Virus record (IMG/VR): IMGVR_UViG_2541047721_000002
Strand: one strand, 5' to 3'
Length of the DNA stretch: 11,667 bases
Source: a virus
Taxonomy: Duplodnaviria > Heunggongvirae > Uroviricota > Caudoviricetes
In this document: piece after piece, positions 1-11,667 of the stretch
Layout of the letters: each line of letters opens with the position of its first letter
Numbering within the stretch: position 1 is the stretch's first letter
Made by a program: the position numbers and the translations under genes
The notes under the pieces: model-generated
What the model saw: the letters and a program-made list of their open reading frames with translations, nothing else
Told to the model about the DNA's origin: nothing
The model's database searches: none

Positions 1-1293
<1,293 letters not shown>

Positions 1294-1315
1294 TACCCAA
1301 TTTTTCTGAATCTAA

Positions 1316-1335
1316 AAAGCGCCTGCGGGCGCTTT
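1316..1335 (+). terminator. short GC hairpin (AGCGCC-TGCG-GGCGCT) just after serS stop; weak or truncated T-tract
   Basis: Perfect 6-bp inverted repeat with 4-nt loop seen directly; followed by TTAAG rather than a U-run, so it may be a disrupted terminator or junction remnant. Confidence 0.3.
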
Positions 1336-1413
1336 AAGTAGAGGTTTAATCATTTGAAAATAAATGGATTTTATTTTTAAGTGTCCATATAACGTCCATC
1401 TTTGAATGCAAAA

Positions 1414-1448
1414 AGCCCACAGCTTCTATGCTGTGGGCTTTGTTTTTT
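1414..1448 (+). terminator. rho-independent terminator downstream of serS
   Basis: AGCCCACAG-cttctatg-CTGTGGGCT 9-bp stem followed by TTGTTTTTT; preceded by an A-run so it could act in both directions. Confidence 0.6.
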
Positions 1449-1469
1449 GGTGTCCTCATGAGTGAGGGA

Positions 1470-1504
1470 ATCAAAAAGAAAACCCGCAGTTTTTACGCTG
1501 CGGG
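1470..1504 (-). terminator. rho-independent terminator for the minus-strand hok-like transcript
   Basis: CCCGCAG / CTGCGGG 7-bp stem (1483-1489 and 1498-1504) with 8-nt loop; on the minus strand the stem is followed by TTTTCTTTTTGA (complement of 1465-1482). Confidence 0.55.
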
Positions 1505-1598
1505 CTTGTTGTTCACGTCAACTGGAAATAGGGTGCCTTTTCGACCTTTACCCTGGCAACCGATTGACGGGGAAGTTGCCTTCCCCGTCGCGGTTTCC

Positions 1599-1739
1599 TT
1601 ACTGCTTACACTGTAAGAACGCCGCAAACTCCGCTCCCCAGAAACTCATCCGTATTTCACACAGCGAACCGTGCAGCATCCAGATGATGAGGATTGCCGT
1701 CACGCAGAATGTGATGGCCGTAAGCGATTTTTGCGACAT
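1599..1739 (-). CDS. Hok/Gef-family type I toxin (small membrane-depolarising peptide), 46 aa
   Basis: Not in the ORF track (too short). Minus-strand ATG at 1739 preceded by AAGGAG RBS; translation MSQKSLTAITFCVTAILIIWMLHGSLCEIRMSFWGAEFAAFLQCKQ; TAA at 1601-1599. Single N-terminal hydrophobic helix plus the Hok-family C-terminal signature SLCE(I/L)R…(E)xAAF(L/M)AC, closest in my memory to HokA-type peptides. Overlapped by a longer out-of-frame upstream ORF (mok-like) and followed by a terminator. Confidence 0.7.
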   Translation of the reverse strand: MSQKSLTAITFCVTAILIIWMLHGSLCEIRMSFWGAEFAAFLQCKQ

Positions 1740-1842
1740 AGCGCTTGCTCCTTTTTCGGGGAGGCGCTAACCTATCACTTGCTGAGGGTAGATGGTTAGG
1801 GCCTCGGGTTAACGTTAAAGTTGACTCGGGGCCTTTCCACAT
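1657..1842 (-). CDS. mok-like overlapping reading frame (translational coupling ORF of a hok locus)
   Basis: 61-aa ORF starting at ATG 1842, overlapping the 5' part of the hok-like ORF in another frame, as in canonical hok/mok/sok loci. Its sequence has no recognisable domain; the call rests on arrangement only. Confidence 0.35.
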   Translation of the reverse strand: MWKGPESTLTLTRGPNHLPSASDRLAPPRKRSKRYVAKIAYGHHILRDGNPHHLDAARFAV

Positions 1843-1930
1843 CTGGCCTTCGGGTATTCCCTCCGACCATCAGCCGAAAGGCACCCGCGCGTAATCTATC
1901 GCTTTTTTGTTACTCCGGCAATTCTGCCTG

Positions 1931-2191
1931 TTAATTCTGAGATAAAGGCAAACTCATCTGATTGTTTCCCCTGTGTGAAGCTGGCAGCTCATGCCACGGG
2001 ATACCTTCTGAAGAGTGAACGCCGGAGGCGTGTTTTGATGTGAATTTATGGAAAGCTTCCAGTGTTGAGAAGCATACGCCGCATTCCAGATTGTTACACT
2101 GGTAATACTTTTGCCGCACGGTGTTTGAATCATTTTCCGGACGACTGGTGCGGATACGGGCAGATGCGCCACAAAGCGGACAACGGAACAT
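1931..2191 (-). CDS. ogr: Ogr/Delta-family zinc-finger late-gene transcriptional activator
   Basis: 86-aa ORF, ATG at 2191 with AAGGGAGG RBS 6 nt upstream; N-terminus MFRCPLCGASARIRTSR…YYQCNNLECGVCF has the C-x2-C…C-x4-C zinc-finger layout and closely resembles P2 Ogr / 186 B (MFHCPLC…ARTSR…HQCQN…C…F). Lies immediately downstream of D on the same strand, as in P2. Confidence 0.85.
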   Translation of the reverse strand: MFRCPLCGASARIRTSRPENDSNTVRQKYYQCNNLECGVCFSTLEAFHKFTSKHASGVHSSEGIPWHELPASHRGNNQMSLPLSQN

Positions 2192-2231
2192 AGCGACCTC
2201 CCTTAACGTGGTGCTGCCTATTCTAAGTTGC

Positions 2232-3341
2232 TCACTCTGTTTCCGCTATCCATTCCGGGATTTTTGCCTCAAGCTCAAGCTGCGTGGTAAAACCGCTGTT
2301 ATCAATGGTGTGCTCGGCTTTTGCAATGATCCAGTCCTGATTATCAATCTCGCTTTTAAATCCTGTTACCGTGCCATGCATTTCGGGGTAGAGTTCTGCA
2401 CGTCCACGCGCCAGCGTGATGGAGAATGATGCGGCTCCGCGTTGTAGTTGCTGCCACTTTGCCGCCGCTGCGCGTCTTGCTGCCTGCTCGTTCTGATAAG
2501 TCTTGCGTAACACAAACACATTGCCTTCCGCGCCTTCCATATAATCACCTTCGCGGCTGCTGCTTTTCTCCTTTTTGGGTTTTGGCGGTTTACGGCGTTT
2601 CACGCTGACTTTTTTCTTTTTCCCGTAATTAAGATCAAGCCAGTAAGCGCGTACCCCCGTATACGCTTCGCGGTCAGCAATGCGGAACTGATGGCGATCG
2701 CCGCTGCTGCGTGTGATGGCAAACGATGGCAACGGCTGGCCCTGTGCGTTCACGCCACCGCCGGGCATGATGAATAACAGATTACCGCTTTTTACCGTGG
2801 TGATTGCGCCCAGCATTTCCGCCATGCGCGTAAGGAAGGACATGTCGCTTTCTTCGGTCTGGTCGGCGTGGTCGATTTCGATATCCATCAGCATTTCGCT
2901 GATTTGCGGTTTCAGACCATACCGATGAGCGATGGCGGATACCACACGCTCAACGGTCACATCATGCCAGGACACCTCACGTTTAACGTTAAATTCATCC
3001 CGAAAATCTGCGCTTCTGGCTGAAACAGTCAGCCTGTCCGGCGGTCCTTCGTGAGCGATTTCATCAACAATGTAAGTGCCTTTTTCTGTCAGCGGTTCTC
3101 CTTTCCAGCCAATGAGAACCGTCAGGCGCGCGCCCCGTGGCGGTAGCTGCAACTGACCATCCGCATCATCCAGCGTGATGGTGAGCTGGTCCGCGTCAAA
3201 TCCCCGGTTGTCGGTCAGTGACAGGCTCATCAGGCGCTCTGCCACGCCTGACAGCGTTTTACCCTCCGCGAGAATATCAAAATCCGGCATTTTCACGGGG
3301 TCTGTGCCCTGACTGAGCAATTGCATGGTGGTATCGGTCAT
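2232..3341 (-). CDS. D: P2 gpD-like tail protein (tail-completion / late control D family)
   Basis: Minus-strand frame with stop at 2232. Motifs typical of P2 gpD are present (…SLSLTDNRGFDADQLTITLDDADG…, …SARSADFR…REVSWHD…, …AYTGV…, …REGDYMEGAEGNVF…, …QLQRG…FSI…GR…, …GFK…IDNQDW…NSGFTT.LELE…). I place the start at ATG 3341 (MTDTTMQLL…) because an AGGGAGG RBS lies 5-11 nt upstream; the ORF-track extension to 3473 has no RBS. Confidence 0.85.
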   Translation of the reverse strand: MTDTTMQLLSQGTDPVKMPDFDILAEGKTLSGVAERLMSLSLTDNRGFDADQLTITLDDADGQLQLPPRGARLTVLIGWKGEPLTEKGTYIVDEIAHEGPPDRLTVSARSADFRDEFNVKREVSWHDVTVERVVSAIAHRYGLKPQISEMLMDIEIDHADQTEESDMSFLTRMAEMLGAITTVKSGNLLFIMPGGGVNAQGQPLPSFAITRSSGDRHQFRIADREAYTGVRAYWLDLNYGKKKKVSVKRRKPPKPKKEKSSSREGDYMEGAEGNVFVLRKTYQNEQAARRAAAAKWQQLQRGAASFSITLARGRAELYPEMHGTVTGFKSEIDNQDWIIAKAEHTIDNSGFTTQLELEAKIPEWIAETE

Positions 3342-3498
3342 CTGTTCCCTCCCTGTGCGGCATAGTCGCATGTGCGTGCGGAGGGGGTTACTGCTTTTTG
3401 TTGTCGCCGGGTCGGGAGAACGGCGCAGGGGTGAGATTACGCGCGTGGTGGGTGATGATTGTTGCCGAATCATTTAACGGATACAAGGGGCTGAAGCT
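3342..3498. promoter_or_regulatory. divergent intergenic region between D (minus) and FI (plus); expected site of late promoter(s)
   Basis: 157-bp non-coding gap between two divergent start codons, each with a good RBS. I could not find a canonical Ogr-type TGT-N12-ACA element by eye, so promoter positions are unassigned. Confidence 0.4.
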
Positions 3499-4683
3499 AT
3501 GAGTGAAACTCGTTTTCATGGTGCCCGTGTTACGGAAAGTACCGACCTGGTAACAGCGATTAATGATGTTGATTCCAGCGTTATCGGTATCGTGGCAACG
3601 GCGGATGATGCGGACGCGAAGCTGTTCCCGCTGAACAAGCCCACACTGCTGACCCGCGTCAATGACGTGCTGGGAAAATGCGGGACAACGGGGACGCTTT
3701 ATCGTGCGCTTAAGGCCATCGCAGACCAGGTGAGCACAAAGGTGATCGTCGTTCGCGTGGCTGAACACAAAGAAGAAAACGGAAAGACGCAGGATCAACT
3801 GGTTATCGGTGGTTCTGAATCTGACGGCAGCTATACGGGGATGTATGCGCTGCTTGTTGCAGAGCAGGATGAAAGCATCGGATACCGTCCGCGTATTCTG
3901 GCCGCGCCGGAGCTGGACACGGAGGCGGTGACAAAATCCCTGTGCGTGATTGCGGGTAAACTGCGCGCGTTTGTGTATGCCACATGTCATGGTTGTAACA
4001 CGATGGCTGAGGCGATTACCTACCGCCAGAAATTCAACGAACGTGAGGTGATGCTCTTATGGCCTGACTTCATCGCCTACAACCCGAAAAGTGGCAAAAA
4101 CGAAACGTTCCCCGCGCCTGCTTATGCGTGCGGCCTTCGTGCGTACATTGACCATGAGCAGGGCTGGCACAAATCGCTGTCCAACGTTCCGGTTAAAAAT
4201 GTGCTGGGGATGTCGAGGCATGTGTTCTGGTCGTTACAGGCCGAAGACAGTGATGCCAACAGCCTCAACAACAAAGAAATCACGACCATTATTCGTCGTA
4301 ACGGGTTCCGCTTCTGGGGCAACCGCACACCGGAAACGAACGCCTACATCTTTGAGGTGTATACCCGAACCGCACAGGTGCTGGCTGATTCAATTGCGGA
4401 AGCGCAGTTTGAAACCATCGACAGTCCACTGACACCTGCGAACGTGAAGGATGTTATCAGCGCCATCAGAGCAAAACTGGATTCGCTGGTTACTGTCGGG
4501 AAACTGATTGGTGCGGAGTGCTGGTATGACGTGGTGGATAACAGCACCACGGGTTTACGTCAGGGGCGTGTGCGTATTCGCTACAAATATACGCCCGTTC
4601 CTCCGCTGGAAGACATGGAGCTTTACCAGTCGTTTACTGATGAATTCTTTGGTCCCGCATTTGCGGTGCTGGGAGGTGCCTGA
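3499..4683 (+). CDS. FI: contractile tail sheath protein (P2 gpFI family)
   Basis: 394-aa ORF, ATG at 3499 with AAGGGG RBS. Blocks co-linear with P2 FI: …DADA.LFPLNKP.L…, …GTLY.AL.AIADQ…, …KLRAFVYA…, …YRQ.F..RE.M..WPDF…, …DHEQGWHK.LSNV…, …IRR.GFRFWGNRT…, …Y.RTAQV.AD…, …I.Y.YTPVPPLE…. Confidence 0.93.
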   Translation: MSETRFHGARVTESTDLVTAINDVDSSVIGIVATADDADAKLFPLNKPTLLTRVNDVLGKCGTTGTLYRALKAIADQVSTKVIVVRVAEHKEENGKTQDQLVIGGSESDGSYTGMYALLVAEQDESIGYRPRILAAPELDTEAVTKSLCVIAGKLRAFVYATCHGCNTMAEAITYRQKFNEREVMLLWPDFIAYNPKSGKNETFPAPAYACGLRAYIDHEQGWHKSLSNVPVKNVLGMSRHVFWSLQAEDSDANSLNNKEITTIIRRNGFRFWGNRTPETNAYIFEVYTRTAQVLADSIAEAQFETIDSPLTPANVKDVISAIRAKLDSLVTVGKLIGAECWYDVVDNSTTGLRQGRVRIRYKYTPVPPLEDMELYQSFTDEFFGPAFAVLGGA

Positions 4684-5195
4684 TGGCTGTACCAAAACAT
4701 CTTCGCTTTTTTACGTTGTTTGTGGATGGTGAAAACGAAGTGGGTAAAGTGACATCCGTCACGCCACCCAAACTGACGCGCAAAACCGACAGCTATCGTG
4801 GTGGTGGCATGATGGGGGCGGTAAGTATTGATCTCGGTCTGGACGACTCCGCGCTTGATGCGAGTTTTGTCATGGGGGGAGCTGTTCGTGCGCTGTTCCT
4901 TAAATATGGCGGCACGATTGACGGCACGCTGCTGCGTTTTGCGGGTGAATACTACACCGATGCAGAAAGCGATCTGTATGAAATCGAGATGCGCGGGCGT
5001 GTGACGGAAATTGATATGGGGGAGGCCAAACAGGGCGAAGCCACATCACACACTTACGCTGTCAAAAACACCTACTACAAGCTGAGCGTTAACGATCGCC
5101 CGCTGTGGGAAATCGACCTGTTGAACCACATCTACCGGAAGGACGGCAAGGACATTGTGCCTGACCGCATTCGTTCCGCGCTTGGGCTTGGCTGA
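4683..5195 (+). CDS. FII: tail tube protein (P2 gpFII family)
   Basis: 170-aa ORF whose ATG (4683-4685) overlaps the FI stop TGA (4681-4683) in a TGATG arrangement; size and position immediately after the sheath gene match P2 FII. Confidence 0.88.
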   Translation: MAVPKHLRFFTLFVDGENEVGKVTSVTPPKLTRKTDSYRGGGMMGAVSIDLGLDDSALDASFVMGGAVRALFLKYGGTIDGTLLRFAGEYYTDAESDLYEIEMRGRVTEIDMGEAKQGEATSHTYAVKNTYYKLSVNDRPLWEIDLLNHIYRKDGKDIVPDRIRSALGLG

Positions 5196-5250
5196 TAAGT
5201 AATATGCAGGCGGCGCAGTGCGTCGCCTCTGACTGAAAAGGAGACAACTG

Positions 5251-5625
5251 ATGAAAGATATCGATACTGAAACCCGGAATAACACCGTAGCGGATGATGT
5301 GACGTCAGGTGAGGATATGGCTGTCGAACGTGGTGTAAAACTTTCCCGGCCAATTGAGCGTGGTGCCGAAAAAATCACATATGTGGAGATCACCGGGGCT
5401 ATTGAACAGGCTGGATCCCTGCGTGGTCTGTCTCTGTCTGATGTGCTGAATCTGAAAGCGGATACCATGTTCACGCTGTTGCCTCGCGTGACCTCGCCAC
5501 GACTGGATGAAGTGATGATTAAAAAAATGTCGTCACGCGATTTTATTCAGTTGTGCGCTGTGGCTGTAAATTTTATGAGCGAGCCAGACTCTGGCGCGAA
5601 GAGCGTGCAGGAGACGGCAGCGTAA
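5251..5625 (+). CDS. E: tail assembly chaperone E (P2 gpE; lambda gpG analogue)
   Basis: 124-aa ORF, ATG at 5251 preceded by AAAAGGAGA RBS; sits between the tube gene and the tape measure gene, with an overlapping -1 frame ORF running to 5789 as expected for E/E'. Confidence 0.75.
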   Translation: MKDIDTETRNNTVADDVTSGEDMAVERGVKLSRPIERGAEKITYVEITGAIEQAGSLRGLSLSDVLNLKADTMFTLLPRVTSPRLDEVMIKKMSSRDFIQLCAVAVNFMSEPDSGAKSVQETAA

Positions 5626-5789
5626 TCACCCTGGTGTGCTTTGAGCACATCGAAGATCTGGTGGCGGATATTGCCGCCATTTTTAACTGGTCGCCCGCCG
5701 AAATCTTCATGATGACGCCCGGCGAAGTGGTTAGCTGGCGCGAGCGGGCGGCACTTCGCAGCGGGAATGCAGACAATGAAGACTCTTGA
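5523..5789 (+). CDS. E: E' extension frame, expressed as an E+E' fusion by -1 programmed ribosomal frameshift (P2 gpE+E'; lambda gpGT analogue)
   Basis: The -1 frame relative to E is open from 5523 to TGA at 5787-5789 and overlaps the T start, as in P2. Candidate slippery sites in the overlap: A AAT TTT at 5568-5574 (fits X_XXY_YYZ in the E frame) and the A7 run at 5521-5527. The downstream E' part (SVITLVCFEHIEDLVADIAAIFNWSPAEIFMMTPGEVVSWRERAALRSG) looks protein-like. Confidence 0.6.
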   Translation, partial: KNVVTRFYSVVRCGCKFYERARLWREERAGDGSVITLVCFEHIEDLVADIAAIFNWSPAEIFMMTPGEVVSWRERAALRSGNADNEDS

Positions 5790-8583
5790 TATCCGGGTCG
5801 CTTTCAGCGCCGTTGACAGGCTGACCCGGCCTGCCGAAAACGCCCGCCGCCTGATGGGGCAGTTTGGTGACTCCATCCAGCGAACGCAGGGGGCGATCAA
5901 AAATCTCGAGCGTCAGGCGCGTTCATTTGAGCGCGCCCGTGACGCTGTCAGTAAAGCGGATGCGGGCATCGTGAAAGCACGACGCCAGCTTAACGCCCTT
6001 AATCAGTTACAACGCACGGGTACAGTGCTCAGCGAAAAACAACAAAAGCTGATGCAGCAGTTAAGCACCCGGCTTGAACGCCTGAATGAATCGCGCACAC
6101 GGGAAATTCAGAAAATGCGGGAACTTGGCGGAGAGCTGAAACGCCACGGCATTTCCCTGACAGGCAGCGATAACACCATCCAGCAGGCCATCAGACGCAC
6201 CGAACAGTACAACAACCAGCTTGAACGCGAACGGCAGGCGCTTGCGCGTGTAACGCGGGCGCGTGAGCGGTATTCGCGCGCGCAGGAAACCGCGGGAAAA
6301 CTGAAAACAGGTGGTGCGCTGGCAATTGGTGCTGCAGCGGCTGGCGGCTATGCTGCCGGGCGTTTTTTGCAGCCTGCGATCGGGTTCGGCAAAGAGATGT
6401 CCCGCGTTCAGGCACTGACGCGAATCGACAAAAACAGCCCGCAGTTTAAGGCGCTGCGTGAGCAGGCGTTAAAACTTGGTTCTGAAACACAGTTTACTGC
6501 GAGTGATGCCGCCAGTGGGCAGAGCTTTCTGGCAATGGCTGGTTTTACTCCGCAGGCCATTCAGGCCGCATTGCCCGGTGTTCTTAATATGGCGCTGGCA
6601 GGTGGCGTCGAACTCGGCGAGACGGCTGATATAGGCTCCAATATCCTCACACAGTTCAACCTGACAGCCGATCAAATGGACCGGGTTGGCGATACGCTGA
6701 CAGCAGCATTCACCCGGACCAATACTGATTTACGCGCGCTGGGCGAAACCATGAAGTATACCGGTCCGGTTGCCGCAAAACTTGGTATCAGTCTTGAAGA
6801 AGCGGCGGCCATGGCCGGGATGCTTGCCAATAATGGTCTTCGCGGAAGCGATGCTGGTACGGCCATGCGCGCAAGTCTGTCCCGCCTTGCATCACCGCCA
6901 AAAGCTGCGGCTGATGCACTGAAAGAGCTGGGGGTGTCAGTTGCTGACGCCAGAGGCAAAATGCGCCCGATGGAGGATGTGCTGCTTGATCTCTATAAGG
7001 CGACACAAAAATACGGACAGGTGGACCAGGTTTCCTTCTTCAAGGACATCGCCGGAGAAGAGGCGTTCGTTGGTTTACAGACGCTTGTTGCGGCGGCTGG
7101 TTCAGGAGAGCTGCAAAAACTGACCAGAGAATTGCAGGGGGCAAGGGGAGAGGCCGATCGCGTTGCAAAAGTAATGGCCGATAATCTTGATGGGGACCTG
7201 AAAAATCTCGACAGCGCATGGGAAGGTCTTCGTATTCGCATCAGTGATCTGGTTGACGGTCCGCTGCGTTCTGTCACGCAGTGGCTCACGCGGGTGCTTG
7301 AAAAAATCACCTCGCTGGCGCAGGCCCATCCGGTACTGACGCGCCAGCTACTGATAGCAGGCGGTGCGTTGCTGGCAATGACTGCAACGATTGGCTCGTT
7401 GTCGCTGGTTATTGGGGTGCTTTACGGAAAGCTGGCCACCCTGCGTCTTGGTTTTGACATTCTTACCCGGTCAATGAATGTCGTCCGGGTGTTGCCTGCG
7501 CTGTGGGGAATGCTGACGGGTTCTGTTTCTTTGCTGGGAGGCGCTATCGGGGCGCTGTTCAGTCCGGTTGGATTGATTGCTGCTGCGTTTGTGGCTGCGG
7601 CGGTTCTCATCTGGAAATACTGGGAACCCATTAAGGCGTTTTATGCCGGGGTGTTCAACGGGATTATGGAAAGGCTGACCCCGTTGCGCGAAACCTTTGA
7701 ACGGTTTGGTCCTGTTTTTGACGCAATCGGAAGCGGGATCAGCCAGGTGTTTAACTGGTTTAAATCGCTGCTGTCACCGATGGAGTCCAGCAAGGAAACG
7801 CTGGATAAATGTACCAGTGCTGGCGAGATATTCGGTAACGTTCTTGGTGGCGCGTTACAGCTTGTTCTGACGCCTGCAAAAATGTTGCTGGATACGCTGG
7901 CGTGGATACTTGAAAAACTCGGTGTTCTTCCGGATGAAGCGGAAAGGGCGAGAAAGAAAATCGAAGACGTACAGCGTGCGGCCATTCTTCAGGACAAGGT
8001 TACCTTGCTTCAGGGGGACCTGGCGAAAATCAATCCGCCGAAGCCTGTGGAAAATGGCAATGGCACCGGAGGTGATAACCCCAAAGACAATAAACCGCTC
8101 ACAGACAGCAATACCGGGACGCTGCGCAGACTCAGCAAAATTGCTGATAACACAGGTAAGCTGGTTGAGGAGACGAAAAAACGCATTGGCCCCGGCGATA
8201 TTGTCTTTAAAAACCTGCCCCGAGCACTTGCTGTTCGTGGGGAGTGGCAGGAGCGGAAGATTGCGCAGGTCAGTAAGCCTGCCCCCGCAATTAATATCAC
8301 ACCCGTGGTCCCGGCTCCGCTGCCTCCGGCGCTGGTCCCTGTTGTTGCGGCCAGCTCCCGCCCGGTGGCGGAGGCCATACGATCTCCAGTGGCATCAGTT
8401 CCTGTAACTTCCCGTAACCGGGAGCCTGTTGCCTCCGGATTTGGTGGTGAAATTCATGTTCATCTGCATAACGTTGTTACGCAGAATCCCCGCGAACTGG
8501 CGAAACTGGTCGGTGAAATGGTCAGGGCAGAAATGGAACGGCGTGCCCGTGCCGGGCGTGGCAGTTTTTACGATAAAGATTGA
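5767..8583 (+). CDS. T: tail tape measure protein (P2 gpT family)
   Basis: 938-aa ORF, the largest in the cluster, directly after E/E'. It has an N-terminal coiled-coil region rich in Q/R/E/L, a central hydrophobic segment (~7320-7640) and a Pro/Val/Ala-rich C-terminus. Start could be ATG 5767 or ATG 5776. Confidence 0.9.
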   Translation: MQTMKTLDIRVAFSAVDRLTRPAENARRLMGQFGDSIQRTQGAIKNLERQARSFERARDAVSKADAGIVKARRQLNALNQLQRTGTVLSEKQQKLMQQLSTRLERLNESRTREIQKMRELGGELKRHGISLTGSDNTIQQAIRRTEQYNNQLERERQALARVTRARERYSRAQETAGKLKTGGALAIGAAAAGGYAAGRFLQPAIGFGKEMSRVQALTRIDKNSPQFKALREQALKLGSETQFTASDAASGQSFLAMAGFTPQAIQAALPGVLNMALAGGVELGETADIGSNILTQFNLTADQMDRVGDTLTAAFTRTNTDLRALGETMKYTGPVAAKLGISLEEAAAMAGMLANNGLRGSDAGTAMRASLSRLASPPKAAADALKELGVSVADARGKMRPMEDVLLDLYKATQKYGQVDQVSFFKDIAGEEAFVGLQTLVAAAGSGELQKLTRELQGARGEADRVAKVMADNLDGDLKNLDSAWEGLRIRISDLVDGPLRSVTQWLTRVLEKITSLAQAHPVLTRQLLIAGGALLAMTATIGSLSLVIGVLYGKLATLRLGFDILTRSMNVVRVLPALWGMLTGSVSLLGGAIGALFSPVGLIAAAFVAAAVLIWKYWEPIKAFYAGVFNGIMERLTPLRETFERFGPVFDAIGSGISQVFNWFKSLLSPMESSKETLDKCTSAGEIFGNVLGGALQLVLTPAKMLLDTLAWILEKLGVLPDEAERARKKIEDVQRAAILQDKVTLLQGDLAKINPPKPVENGNGTGGDNPKDNKPLTDSNTGTLRRLSKIADNTGKLVEETKKRIGPGDIVFKNLPRALAVRGEWQERKIAQVSKPAPAINITPVVPAPLPPALVPVVAASSRPVAEAIRSPVASVPVTSRNREPVASGFGGEIHVHLHNVVTQNPRELAKLVGEMVRAEMERRARAGRGSFYDKD

Positions 8584-8589
8584 GGAGTC

Positions 8590-9084
8590 ATGGCCATGAT
8601 GATGATCTATGGCATGTTTGTTTTTGAGCTGCGCACATTGCCGCATCAGCAGTTACAGCAAAACAAAAGCTGGCGGCATGTGAAAAATGAACGCGTTAAT
8701 CGTTCAGCAAGCTGGCAGTATATCGGCGCAGGTGATGATCGCATCGTGCTTTCCGGCGTGCTTTATCCTGAAATTACAGGTGGCGAAGTGTCGCTTTCGT
8801 TGCTGACCACGCAGGCATATACAGGACGCCCCTGGCCTCTGATTGATGGTGTCGGGCAGATTTACGGCATGTATGTACTGACTGAAACGAATACGACCCG
8901 TTCCGAGTTTGATCGCTACGGTAAGGCGAAAAAGATAGAATTTTCACTGACTCTTGAACGCTGTGATGAGGATTTGCGGGAGCGCCTGCAATCCTCATCG
9001 TTCAGTGATATGCTGTCCGGCTTCAAAGATAAGGTCACATCATCCCTTAACAGCGCGGCCAGCTCCGTTAAAGGGCTGTTTTGA
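8590..9084 (+). CDS. U: tail protein U (P2 gpU family)
   Basis: 164-aa ORF, ATG at 8590 with GAGGAG RBS, immediately after T. N-terminus (M)MMIYGMFVFELRTLP… and overall size match P2 gpU. Confidence 0.88.
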   Translation: MAMMMIYGMFVFELRTLPHQQLQQNKSWRHVKNERVNRSASWQYIGAGDDRIVLSGVLYPEITGGEVSLSLLTTQAYTGRPWPLIDGVGQIYGMYVLTETNTTRSEFDRYGKAKKIEFSLTLERCDEDLRERLQSSSFSDMLSGFKDKVTSSLNSAASSVKGLF

Positions 9085-9092
9085 TTAACGCA

Positions 9093-9120
9093 AAACCGCT
9101 AATGGTCAGATTAGCGGTTT
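9093..9120. terminator. bidirectional hairpin between convergent U and invertase genes
   Basis: AAACCGCTAAT-ggtcag-ATTAGCGGTTT 11-bp stem followed by TCATTTTCC; the invertase stop codon (9111-9113) lies inside the stem. Confidence 0.5.
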
Positions 9121-9710
9121 TCATTTTCCTGAGTCTGCCTGGTTGTTTCTTCAGCCTGTATATCGCCTACAGGGTGATAACGATAAATCGTCGATATGCC
9201 GATGTCGTAAATGATCGCCAGTTGTTTCCTGTCATGACCGTTTTTAATCAGCCTCGCTATTTGCTCGTGTTGTTCTTTTGTCAACTTCGGGCGACGTCCG
9301 CCAATGCGTCCTTGTGCGCGTGCTGCTGCCAGCCCGGCCAGTGTACGCTCTACAATTAATTCACGTTCCATTTCGGCTAAAGCCCCCATGACGTGAAAAA
9401 AGAAACGCCCCATGGGTGTTGATGTGTCAATGCTGTCCGTCAGACTACGGAAATTAACACCTTTTTCCCGCAATTCCTCAATAAGCGTGATCAGGTGTTT
9501 CATACTTCTGCCCAGTCTGTCCAGCTTCCAGACAACCAGCGTATCTCCTTCTGATAGCGTTCTGAGCAGTTTTTTCAATCCCGGTCTGGTTGATTTCGTT
9601 CCGCTGATTTTATCTTCAAAAATCAGTTCACATCCTGCGCAGTTCAGTGCATTGCGTTGTAAATCCGTGTTCTGGTCGTTTGTTGACACACGAATATAGC
9701 CAATTTGCAT
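9111..9710 (-). CDS. serine DNA invertase, Gin/Pin/Hin/Cin family
   Basis: Minus-strand ORF. I place the start at ATG 9710 (MQIGYIRVSTNDQNTDLQRNAL…), which gives ~199 aa. The N-terminus and catalytic region (…GDTLVVWKLDRLGRSMKHLI…FRSLTDSIDTS.PMGRFFFHVMGALAEMERELI.ERT.AGLAAAR..GRIGGR.PKLT…) are nearly identical in pattern to E. coli Pin and Mu Gin, including the active-site serine in YIRVST. A C-terminal helix-turn-helix region follows. Confidence 0.93.
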   Translation of the reverse strand: MQIGYIRVSTNDQNTDLQRNALNCAGCELIFEDKISGTKSTRPGLKKLLRTLSEGDTLVVWKLDRLGRSMKHLITLIEELREKGVNFRSLTDSIDTSTPMGRFFFHVMGALAEMERELIVERTLAGLAAARAQGRIGGRRPKLTKEQHEQIARLIKNGHDRKQLAIIYDIGISTIYRYHPVGDIQAEETTRQTQENENR

Positions 9711-9764
9711 AAAAAACATCCTCTTTGTTTCGTGAAAAATACAGAGTTGGTATAGGTAGGGATA

Positions 9765-9790
9765 AAAACGAAAACGTTGGTTTAGGAGAA
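9765..9790. other. putative left crossover site of the invertible segment (gix/hix/pix-like)
   Basis: AAAACGAAAACG-TT-GGTTTAGGAGAA. The inner half-site in complement reads TTCTCCTAAACC, close to the half-site of known Gin/Hin sites (TTCCTGTAAACC / TTATCAAAAACC) as I remember them. The outer half is degenerate. The core dinucleotide falls at the V-G codons before the conserved LGEG motif. Confidence 0.45.
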
Positions 9791-10138
9791 GGCTCGGCGC
9801 TACCCGTTGGTGTGCCTGTTCCGTGGCCCACCGCCACACCGCCAGCAGGCTGGTTAAAGTGCGACGGGCGCGCCTTTACAAAAGAACAATATCCTGTTCT
9901 GGCCAGAGCCTACCCGACCCTCCGTCTTCCCGATTTACGCGGTGAGTTTATCCGTGGATGGGACGACGGGCGCAAAGTTGATACAGGACGTAAGTTGCTG
10001 TCCGCACAAGGGGCAACTATGTTATCCGCTTTTGTTGTTGATTATTCCAAACAGGTCACTACGCTAGGCTCGAGGAAAGTCGGCATGGGAGACACTATAG
10101 CAGATTACCAACCAGACGTTAGTGATGGCAACTTTTAG
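9776..10138 (+). CDS. silent alternative tail-fibre C-terminal cassette (Sv'-like), promoterless in this orientation
   Basis: Open frame …VGLGEGSALPVGVPVPWPTATPPAGWLKCDGRAFTKEQYPVLARAYPTLRLPDLRGEFIRGWDDGRKVDTGRKLLSAQG…DGNF*. The first ~70 aa are near-identical to the expressed cassette on the opposite strand and include the tail-fibre collar-type PDLRG…RGWD motif. There is no ATG or RBS; the frame begins at the crossover site. Confidence 0.6.
   Translation, partial: VGLGEGSALPVGVPVPWPTATPPAGWLKCDGRAFTKEQYPVLARAYPTLRLPDLRGEFIRGWDDGRKVDTGRKLLSAQGATMLSAFVVDYSKQVTTLGSRKVGMGDTIADYQPDVSDGNF
9818..9965. repeat. left copy of ~148-bp near-identical inverted repeat inside the invertible segment
   Basis: By manual reverse-complement alignment, 9818-9965 matches the complement of 11193-11340 with only a few mismatches, whereas flanking coding sequence drops to roughly 80% identity with synonymous differences. 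Confidence 0.7.
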
Positions 10139-10863
10139 ATACTTGATGCGTCCTCATTCGGCGCTCCAAGCTTAGCAATGTGGGATAATGTATCAGAGGG
10201 CACCCTCCAGATCGCAATTAAAAGTAGCTTTACGACGGCTAGCTATGGCTCAACCGGCAGGATTGAATGTAATTTCAGGCTAACTGATTTCTAATGAGTA
10301 GCACAGCTCTACTGCGTTCAGACCGTATATCTAATCTAGCAGGCGGTATCATTTTGTAGCTTCTTGACGTGGAAGCCCGGGAATAGACCTCAGTTTCTGT
10401 TTGATATGACGGCCTGACGCTGTGGCCTGTGTCACCTTTTGGTGGCGTTGCACTCTCGCAACCTCCATTGCGGCGCTTCGTTTCCGGTACTGATAGGTTG
10501 CCCGGGTCTGAGCGTTCCACTTATCACAGCGGCTAGATGGTTTTCATCTGGTAGAGTGGGACGGGCAATCAGCTTATCCGGCAGGGAGATTGGGGTTAGC
10601 ACTCTCCCAGAAAAATGCCGGCCAGGCGCGGGGATCAGTGACATGCTCACGCCTGTTTAACGGGTCCGGACGGCAAGCCACGTGACGCAAAGTAGCTTCC
10701 CACACTGCAACGCCGGCCGAGGGTGACACAGTAGCTGCCGCAAGTGGAACTTACCACCCTGAGGATGAGTTGTATTCCCAGTCTTACACCACATGGTGCG
10801 ATAAAATTAAATCGCGCGCTACAGTATAGCTACCAGTTTCATGCAGAACATATCTGCTAGTCA
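10139..10863. other. ~725-bp ORF-free core of the invertible segment; function unknown
   Basis: No ORF over 81 aa in any frame, and those present are low-complexity with no RBS. It lies where tail-fibre assembly chaperone genes sit in Mu G, P1 C and e14 P segments. Contains at least 4 CTAG tetranucleotides (10239, 10336, 10533, 10857), a motif normally scarce in enterobacterial DNA. Confidence 0.5.
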
Positions 10864-11667
10864 CTAGACATCACTTAGCCTGTAGTACCGTTCAAACTTA
10901 CGGGTTGAACGGGTTCTCCCCGCCGTCAAGCTATTTTTGATTGCGGTAATAAGAGGGCCAGGCATAACATTGTCCGACATTTCAAAGCTTTGTTCGCCTA
11001 AAGATGTTCCATCAGGTATTCTCTTTCTGCCCTCACTAACGCCCATTTTGGTATAGGCTTTAGTGTCACCAAATCCGAATTGCGCAGAGCCGCCCGTACT
11101 GTCATCGCTGTAATAATCCAGCTCAGCTCCGCTTACGATCGTCCCCTCTTGAAATGAAAGTACCGTACGCCCGGTATCAACCTTGCGACCACCGTCCCAT
11201 CCACGGATAAACTCACCGCGCAAATCGGGAAGACGGAGGGTCGGGTAGACTCTGGCCAGAACAGGATATTGTTCTTTGGTGAACGTAGCTCCGTTGCACT
11301 GTAACCAGCCTGCTGGCGGTGTGGCAGTGGGCCACGGAACAGGTACACCAACAGGCAATGCAGAGCCTTCCCCCAAACCAAGGTAATTGAGGACATCTTT
11401 TATACTGCCCTTAGCGATAATAGCGCGACCAATAGCTGTAAGGGTTGCCAGCGCTGCGCGGTCTGCTCCGGTAAAATAAGGCAACCGATCTGCTGCAGTG
11501 GCAAGTCCTGCCAGAGCAGTGAGCGTGGCATCTGCCGGTTGTTTTCCGTTTGCCAGATCGTATGCAGCCTTGACCGCTTTCGGTGTGGCGGCCAGTATTT
11601 CAGACGTGCTGTTGGTGGCGCTACTGAGTTGAACAAGGCCTTTTCGTGCCGTAGTCGCATCCTGAGC
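10864..11667 (-). CDS. tail fibre protein, 3' portion (expressed orientation; 5' part lies beyond the right window edge)
   Basis: I translated the minus-strand frame by hand from 11667 down to TAG at 10866-10864 and it is open throughout: …SSATNSTSEILAATPKAVKAAYDLANGKQPADATLTALAGLATAADRLPYFTGADRAALATLTAIGRAIIAKGSIKDVLNYLGLGEGSALPVGVPVPWPTATPPAGWLQCNGATFTKEQYPVLARVYPTLRLPDLRGEFIRGWDGGRKVDTGR…YRLSDV*. The ORF-track start at 11484 is a TTG inside this frame, not the true start. Contains the collar-type motif shared by Mu S, P1 S and e14 StfE-type fibres. Confidence 0.85.
   Translation of the reverse strand, partial: AQDATTARKGLVQLSSATNSTSEILAATPKAVKAAYDLANGKQPADATLTALAGLATAADRLPYFTGADRAALATLTAIGRAIIAKGSIKDVLNYLGLGEGSALPVGVPVPWPTATPPAGWLQCNGATFTKEQYPVLARVYPTLRLPDLRGEFIRGWDGGRKVDTGRTVLSFQEGTIVSGAELDYYSDDSTGGSAQFGFGDTKAYTKMGVSEGRKRIPDGTSLGEQSFEMSDNVMPGPLITAIKNSLTAGRTRSTRKFERYYRLSDV
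11193..11340. repeat. right copy of ~148-bp near-identical inverted repeat
   Basis: Reverse complement of 11193-11340 aligns with 9818-9965, e.g. ACCAAAGAACAATATCCTGTTCTGGCCAGAGTCTACCCGACCCTCCGTCTTCCCGATTT versus ACAAAAGAACAATATCCTGTTCTGGCCAGAGCCTACCCGACCCTCCGTCTTCCCGATTT. Confidence 0.7.
11368..11393. other. putative right crossover site of the invertible segment (gix/hix/pix-like)
   Basis: TTCCCCCAAACC-AA-GGTAATTGAGGA. The inner half-site TTCCCCCAAACC is in inverted orientation to the left site. The core falls at the L-G codons (CTT GGT) before LGEG in the expressed fibre, in the same codon phase as the left site, so inversion would give an in-frame fusion. Confidence 0.45.

Follow-up and report, generated by a model that had tools for sequence, protein, structure and literature searches.

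A probable hok/sok-type toxin-antitoxin module at the ogr end of a P2/P88-like prophage and the variable status of mok among its relatives

Among the closest described systems are hok/mok/sok of plasmid R1 and hokW-sokW of the Stx2 prophage Sp5. In R1, translation of mok up to the hok ribosome-binding site (RBS) is mandatory for hok, and a tac/ucb switch has been described (PMC9841398). hokW-sokW is a prophage-borne type I toxin-antitoxin system, dependent on RNase III and Hfq; when the prophage is induced, it helps the cells to lyse and release phage (Takada et al. 2021, PMC8621323). This lysis assistance is the only experimental precedent for a prophage (PMC8621323). A 2026 preprint has since reported that hok is enriched in prophages, that more than 80% of Hok peptides conserve C16, T18, L30, C31, E32 and E41 and that, of 45 Hok homologs tested by arabinose induction, 42 are toxic; mok, Sok and mRNA structure were deliberately left aside (Escalera-Maurer et al., bioRxiv 10.1101/2025.08.07.668861 v2).

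The locus considered here lies in a window of 11,667 nucleotides from a virus of the Caudoviricetes (IMG/VR record IMGVR_UViG_2541047721_000002), the relevant features of which are given in Table 1. Sequence comparison shows that identity to E. coli K-12 past serS ends at ~1336, within the serS terminator, and the hok locus is placed between this junction and ogr. The ~130-bp spacer at 1337-1475 gave no match when compared with phage genomes. A preliminary description of this DNA had put the locus at a prophage-chromosome junction, a position borne out by the end of K-12 identity and by the minus-strand ogr gene. Very probably, a P2/P88-like prophage has integrated in the serS terminator and carries the hok/sok-family module as cargo at its ogr end.

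Table 1. Positions of genes and of observed or predicted RNA elements in the window
Feature	Position	Strand	Description	Basis
serS	1..1293	+	window opens with this gene	
Intrinsic terminator of hok mRNA	1470..1507	-	stem 1507..1480, then TCTTTTTGAT	10-bp stem, 6 GC pairs, T-rich tail
Full-length hok mRNA	1474..1886	-	~410 nt; 5' end inferred at G1886 (GGGUGCC...), 3' end in T-run past terminator	
fbi element	1531..1546	-	GGUCG-A-AAAGGCACCC; 3' UTR, complementary to tac	MFE; duplex energies; RNAalifold
GC-rich hairpin	1565..1590	-	just past hok stop codon	hairpin coordinates; RNAalifold
hok CDS	1599..1739	-	ATG start, 46 aa, MSQKSLTAITFCVTAILIIWMLHGSLCEIRMSFWGAEFAAFLQCKQ	Pfam PF01848; RefSeq WP_000078916.1; Hok cluster 72, peptide 72_1621
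mok-like ORF	1657..1842	-	61 codons, ATG at 1842 preceded by GAAGG	ORF list; out of frame with hok
Predicted Sok promoter	1745..1773	+	-35 TTGCTC (1745-1750), 17-nt spacer, -10 TAACCT (1768-1773)	sequence reading
Hairpin sequestering hok RBS	1748..1762	-	anti-SD CUCC (1762..1759), loop, SD GGAG (1751..1748)	MFE; RNAalifold
Predicted Sok-like RNA	1781..1845	+	~17-nt variable 5' tail, 16-bp hairpin (1798..1835), CCACAUCUG	folding; 3' end uncertain
ucb-like box	1828..1837	-	GAAAGGCCCC; alternative tac partner	truncated-RNA fold; RNAalifold
tac element	1872..1886	-	GGGUGCCUUUCGGCU; mRNA 5' end; pairs with fbi (full-length) or ucb (3'-truncated)	
Predicted hok promoter	1893..1921	-	-35 TTGCCG (1921..1916), 17-nt spacer, -10 TAGATT (1898..1893)	sequence reading
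ogr	1931..2191	-		Pfam Ogr_Delta
gpD	2232..3473	-		
Tail sheath, tail tube, tape measure and gpU genes		+	P2/P88-like prophage part of window	

The short minus-strand ORF with a strong RBS noted in the preliminary description was found as stated, the RBS being AAAGGAG with 8 nt from GGAG to ATG, and its product is a Hok/Gef-family peptide, as had been proposed. In a profile search, Pfam HOK_GEF (PF01848) scored 29.9 bits against the peptide (cutoff 22, E 4.1e-7), with residues 7-44 aligned on profile positions 5-42 of 42. The Hok signature is present, a hydrophobic N-terminal helix (ITFCVTAILIIWML) being followed by SLCEIR...AEFAAF. Residues C27, E28 and E37 are invariant in 18 subfamily members and correspond to conserved Hok positions reported in the preprint. 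The best NCBIfam match was HokA of E. coli K-12 (NF007290), with which the peptide shares the pattern ...WM..SLCE...AAFL.C...; as it scored only 34 bits where the equivalog cutoff is 89, the peptide is not a HokA orthologue. It belongs to the same family as the R1 toxin but has 46 rather than 52 residues and ends in FLQCKQ.

The locus had also been described as unannotated, which is not the case. RefSeq names the ORF 'Hok/Gef family protein' (WP_000078916.1), and the identical 46-aa peptide is catalogued as 72_1621 (plasmid LRP137) in Hok cluster 72, which also holds the Stx-phage version, 72_1589 (bioRxiv 10.1101/2025.08.07.668861 v2, Table S2). Peptide 72_1621 is reported toxic when overexpressed in E. 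coli: it was among the 45 homologs induced with arabinose and is not one of the non-toxic ones, which were only 19_179, 60_1482 and 69_1540 (bioRxiv 10.1101/2025.08.07.668861). It is clear that the locus is already known and ordinary; with its annotation, catalogue entry and reported toxicity, it has little discovery value. What the present analysis provides is a model that gives coordinates for the regulatory RNA elements of a prophage-borne Hok cluster, elements left aside by the only catalogue paper; the tac/fbi, tac/ucb and Sok predictions are additional to the preprint.

A 901-bp stretch around the locus was present at full length and with at least 99% identity in 963 of 5,426 complete E. 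coli genomes. In the P2-like phages P88, Chuche and Xuanwuvirus the locus adjoins ogr (91-94% identity), and in Stx phages a copy of 83-84% identity lies between orf66 and lom. Members of the subfamily, all of them named Hok/Gef, are found in E. coli, Shigella, E. albertii, Salmonella, Citrobacter and Klebsiella, and their loci often adjoin ogr or sit at prophage ends. The comparative set comprised 36 distinct full-length loci, drawn from phage records, GTDB genomes, IMG/VR contigs and contigs of distant members. The best 80 IMG/VR loci all encode the identical peptide, and many of their contigs end 3 nt past the ORF; they could be used to compare leaders but not 3' UTRs, and the sample is biased by their inclusion. 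In total, 82 retrieved copies have the identical peptide despite 16 synonymous polymorphic sites, in a sample picked by peptide identity; given this selection of loci, counts of synonymous versus nonsynonymous changes are circular or uninformative. Some relatives are damaged, the 5' end being replaced in L092-L094 and an insertion sequence (IS) lying in L100.

At the RNA level the order of elements is that of R1: promoter, tac, ucb, Sok-target hairpin, GAGG, RBS hairpin, hok, 3' stem-loop, fbi and terminator (PMC9841398). The Rfam model RF01794, named 'sok', aligns end to end with 1886..1726 on the minus strand (42.8 bits, E 5.3e-7). As its consensus starts with GGGUGC... and finishes at the hok AUG, RF01794 describes the hok leader. 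The leader does not reach the gathering score of 59, by which it differs from that of R1; the match is significant and the leader is a divergent member of this family. Homology among the related loci starts at the -10 region and GGGTGCC.

The minus-strand transcript from ~1886 to ~1474 can close on itself by a conserved and covarying tac/fbi pairing. The preliminary description had suggested looking for fold-back elements in a transcript of ~400 nt, and tac/fbi closure is present in the minimum free energy (MFE) structure of the 413-nt RNA (-172.6 kcal/mol, z = -6.8 versus shuffles), in which nt 1-15 (1886..1872) pair with 1546..1531 through 15 bp with one bulge. Since this bulge shifts the register between clades, per-sequence duplex energies were used in place of alignment columns. 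The tac/fbi duplex has an energy of -25.7 kcal/mol in the window and is kept in all 24 distinct combinations (-22.7 to -30.9 kcal/mol, compared with -10 to -14 for shuffled partners), an advantage over shuffles of ~12 kcal/mol. Beyond the invariant core GGGUGCCUU/AAGGCACCC, the extension of the duplex covaries, as CGGCU/GGUCG, CGGCUGA/UCAGCCG, CGAU/AUCG or CGAC/GUCG. The RNAalifold consensus of the 36 sequences has 88 pairs, 16 of them with compensatory changes, and its columns 1-7 are paired with 360-366 in every sequence.

When the last 70 nt were removed (leaving 1886..1545), the MFE structure paired nt 1-3 and 5-11 with nt 50-59, and the same fold opened nt 60-72 in the Sok-target hairpin. 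Loss of the 3' end is thus predicted in silico to let tac re-pair with the internal ucb box and expose the antisense target, as in the switch of R1 (PMC9841398). Compensatory changes in the RNAalifold consensus (UA to CG and CG to GC at columns 10/51 and 11/50) represent the same tac/ucb pairing.

Two further hairpins flank the coding region. The one that sequesters the hok RBS corresponds to RNAalifold columns 121-130 with 139-152, where changes are mostly one-sided and pair-preserving. In the one past the stop codon (columns 305-313 with 320-329), GC is replaced by CG in six sequences and by AU in four; by analogy with R1, it is likely to be the 3' protective stem-loop of the processed mRNA (PMC9841398). 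The terminator that the preliminary description placed after hok is present on the minus strand and is conserved with covariation in Salmonella-type loci, but it is separated from the stop codon by the hairpin at 1590..1565 and fbi at 1546..1531.

The predicted hok promoter begins 10 nt past the ogr stop codon, and its -10 element lies about 6-7 nt upstream of G1886 (GGGTGCC). TAGATT, TAGAAT or TAAATT is found at this fixed distance in 34 of 35 distinct upstream contexts, including contexts that are unrelated further upstream. The promoter matches the consensus at 8 of 12 positions, which is under the scan threshold, and the predicted Sok promoter on the opposite strand, likewise below it, matches at 6 of 12. 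A sigma-70 promoter scan of 1294-2000 called neither a hok nor a Sok promoter, so both are proposed from position, homology and conservation only.

The predicted Sok promoter lies at a position equivalent to that of the R1 Sok promoter. All 19 aligned variants have TAACCT or TATCCT as the -10, and 18 keep the 17-nt spacing; this conservation is inseparable from constraint on the hok strand, where the RBS hairpin lies opposite. TTGACT with an 18-nt spacer is seen in the Stx-phage copy, and TTTACT in one further variant.

Sok had been expected on the plus strand around 1790-1900. An antisense RNA is indeed predicted on that strand, but it is shorter and lies further left, starting at ~1781 with its hairpin at 1798-1835. 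Its MFE is -33.7 kcal/mol (z = -6.1), compared with -17.4 kcal/mol for the complementary strand, and in all 14 distinct variants the hairpin is steadier on the plus strand (mean -19.1 versus -13.3 kcal/mol). The plus-strand hairpin is stronger because its G-U pairs are A-C mismatches on the hok strand. P88-type loci have the inner stem swapped for a different, still self-complementary sequence, and the 5' tail is hypervariable between conserved blocks. After the hairpin, Salmonella-type loci have CUUUCGCUUUUCU; E. coli-type loci have no U-tract there. The T-run at 1894-1899 was considered as a Sok terminator and dropped, since only a 3-bp stem precedes it.

That neither a Sok promoter nor a Sok terminator is called with confidence would fit an orphan toxin, governed by mRNA folding and processing only and lacking an antisense partner. 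Against such an arrangement stand the consistently stronger plus-strand hairpin, with its G-U pairs opposite A-C mismatches, the conserved Sok -10 and spacing, and the hypervariable 5' tail between conserved blocks; moreover, the studied loci R1 hok/sok and hokW/sokW both have a Sok RNA (PMC9841398, PMC8621323). We regard an orphan toxin as extremely improbable.

With the peptide and RNA levels both in its favour, the locus is in all likelihood a hok/sok-type type I toxin-antitoxin module, and its mechanism may be sketched by analogy with R1 and, for a prophage setting, with hokW/sokW. The full-length hok mRNA would be inert and become active as its 3' end is slowly trimmed back to the hairpin at 1590..1565. 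The trimmed RNA would refold, and the short, unstable plus-strand Sok-like RNA would then pair with leader nt ~42-106, blocking the upstream mok-like start at 1842 (nt 45) and triggering RNase III cleavage. Should the supply of Sok stop and the RNA decay, Hok would be made and the inner membrane depolarised.

One step of this scheme, the role of mok, varies among relatives. The overlapping mok-like ORF of the preliminary description is real in the window, where it presumably shares the relative frame of R1 mok, but an equivalent start is found in only 62 of 102 related loci. In these 62, a start codon at the GAAGGnCnGAUGUGG site, AUG in 11 and GUG in 51, opens a mok frame that continues past the hok start; the count covers loci with enough upstream sequence, in a sample biased to copies with the identical peptide. 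In the 51 loci with GUG, a 1-nt indel within the Sok hairpin puts this adjacent codon in the mok frame, and the ORF opened by ATGTGG alone overlaps hok in 11 of 88 loci. In the other 40 of the 102 no mok-frame ORF reaches the hok start. These loci, ~40% of those sampled, include the P88, Stx-phage, Salmonella and Klebsiella types and have no ORF to the hok RBS; stop codons are present in the loop CUUAAGCAAG in P88-type and Stx-type loci, and no AUG was found at the mok-like start site in the Salmonella and Klebsiella types. A mok-like frame is thus present in the window but varies across the subfamily.

Since mok is missing in these 40 loci, translational coupling may not operate in this subfamily. 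Sok could then act by duplex formation and RNase III only, or by occupying a ribosome standby site well upstream of the hok start. The absence of an upstream AUG in the Salmonella and Klebsiella types points the same way, as does the fact that no canonical start codon follows the conserved GAGG, whose position is presumably that of the mok RBS in R1. The mok-like start in the window is instead upstream of the Sok hairpin (mRNA nt 45), not past the GAGG box as in R1. In the window and in the 62 loci, however, an AUG or GUG preceded by GAAGG opens a frame that runs past the hok start, and R1 needs translation of mok up to the hok RBS (PMC9841398). Control of this mok-independent kind is unlikely, and we are equally doubtful that the cluster-72 Hok subfamily has partly or wholly given up mok coupling. 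If the mok-less loci are active, Sok must control Hok other than by blocking mok translation, and the candidate routes are RNase III cleavage alone, a block at a standby site or a short upstream ORF that unwinds the anti-SD hairpin. The variable status of mok makes the strictness of mok coupling in the family a testable question.

The weak consensus matches of the promoters, the inconsistency of mok and the damage seen in some relatives (L092-L094, L100) could also be read as signs of a decayed, silent and no longer regulated hok relic that is annotated by homology, as is the case for several hok loci on the E. coli K-12 chromosome. All cis elements are intact in the window, however, and the exact peptide is reported as toxic (bioRxiv 10.1101/2025.08.07.668861). 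The 82 copies with identical peptide also argue against decay, weakly, as they were selected on peptide identity. A relic is therefore very unlikely, and a hok/sok-type module with its elements in place is preferred. For the prophage, as opposed to the R1 plasmid, such a module could serve prophage retention, help lysis on induction or exclude other phages.

RefSeq phage records label the 46-aa ORF 'MokW-like host killing', a label that raised the possibility of identity with hokW/sokW. The two are alike in being prophage-borne hok/sok systems, but identity is ruled out, as HokW is a different peptide with a different leader: it has 51 aa, starts with MKQQKAM and is RelF/HokD-like (PMC8621323, text and primer YO-357). 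The Stx-phage region retrieved with the cluster-72 copy does not contain the hokW leader. 'MokW-like host killing' is thus a name only, and a misleading one, which is corrected here since the Hok ORF is not HokW. In VT2-Sakai, the cluster-72 copy is a separate 46-aa ORF between orf66 and lom.

Upstream of the GAAGGCC box, the Salmonella prophage-end copies of the locus (L092-L094) carry unrelated sequence in place of the 5' leader (about 2340..2500). Owing to this replacement, tac, the 5' end of the hok mRNA, is missing from these copies, while its complementary 3' UTR element, fbi, is retained. The hok genes of L092-L094 may be deregulated or dead.

In some Salmonella enterica genomes, cluster-72 hok genes (the Hok cluster of the window peptide) occur as tandem arrays of three with a spacing of 360-570 bp (see table). 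For L098, the hok copies examined each come with a separate tac/fbi leader; the triple array of L100 is broken up by an IS transposase. 'Islets' of such hok arrays have been described in general (Escalera-Maurer et al., bioRxiv 10.1101/2025.08.07.668861).

Phage P88 (gp52; L003 747..887) and other RefSeq phage records give the 46-aa Hok ORF the name 'MokW-like host killing'. This label is misleading on two counts, since the ORF is the Hok reading frame rather than Mok, and since its product is not HokW of Stx2 prophage Sp5.

The predicted hok promoter starts 10 nt past the ogr stop codon (window 1893..1933), and the ogr-hok interval of the window is without any separating terminator. Read-through out of ogr, the late-gene activator gene, could give a 5'-extended hok RNA that is folded differently. 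On the other side of the locus, about 130 bp (window 1337..1470) separate the hok terminator from the point within the serS terminator at which identity to K-12 breaks off. This stretch gave no match in a search against the phage collection; it includes a strong bidirectional terminator hairpin (1412..1441). The insertion has cost the serS terminator its T-tract.

The gene for gpD is intact in the window (413 aa, 2232..3473), whereas in FDAARGOS_1077, the best-matching RefSeq genome, the gpD homologue is annotated as only 267 aa (L001 6933..7733) and is adjoined by a pseudogene fragment. Integrity therefore varies among prophage copies at this site. At the far end of the window, tail-collar-domain ORFs on opposite strands flank a serine recombinase. 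This part of the prophage resembles an invertible segment of the Gin/Cin/Pin type for tail fibres (host range).

Coordinates of tandem hok arrays and of recombinase and tail-collar ORFs
Feature	Location	Strand	Organism or Pfam domains
Tandem cluster-72 hok array	L098 2501..3987		Salmonella enterica
Tandem cluster-72 hok array	L099 2501..3643		Salmonella enterica
Tandem cluster-72 hok array	L100 2501..5085		Salmonella enterica
Serine recombinase, 242 aa	window 9111..9839	-	Resolvase + HTH_7
Tail-collar-domain ORF	window 9725..10138	+	
Tail-collar-domain ORF	window 10864..11484	-

Follow-up and report, generated by a model that had tools for sequence, protein, structure and literature searches.

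Inversion of the FI-to-U tail block as a lineage-level gene order in P88-like Peduoviridae prophages, with a predicted two-way late promoter between D and FI

The window analysed here, the whole stretch of 11,667 nucleotides of viral DNA, is by sequence comparison the right end of a P88-like prophage (Peduoviridae, probably Xuanwuvirus) next to serS. Its tail genes FI to U are oriented opposite to D and ogr, and comparison with related genomes identifies this arrangement as ordinary inherited lineage synteny and not as a rearrangement of one strain. Very likely, the inverted order is fixed and ancestral in a clade made up of Xuanwuvirus, Reginaelenavirus and unnamed relatives across Enterobacterales, a confidence that is meant for the explanation as a whole, including a promoter shared by D and FI. 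Conservation of the gap between these two genes and analogy with phage P2 indicate that D probably shares a two-way Ogr-dependent late promoter with FI and hence is not promoterless.

The layout given in the initial annotation, with D and ogr on the minus strand, FI to U on the plus strand and a divergent gap of 157 bp in between, was confirmed by open reading frame and Pfam analyses:

1931..2191, minus strand: ogr, late-gene activator of 86 aa (Pfam Ogr_Delta, E 5e-14)
2232..3341, minus strand: D, intact tail/baseplate hub protein of 369 aa (Pfam Phage_GPD)
3342..3498: divergent D/FI intergenic region of 157 bp, proposed bidirectional late promoter
3499..4683, plus strand: FI, tail sheath of 394 aa (Pfam Phage_sheath_1, Gp18_domIII_N, sheath_1C)
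4683..5195, plus strand: FII, tail tube of 170 aa (Pfam Phage_tube, E 2e-45)
5251-5625, plus strand: E, tail assembly chaperone, paired with E', an extension in the -1 frame to 5789
5767..8583, plus strand: T, tape measure protein (Pfam PhageMin_Tail, E 2e-56)
8590..9084, plus strand: U, tail protein of 164 aa (Pfam Phage_P2_GpU)

The full gene set of a P2-like contractile-tail late module is thus present (FI, FII, E/E', T, U, D and an Ogr/Delta activator), and the colinear one-strand order FI-FII-E-T-U-D-ogr is absent. Each of the seven genes between 1931 and 9120 has its full length; apart from E (72 %), they are 94-99 % identical to those of P88. Identity to P88 is 97 % for FI (45 % to P2 FI), 97 % for FII, 99 % for U and 94 % over 935 aa for T, the start of which corresponds to position 5776 in relatives. 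E is 35 % identical to P2 E, and a GpE-family coding sequence is annotated in both P88 and strain U15A; AAATTTT at 5568-5574 is a possible slippery site for the E/E' frameshift. D starts with the ATG at 3341, preceded by a Shine-Dalgarno sequence at 3347-3353, and its product is 99 % identical to P88 D over the full length. Identity to P2 gpD is 49 % from residue 19 onward, and the first 12 to 18 residues align neither with P2 D nor across subclades. The truncated D annotated in U15A was considered as a sign of decay and rejected: the DNA of that strain encodes a D identical to the intact 369-aa protein of the window, and the annotation is a quirk. The ogr gene starts 40 bp downstream of D on the same strand; its product carries, in translation, the zinc finger C-X2-C-X24-C-X4-C and shares 42 % identity with the Ogr of P2 across 53 aa. 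An Rfam scan of the window yielded only a sub-threshold sok match and nothing inside the tail block.

Some 10 kb of the window is phage DNA, and from position 1528 to its end it aligns with Xuanwuvirus phages at 91-94 % identity, in a small number of collinear pieces; the same range of DNA identity applies to 1528-9700. Single pieces cross both block junctions in Shae_phiSM, PhiR44_2 and Chuche. Membership of this genus is given by high genome-wide nucleotide identity to P88 or P884B11, with a threshold of roughly 70 % in ICTV practice. Its phages (P88, P884B11, 500465-2, 520873, Shae_phiSM, PhiR44_2 and Chuche) have identical order and strands, running hok, ogr, D / FI-FII-E-E'-T-U / invertase / fibre segment, and a D/FI gap of 156-157 bp with a TGT-N12-AGA box as in the window. 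The strands annotated in P88 and phiSM are those of the window, and the Xuanwuvirus order of D, FI to U, invertase, invertible fibre segment and H-I-J-W-V was matched in strands and order. Strain U15A carries a near-identical full prophage with the genome plan of P88, in which the rest of the order is P2-like. The window differs from its relatives in the fibre cassette, which is unlike that of P88 and the other Xuanwuvirus phages, and in adjoining serS, whereas P88 integrates with a different 14-bp attP.

Active phages are found among these relatives. P88 is mitomycin-inducible and plaque-forming, with a burst size of ~65, and its gene order is not discussed in the paper describing it (PMC5285337); phiSM is released spontaneously and lysogenises K-12 (PMC6456863). 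Intact, inducible phages thus share exactly this order, a finding that the initial annotation had itself named as the mark of ordinary lineage synteny. Prophages of the P88-like type next to serS are to be treated as potentially active.

The reading of the arrangement as a distinct lineage-level gene order was borne out well beyond P88, phiSM and the five other phage isolates in which it was found. Among 5426 complete E. coli genomes, 267 contain at least 80 % of the window at a single place. At 80/80 IMG/VR loci, FI and D diverge across a gap of 156-157 bp; these loci were kept from a D scan at 99 % identity or more and were used for counting the arrangement, not for conservation. A scan of genome contigs gave 47 loci in ~35 named Enterobacterales species with D proteins 64-99 % identical to that of the window, and FI-FII to T was divergent from D at all 43 loci that had sufficient flank and a detectable FI. 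Of 40 related loci, 36 have an Ogr-family reading frame after D; tblastn with the Ogr of the window missed ogr in distant loci, where it was recovered by a combined Pfam and Cys-motif search. In Reginaelenavirus (e.g. Klebsiella phage Kp4880-3), D is only 70 % identical and the FI-U block is likewise inverted and divergent from D, with canonical TGT-N12-ACA in both the P/O and the FI/D gaps. Literature searches turned up no mention of the inverted block or of a promoter between D and FI.

The P2 annotation confirmed that the order in this phage is colinear, FI-FII-E-T-U-D-ogr, with the fibre gene upstream as had been claimed: H and G lie further upstream and fun(Z) stands between G and FI. Its F operon (FI-FII-E-E'-T-U-D) followed by ogr holds the same gene set as the window, each gene being 33-48 % identical, and in both, ogr comes after D at the end of the prophage. 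Relative to P2, the segment from the promoter through FI to U is inverted with respect to D-ogr and V-W-J-I-H, the N-terminus of D has been remodelled, and P88 lacks a separate V promoter gap because S and V overlap. The colinear order was also kept in Kapieceevirus, Firavirus and Aresaunavirus, which with the genus of P2 make four sampled genera with D identities of at most 52 %. This order characterises P2 and several genera and not the Peduoviridae as a whole. With those four genera sampled outside the clade, the inverted order most likely has a single origin, in which the segment from the PF promoter and FI to U was turned round. A different reshuffling of tail genes is known from Stenotrophomonas phage Smp131, in which late promoters have moved, TGT-N12-ACA-like boxes were kept and one box serves PP'/PO'; there, V has moved beside the F genes and D is still colinear (PMC3931495).

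The gap between D and FI was predicted to contain the following elements:

3402..3419: putative Ogr-type activator box TGTCGCCGGGTCGGGAGA (TGT-N12-AGA), in the alignment column in which 17 relatives have the canonical box
3362..3367, minus strand (read 3367-3362): predicted -10 element for D, GACTAT, with a predicted start near 3355
3454..3459, plus strand: predicted -10 element for FI, GATGAT, with a predicted start near 3466

The statement that 3342-3498 holds no canonical TGT-N12-ACA element was correct for the exact string, but a box with one mismatch is present at 3402-3419; the earlier failure to find it is explained by the demand for an exact match, which is too narrow a criterion in searches for Ogr-type late promoters. 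The box sits in a conserved TTTGTTGTC...AGAA block (3397-3420). Alignment of 40 D/FI gaps revealed a conserved TTTGTTGTC-N-A[CG]A and two -10-like hexamers, with the N12 and other positions varying. The box column reads TGT-N12-ACA at 17 of these loci, AGA at 20 and AGG at 3. The A2 and T6 positions of the hexamer on the FI side are kept at 40/40 loci and those on the D side at 39/40, and a spacer of 34 nt separates the box from the hexamer at 39/40 and 37/40 loci, respectively. With a -10-like hexamer 34 nt away on either side, the box fits the geometry of Ogr/Delta late promoters, the start sites being predictions. At promoters of this class transcription requires Ogr, which contacts the alpha subunit of RNA polymerase; their box is centred ~55 nt upstream of the start, and they possess a -10 element with no -35 consensus. 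The TGT-N12-ACA string is not strictly class-defining, since the PF and PO boxes of P2 read TGT-N12-CCA and only 17/40 relatives are canonical.

The motif on its own is no evidence, as its loose form TGT-N12-AVA shows no enrichment, occurring 23 times in the window versus 17.9 +/- 5.2 expected, and positional conservation was relied on instead. Exact TGT-N12-ACA matches occur elsewhere in the window at 4221, 9726, 10036 and 10771, all in genes or the fibre region. A promoter scan detected no sigma-70 consensus promoter in 3342-3498, as expected for activator-dependent promoters. A matrix derived from the boxes in the D/FI gaps, run over the 35.8-kb P88 genome, gave the D/FI site 23.2 bits, the P/O site 19.9 and the next match 11.2. 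The same matrix did not recover the boxes of P2 itself among its high ranks and is thus clade-specific. Within a genome, the box variant is the same at P/O and D/FI, AGA at both in P88 and ACA at both in Kp4880-3. As a side observation, an association of box variant with Ogr sequence is confounded with phylogeny.

The closest known counterpart of this gap is PP/PO of P2, in which one dyad box (3063-3080 in P2 coordinates) lies midway between divergent late operons with -10-like hexamers 34 nt to each side and no -35 consensus; the annotated starts, 3016 and 3127, are each 55.5 nt from the centre of the box. The D side of the window has the geometry of P2 PP, for which the start site has been mapped, and the FI side matches P2 PF and PO; the PF promoter also has a similar leader (ACTCA..TAAC). 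The half-site differs, being AGA in the window and CCA in P2 compared with the consensus ACA. The architecture of PP/PO thus recurs between D and FI in this clade as a putative promoter known from sequence.

A single inversion could account for this. One ancestral breakpoint would have been immediately upstream of the activator box of PF. The other would have been at the U/D junction, which is in keeping with the unalignable 12-18 residues at the N-terminus of D. The inversion would have placed the D start ~60 bp from the box, facing the opposite direction. Because the box is two-fold symmetric and acts from about -55, one box can drive transcription in both directions, as at P2 PP/PO. Ogr would bind TGT-N12-AGA at 3402-3419 and activate FI-U rightward from GATGAT and D-ogr leftward from GACTAT, and this model provides testable starts near 3466 and near 3355, respectively. 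Late transcription of D would read on into ogr, like that of the P2 F operon, and the late genes of the clade would run from two bidirectional promoters, P/O and D/FI. We lean towards the view that one inversion turned the one-way PF into a second PP/PO-like promoter, that two boxes run four late units and that the leftward D transcript, by carrying ogr, provides late positive feedback. Literature searches found no paper describing such a two-box, four-unit architecture. If the promoter model holds, the clade is a natural example of a symmetric activator site that lets an inversion split an operon with its regulation kept. The proposal that D is cut off from its normal promoter stands only insofar as D is no longer downstream of FI; D adjoins the FI box divergently with a conserved -10-like hexamer at 34 nt.

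An alternative that accepts the order as lineage-typical is that D-ogr is not transcribed from the shared box and uses an independent, Ogr-independent, differently activated or ogr-type constitutive promoter. This would agree with a GC-rich block, CACGCGCGCG, which is conserved on the D side and could be the site of another factor, and with a good -10 element, TAGAAT (2227-2222, minus strand), between D and ogr, from which ogr may have its own promoter as in P2; moreover, the FI and D starts are predictions and the D leader would be short (~13 nt in the window, ~11-15 nt across loci). We regard it as unlikely, since the hexamer on the D side mirrors the FI side and P2 PP in its conservation and distance from the box, and the gap contains only one strong box and no sigma-70 consensus.

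Much less probable than a separate D promoter is a recent ~5.7-kb inversion in a decaying, defective prophage with loss of D expression, a reading prompted by the order being unlike that of P2 and by a neighbouring fibre segment that is partly without open reading frames. It was refuted, and the class of decaying remnants rejected for 1931-9120, because the seven genes are full length and close to those of P88, the plaque-forming P88 and phiSM as well as ~35 named species have the same order, intergenic elements are conserved, and inverted repeats are absent from the boundaries. The open reading frame-free stretch 10018-11149 is a corrupted sequence with uniform random substitution and not a product of natural decay. 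Departure from the gene order of P2 or 186 is no evidence of prophage decay.

The presence of an invertase gene abutting the block at 9111 raised the further possibility that FI-U is a switchable segment, flipped at secondary sites. The features concerned are:

9092..9121: candidate hairpin terminator AAAACCGCTAAT-loop-ATTAGCGGTTTT (terminator scan: 12 pairs, 6-nt loop)
9111..9710, minus strand: serine DNA invertase of the Gin/Cin/Hin type (Pfam Resolvase, HTH_7)
9774-10130 and 11028-11384: inverted repeats of the invertase, bounding the invertible segment 9774-11384

The convergence of U and the invertase at a shared hairpin with a 12-bp stem was confirmed. The hairpin lies between the stop codon of U and the 3' end of the invertase gene, which it overlaps; it was reported for the plus strand (U), and by symmetry the invertase transcript may use it as well. 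The invertase serves the adjacent fibre segment and not the FI-U block: its own repeats are those listed above, and the search for invertase-like sites at the block boundaries that had been suggested detected no inverted repeats or crossover-like sites pairing 3342-3498 with 9085-9110. Since, in addition, Reginaelenavirus has the inverted block without an invertase or an invertible fibre segment and the opposite orientation was never seen among 80 IMG/VR and 43 genome loci, a switchable block is hardly credible. That the arrangement stems from faulty assembly or scaffolding of the source genome, to which nothing specific points beyond the artificial-looking 10018-11149 elsewhere in the window, can be practically dismissed, as the window is collinear across both junctions with 267 complete E. 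coli genomes and with seven phage records, all of them independent.

The gene layout proposed in the initial annotation, with ogr and D on the minus strand and FI-FII-E-T-U on the plus strand, proved accurate in every coordinate. Beyond serS, the remainder of the window is phage DNA, and the features are arranged as follows:

1-1293, serS (Pfam)
about 1556-1907, hok/sok-like locus
1931-2191, minus strand, ogr
2232-3341, minus strand, D
3342-3498, the divergent intergenic region of 157 bp between D and FI (D/FI gap)
3499-4683, plus strand, FI
4683-5195, plus strand, FII
5251-5625, plus strand, E
5767-8583, plus strand, T
8590-9084, plus strand, U
9092-9121, hairpin with a 12-bp stem
9111-9710, minus strand, serine invertase
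9774-10130 and 11028-11384, inverted repeats bounding the invertible fibre segment
past the fibre segment, minus strand, constant part of the fibre gene H

In P2, by contrast, FI-FII-E-E'-T-U-D-ogr are colinear, with V-W-J-I-H-G farther upstream and fun(Z) between G and FI.

Public phage genomes classified by ICTV already show the arrangement of the window. Using megablast against phage records, the stretch from 1528 to the window end was found to be 91-94% identical to members of Xuanwuvirus, the P88-like genus of the Peduoviridae (P884B11, 500465-2, P88, Shae_phiSM, 520873, PhiR44_2, and Chuche), and both junctions of the FI-U block were crossed by single collinear pieces in some of these alignments. 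The annotated records of P88 and phiSM have the same strands as the window, in the order D, FI to U, invertase, fibre segment, and H-I-J-W-V. P88 can be induced with mitomycin C and forms plaques, with a burst of ~65 (PMC5285337), while phiSM is released spontaneously from Citrobacter rodentium and has lysogenised K-12 strains of E. coli (PMC6456863). Since the gene order of these active phages is that of the window, intact, inducible phages sharing it exist, which the initial annotation had named as the finding that would speak against a rearrangement. A literature search yielded no paper commenting on the inverted FI-U block or on a D/FI promoter. In the GenBank record of Shae_phiSM the product names are shifted, D being labelled ogr and FI being labelled D. 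The phiSM virion was described as that of a siphovirus, its tail being non-contractile (PMC6456863), whereas its genome carries P2-type sheath and tube genes.

At least 80% of the window was present in one place in 267 of 5426 complete E. coli genomes, in which serS-adjacent copies with the same layout are common. The copy in E. coli strain U15A is 98.9% identical to the window and belongs to a complete P2-like prophage. In RefSeq, its D (locus L003, 21234-22087, corresponding to window 2232-3341) is split into a truncated protein of 266 aa and a pseudogene fragment; the DNA itself codes for a D of 369 aa that matches the window protein exactly, so that the shortened form is an annotation quirk and not decay.

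A search of IMG/VR with the D protein of the window gave 492 relatives, 80 of which were kept; FI was divergent from D in all 80, across a gap of 156-157 bp. A one-genome-per-species collection contributed 47 loci in which D was 64-99% identical, about 35 named species of Enterobacterales being represented. These relatives occurred in genera including Salmonella, Trabulsiella, Symbiopectobacterium, Edwardsiella, Serratia, Kluyvera, Erwinia, Enterobacter, Pantoea, Mixta, Kosakonia, Citrobacter, Pectobacterium, Brenneria, Klebsiella, Raoultella, Yokenella, and Rouxiella. FI-FII to T was divergent from D in 43/43 loci of this collection with detectable FI, and an Ogr-family gene followed D in 36/40 loci (Pfam). 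Two loci 98-99% identical to the prophage of the window (L087 and L128) came from assemblies labelled Vagococcus sp. and Planococcaceae (Firmicutes), probably through contamination of those assemblies. The Klebsiella phage Kp4880-3 (Reginaelenavirus; D 70% identical) has FI-U inverted as in the window and lacks the invertase, while the colinear order is kept in Peduovirus P2, Kapieceevirus, Firavirus, and Aresaunavirus, of which D is at most 52% identical. With these four genera sampled as the outgroup, the simplest reading of the sequences would be that one old inversion defines the clade. Of the two explanations first considered, a lineage-level gene order is thus the one borne out, as the order is common to P88, phiSM, and every locus with detectable FI.

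The other, an inversion in a decaying prophage, was rejected: all seven proteins of 1931-9120 are full length relative to P88, at 94-99% identity (72% for E), and no inverted repeats pairing the two boundaries of the FI-U block were found upon searching. Switching of the block by the invertase was rejected on the same lack of repeats and on the single orientation seen among the loci surveyed.

The old inversion may have carried its promoter along. Because the FI promoter and leader are similar to P2 PF, the promoter would have travelled together with the inverted block. One breakpoint would lie at the U/D junction, which fits the divergent N-terminus of D (the window protein aligns with P2 D from residue 19 on only, and the first 12-18 residues differ among subclades), and the second just upstream of the PF box. 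Smp131 is another P2-like phage with rearranged tail genes that has retained its late boxes (PMC3931495).

As first reported, the exact Ogr-type activator element (box) TGT-N12-ACA is absent from 3342-3498. This test is too strict, because the P2 PF and PO boxes read TGT-N12-CCA. The statement that D is cut off from its promoter was misleading: the exact box is indeed missing, but TGT-N12-AGA and a D-side hexamer are present. Upon alignment of 40 D/FI gaps, a TTTGTTGTC-N-A[CG]A block was conserved within otherwise variable sequence. Of the 40 boxes, 17 were TGT-N12-ACA, 20 were TGT-N12-AGA (the one at 3402-3419 of the window among them), and 3 were TGT-N12-AGG; N12 was variable. Two hexamers flank it:

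3454-3459, plus strand, FI-side -10-like hexamer, GATGAT in the window and conserved as GAxxAT in the 40-gap alignment
3367-3362, minus strand, its D-side mirror image, GACTAT in the window and conserved as xAxxAT

The box-to-hexamer spacer was 34 nt in 37/40 loci on the D side and 39/40 on the FI side, and hexamer positions A2 and T6 were retained in 39/40 and 40/40, respectively. GCGTGA-like blocks at the -35 position, a CGAACTCA leader, and Shine-Dalgarno sequences were also conserved. The PP/PO pair of P2 has exactly the same design, with one box (3063-3080), hexamers 34 nt off on either side, and annotated starts (3016 and 3127, P2 coordinates) each 55.5 nt from the box centre. When a weight matrix built from the D/FI boxes was scanned across the whole P88 genome, the best-scoring place was the D/FI gap (23.2 bits), followed by the P/O gap (19.9 bits), the next match scoring 11.2. 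The variant agrees between the D/FI and P/O boxes of one genome (AGA in P88, ACA in Kp4880-3). Scanning the D/FI gap gave no sigma-70 consensus promoter, as expected for activator-dependent promoters; the loose box motif was not enriched in the window. The Ogr sequence (CSIT versus CSRS, CSET, or CGVC) associates with the box variant, but this association tracks phylogeny.

On the strength of the conserved box and hexamers, the PP/PO geometry, and the matrix ranking, we infer that the D/FI gap is a predicted bidirectional Ogr-dependent promoter, a modest, testable addition. FI would start near 3466 and D near 3355, the predicted D leader being short (about 13 nt). The ogr and F-operon transcripts of P2 share the terminator annotated downstream of ogr, and a leftward D-ogr transcript would preserve this transcriptional link. 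Ahead of the ogr Shine-Dalgarno sequence, the 40-bp D-ogr spacer (2192-2231) contains a good -10 (TAGAAT, 2227-2222, minus strand), so that ogr may also be transcribed from a promoter of its own, as in P2.

A perfect palindromic TGT-N12-ACA (TGTTTCGTGAAAAATACA) lies at 9726-9743, in the interval that separates the invertase start (9710) from the left repeat (9774). Its position does not fit a -55 late promoter of any intact gene, and it could be a chance occurrence or a regulatory site. In P88 (L005, 19576-20789 and 18978-19116), S overlaps V, so that a separate V promoter of the P2 type could not be accommodated, and the genes from head to fibre may make up a single, very long late operon; upstream of R, at 18639-18662, the matrix scan gave a box-like match that was weak (8.8 bits).

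The hok/sok-type toxin-antitoxin locus occupies part of the stretch from ogr to the prophage end. In relatives, a Hok/Gef CDS is annotated at roughly 1597-1737 (minus strand), and a sok match at 1726-1886 (minus strand) scored 42.8 bits, under the Rfam gathering score of 59. Relative to U15A, conservation across the window is lowest at 1556-1907 (90-92%); Stx phages also match this region.

Within the invertible fibre segment, 434 substitutions (38%) and no indels separate 10018-11149 from its U15A counterpart, with flanks 100% identical. The stretch contains no ORF above 81 aa and has no megablast match among the 5426 E. coli genomes; both fibre C-termini are destroyed, as is the tail fibre assembly gene. 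The changes are even over the 12 substitution types and three codon positions, with geometric spacing, a pattern that suggests random corruption or synthetic noise of artificial or erroneous origin and not natural divergence.

Follow-up and report, generated by a model that had tools for sequence, protein, structure and literature searches.

The window analyzed here (11,667 nucleotides; IMG/VR record IMGVR_UViG_2541047721_000002) comes from a Xuanwuvirus (P88-like, Peduoviridae) prophage and comprises its FI-FII-E-E'-T-U tail operon, and the question it raises is how its E' reading frame is translated. As far as can be judged from sequence, E' appears to have no translation start of its own, and TTTTTTG, the heptamer at which phage P2 shifts frame, is absent from the overlap between E and the -1 frame, where the homologous position (5571-5577) reads TTTTATG. 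The initial annotation predicted a -1 programmed ribosomal frameshift producing an E+E' tail assembly chaperone, and this reading is favored by the operon order, a PF06528 match, the homology of E to gpE and a site homologous to that of P2. We conclude that the window probably encodes an ordinary P2-type -1 frameshift making E+E', operating from an overlapping heptamer on the 5' side of the P2 position.

The tail operon and its genes

Over the 700 bases around the site, nucleotide identity is 98% with Xuanwuvirus P88_4B11 and with Citrobacter phage Shae_phiSM (phiSM), and approximately 86% with phages P88, 500465-2, and Chuche, all of which are Peduoviridae. The order of the genes as identified with Pfam is sheath (PF04984), tube (PF04985), E, E' (PF06528, in the -1 frame), tape measure (PF10145), and U (PF06995), and the surroundings of E and E' have the FETUD layout of P2. 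The coordinates of the features discussed here are collected in Table 1.

Gene E starts at the ATG at 5251, with a Shine-Dalgarno sequence (GGAG) at 5240-5243, and ends with a TAA at 5623-5625, where the initial annotation had placed the end of the frame. It matches phrog_103 ('tail protein'; E 4e-36), and in tblastn comparisons is 34–35% identical to the gpE proteins of P2, L-413C, and 186 (E 1e-6 to 1e-7). The match to Pfam PF10109 (Phage_TAC_7) reaches only 18 bits (E 0.003) against a gathering cut-off of 25 bits; the homology to gpE appears from the sequence comparisons to be real, though it does not reach the curated Pfam threshold. Searches of NCBIfam with E and E' gave zero matches, and a PDB sequence search with the fusion protein gave a chance match only (E 0.32), so there is no solved homologue for comparison. 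The tape measure gene T begins with the ATG at 5767 in its longest open reading frame, and in relatives is annotated from the position equal to 5776.

The -1 frame had been described as open from 5523 to 5789 and overlapping the tape measure start, and the stop codons on either side and the T start codon are as expected from that description; it overlaps E by 100 nt and T by 23 nt. It contains a match to PF06528 (Phage_P2_GpE) of 46.3 bits (cut-off 23; E 2.9e-12), which spans nt 5661-5768 and positions 1-36 of the 37-position profile, and which places the arrangement beyond coincidence. The -1 product also matches phrog_1756 (129 bits, E 7.8e-38), in an alignment that begins at the first residue past the slip site. 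A terminator-like hairpin at 5659-5679 with a T run lies inside E', and was rejected as a conserved element as it is not kept across clades.

Table 1. Positions of genes, reading frames, and sequence elements in the window.
Feature	Coordinates	Strand	Basis
Gene FII, tail tube protein, directly upstream of E	4683..5195	+	PF04985, E 2.1e-45
Gene E, tail assembly chaperone, zero-frame product (124 aa, 13.5 kDa)	5251..5625	+	Open reading frame; phrog_103
A7 run, judged not to be a functional slip site	5521..5527	+	Reads ATT AAA AAA ATG in the E frame
Whole open -1 frame	5523..5789	+	Bounded by TAA 5520-5522 and TGA 5787-5789
Proposed slippery heptamer A_AAT_TTT (P-site Asn AAU, A-site Phe UUU; core U_UUU 5571-5574)	5568..5574	+	E phase; conservation
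TTTTATG, degenerate remnant of the canonical P2 heptamer T_TTT_TTG	5571..5577	+	Codon alignment with P88, 500465-2, Chuche, L-413C, 186, and others
E' frame as read after the shift, 71 codons and TGA	5574..5789	+	Translation; phrog_1756; PF06528; within-lineage variants
Dual-coding overlap: E C-terminal tail (frame 0) and W..ER.GDG. motif of E' (frame -1)	5578..5625	+	Phase entropy; synonymous/non-synonymous ratios
ORF annotated in databases as a separate 'GpE family phage tail protein', GTG start at 5634	5634..5789	+	Database annotations
Gene T, tail tape measure protein, start overlapping the end of E'	5767..8583	+	PF10145, E 1.6e-56
gpU	8590-9084		PF06995

The proposed slip site and its variants

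The first of two candidate slip sites offered by the initial annotation, AAATTTT, is in phase with E and reads GTA AAT TTT, fitting the X_XXY_YYZ pattern as claimed. In a codon alignment covering the final 42 codons of E in 16 phages, the P2 heptamer GGT TTT TTG aligns exactly on AAT TTT ATG of the window; the homologous codons are AAT TTT TTG in P88, 500465-2, and Chuche, and GGT TTT TTG in L-413C, 186, and YenM_201.16. The candidate thus overlaps the exact position of the P2 TTTTTTG, one codon upstream, and the expectation that the site would be a variant of that of P2 is borne out by the comparison of AAT TTT ATG with the P88-type AAT TTT TTG. The P88 type reads GTA AAT TTT TTG and so carries two overlapping heptamers, A_AAT_TTT and T_TTT_TTG, whereas in the window a derived change, T5575A (TTG to ATG, replacing Leu with Met in E), breaks the canonical T_TTT_TTG and leaves A_AAT_TTT as the only heptamer. 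By our own estimate about 0.13 in-phase X_XXY_YYZ heptamers are expected by chance in 33 codons, so that finding one is only mildly unlikely; A_AAT_TTT carries weight because its position is exactly homologous to that of the P2 site. The 10-nt site has one polymorphism in four clades, where roughly ten are predicted from the synonymous rates of the flanking E codons (again our own estimate). Together, the sequence comparisons support a slip site within 5568-5577.

A survey of the aligned position covered 289 loci, drawn from GenBank phages and from four scans of IMG/VR. The window type, GTA AAT TTT ATG, is present in 82 loci besides the window and has the 5' heptamer only; the P88 type, GTA AAT TTT TTG (82 loci), has both, and A_AAT_TTT is invariant throughout these two groups. 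The Reipivirus type, GTC CCT TTC TTG (60 loci), likewise has the 5' heptamer only. In the Novemvirus type (about 45 loci), GTC or GTG is followed by CCT TTT and either TTG or TTA, and both heptamers are present if the preceding codon is GTC, but only the 3' one if it is GTG. The 3' heptamer alone is found in 14 loci with ACG or ACA followed by CCT TTT and TTG or TTA, and in the five loci of the P2 type, GGT TTT followed by TTG or TTT. At least one in-phase heptamer is present at the aligned spot in all but four of the 289 loci, the exceptions being three decayed copies and Mannheimia PHL101, whose site lies elsewhere. Each flanking heptamer has been lost in at least one successful lineage, and NNT TTY is found in every intact locus surveyed.

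An ATG at the 5575 codon occurs only in the lineage of the window, with TTG, TTA, or TTT in other clades, and is therefore the derived state. The exact 80-nt context of the site is present in 599 of 5,426 complete E. coli genomes (approximately 11%), with 520 records at 99% identity or above; the P88-type context is found in 820 complete E. coli genomes. The slip site of phiSM is identical to that of the window, and phiSM forms plaques and lysogens (PMC6456863). The variant site is thus viable and common, and a literature search combining AAATTTT, frameshift, and tail returned nothing relevant.

Selection switches frame at the proposed slip site

Alignment of relatives had been proposed as a way to locate where conservation of the -1 frame begins, and in 37 representatives with mutual identity below 97% it begins at the 5568-5577 site. 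In these sequences, variation up to 5567, including the interval from the A7 run to the site, peaks at the third positions of E codons, with entropies of 1.32-1.43 compared with 0.46-0.88 elsewhere. Between 5578 and 5625 all three phases are damped (0.59-0.77) and the E third position falls to 0.59, as is expected of dual coding, and after 5626 the third positions of the -1 frame dominate, at about 1.0 vs 0.3-0.6.

Ratios of synonymous to non-synonymous diversity in 32 long-E representatives follow the same course. For frame 0 and frame -1, respectively, they are 1.64 and 0.13 upstream (5362-5520), 0.91 and 0.20 from the A7 run to the site (5521-5567), 0.48 and 0.58 in the overlap (5578-5622), and 0.25 and 1.33 in the E'-only region (5626-5766). 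Judged by codon phase, it is therefore the E frame that is conserved before the slip site and the -1 frame that is conserved after it. Within the overlap, the W..ER.GDG. motif of the -1 frame is conserved across clades and nt 5611-5617 are almost invariant. The phase switch, the motif, and the start of the phrog_1756 alignment together indicate that -1-frame translation begins at the site, and at neither the E stop codon nor the A7 run.

The database records of the lineage imply a different route, in which E' is translated alone from the GTG at 5634 as a 51-aa protein with no frameshift. Annotation of a separate 'GpE family phage tail protein' is found for P88_4B11, P88, 500465-2, Chuche, and E. 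coli E2348/69, in line with RefSeq, GenBank, and PGAP. However, there is no Shine-Dalgarno sequence 5-16 nt upstream of this GTG, and in 10 of 14 long-E representatives the stretch of -1 frame that runs from the slip site to the conserved ADIA motif lacks any ATG, GTG, or TTG. The -1-frame peptide, moreover, is already conserved upstream of the E stop and ahead of the annotated start, and the account of P2 in PMC3091744 gives the product as an E+E' fusion. We regard independent initiation as very unlikely, and judge the separate E' ORF to be an annotation artefact of the frameshift.

Variation inside the lineage of the window (82 loci, 42 haplotypes) bears on E' directly. Read in frame -1, the E'-only region has 13 synonymous and 4 non-synonymous variants, and read in frame 0 it has 2 and 15, so E' has stayed under purifying selection at the protein level although the canonical heptamer has been lost; each of the 82 loci has an intact E' ORF. 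The 48-nt overlap has just two variants in the lineage, both synonymous in frame 0, and is too sparse there to tell which frame is selected, so for this segment the cross-clade comparison carries the argument.

Slipperiness and stimulatory elements

In a systematic reporter study in E. coli, R_RRU_UUY motifs are prone to frameshifting because tRNA-Phe re-pairs cognately (PMC4066793). AAAUUUU shifts at 0.070% without a stimulator (reporter background 0.055%), 0.355% with the IS911 stimulators, and 11.4% with the IS3 pseudoknot, and the corresponding values for UUUUUUG are 0.118%, 0.247%, and 0.77% (PMC4066793 and its supplement). By these figures, the heptamer remaining in the window is at least equal to the lost one when stimulated, and is at background when unstimulated.

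Searches for a stimulator were made both downstream and upstream of the site. The 86-nt downstream region folds no better than shuffled sequences (z -1.15), and RNAalifold on 14 relatives gave -0.22 kcal/mol with two pairs and zero covariation, with no consensus structure. No Shine-Dalgarno-like (GGAGG-like) element is present in 5545-5567. A hairpin 8 nt past the heptamer (GCCAG-ACU-CUGGC, 5583-5595) was considered as a stimulator and set aside, as P88-type relatives do not keep it (3 of 5 pairs). That no stimulator was found is the chief weak point of the proposed mechanism, and it holds equally for the validated P2 site, with 0.118% unstimulated; the same lack is reported for P2 and for phages KS5, KS14, and KL3 (PMC3091744).

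These values also bear on the proposal that the TTG-to-ATG change abolished frameshifting, and that the lineage either lacks E+E', with defective tails in a decaying prophage, or no longer needs it. The canonical T_TTT_TTG is indeed gone, the remaining AAAUUUU is at background in the unstimulated reporter (PMC4066793), and a stimulator was found neither in the downstream fold nor in the consensus of 14 relatives. Set against this are the purifying selection on E' (13 to 4) and its intact ORF in 82 of 82 window-type loci, the presence of the lineage in 11% of complete E. coli genomes, and the identical site of phiSM, a plaque-forming temperate phage (PMC6456863); a second lineage (C_CCT_TTC) has similarly lost the 3' heptamer and kept the 5' one. 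Loss of frameshifting is on this evidence also very unlikely.

Very unlikely, too, is a shift at the A7 run, the other candidate of the initial annotation, through slippage of tRNA-Lys on AAA_AAA or an extra A added by RNA polymerase. The run is where it was said to be and, with the -1 frame open from 5523 in the window, a shift there would be productive; tRNA-Lys is notably shift-prone in E. coli (PMC4066793), and E. coli genes contain fewer A7 and U7 runs than expected, possibly through transcriptional slippage. But its phasing, U_AAA_AAA, forms no X_XXY_YYZ heptamer, A_AAA is the weakest of six active tetramers (PMC4066793), and 5521-5567 evolves as E-frame coding only (third-position entropy 1.34 vs 0.74; frame -1 ratio 0.20). 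P88-type relatives keep the run yet have a -1-frame TGA five codons later, before the heptamer, and a synonymous CGC-to-CGT change makes the same TGA in three of the 82 loci of the window type, two of which lie on contigs of 35-38 kb; these stops show that the A7 route is dispensable and not conserved. Its 179-aa product, with E residues 93-108 (MSSRDFIQLCAVAVNF) replaced by NVVTRFYSVVRCGCKF, would also drop a conserved part of the E domain. We judge that the run is not the functional slip site.

Proposed mechanism and products

In the P2-type frameshift that we favor, a small fraction of the ribosomes translating E would slip back one base within 5568-5577. The tRNA-Phe on UUU at 5572-5574 is predicted to re-pair perfectly with UUU at 5571-5573, either as part of a tandem slip on A_AAU_UUU in which the P-site tRNA-Asn moves from AAU to AAA, or as a single-tRNA slip of tRNA-Phe on U_UUU. 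The two routes would give an identical protein and are computationally indistinguishable. The anatomy of the locus, its homology, the place of the frame switch, and the selection on E' are seen directly in the sequences, whereas slippage itself, its exact register, and its efficiency are what we infer. The next codon after the slip would be UAU at 5574-5576, from where the -1 frame would be read through to the TGA that closes it. The predicted E+E' protein consists of E residues 1-108 and 71 E' residues (179 aa, 20.0 kDa), with the junction ...AVAVNF|YERARLW... and a predicted tryptic junction peptide DFIQLCAVAVNFYER, and would be made alongside the normal 124-aa E. The lineage would thus have lost the 3' T_TTT_TTG and would rely on the 5' heptamer that P88-type relatives also carry.

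The roles of the two products can be proposed by analogy with G and GT of lambda, where they are established knowledge. The shared E part would bind the tape measure protein T and the E' part would recruit the tube protein, so that the tail would polymerize around the tape measure at a fixed ratio of E to E+E'.

A broader interpretation, which we put forward as speculative and rather doubtful, is that what stays constant throughout the family is the tetramer U_UUY at the conserved Phe codon, and not T_TTT_TTG. The shift of the P2 E/E' family would then basically be a single-tRNA-Phe slip, with the 5' and 3' heptamers as interchangeable accessories, and an unrecognized non-structural stimulator (nascent peptide or codon context) would set its efficiency.

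Annotation and prevalence

RefSeq and GenBank records of this lineage give a 51-aa E' from an unsupported GTG, and would be better served by a ribosomal-slippage join of E and E' encoding 179 aa. Because the lineage occurs in approximately 11% of complete E. coli genomes, ST131 and EPEC E2348/69 among them, many records are affected. The lineage also appears to be a natural experiment in which the T_TTT_TTG of P2 is dispensable where an overlapping X_XXU_UUY heptamer exists, and the independent losses of the 3' heptamer provide an inexpensive means of asking which tRNA slips in the family.

Comparison with known systems

The closest described system is the gpE/gpE+E' pair of P2, with counterparts in L-413C, whose record annotates E+E' as a -1 frameshift product, and in 186, whose record annotates orf52 as probably a frameshift product from orf51. 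As in these phages, the pair in the window lies between the tube and tape measure genes, E is a homologue at 34% identity, the -1 frame encodes the GpE' domain (PF06528), E' shares sequence with both the 3' end of E and the 5' end of T, and the slip position is homologous, at a conserved Phe codon. There are several differences. P2 uses T_TTT_TTG (GGT TTT TTG), whereas the window has A_AAT_TTT one codon upstream and ATG in place of TTG; the site precedes the E stop by 8 codons in P2 and by 17-18 codons in the window, and the window E has a longer N-terminus. The P2 shift at TTTTTTG yields an E of 91 aa and an E+E' of 142 aa, as given in the account of P2 in PMC3091744, compared with the predicted 124 and 179 aa here. 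The window thus departs from P2 in the T_TTT_TTG feature, and by its sequence appears to share all of the architectural and evolutionary ones.

P88, 500465-2, and Chuche (Xuanwuvirus and Gemsvirus) are similar to the window in their operon, E length class, GTA AAT TTT context, A_AAT_TTT heptamer, and A7 run, but retain T_TTT_TTG as a second overlapping heptamer (A_AAT_TTT_TTG), and their -1 frame is closed by a TGA that lies after the A7 run and before the site. The Klebsiella Reipivirus type (ST16-OXA48phi5.4 and 59 IMG/VR loci) parallels the window in that its 3' heptamer is destroyed (TTT to TTC) and its 5' C_CCT_TTC is kept at the same aligned position; it differs in genus and host and in its heptamer, CCCUUUC, which is the best UUY-type motif in the E. 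coli reporter, reaching 23% with the IS3 pseudoknot (PMC4066793). The lineage of the window and the Reipivirus type lost the 3' heptamer independently.

The wider precedent is the conserved tail-chaperone frameshift of long-tailed phages, attributed to Xu, Hendrix and Duda (2004) where it is cited in PMC3091744 and PMC5009743. In lambda gpG/gpGT, too, there are two overlapping ORFs between the tube (major tail) and tape measure genes and both products are assembly chaperones; lambda is a siphovirus, unlike the contractile-tailed phage here, and the likeness is one of arrangement, with no sequence homology claimed. The lambda G/GT site is a different heptamer, and tail-chaperone slip sites vary between phages. 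Compared with the canonical bacterial -1 signals (dnaX, IS3/IS911), the window has the same kind of in-phase X_XXY_YYZ heptamer, but neither a downstream stem-loop or pseudoknot nor an upstream Shine-Dalgarno-like stimulator was found in it. What the window holds is the known P2 E/E+E' system with a modest variation in its slip site, and the understanding of that system is in outline unchanged.

Dual coding in the E/E' overlap

In the stretch where the tail assembly chaperone gene E (frame 0) and its predicted frameshift extension E' (frame -1) overlap, window positions 5599-5622 around GGCGGAGACGGAG are near-invariant in every codon phase among clades whose sequences are otherwise 40-50% different, as seen at the equivalent positions of the surveyed loci L005-L008 and L224-L231. 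The segment encodes ..AETE.. in frame 0 and ..ERGGDGE.. in frame -1, and this dual coding probably explains the near-invariance; a role at the nucleotide level, such as frameshift stimulation, may also be played. The limits on insertions and deletions in the dual-coding stretch are illustrated by one locus (L214, IMGVR_UViG_2903322901_000003), in which a 6-nt GAGGCG within the overlap is duplicated, adding two residues in each frame and leaving both frames intact.

Decayed copies of E/E' were found at three IMG/VR loci. In L143, which is of the P88 type, E' is shortened to 28 codons past the E stop, in L235 the slip site reads TTT TAG, and in L294 the frame relationship is lost. Defective prophage copies exist yet are rare, at about 1% of loci.

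Additional features of the tail region

Hairpins and small ORFs in and near the tail operon
Feature	Location	Strand	Description
GC-rich hairpin, 8 bp	window 5208-5228	+	AGGCGGCG-CAGTG-CGTCGCCT; between the FII (tail tube) stop and the E Shine-Dalgarno
Hairpin resembling an intrinsic terminator	window 5659-5679, T run 5680-5684	+	TGGTGGCGG-ATA-TTGCCGCCA; 9 pairs, then TTTTT
Small ORF annotated 'MokW-like host killing' (hok/mok-type toxin)	L001 2399-2539 (~window 1598-1738)	-	P88_4B11 record
ORF matching the P88_4B11 MokW-like ORF, 46 aa	window 1599-1739	-	ORF prediction

The terminator-like hairpin lies within the E' coding sequence, approximately 85 nt 5' of the start of the tape measure gene T. 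In the clade comparison its stem is present only in the window-type lineage (slip site GTA AAT TTT ATG) and Yersinia phage YenM_201.16, and its disruption in P88 and most other clades makes it probable that the hairpin is a side effect of encoding ADIAAIF. The MokW-like ORF of P88_4B11 is located a few kbp upstream of the tail operon.

The tail tube gene (window 4683-5195, with equivalents in L001, L002 and L016) matches PF04985 (E 2e-45). In several RefSeq phage records it carries the label 'head closure', a mis-annotation that has been propagated. The electron-microscopic description of Citrobacter phage Shae_phiSM (L003, OR565851.1) classes it as a siphovirus and gives it a long, non-contractile tail (PMC6456863); the phage genome contains a complete P2-type contractile-tail module, including sheath, tube, E, T and U genes, that is 98% identical to that of the window. 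The gene labels in its GenBank record are displaced: 'late control gene D protein' is applied to the sheath gene, and 'ogr/Delta-like zinc finger' to the gpD-like gene.

The FII-E intergenic hairpin is not followed by a T run and may modulate transcription of E, T and U relative to the sheath and tube genes; in phage 186, a partial terminator, tI, is annotated at the same intergenic position.

Follow-up and report, generated by a model that had tools for sequence, protein, structure and literature searches.

Gene content and prophage setting

The DNA analysed here, a stretch of 11,667 nucleotides referred to as the window, agrees with the NCBI draft scaffold KE699334.1 (GCA_000456865.1) with 0 differences. 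On the scaffold, a P88-type (Xuanwuvirus, P2-like) prophage comes after E. coli serS, and the source record has a 389-N scaffold gap beyond the window end (N run at 11893-12281 of L014). Judged by the Pfam families of the called genes, the prophage carries P2-type late genes (ogr, D, FI, FII, E/E', T, U, H and others) in P88 order, with an invertase gene between U and H, and thus belongs with the P2-like Peduoviridae, genus Xuanwuvirus. The annotation of strain U15A has the same gene order and goes on into baseplate, lysis, and capsid genes. Of 5426 complete E. coli genomes, about 1100 have at least 80% of positions 1-9100 at one place; these positions comprise serS and the prophage tail genes up to gpU. 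The features of the remaining part are collected in the table.

Features of the invertible locus, in window coordinates
Feature	Position	Strand	Basis
Hairpin, perfect 12-bp stem and 6-nt loop	9092-9121		inverted repeat I6; terminator-like match
DNA invertase, 199 aa, Gin/Cin/Pin/Hin serine recombinase subfamily	9111-9710	-	Mu Gin structure match, Pfam, U15A annotation
Putative Fis-dependent recombinational enhancer	9621-9692	-	covers nt 19-90 of the invertase gene, where the enhancer of P1 cin is annotated
Left 26-bp crossover site, core TT 9777-9778	9765-9790	+	20/26 to P1 cixL; adjoins the invertase gene
Cassette A, authentic 5' part, tail collar domain, silent, promoterless	9779-10017	+	100% identical to U15A; Pfam Collar 1.5e-16
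Interior, artefact, per-base blend of forward and inverted segment	10018-11149		comparison with U15A
Expected in the interior: rest of cassette A	to ~10294	+	U15A homology
Expected in the interior: assembly gene	~10294-10908	+	U15A homology
Expected in the interior: end of cassette B	~10915-11149	-	U15A homology
Cassette B, authentic 5' part, tail collar domain	11150-11379	-	100% identical to U15A; translation; Pfam Collar
Right 26-bp crossover site, core AA on the + strand at 11380-11381	11368-11393	-	19/26 to P1 cixR; within gene H
Gene H constant part, Phage_fiber_2 repeats then ...KDVLNY	11382-11667	-	translation; extends past the window

Escherichia phage P88 (Xuanwuvirus, Peduoviridae; KP063541) has the order hok/gef, D (-), FI, FII, E, E', T, and U (+), invertase (-), silent cassette (+), and H (-), like the window, and its gpU-invertase DNA is 81% identical. 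It differs in having other cassettes and two assembly genes, one per orientation. An earlier note had regarded the linkage of the invertase to P2-type sheath, tube, and tape-measure genes as an unusual mosaic tail module. This is not new, because P88 shares the gene order.

The invertase matches the Mu Gin structures 4M6F and 3UJ3 with E=2e-91 over residues 1-185 (4M6F: 2.4e-91). It contains the Pfam domains Resolvase (2.4e-51) and HTH_7 (1.4e-12), and the U15A annotation has a recombinase at its coordinates. The gene is intact, and alignment to Gin (4M6F) shows that the catalytic Ser9 (in YIRVSTNDQ) and the DRLGRS motif are conserved. An N-terminal resolvase domain, a serine near residue 9-10, a C-terminal HTH, and a length of about 190-200 aa are the features of serine invertases, and all are present; the Pin/Gin-like invertase that the earlier note had placed beside the segment is therefore real. 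The previously listed ORF 9111-9839 is the invertase frame with a spurious upstream GTG, and the real start gives MQIGYIRVSTNDQ. The hairpin lies between the convergent gpU (stop 9084) and invertase (stop 9111) genes and is likely a bidirectional terminator. The putative enhancer is identical to the annotated P1 cin enhancer at 56 of 72 positions and to that of Mu gin at 52 of 72. The same bases encode a conserved protein segment, and this similarity cannot be separated from protein-coding conservation. A Fis-bound enhancer within the invertase gene probably assists inversion.

Crossover sites and tail-fibre cassettes

The left site reads AAAACGAAAACG TT GGTTTAGGAGAA on the + strand, and the right site, read on the - strand from 11393 to 11368, is TCCTCAATTACC TT GGTTTGGGGGAA. 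Besides their likeness to P1 cixL and cixR, the sites agree with Mu gix at 17 of 26 positions. No other 26-mer of the window scores 18/26 or more; a shuffle control has a mean of 0.18 at this threshold and 0.017 at 19 or more. The sites are inverted, flank the segment, and both have the core TT once oriented alike. On both sides the TT fills codon positions 2-3 (GTT, CTT) directly 5' of G-L-G-E-G. The positions given for the two sites in the earlier note are exact, and its description of cores in the same codon phase before an LGEG motif holds. The 5' crossover site of prophage Phi2 in EC958, TCCTCAATTACCTT GGTTTAGGAGAA, combines an outer half identical to that of the right site (TCCTCAATTACC-TT; PMC4134206 Table 3) with the inner half of the left site.

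A 357-nt imperfect inverted repeat starts at the sites, with a complementarity of 77% in total and ~90% in its first 220 nt. The similarity of its arms begins exactly at the core dinucleotide of both sites. A Logan short-read contig of a related strain stops at 9783, which is the last base common to both possible junctions.

Cassette B is currently an in-frame fusion to the constant part of H. In U15A, H has 590 aa and comprises Phage_tail_fib, five Phage_fiber_2 repeats, and Collar, and in 266917_2 it has 587 aa and is followed by the assembly gene. Two intact in-frame alternative C-terminal ORFs are absent from the deposited sequence and present in these near-identical genomes. In U15A the true end of one cassette is ...SIALNYIVRAV, with a tail-fibre assembly gene of 204 aa after it, and that of the other is ...NIAFNYIVRAA. 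The segment of the relatives thus comprises cassette A with one assembly-chaperone gene, and cassette B. The single Caudo_TAP gene lies 3' of cassette A, and cassette B ends tail-to-tail against it; an assembly gene after each cassette, as in the Mu S/S'-U/U' type, is not found in the relatives. A scan for a sigma-70-like promoter reading into the silent cassette gave no match. Three-cassette versions of the locus occur in other strains, for example KUN2017-0933.

The interior and the two orientations

Identity to U15A is 100% at 9001-10017 and 11150-11667, and ~62% without gaps in between. Within this interior, 1131 of 1132 positions equal the U15A base either in the forward orientation or after inversion about both cores: 416 are forward-only, 433 inverted-only, 282 both, and 1 neither. 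The choice of orientation is coin-flip-like and independent between sites (runs test z=1.2), with no influence of the adjacent site or of the position mirroring it. T is mildly favoured (240 vs 184, p=0.007), and none of the bases strongly so. The assembly-gene frame has 14 stops in the deposited interior. The blend is found in the NCBI scaffold as deposited, which excludes an origin after deposition.

A divergent cassette allele or an insertion is rejected, because the length equals that of U15A, the alignment is gap-free, either orientation gives ~62% identity, and the types of substitution are uniform. A plain inverted state of the segment does not fit either, since interior identity in the reverse-complement alignment is no higher than ~62% as well. 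An additional pair of crossover sites further in, at ~10010/11148, could have explained the purely forward arms but is rejected, as nothing there is gix/cix-like and the two sides are dissimilar. Positions 10100-10900 had no match in the collections searched. Exact-match scans of genome, metagenome, and viral collections with a blended 40-mer gave none, and a look-up of the 137-aa chimeric ORF was empty. Rfam found nothing in the ORF-free interior, and its composition is unremarkable; a non-coding element there was no longer considered after the interior had been recognised as a blend.

Of the two opposed tail-fibre cassettes described in the earlier note, the 5' collar parts stand, and the ends as read do not, because the interior is scrambled. 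The proposed swap of ...YRLSDV for ...DGNF falls with them, and the scrambling also hides the tail-fibre assembly gene, which the earlier note does not mention. Their stops at 10864 and 10138 are chance stops, because 10018-11149 is a per-nucleotide mixture of orientations.

Related genomes contain the segment in both orientations, and for the source strain the evidence is indirect. Between U13A and U14A, which are isolates of one patient, a 1607-bp block with 99.4% identity is inverted, with its ends at window positions 9778 and 11384. The invertase flank is joined to cassette A in 222 complete genomes and to cassette B in 179. Genomes in the inverted state have an intact H with the assembly gene directly after it. 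The paper on strains U12A-U15A (PMC6692316) does not mention inversion.

Inversion has been published for sister prophages. In EC958 (E. coli ST131), ~50% of PacBio reads support each orientation of the Phi1 segment, separate alternate-orientation contigs were assembled for Phi2 and Phi4, and a table lists 26-bp sites of the same type (Forde et al. 2014, PMC4134206). Phi1, Phi2, and Phi4 come from the same species and are of the same P2-like prophage type, with a constant part of H carrying Phage_fiber_2 repeats fused to invertible collar cassettes, an adjacent invertase, and 26-bp sites. Phi2 also has a single assembly gene. It is inserted at aroA and has three cassettes in a 2067-bp segment, whereas the present prophage lies at serS and has two cassettes in a segment of ~1603 bp. 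The mixture led to spurious extra contigs in EC958 and to a blended consensus here.

The available text of Goldberg et al. 2014 (PMC4272514) describes inversion of tail-fibre ends, driven by Hin homologues and confirmed, in P2-like E. coli prophages of EPEC. According to this text, the variants of E2348/69 coexist in clonal cultures by sequencing, and the PCR confirmation concerned e14 of K-12. Unlike the window locus, one E2348/69 locus is there a shufflon with three repeats and four variants. The C segment of P1 (Cin/cix) and the G segment of Mu (Gin/gix) involve the same enzyme subfamily and 26-bp sites with a 2-bp core, which in P1 cix is also TT. In both phages the crossover takes place at a conserved ...GL... 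motif of the fibre gene, and the 5' end of the invertase gene contains the enhancer, as proposed here. They differ from the present locus in their non-P2 tails, in segment size (4.2 and 3 kb, against 1.6 kb), and in a full pair of cassette and chaperone per orientation, against one chaperone gene.

Interpretation of the locus

The best explanation, with a probability of about 0.9, is a classical site-specific inversion switch in a P88-type prophage beside serS, where deposited positions 10018-11149 are a mixture of both orientations. The Gin-like serine invertase would act on the two inverted sites, and the ~1.6-kb segment between cores 9777/9778 and 11380/11381 would flip. The H promoter and the ~430 N-terminal codons would remain outside the segment, and either cassette A or cassette B would become the C-terminal receptor-binding end of H, because the crossovers share the codon phase before G-L-G-E-G. 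The only tail-fibre assembly gene would come after cassette A. The outcome may be a population of prophages and virions with two host specificities. In that interval the assembler wrote a position-by-position mix of both orientations, so that neither the two cassette ends nor the assembly gene kept a reading frame. The source culture most likely held both orientations, to judge from the artefact, as EC958 did at about 50:50.

If the deposited sequence were correct, the segment would contain two short degenerate fibre ends (...DGNF and ...YRLSDV), with a non-coding spacer of ~700 bp and no assembly gene, which is the earlier note taken literally. Practically no credence can be given to this. 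Both ORFs start with a genuine collar domain and the sequence stands in the public record, but every interior position except one agrees with a single known sequence in one or the other orientation, with the register kept exactly and no indels. The substitutions have no transition bias, and no recombination or mutation process yields such a pattern. The abrupt fall in identity to U15A and the lack of matches to 10100-10900 and to the internal 40-mer in the collections searched also speak against it. A blend of purely computational origin, with the segment resolved for example against its own reverse complement via the arms, is quite improbable. In this case the culture would have had one orientation, and the artefact would be uninformative on switch activity in the source strain. 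The arms are in its favour, since their ~45 informative sites (9784-10017 and 11150-11375) are all forward, and a simple forward/inverted pile-up or a true 50:50 mixture should have blended them too; moreover, the blended interval corresponds to the part over which the orientations do not align. However, the inverted component fits an inversion about both cores exactly in register, the invertase and both sites are intact here, and flipping is demonstrated in sister strains and sister prophages.

General homologous recombination between the 357-nt arms, with the invertase and the 26-bp sites incidental, is very improbable as the main route of inversion. The complementarity of the arms would allow it, and 266917_2 (B-type outer arm on both sides) and U13A (A-type on both sides) have hybrid arms, which need exchange or conversion inside the arms. 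Yet localized conversion beside crossover sites is said to have been described by Iida and Hiestand-Nauer in 1986 as a by-product of Cin inversion. The arm similarity starts exactly at the cores of cix/gix-like sites, an intact Gin-like enzyme adjoins them, and an independent read set has its contig break at the core, not within an arm. Mixtures of ~50:50 during culture growth, as reported for EC958 Phi1 and K-12 e14, also fit site-specific inversion better.

The Gin/Pin-type switch of the C-terminal part of the tail fibre proposed in the earlier note is thus borne out by the enzyme, the sites, both orientations in natural genomes, and published experiments on sister prophages (PMC4134206, PMC4272514). 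It is real but already known, because tail-fibre switching by invertases has been documented in P2-like E. coli prophages, also in the same clonal group. A further reading for the serS/aroA prophage lineage is that the switch is no symmetric A/B host-range toggle and alternates between a chaperone-assisted fibre and a chaperone-independent tip or non-functional fibre. This is suggested because cassette A alone is co-transcribed with the assembly chaperone, while cassette B, and the third cassette in some strains, ends tail-to-tail against the chaperone gene. The reading is unlikely; if true, inversion would effectively be an ON/OFF switch for infectivity or tailocin-like killing.

The biological addition is small, and the practical value lies in a warning. 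At an invertible locus, a public draft genome contains 1.1 kb of sequence that does not exist. The false ORFs (...DGNF and ...YRLSDV) and the false loss of the assembly gene result from the blend, and uses of the record in annotation, pangenome, and machine-learning work inherit the error. The artefact can also serve as a fingerprint: in short-read drafts, a sequence blended base by base with its own reverse complement points to phase-variable inversion.

Invertase, crossover sites and genomic setting

The Pin/Gin-like invertase that the earlier note placed beside the segment is intact, comprises Resolvase and HTH_7 domains, aligns at E=2e-91 with the Mu Gin sequences of the crystal structures, and keeps Ser9 and the DRLGRS motif. 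Nucleotides 19-90 of its gene share 56/72 positions with the enhancer annotated in P1 cin. The annotated records of P1 and Mu supplied the reference cixL/cixR and gixL/gixR, with which the window was scanned on both strands. The two inverted 26-bp sites proposed earlier are the top two matches on either strand (20/26 and 19/26), and the only ones in the window scoring at least 18/26; shuffles give 0.18 such sites (0.017 at ≥19). The shared codon phase ahead of LGEG also holds: once oriented alike, both sites have the core TT, in codon positions 2-3 (GTT and CTT), directly before G-L-G-E-G-S-A-L-P. The arm-to-arm similarity starts exactly at the core and extends ~240-350 nt inward.

The window has 0 differences from the NCBI draft scaffold KE699334.1 (GCA_000456865.1), where a 389-N gap follows directly after its final base (scaffold-locus 11893-12281), inside the repeats of the tail-fibre gene H. 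The gap falls in a tandem array of 132-nt units (in U15A, five 44-aa Phage_fiber_2 repeats), and H is present as two separate gene calls in the source record. Of 5426 complete E. coli genomes, ~1100 have ≥80% of window 1-9100 (serS and the prophage tail genes to gpU) in one place; the nearest is ST131 strain U15A, at 99.3% over this stretch. The differences from U15A are mostly transitions concentrated in the hok/sok region, and look natural. A hok/sok-type toxin-antitoxin module, 1599-1886(-), sits between serS and ogr and accounts for most of these differences. The FI-FII-E-T-U block (3499-9084) lies on the opposite strand to D/ogr (1931-3473) and to H (within 9111-11667), an arrangement from which the gene order of P2 itself differs. 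It is a lineage trait, because P88 is arranged likewise.

Features of the window and, from strain U15A, of the real segment (U15A locus coordinate = window + 3001)
Feature	Position	Strand	Remarks
serS	1-1293		
Hok/Gef gene	1599-1739	-	46 aa
sok-like RNA match	1726-1886	-	42.8 bits, under the gathering score of 59
ogr	1931-2191	-	
D		-	
FI, sheath	3499-4683		
FII, tube	4683-5195		
E/E'			with ogr, D, FI, FII, T and U, the P2-type late genes
T, tape measure	5776-8583		
U	8590-9084		
Invertase	9111-9710	-	199 aa
Cassette A (U15A)		+	silent; ends ...SIALNYIVRAV
Caudo_TAP tail-fibre assembly gene (U15A)	U15A locus 13295-13916 (= window ~10294-10915)		204 aa; directly after cassette A
Cassette B (U15A)		-	fused to H; ends ...NIAFNYIVRAA; stop tail-to-tail against the assembly gene

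The blended interior of the segment

Even in a sensitive search mode, nothing in the complete E. coli genomes matches window 10100-10900. The region 9001-11667 is collinear with U15A and of equal length, and the 50-nt identity profile is 100% up to 10017 and from 11150, with ~62% gapless identity between. Compared with the U15A segment in reverse complement, the interior is likewise ~62% identical and gapless. An inverted U15A form was built by flipping the segment about both core dinucleotides, and window, forward and inverted forms were aligned three-way. The 1132 interior positions consist of 416 forward-only, 433 inverted-only, 282 shared by both, and a single one matching neither. The choice between forms is balanced (p=0.58), and independent between neighbouring sites (runs test z=1.2) and between mirror-image positions. 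Transitions are not favoured among the substitutions that separate the window from U15A, and the window has 14 stop codons within the frame of the U15A assembly gene. A mild preference for the written base T (chosen 240 times, rejected 184 times where it is an option, p=0.007) may be a clue to the assembler's base picking.

No mutational or recombinational process gives a base-by-base coin flip between a segment and its own reverse complement; the interior 10018-11149 is an artefact of consensus building in the deposited draft, and the cassette ends "...DGNF" and "...YRLSDV" named earlier are therefore chance stops within the mixture. The blend keeps exact register with an inversion about the two cores, and the best interpretation is that the sequenced DNA contained both orientations. 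It is restricted to the stretch over which the two orientations do not align with each other, and the ~45 informative arm sites (9784-10017 and 11150-11375) are all forward, a pattern not expected from a simple pile-up of reads. Drafts of this accession series were presumably produced by a graph assembler that records ambiguities.

Both orientations in natural genomes

U13A and U14A, two urinary isolates from a single patient, belong to one ST131 lineage (PMC6692316). They differ by an inverted 1607-bp block of 99.4% identity with ends at window 9778 and 11384. Among complete genomes, the invertase flank is joined to cassette A in 222 and to cassette B in 179. The inverted-state genomes 266917_2, 30821_1#280 and 1450 have an intact H of ~587 aa with the assembly gene directly after it. 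A short-read contig of run ERR4036490, which encodes an identical tape-measure protein, ends at window 9783, the last base common to the two junctions that are possible; such an end is expected when the reads contain both of them.

Just inside the cores, some tens of bp do not always stay with the remainder of the segment. In U13A the ~40 bp adjoining each core on its inner side are A-type (equivalent to window 9784-9814), and 266917_2 has B-type outer arms on both sides (equivalent to 11249-11375). Since each carries one type at both ends, localized conversion or exchange within the arms, additional to the core crossover, is suggested. In U13A (locus 3580-5187) the tail-fibre gene is annotated as stopping 215 nt short of the assembly gene, and in U14A (locus 2277-2794) the silent cassette is annotated as frameshifted. 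Such single-base indels at the invertible locus of finished genomes may be consensus errors from mixed orientation.

Known switches and proposed mechanism

The switch is already known. In EC958, each orientation of the Phi1 tail-fibre segment is found in ~50% of PacBio reads, contigs of alternate orientation were assembled for Phi2 and Phi4 too, and 26-bp crossover sites are tabulated (Forde et al. 2014, PMC4134206). In the Phi2 5' site, the outer half is that of the window's right site and the inner half that of the window's left site (PMC4134206). In EPEC, coexisting orientation variants of P2-like prophages were detected by sequencing and a three-repeat shufflon was described, and the variants of K-12 e14 were confirmed by PCR (Goldberg et al. 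2014, PMC4272514). Fibre-end switching by inversion stands: the analysis or the cited papers show the enzyme, the sites, the codon phase, both orientations in natural genomes and sister elements that flip. The cassette ends first assigned to it do not stand.

P88 (Xuanwuvirus) shares the window's order of hok, D(-), FI-U(+), invertase(-), silent cassette(+) and H(-). Because this order is identical, a Gin-type switch joined to sheath, tube and tape-measure genes of P2 type is the norm for P88's phage group, and not the new mosaic tail module that had been suggested. P88, Mu and P1 have one assembly gene per orientation, whereas the window's prophage lineage has one in all, shared by two cassettes and, in some strains, by three. 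It lies 3' of cassette A in U15A, and likewise in U14A, KUN2017-0933 and EC958 Phi2. Cassette B and the extra cassettes of KUN2017-0933 and EC958 Phi2 lack their own and lie tail-to-tail against the one present. Three collar-domain cassettes occur at the same locus in KUN2017-0933 (locus 2277-5612) and EC958 Phi2 (locus 3052-5061), which would make the switch multi-site and shufflon-like in these strains.

In the proposed mechanism the invertase, expressed from its own gene adjoining the left site, pairs both sites and swaps strands at their 2-bp cores. To judge from Cin, Gin and Hin, it probably makes use of a Fis-bound enhancer in the 5' part of its coding sequence. The promoter and constant region of H (N-terminal domain, five 44-aa Phage_fiber_2 repeats, ...KDVLNY) are outside the segment. 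Because the crossover is in phase, H is completed either by cassette A, which is followed by the assembly gene, or by cassette B, and the two cassettes would be expected to differ in host range.

Follow-up and report, generated by a model that had tools for sequence, protein, structure and literature searches.

The arms of an invertible tail-fibre segment in a P2-like Escherichia coli prophage remnant as a probable recombination mosaic

Results

Gene content of the locus

The window, by which we mean the whole 11,667-nucleotide stretch analysed here (IMG/VR record IMGVR_UViG_2541047721_000002), is a segment of an E. coli chromosome that carries serS (1-1293) and then a P2-like prophage remnant. 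The remnant encodes a tail sheath (3499-4683) followed by the tube gene, a tape measure protein (5767-8583) and gpU (8590-9084). The closest complete genome is that of E. coli U15A, which is 100% identical to the window over 9000-10017 and 11150-11667. At the right end, on the minus strand, lies the constant part of a P2 gpH-like tail-fibre gene (11382..11667), which continues past the end of the window; in the U15A fibre protein, Pfam detects the domains Phage_tail_fib and Phage_fiber_2. Between this constant part and an invertase gene is an invertible segment of approximately 1.6 kb. The locus as a whole is a tail-fibre inversion switch of the Gin/Cin type, carried by the P2-like remnant next to serS.

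The gene at 9111..9710 (minus strand) is predicted to encode a serine DNA invertase of the Gin/Cin/Pin/Hin type with 199 amino acids. Pfam matches to Resolvase (2.4e-51) and HTH_7 (1.4e-12), a match of residues 1-185 to the Gin invertase structures 4m6f/3uj3 (E = 2.4e-91) and 76% identity to the invertase of the Mu-like phage SfMu indicate a small serine recombinase, close to Gin and Cin, with a resolvase catalytic domain and a C-terminal HTH. A recombinational enhancer, putatively Fis-dependent, probably lies inside the 5' end of this gene at 9621..9692 (minus strand); nucleotides 19-90 of the gene match the annotated P1 cin enhancer, which has the same position, at 56/72 sites, but this is coding sequence, so the likeness is not independent evidence.

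Two predicted 26-bp crossover sites bound the segment. The left site (9765..9790) reads AAAACGAAAACG TT GGTTTAGGAGAA, with exchange expected at 9777-9778, and the right site (11368..11393) reads, in reverse complement, TCCTCAATTACC TT GGTTTGGGGGAA, with exchange expected at 11380-11381. The inner half of the left site agrees with P1 cixL/cixR (GGTTTAAGAGAA) at 11/12 positions and shares the central TT, and the inner half of the right site agrees with the annotated P1 cix at 9/12. The inverted orientation of the two sites and their identical central dinucleotide TT are those expected of a Gin/Cin/Pin/Hin (Din) segment.

The arms of the repeat sit just inside the crossover sites. Each encodes the Collar domain with which one of the two alternative C-terminal cassettes of the P2-like tail-fibre gene begins. 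The left arm (9779..9991, plus strand) spans codons 1-71 of the silent cassette (type 0, KLLSAQGAT...) and encodes a Phage Tail Collar domain (Pfam PF07484, 3.8e-16). The right arm (11167..11379, minus strand) spans codons 1-71 of the expressed cassette (type 1, TVLSFQEGT...); its Collar domain, scored in the U15A fibre protein, has a value of 1.1e-14. The fibre frame stays open from the window end, across the constant part and the right crossover site, into the right arm, which is thus in frame with the constant fibre part. The left cassette lacks its own N-terminus, and the U15A annotation describes it as 'missing N-terminus'. Inversion joins the constant N-terminal part of the gene to one or the other C-terminal cassette.

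Identity along the repeat

With an ungapped alignment in which position x pairs with 21158-x, the natural repeat extends over 9777-9992 and 11166-11381 at 88% identity, and the two 71-codon arms are identical at 186/213 positions. The original prediction had placed a near-identical 148-bp core at 9818-9965 and 11193-11340, and this pairing is correct (9818 with 11340, 9965 with 11193). The identity of the core had been put at nearly 100%. We found 135/148 identical positions (91.2%), and the longest exact runs were 28, 28, 27, 24 and 17 bp, which does not agree with the long perfect inverted repeat that had been described.

The core consists of two high-identity tracts split by a divergent island. 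Tract 1 (9815-9862, paired with 11296-11343) is identical at 46/48 positions and tract 2 (9881-9964, paired with 11194-11277) at 82/84, while the 18-bp island between them (9863-9880, paired with 11278-11295) is identical at 9/18 (50%) and contains three amino-acid changes. Just ahead of the island, a further difference at 9857 exchanges K for Q, and the 24-nt block 9857-9880 exists as two alleles, encoding KCDGRAFT or QCNGATFT, that reassort among cassette types. The flanks had been predicted to be about 80% identical with synonymous changes, and both are at 78%: the 5' flank (9779-9814) at 28/36, where 12/12 amino acids are the same and seven codons are synonymously changed, and the 3' flank (9965-9991) at 21/27. 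The arm proteins share 65/71 residues, which does not agree with the proposal that both cassettes encode the same amino acids over about 70 residues.

Synonymous divergence is not uniform along the repeat. We compared those codons that specify the same residue in both arms and contain a degenerate site: 2/39 of them differ inside the tracts and 14/23 in the remainder of the arm (Fisher p = 2.3e-6; the tract limits were set after the data had been inspected). When sites were permuted, a maximum chi-square scan gave p of approximately 0.018, and its top segment was the island. The predicted step change in identity was therefore borne out by the computed alignment, in which identity was not uniform.

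A repeat search on the window reported a longer repeat of 357 nt at 77%. This figure is inflated because the segment interior, an artefact described below, is 61% self-complementary; the corresponding value in natural sequence is 25%.

A chimeric segment interior

Comparison with U15A showed that the interior of the segment (10018..11149) is a per-base chimera of both orientations. Relative to U15A, it contains 434 point substitutions and no indels, and its ORFs are destroyed. Over the 1160 positions of 10000-11159, 431 carry the forward U15A base only, 433 carry the inverted base only (the complement of U15A at 21158-x), 295 are compatible with both and one with neither. Adjacent informative sites come from the same source in 47.8% of cases and run lengths are geometric, so the choice is independent from site to site. 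The interior is an artefact, an approximately 50:50 mix of both orientations that is not a real molecule. The arms, unlike the interior, are purely in forward orientation.

Natural divergence is excluded as the origin of the interior by the substitutions without indels, their equal distribution over codon positions (148/144/142), the lack of a transition bias and the destroyed ORFs. DGR-type mutagenesis is excluded because all four bases are equally affected, and a simple inversion relative to U15A is excluded by the site-by-site mix. The pattern looks like consensus calling or random resolution of ambiguity codes from a culture with both orientations, or like synthetic alteration. All 414 other genomes compared are approximately 63% identical to 10018-11149, no complete E. 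coli genome exceeds 63% over the interior, and a 38-mer from it was absent from three public collections of viral, genome and metagenome contig sequences. Any reading of ORFs, repeats or divergence within 10018-11149 is consequently invalid. According to the U15A annotation, natural relatives carry here the rest of cassette 0 (to 10294), a tail-fibre assembly gene (10294-10908, plus strand) and the end of cassette 1, with its stop at 10915 (minus strand).

Arms in related prophages

A peptide scan of IMG/VR retrieved 80 loci, to which 13 orthologous E. coli loci were added; the arm comparison set comprised 142 arms from 91 loci, and these align without gaps over 71 amino acids. Relatives with 3 to 9 collar arms were among those retrieved. 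At third codon positions, arms of different loci are 0.64 and 0.59 identical in the two tracts, against 0.63 in the flank, so that the core is not conserved as DNA across the family.

In the close E. coli group, arms are assembled from few blocks in varying combinations: block A (9784-9814), the island (9857-9880), the single sites 9909 and 9937, and a 3' block. Four versions of the arm's 5' part are found in combination with the type-0 cassette, and which island allele is present does not depend on cassette type. All four gametes were found, within 213 nt, for the site pairs 9796/9857, 9796/9909, 9909/9937 and 9857/9937, and blocks are thus reassorted among paralogous arms. One chimeric arm, which combines block A of the L type with island 2 and was first seen in E. 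coli U13A, has 99.2% matches in at least six further independent genomes. Arms of this kind occur in approximately 1000 E. coli genomes. Some public assemblies of this phase-variable locus may hold polishing chimeras, as the interior of the window certainly does, that mimic reassortment in individual cases.

The longest perfect run between arms varies from 20 to 197 nt across loci. Homogenised arms are seen in some strains, with 197 nt perfect in 266917_2 and 158 nt in L004, while in strain 1450, which has the same cassette pair as 266917_2, the longest run is 66 nt. The window pair ranks 46-47 of 54 inverted pairs in this respect. The same type-0/type-1 pair, 88% identical, is present essentially unchanged in U15A, PCN033, strain 131, LS4, L007 and L010, with the same 26-29 differences even where the invertase region of the prophage is only 86-88% identical.

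In 25/25 multi-arm loci, the arms resemble one another more than they resemble arms from elsewhere (0.904 vs 0.777, Wilcoxon p = 1.2e-5), a result that may partly reflect recent cassette duplication and non-independence of the loci. Type-0 arms are not significantly closer to their own partner (0.928) than to partners in other E. coli loci (0.922; permutation p = 0.18). Because of this, conversion within a locus is inseparable from exchange between phages.

Both orientations in natural isolates

The clonal urine isolates U13A and U14A, with genomes of 5,061,273 and 5,061,272 bp, carry the segment in opposite orientations at the same locus coordinates. The inverted alignment of U13A to U15A stops at 9777 and 11381 of the window, within the dinucleotides predicted for crossover, and the right junction between U13A and U14A likewise coincides with the crossover dinucleotide. 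Both orientations therefore occur naturally, and they meet the flanking DNA at the crossover sites. Between KUN2017 and DA33135, the whole three-cassette segment is cleanly inverted, and the arms moved intact with their cassettes. Exchange therefore took place outside the arms, and the case fits site-specific inversion, with no sign of homologous inversion within the arms.

The left arm of U13A retains eight L-type bases at 9784-9814, and both arms of this isolate thus share block A. A simple reciprocal homologous crossover inside the arms is excluded as an explanation for U13A, as two arms with L-type block A are a non-reciprocal outcome. The cause of this oddity is either gene conversion or the polishing of an assembly from a mixed culture.

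Discussion

By exchange at the 26-bp sites (centres 9777/8 and 11380/1), the invertase joins the constant fibre part to either cassette, and each cassette opens directly after the crossover site with a Collar module before diverging into a different tip. About 71 codons are repeated in inverted orientation because both cassettes start with this shared module.

We consider it likely that these are the homologous arms of a Gin/Cin-type segment whose patchy identity is a recombination mosaic drawn from a shared pool of blocks. All cassette types in the prophage lineage would take their collar-coding start from a small common pool, within which blocks would have been exchanged repeatedly, through gene conversion where the arms share a locus and through recombination where they belong to different phages. 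The clean tracts would then be the currently homogeneous parts of the pool, with no DNA-level function of their own, and would not record a recent event in the window strain. The reassortment of blocks is observed directly in the relatives, while the mechanism and timing of the exchanges are those that we infer from it.

Two of the alternatives had been put forward in the original prediction. It is unlikely that the near-identical core arose when, in the recent history of this strain's lineage, one of these two copies converted the other. The step change in synonymous divergence would be expected from such an event, homogenisation resembling conversion is clear in 266917_2 and L004, and the clonal isolates U13A and U14A show a non-reciprocal arm difference. 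However, the type-0/type-1 pair has the same differences in the six other genomes listed above, the clean tracts are common to all cassette types of the pool and not to these two alone, and the window pair is among the least homogenised, with its longest run of 28 bp. The part of the proposal that invoked recombination or conversion in this region is thus supported by the relatives, while the unchanged recurrence of the pair speaks against the part that placed a recent event between these two copies. Selection on the DNA or RNA itself, for example as an accessory invertase site, as an RNA structure with a regulatory role or as DNA maintained for RecA-dependent inversion without the invertase, is the least probable of the explanations considered, and we regard it as highly improbable. 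Long arms beside crossover sites do recur (558 nt perfect in P1, 100-197 nt in some E. coli strains), and homologous recombination between arms would in principle yield the same functional switch. Yet the synonymous sites of the tracts vary between loci as much as those of the flank, run lengths and boundaries differ from locus to locus, and a search of the window against Rfam matched no family, so that neither synonymous conservation across diverged relatives nor fixed boundaries, as expected of a functional DNA or RNA element, was found. A run of 28 bp is close to the lower limit for efficient RecA/RecBCD recombination, and a mismatch of 9% suppresses it further. This removes the premise of the proposed RecA-dependent inversion through a long perfect repeat, which is also opposed by the arms of KUN2017 and DA33135, which moved intact with their cassettes, and by the right junction of U13A at the crossover dinucleotide. 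Gin, Cin and Hin need only their 26-bp sites and the enhancer.

The best-conserved portion of the Collar domain (WP...AGW, LPDLRGEFIRGWD) is encoded within the tracts, and this would suit an explanation by purifying selection on the protein together with codon preference, without recombination. As the sole cause of the tracts this is very unlikely and already largely refuted: synonymous differences affect 7/12 and 4/8 of the flanking codons whose amino acids are equally identical, compared with 2/39 of the tract codons, the third positions of the tracts are only 0.59-0.64 identical between phages, indicating that codon choice is unconstrained, and the four-gamete patterns require exchange.

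The recombination mosaic could be extended to a broader role of the arms. The collar-coding arms might serve as a homologous 'landing pad' at which host recombination, besides the invertase, keeps swapping blocks and even whole cassettes. U13A and U14A would then differ by inversion plus non-reciprocal replacement of the eight sites at 9784-9814, a conversion caught between clonal isolates of one patient series. We offer this as a speculative and rather improbable proposal.

The biology of the locus is the standard host-range switch of a P2-like prophage. The repeat in the window is imperfect and is consequently not citable as DNA on which inversion could proceed efficiently without the invertase. 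The collar-coding start of the cassettes is a recombination-prone module, which is relevant for the typing or engineering of such fibres. Searching the literature for earlier accounts of such conversion in the arms yielded only general papers on prophage inversion. P2-like E. coli prophages with Hin-family invertases, as in EPEC E2348/69, switch between two variants, or four where there are three inverted repeats, in clonal cultures (Goldberg et al. 2014, PMC4272514), and programmed inversion is known to act on fibre genes as one class of target (PMC9881135). Compared with the P2-like loci of the EPEC type and the multi-cassette loci of the Min type, the window holds the simple two-arm version.

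The G segment of Mu, inverted by Gin, follows the same logic, with a constant Sc part fused to alternative Sv or Sv' parts, and the invertase of the window resembles the Mu-type enzymes in its matches to the Gin structures and to the SfMu invertase. The inverted repeats of Mu are only 34 bp, however, and hence contain no long coding arm common to both cassettes. The closest parallel in layout is the C segment of P1 with Cin, which has the same order of invertase gene, crossover site, silent cassette, chaperone gene or genes, expressed cassette, crossover site and constant fibre part. In P1, as here, each crossover site (cix in P1) forms the outer end of a long inverted repeat, in which the start common to both variable parts is encoded, and such long arms beside crossover sites are textbook knowledge for that phage. 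The two systems differ in that P1 has two chaperone genes (U and U') where natural relatives of the window have one, and in that the invertase gene points towards the segment in P1 and away from it here. The P1 arms are perfect over 558 nt (approximately 600 nt in all) and do not contain this Collar sequence, whereas the arms of the window span approximately 216 nt at 88% identity. The repeat in the window is thus a weaker instance of an arrangement already known from the design of P1.

Possible sequence exchange between the arms

The arms of the invertible segment are the inverted, collar-coding starts of two alternative fibre cassettes. In E. coli 266917_2 (arms at 1080-1292 and 2480-2692 of its locus) they are identical without mismatch over 197 nt, and the 'island 2' allele of the two-allele block at 9857-9880 of the window is present on both. 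Strain 1450 carries the same cassette pair, and there the arms differ at 14 sites. The 266917_2 arms are the clearest single example of arm homogenisation.

The segment is inverted between the clonal isolates U13A and U14A. When the U13A arms (1080-1292 and 2467-2679 of its locus) were compared with the U14A locus, the differing block corresponded to window positions 9784-9814 (block A). Because the same left-arm version of block A, comprising eight sites, is present in both U13A arms, the difference is non-reciprocal. Its source is gene conversion or, alternatively, an artefact of assembly polishing; the chimeric arm of U13A recurs in six other genomes (99.2%).

The segment interior and its chaperone gene

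At window 10018-11149, each base derives from either the forward or the inverted natural sequence of the U15A type, in a roughly 50:50 proportion and independently from site to site. Over the 1160 positions 10000-11159, 431 matched only the forward U15A-type sequence, 433 only the inverted one, 295 both and 1 neither. Indels are absent from the 10018-11149 interior, every ORF there is destroyed, and the mixed sequence was absent from all public collections searched. Almost certainly the mixture arose artificially, either as a consensus or ambiguity artefact from a culture containing both orientations or through synthetic alteration.

Natural relatives carry only one tail-fibre assembly (chaperone) gene per segment. 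In U15A it lies at 12294-12908 (window 10294-10908), co-oriented with the silent left (type-0) cassette. In the window orientation, the expressed type-1 cassette is not followed by a chaperone gene on its own strand, and neither are the extra cassettes of the three-cassette relatives KUN2017, DA33135 and FDAARGOS_1077.

Gene order and multi-cassette relatives

Left of the tail genes, indels separate window 1294-3500 from U15A (3292-5500). An intact 413-aa ORF occupies window 2232-3473 on the minus strand, where the U15A annotation has a shorter VgrG/Pvc8-family (gpD-like) gene. The fibre/baseplate and sheath-to-gpU blocks are convergent in the window, unlike the P2 gene order.

Some IMG/VR relatives have 4 to 9 collar arms per locus (L040, at 1140-5971; L075, at 3523-8044; L011; L067; L047). 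These loci are multi-cassette, shufflon-like forms of the window's fibre switch and resemble the p15B Min system.

Follow-up and report, generated by a model that had tools for sequence, protein, structure and literature searches.

Mixing of two orientations in the interior of an invertible tail-fibre segment: a probable consensus artefact in a draft assembly

Invertible tail-fibre segments have been described as Mu G (invertase Gin), P1 C (Cin), e14 P (Pin), the p15B Min system and the EC958 segments Phi1, Phi2 and Phi4. These segments share an adjacent serine invertase and inverted 26-bp consensus sites, alternative collar-domain cassettes in frame with a constant fibre N-terminus, and an assembly gene of the Caudo_TAP family inside the segment, and both orientations are found in nature. 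In Mu, P1 and the mirror-image EC958 loci, there is one assembly gene (tfa) for each cassette. Both orientations of a prophage tail-fibre segment were present in the sequenced EC958 culture, about 50% of PacBio reads showing the alternative orientation for segments of this type; clusters of apparent substitutions and indels, together with spurious contigs, were at first taken for assembly errors in that genome (PMC4134206).

The DNA analysed here, a stretch of 11,667 bp that is called the window below, carries a locus with the same organization. The original prediction concerned the 725 bp between the stop codons of the two cassettes (10139-10863). The segment was described as chaperone-less, with unusually short cassettes and a compositionally odd core free of ORFs, and four causes were suggested: heavily decayed chaperone genes, a structured non-coding RNA, recently acquired foreign DNA or a sequence artefact. 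The fourth suggestion was borne out, because the sequence was found to be a base-by-base mixture with its own reverse complement. It was concluded, with a probability of roughly 0.96, that positions 10018-11149 exist in no cell and that a draft assembly of short reads produced them as a consensus artefact at an invertase-flipped tail-fibre segment.

Real parts of the segment and its intact relatives

The invertase and the parts of the segment, in window coordinates, were as follows.

9111-9710, minus strand: DNA invertase of 199 aa (Cin/Pin/Hin-type serine recombinase); a real gene, intact in its ORF translation
9765-9790, plus strand: left 26-bp crossover site, AAAACGAAAACG TT GGTTTAGGAGAA, with the core TT at 9777-9778; real
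9776-10017, plus strand: left inverted-repeat arm, the 5' part (collar domain) of the silent cassette A; clean
10018-11149, no strand: mosaic zone, each base forward (F) or in-place reverse-complement (R), containing the whole of 10139-10863
10250-10864, minus strand: ghost of the inverted tfa, sharing its DNA with the next feature
10294-10908, plus strand: ghost of tfa in the forward orientation, in the place of the intact 204-aa U15A gene
11150-11382, minus strand: right inverted-repeat arm, the collar-domain 5' part of the cassette now fused to the fibre gene; clean
11368-11393: right 26-bp crossover site, reading TCCTCAATTACC TT GGTTTGGGGGAA on the minus strand, with the core AA at 11380-11381 on the plus strand; real
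11383-11667, minus strand: constant part of the tail-fibre gene (Phage_fiber_2 repeats), cut by the end of the window

The exact invertase protein was present in at least 1000 public contigs, where it was named recombinase or e14 DNA-invertase. The identical gene of the source record matched Pfam Resolvase and HTH_7, and its counterpart in E. coli U15A is annotated as a "recombinase family protein". The left crossover site was the best AAACC-NN-GGTTT-like match in the window. The cores of the two sites mirror each other (9777 + 11381 = 21158), and the sites are inverted in orientation with a matching central dinucleotide. In type, both agree with the sites of EC958 Phi2 and with the consensus of Mu/P1/e14/p15B (PMC4134206, Table 3), and the left half of the right site is identical to the 5' site of EC958 Phi2 (PMC4134206).

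The repeat arms, of about 220 bp, are 88% identical (9777-9992 versus 11384-11166). The left arm was identical to U15A in the same orientation and matched Pfam Collar (E=1.6e-16); Pfam Collar was also found in the minus-strand translation of the right arm. Collar-domain cassettes are present on both strands; their clean sequence in the window is limited to the 5' parts. Pfam Phage_fiber_2 was matched (E=3.8e-19) by the constant part of the fibre gene. Its last 143 bp (11525-11667) match several copies of the Phage_fiber_2 repeat, spaced by 132 bp, in U15A; therefore, the draft does not resolve this repeat array.

The true content of the locus was apparent from intact relatives. The span of U15A equivalent to 9000-11667 is 2668 bp long, the same length as in the window. 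The best complete E. coli genomes also had exactly this length across the span, of which only about 65% was aligned. In U15A, the interval contains the 3' part of cassette A, an intact tfa and the end of cassette B. Cassette A comprises 172 aa counted from the crossover site and ends in RPRSIALNYIVRAV and a stop codon. Cassette B, which is convergent, ends in RPRNIAFNYIVRAA and a stop codon six bases past tfa. The full-length cassettes of U15A end in NYIVRAV and NYIVRAA, each followed by a stop codon. The tfa gene is an intact 204-aa assembly gene (Pfam Caudo_TAP, E=5.9e-28) and thus a clear member of PF02413, the family of lambda Tfa, P2 G and Mu U; no ORF of the window encodes a member, and only a ghost of one is detectable there. 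When mapped from U15A, the true stops of the cassettes fall at window positions 10292-10294 and 10915-10917, and the tfa CDS (2795-3409 in L001) falls at 10294-10908.

Therefore, the view that the segment lacks a chaperone gene and has unusually short cassettes was contradicted by the U15A interval, with its full-length cassettes and intact Caudo_TAP gene. The suggested comparison with homologous prophages gave the same answer, since the intact relatives do carry tfa at this position. However, the U15A locus (2277-3416) has one tfa for two cassettes, cassette B having none downstream, and in other strains (L003 and L004) three cassettes share the same single tfa. The Mu S-U/S'-U' pattern, in which tfa lies downstream of each variable cassette, was not seen in the intact relatives, which differ in this respect from Mu, P1 and the mirror-image EC958 loci. 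A single tfa for several cassettes is a real property of this locus family and not a total absence of the gene.

Between U13A and U15A, everything from one crossover site to the other was cleanly inverted, with 99.4% identity; U13A represents the true inverted state, with tfa on the minus strand. The fibre CDS of U13A (L002 3366-3580) is annotated to stop at 3580, short of the tfa start at 3365, and the U13A locus is 1 bp shorter than that of U15A, so a sequencing error or a frameshift may be present in this record. In run ERR4036490, an independent short-read contig (Logan) that encodes an identical tape-measure protein ends at the equivalent of window position 9783; the first difference between the repeat arms past the crossover core lies at the next base. 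This break at the crossover core suggests that both orientations were present in the sample. The adjacent invertase, the inverted 26-bp sites, the alternative opposed cassettes and the occurrence of both orientations place the locus in the Cin/Gin/Pin/Hin type. Beneath the artefact lies a tail-fibre switch of the known Cin/Pin type, which inverts in nature and whose chaperone gene is ordinary.

Base-by-base composition of the interior

Each position was classed by the U15A base that it matched, as F in the direct register or as R when it matched the complement in the mirrored register. In the latter, window position x is paired with 21158 - x (13659 in U15A L001 coordinates), and the centre is at 10579. 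Of the 1173 positions in 9993-11165, 1172 carried the F or R base of U15A, and there were no indels. The 870 informative sites in this range, at which F and R differed and one of them was matched, were divided almost evenly between 437 F and 433 R. The picks formed 445 runs, compared with 436 expected under independence, and neither autocorrelation among the picks nor correlation between mirrored positions was detected. There was a mild preference for T, which was chosen 240 times and passed over 184 times (89:58 over G, 72:55 over C and 79:71 over A); the other base pairs were balanced.

R picks were confined to 10018-11149. The forward base was found at every informative site of both the left and the right arm, and the sequence remained purely F over 16-25 nt of adjoining unique sequence. 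No secondary crossover sites were found at the edges of the mosaic, 10018 and 11149.

The same mixture was evident from whole-region comparisons. Without gaps, window positions 10000-11150 were about 60% identical to U15A directly and about 63% identical in a single mirrored register, whereas every other register gave about 25-30%. A test that needs no reference led to a similar result: the zone was 61.5% self-reverse-complementary about 10579, compared with 24.8% (sd 2.0) in approximately 800 other registers and with 24.8% when genuine U15A sequence was examined in that register. For a 50:50 mixture, about 63% would be expected. Apart from one position, the bases are derivable from the two orientations, the length is that of the native interval and the record is a draft, as in an artefact of superimposed orientations. 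No process of mutation or recombination selects, at each base, either the nucleotide itself or the complement of the one at its mirror position, and the zone is therefore a computational chimera of both orientations.

Three particular ways of producing such a zone were considered and rejected. In-place inversion of the non-matching block only (register 13698) gave about 25% identity. A deterministic tie-break, for example by alphabetical order of the bases, did not agree with picks that were balanced for each base pair apart from the mild preference for T. Path-based consensus switching only at shared bases did not agree with the alternation of F and R in runs without a shared base.

The oddity of 10139-10863 was thus confirmed, but its extent was not, since the real zone is wider and covers 10018-11149. 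That this core has no credible ORF was also confirmed. Stop density was random-like in all six frames, the longest ORFs were of 45-81 aa, and a Pfam search with the three longest ORFs of the core gave no match. The cassette ORF on the plus strand of the window ends at 10138, and the fibre ORF on the minus strand ends at 10864. Both of these stops consist of mixed picks (R,F,R at 10136-10138 and F,R,R at 10864-10866), and the second coincides with the position of the cassette A stop in the inverted state. Because the anomalous zone includes the 3' parts of both cassettes, the stops that define 10139-10863 are themselves products of the anomaly.

The tetranucleotide CTAG had been reported at 10064, 10239, 10336, 10533, 10857 and 10864 and had not been seen in serS or the tail operon. 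All six positions were exact, and there was no other CTAG in the whole 11,667-bp window. With four copies in 725 bp and two in the remaining 10,942 bp, the clustering greatly exceeds what chance would give in E. coli-like DNA. No CTAG occurs in the genuine U15A zone or in the whole 5.7-kb U15A locus. However, 5000 simulated F/R mosaics of U15A contained 3.9 CTAG (sd 1.9), and the six observed are not exceptional among them (P(>=6)=0.18). Therefore, the CTAG anomaly is a by-product of mixing. The composition, the excess of CTAG and the loss of ORFs all follow from mixing.

Origin of the mosaic and alternative explanations

The window corresponds to scaffold KE699334.1 of the NCBI draft GCA_000456865.1, a scaffold-level assembly, with 0 mismatches over 9892 compared bp, the mosaic included. 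A scaffold gap of 389 N (9893-10281 of the source record) follows directly after the last base of the window, 518 bp from the mosaic, and falls inside the fibre repeat region of the tail-fibre gene.

The real segment, lying between the sites at 9765-9790 and 11368-11393, contains two alternative C-terminal fibre cassettes and a single tail-fibre assembly gene. At each position of its interior, the assembler wrote the F or R base with equal probability and regardless of the neighbouring positions. This mixing destroyed the reading frames, created the chimeric stops at 10136-10138 and 10864-10866, yielded CTAG at the frequency of random sequence and turned the zone into a 61% imperfect palindrome. 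The artefact probably arose as follows. Interior reads could presumably be placed in either orientation in exact register, either because the culture was mixed or because of the inverted repeats that bound the segment. If two bases with equal support were then decided column by column, the picks would be independent and 50:50. Resolution would have been limited to positions no farther from the unique flanks than roughly the length of a read or fragment. The clean margins extend inward by 240 nt from one crossover core and by 231 nt from the other, which is about the length of a short read or a merged fragment; this size suggests that only positions reached by flank-anchored reads were resolved.

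Three points do not fit this account readily. A mixed population should also mix the approximately 26 differing sites of each arm, and yet all of them carry the F base. Flank-anchored reads would explain the unmixed arms, which are the main loose end of the account. In addition, gapless and independent picking of single bases is unusual for a graph- or path-based consensus. The mild preference for T among the picks also stands against the account.

In EC958, a clean contig of its own was obtained for the alternative orientation (PMC4134206), whereas in the window the two orientations were merged into one chimera of the same length. No description of base-by-base merging of two orientations was found in a limited literature search. 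The mosaic, of which GGTGGCGTTGCACTCTCGCAACCTCCATTGCGG is an example 33-mer, was absent from 5426 complete E. coli genomes searched by BLAST. A BLAST search with the core in distant mode against the same 5426 genomes returned one weak match of 79 bp to the tfa gene, and a search against phage records returned two weak matches of about 66% identity. An exact 33-mer from the core was not found in viral, genome and metagenome contig collections, and exact look-up of the chimeric ORFs in a collection of 15 billion proteins found none on record.

The independent coin-flip form of the mosaic and its sharp edges look computational, and this would also be expected if the mosaic had been introduced after deposition and not by the assembly pipeline of the depositors. 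This is very unlikely, since the stored copy of KE699334.1 is identical over the 9892 bases and its own gene calls already end exactly at 10138 and 10864.

Heavy decay of one or two tail-fibre assembly genes in a degenerating prophage is less probable still. The translated search that had been proposed did recover the chaperone, but in a form unlike that of a pseudogene. With the Tfa protein of U15A as the query, tblastn aligned aa 1-202 to 10294-10899 on the plus strand (30.9% identity, E=3.5e-15) and aa 6-197 to 10849-10274 on the minus strand (38.5% identity, E=1e-28). Both alignments run the full length without a frameshift on the two strands of the same DNA. The similarity is a double ghost of the gene and not a pseudogene. 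The prophage is indeed a remnant in which some genes are damaged in relatives (gpD, for example, is truncated in U15A). However, decay would leave indels and lineage-specific substitutions, and there are no indels over 1132 bp; it would also leave similarity on one strand, and the similarity is equal on both (about 60% each). Moreover, 99.9% of the bases are drawn from the two orientations of a contemporary intact locus to which the flanks are identical, and mutation cannot restrict its outcome to the original base or the complement of the mirrored one.

A structured non-coding RNA, or a long DNA hairpin that regulates inversion, was judged to be just as improbable as gene decay. When folded, the central 299 nt form a long-range hairpin with its centre at 10579 (z = -2.9), and the whole zone is 61% self-complementary. 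This hairpin score is attributable to the mosaic palindrome: the self-complementarity is the arithmetic result of mixing, for which about 63% was predicted, and in the genuine sequence it is only 24.8%. An Rfam scan of the whole window at the gathering threshold gave no match, and no related sequence that could show covariation was found in E. coli, phage or viral, genome and metagenome contig collections. Thus, the fold and covariance-model checks that had been proposed did not support an RNA.

The least probable explanation, replacement of the chaperone genes by recently acquired foreign DNA, is suggested by CTAG frequency and composition resembling random or non-enterobacterial DNA and by the lack of a close match in E. 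coli, phage or contig collections, but it is virtually incompatible with an interval of exactly native length that is fully derivable from native sequence and whose CTAG excess is reproduced by simulated native mosaics.

Thus, 1.1 kb of a draft record in the public databases is sequence without any real counterpart. The mosaic mimics an ORF-free "non-coding" island, a foreign-looking CTAG-rich composition, truncated "novel" cassettes and a hairpin with a significant z. The biological interest of the zone is low, and its value is a lesson in data quality, since gene callers have already made chimeric proteins from it: the stored gene calls include chimeric products of 108 aa and 267 aa. The mirror-identity test is reference-free and could be used to screen other drafts for similar corruption. 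Tentatively, zones of this kind (flanked by inverted repeats, unchanged in length and about 60% self-reverse-complementary) might be a systematic by-product of one pipeline at any segment that is flipping actively or has inverted repeats on both sides, although this is rather doubtful. If it were so, a mirror-identity scan of the many drafts from that pipeline would flag corrupted records; active invertons could be mapped and the true sequence recovered at the same time. As a separate and equally speculative suggestion, given the single Tfa for two or three cassettes in the real locus, some fibre variants might fold without a cognate chaperone or share one.

Surrounding prophage genes

The remainder of the window consists of serS and, downstream of it, a P2-like prophage tail module.

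1-1293: serS, at the start of the window
1599-1739, minus strand: Hok/Gef-family toxin ORF of 46 aa (U15A annotation)
1931-2191, minus strand: ogr/delta zinc-finger gene (U15A annotation)
2232-3473, minus strand: gpD (late control D, VgrG-like), a single ORF of 413 aa
3499-4683: sheath
4683-5195: tube
5251-5789, plus strand: gpE (124 aa), followed by a 51-aa GpE-family ORF
5767-8583: tape-measure ORF, annotated start at 5776
8590-9084: gpU

The first 9 kb was 99.3% identical to E. coli U15A. The 61 differences in this part look like ordinary strain variation, and the differences between the window and U15A were concentrated at 1644-1826. The hok/gef and ogr genes are placed between serS and the tail genes of the prophage; no Sok-like RNA was found at the Rfam gathering score in the whole-window scan. 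The stored gene call for gpD in the source record is of 369 aa. In U15A, the gpD annotation consists of a shorter CDS (2234-3034) and, after it, a partial hypothetical; relative to U15A, the window has a 2-bp indel at about 2217, just outside its gpD ORF. The layout of gpE and the 51-aa ORF, which overlaps the start of the tape-measure gene, is the same as that of the programmed frameshift pair E/E+E' of P2.
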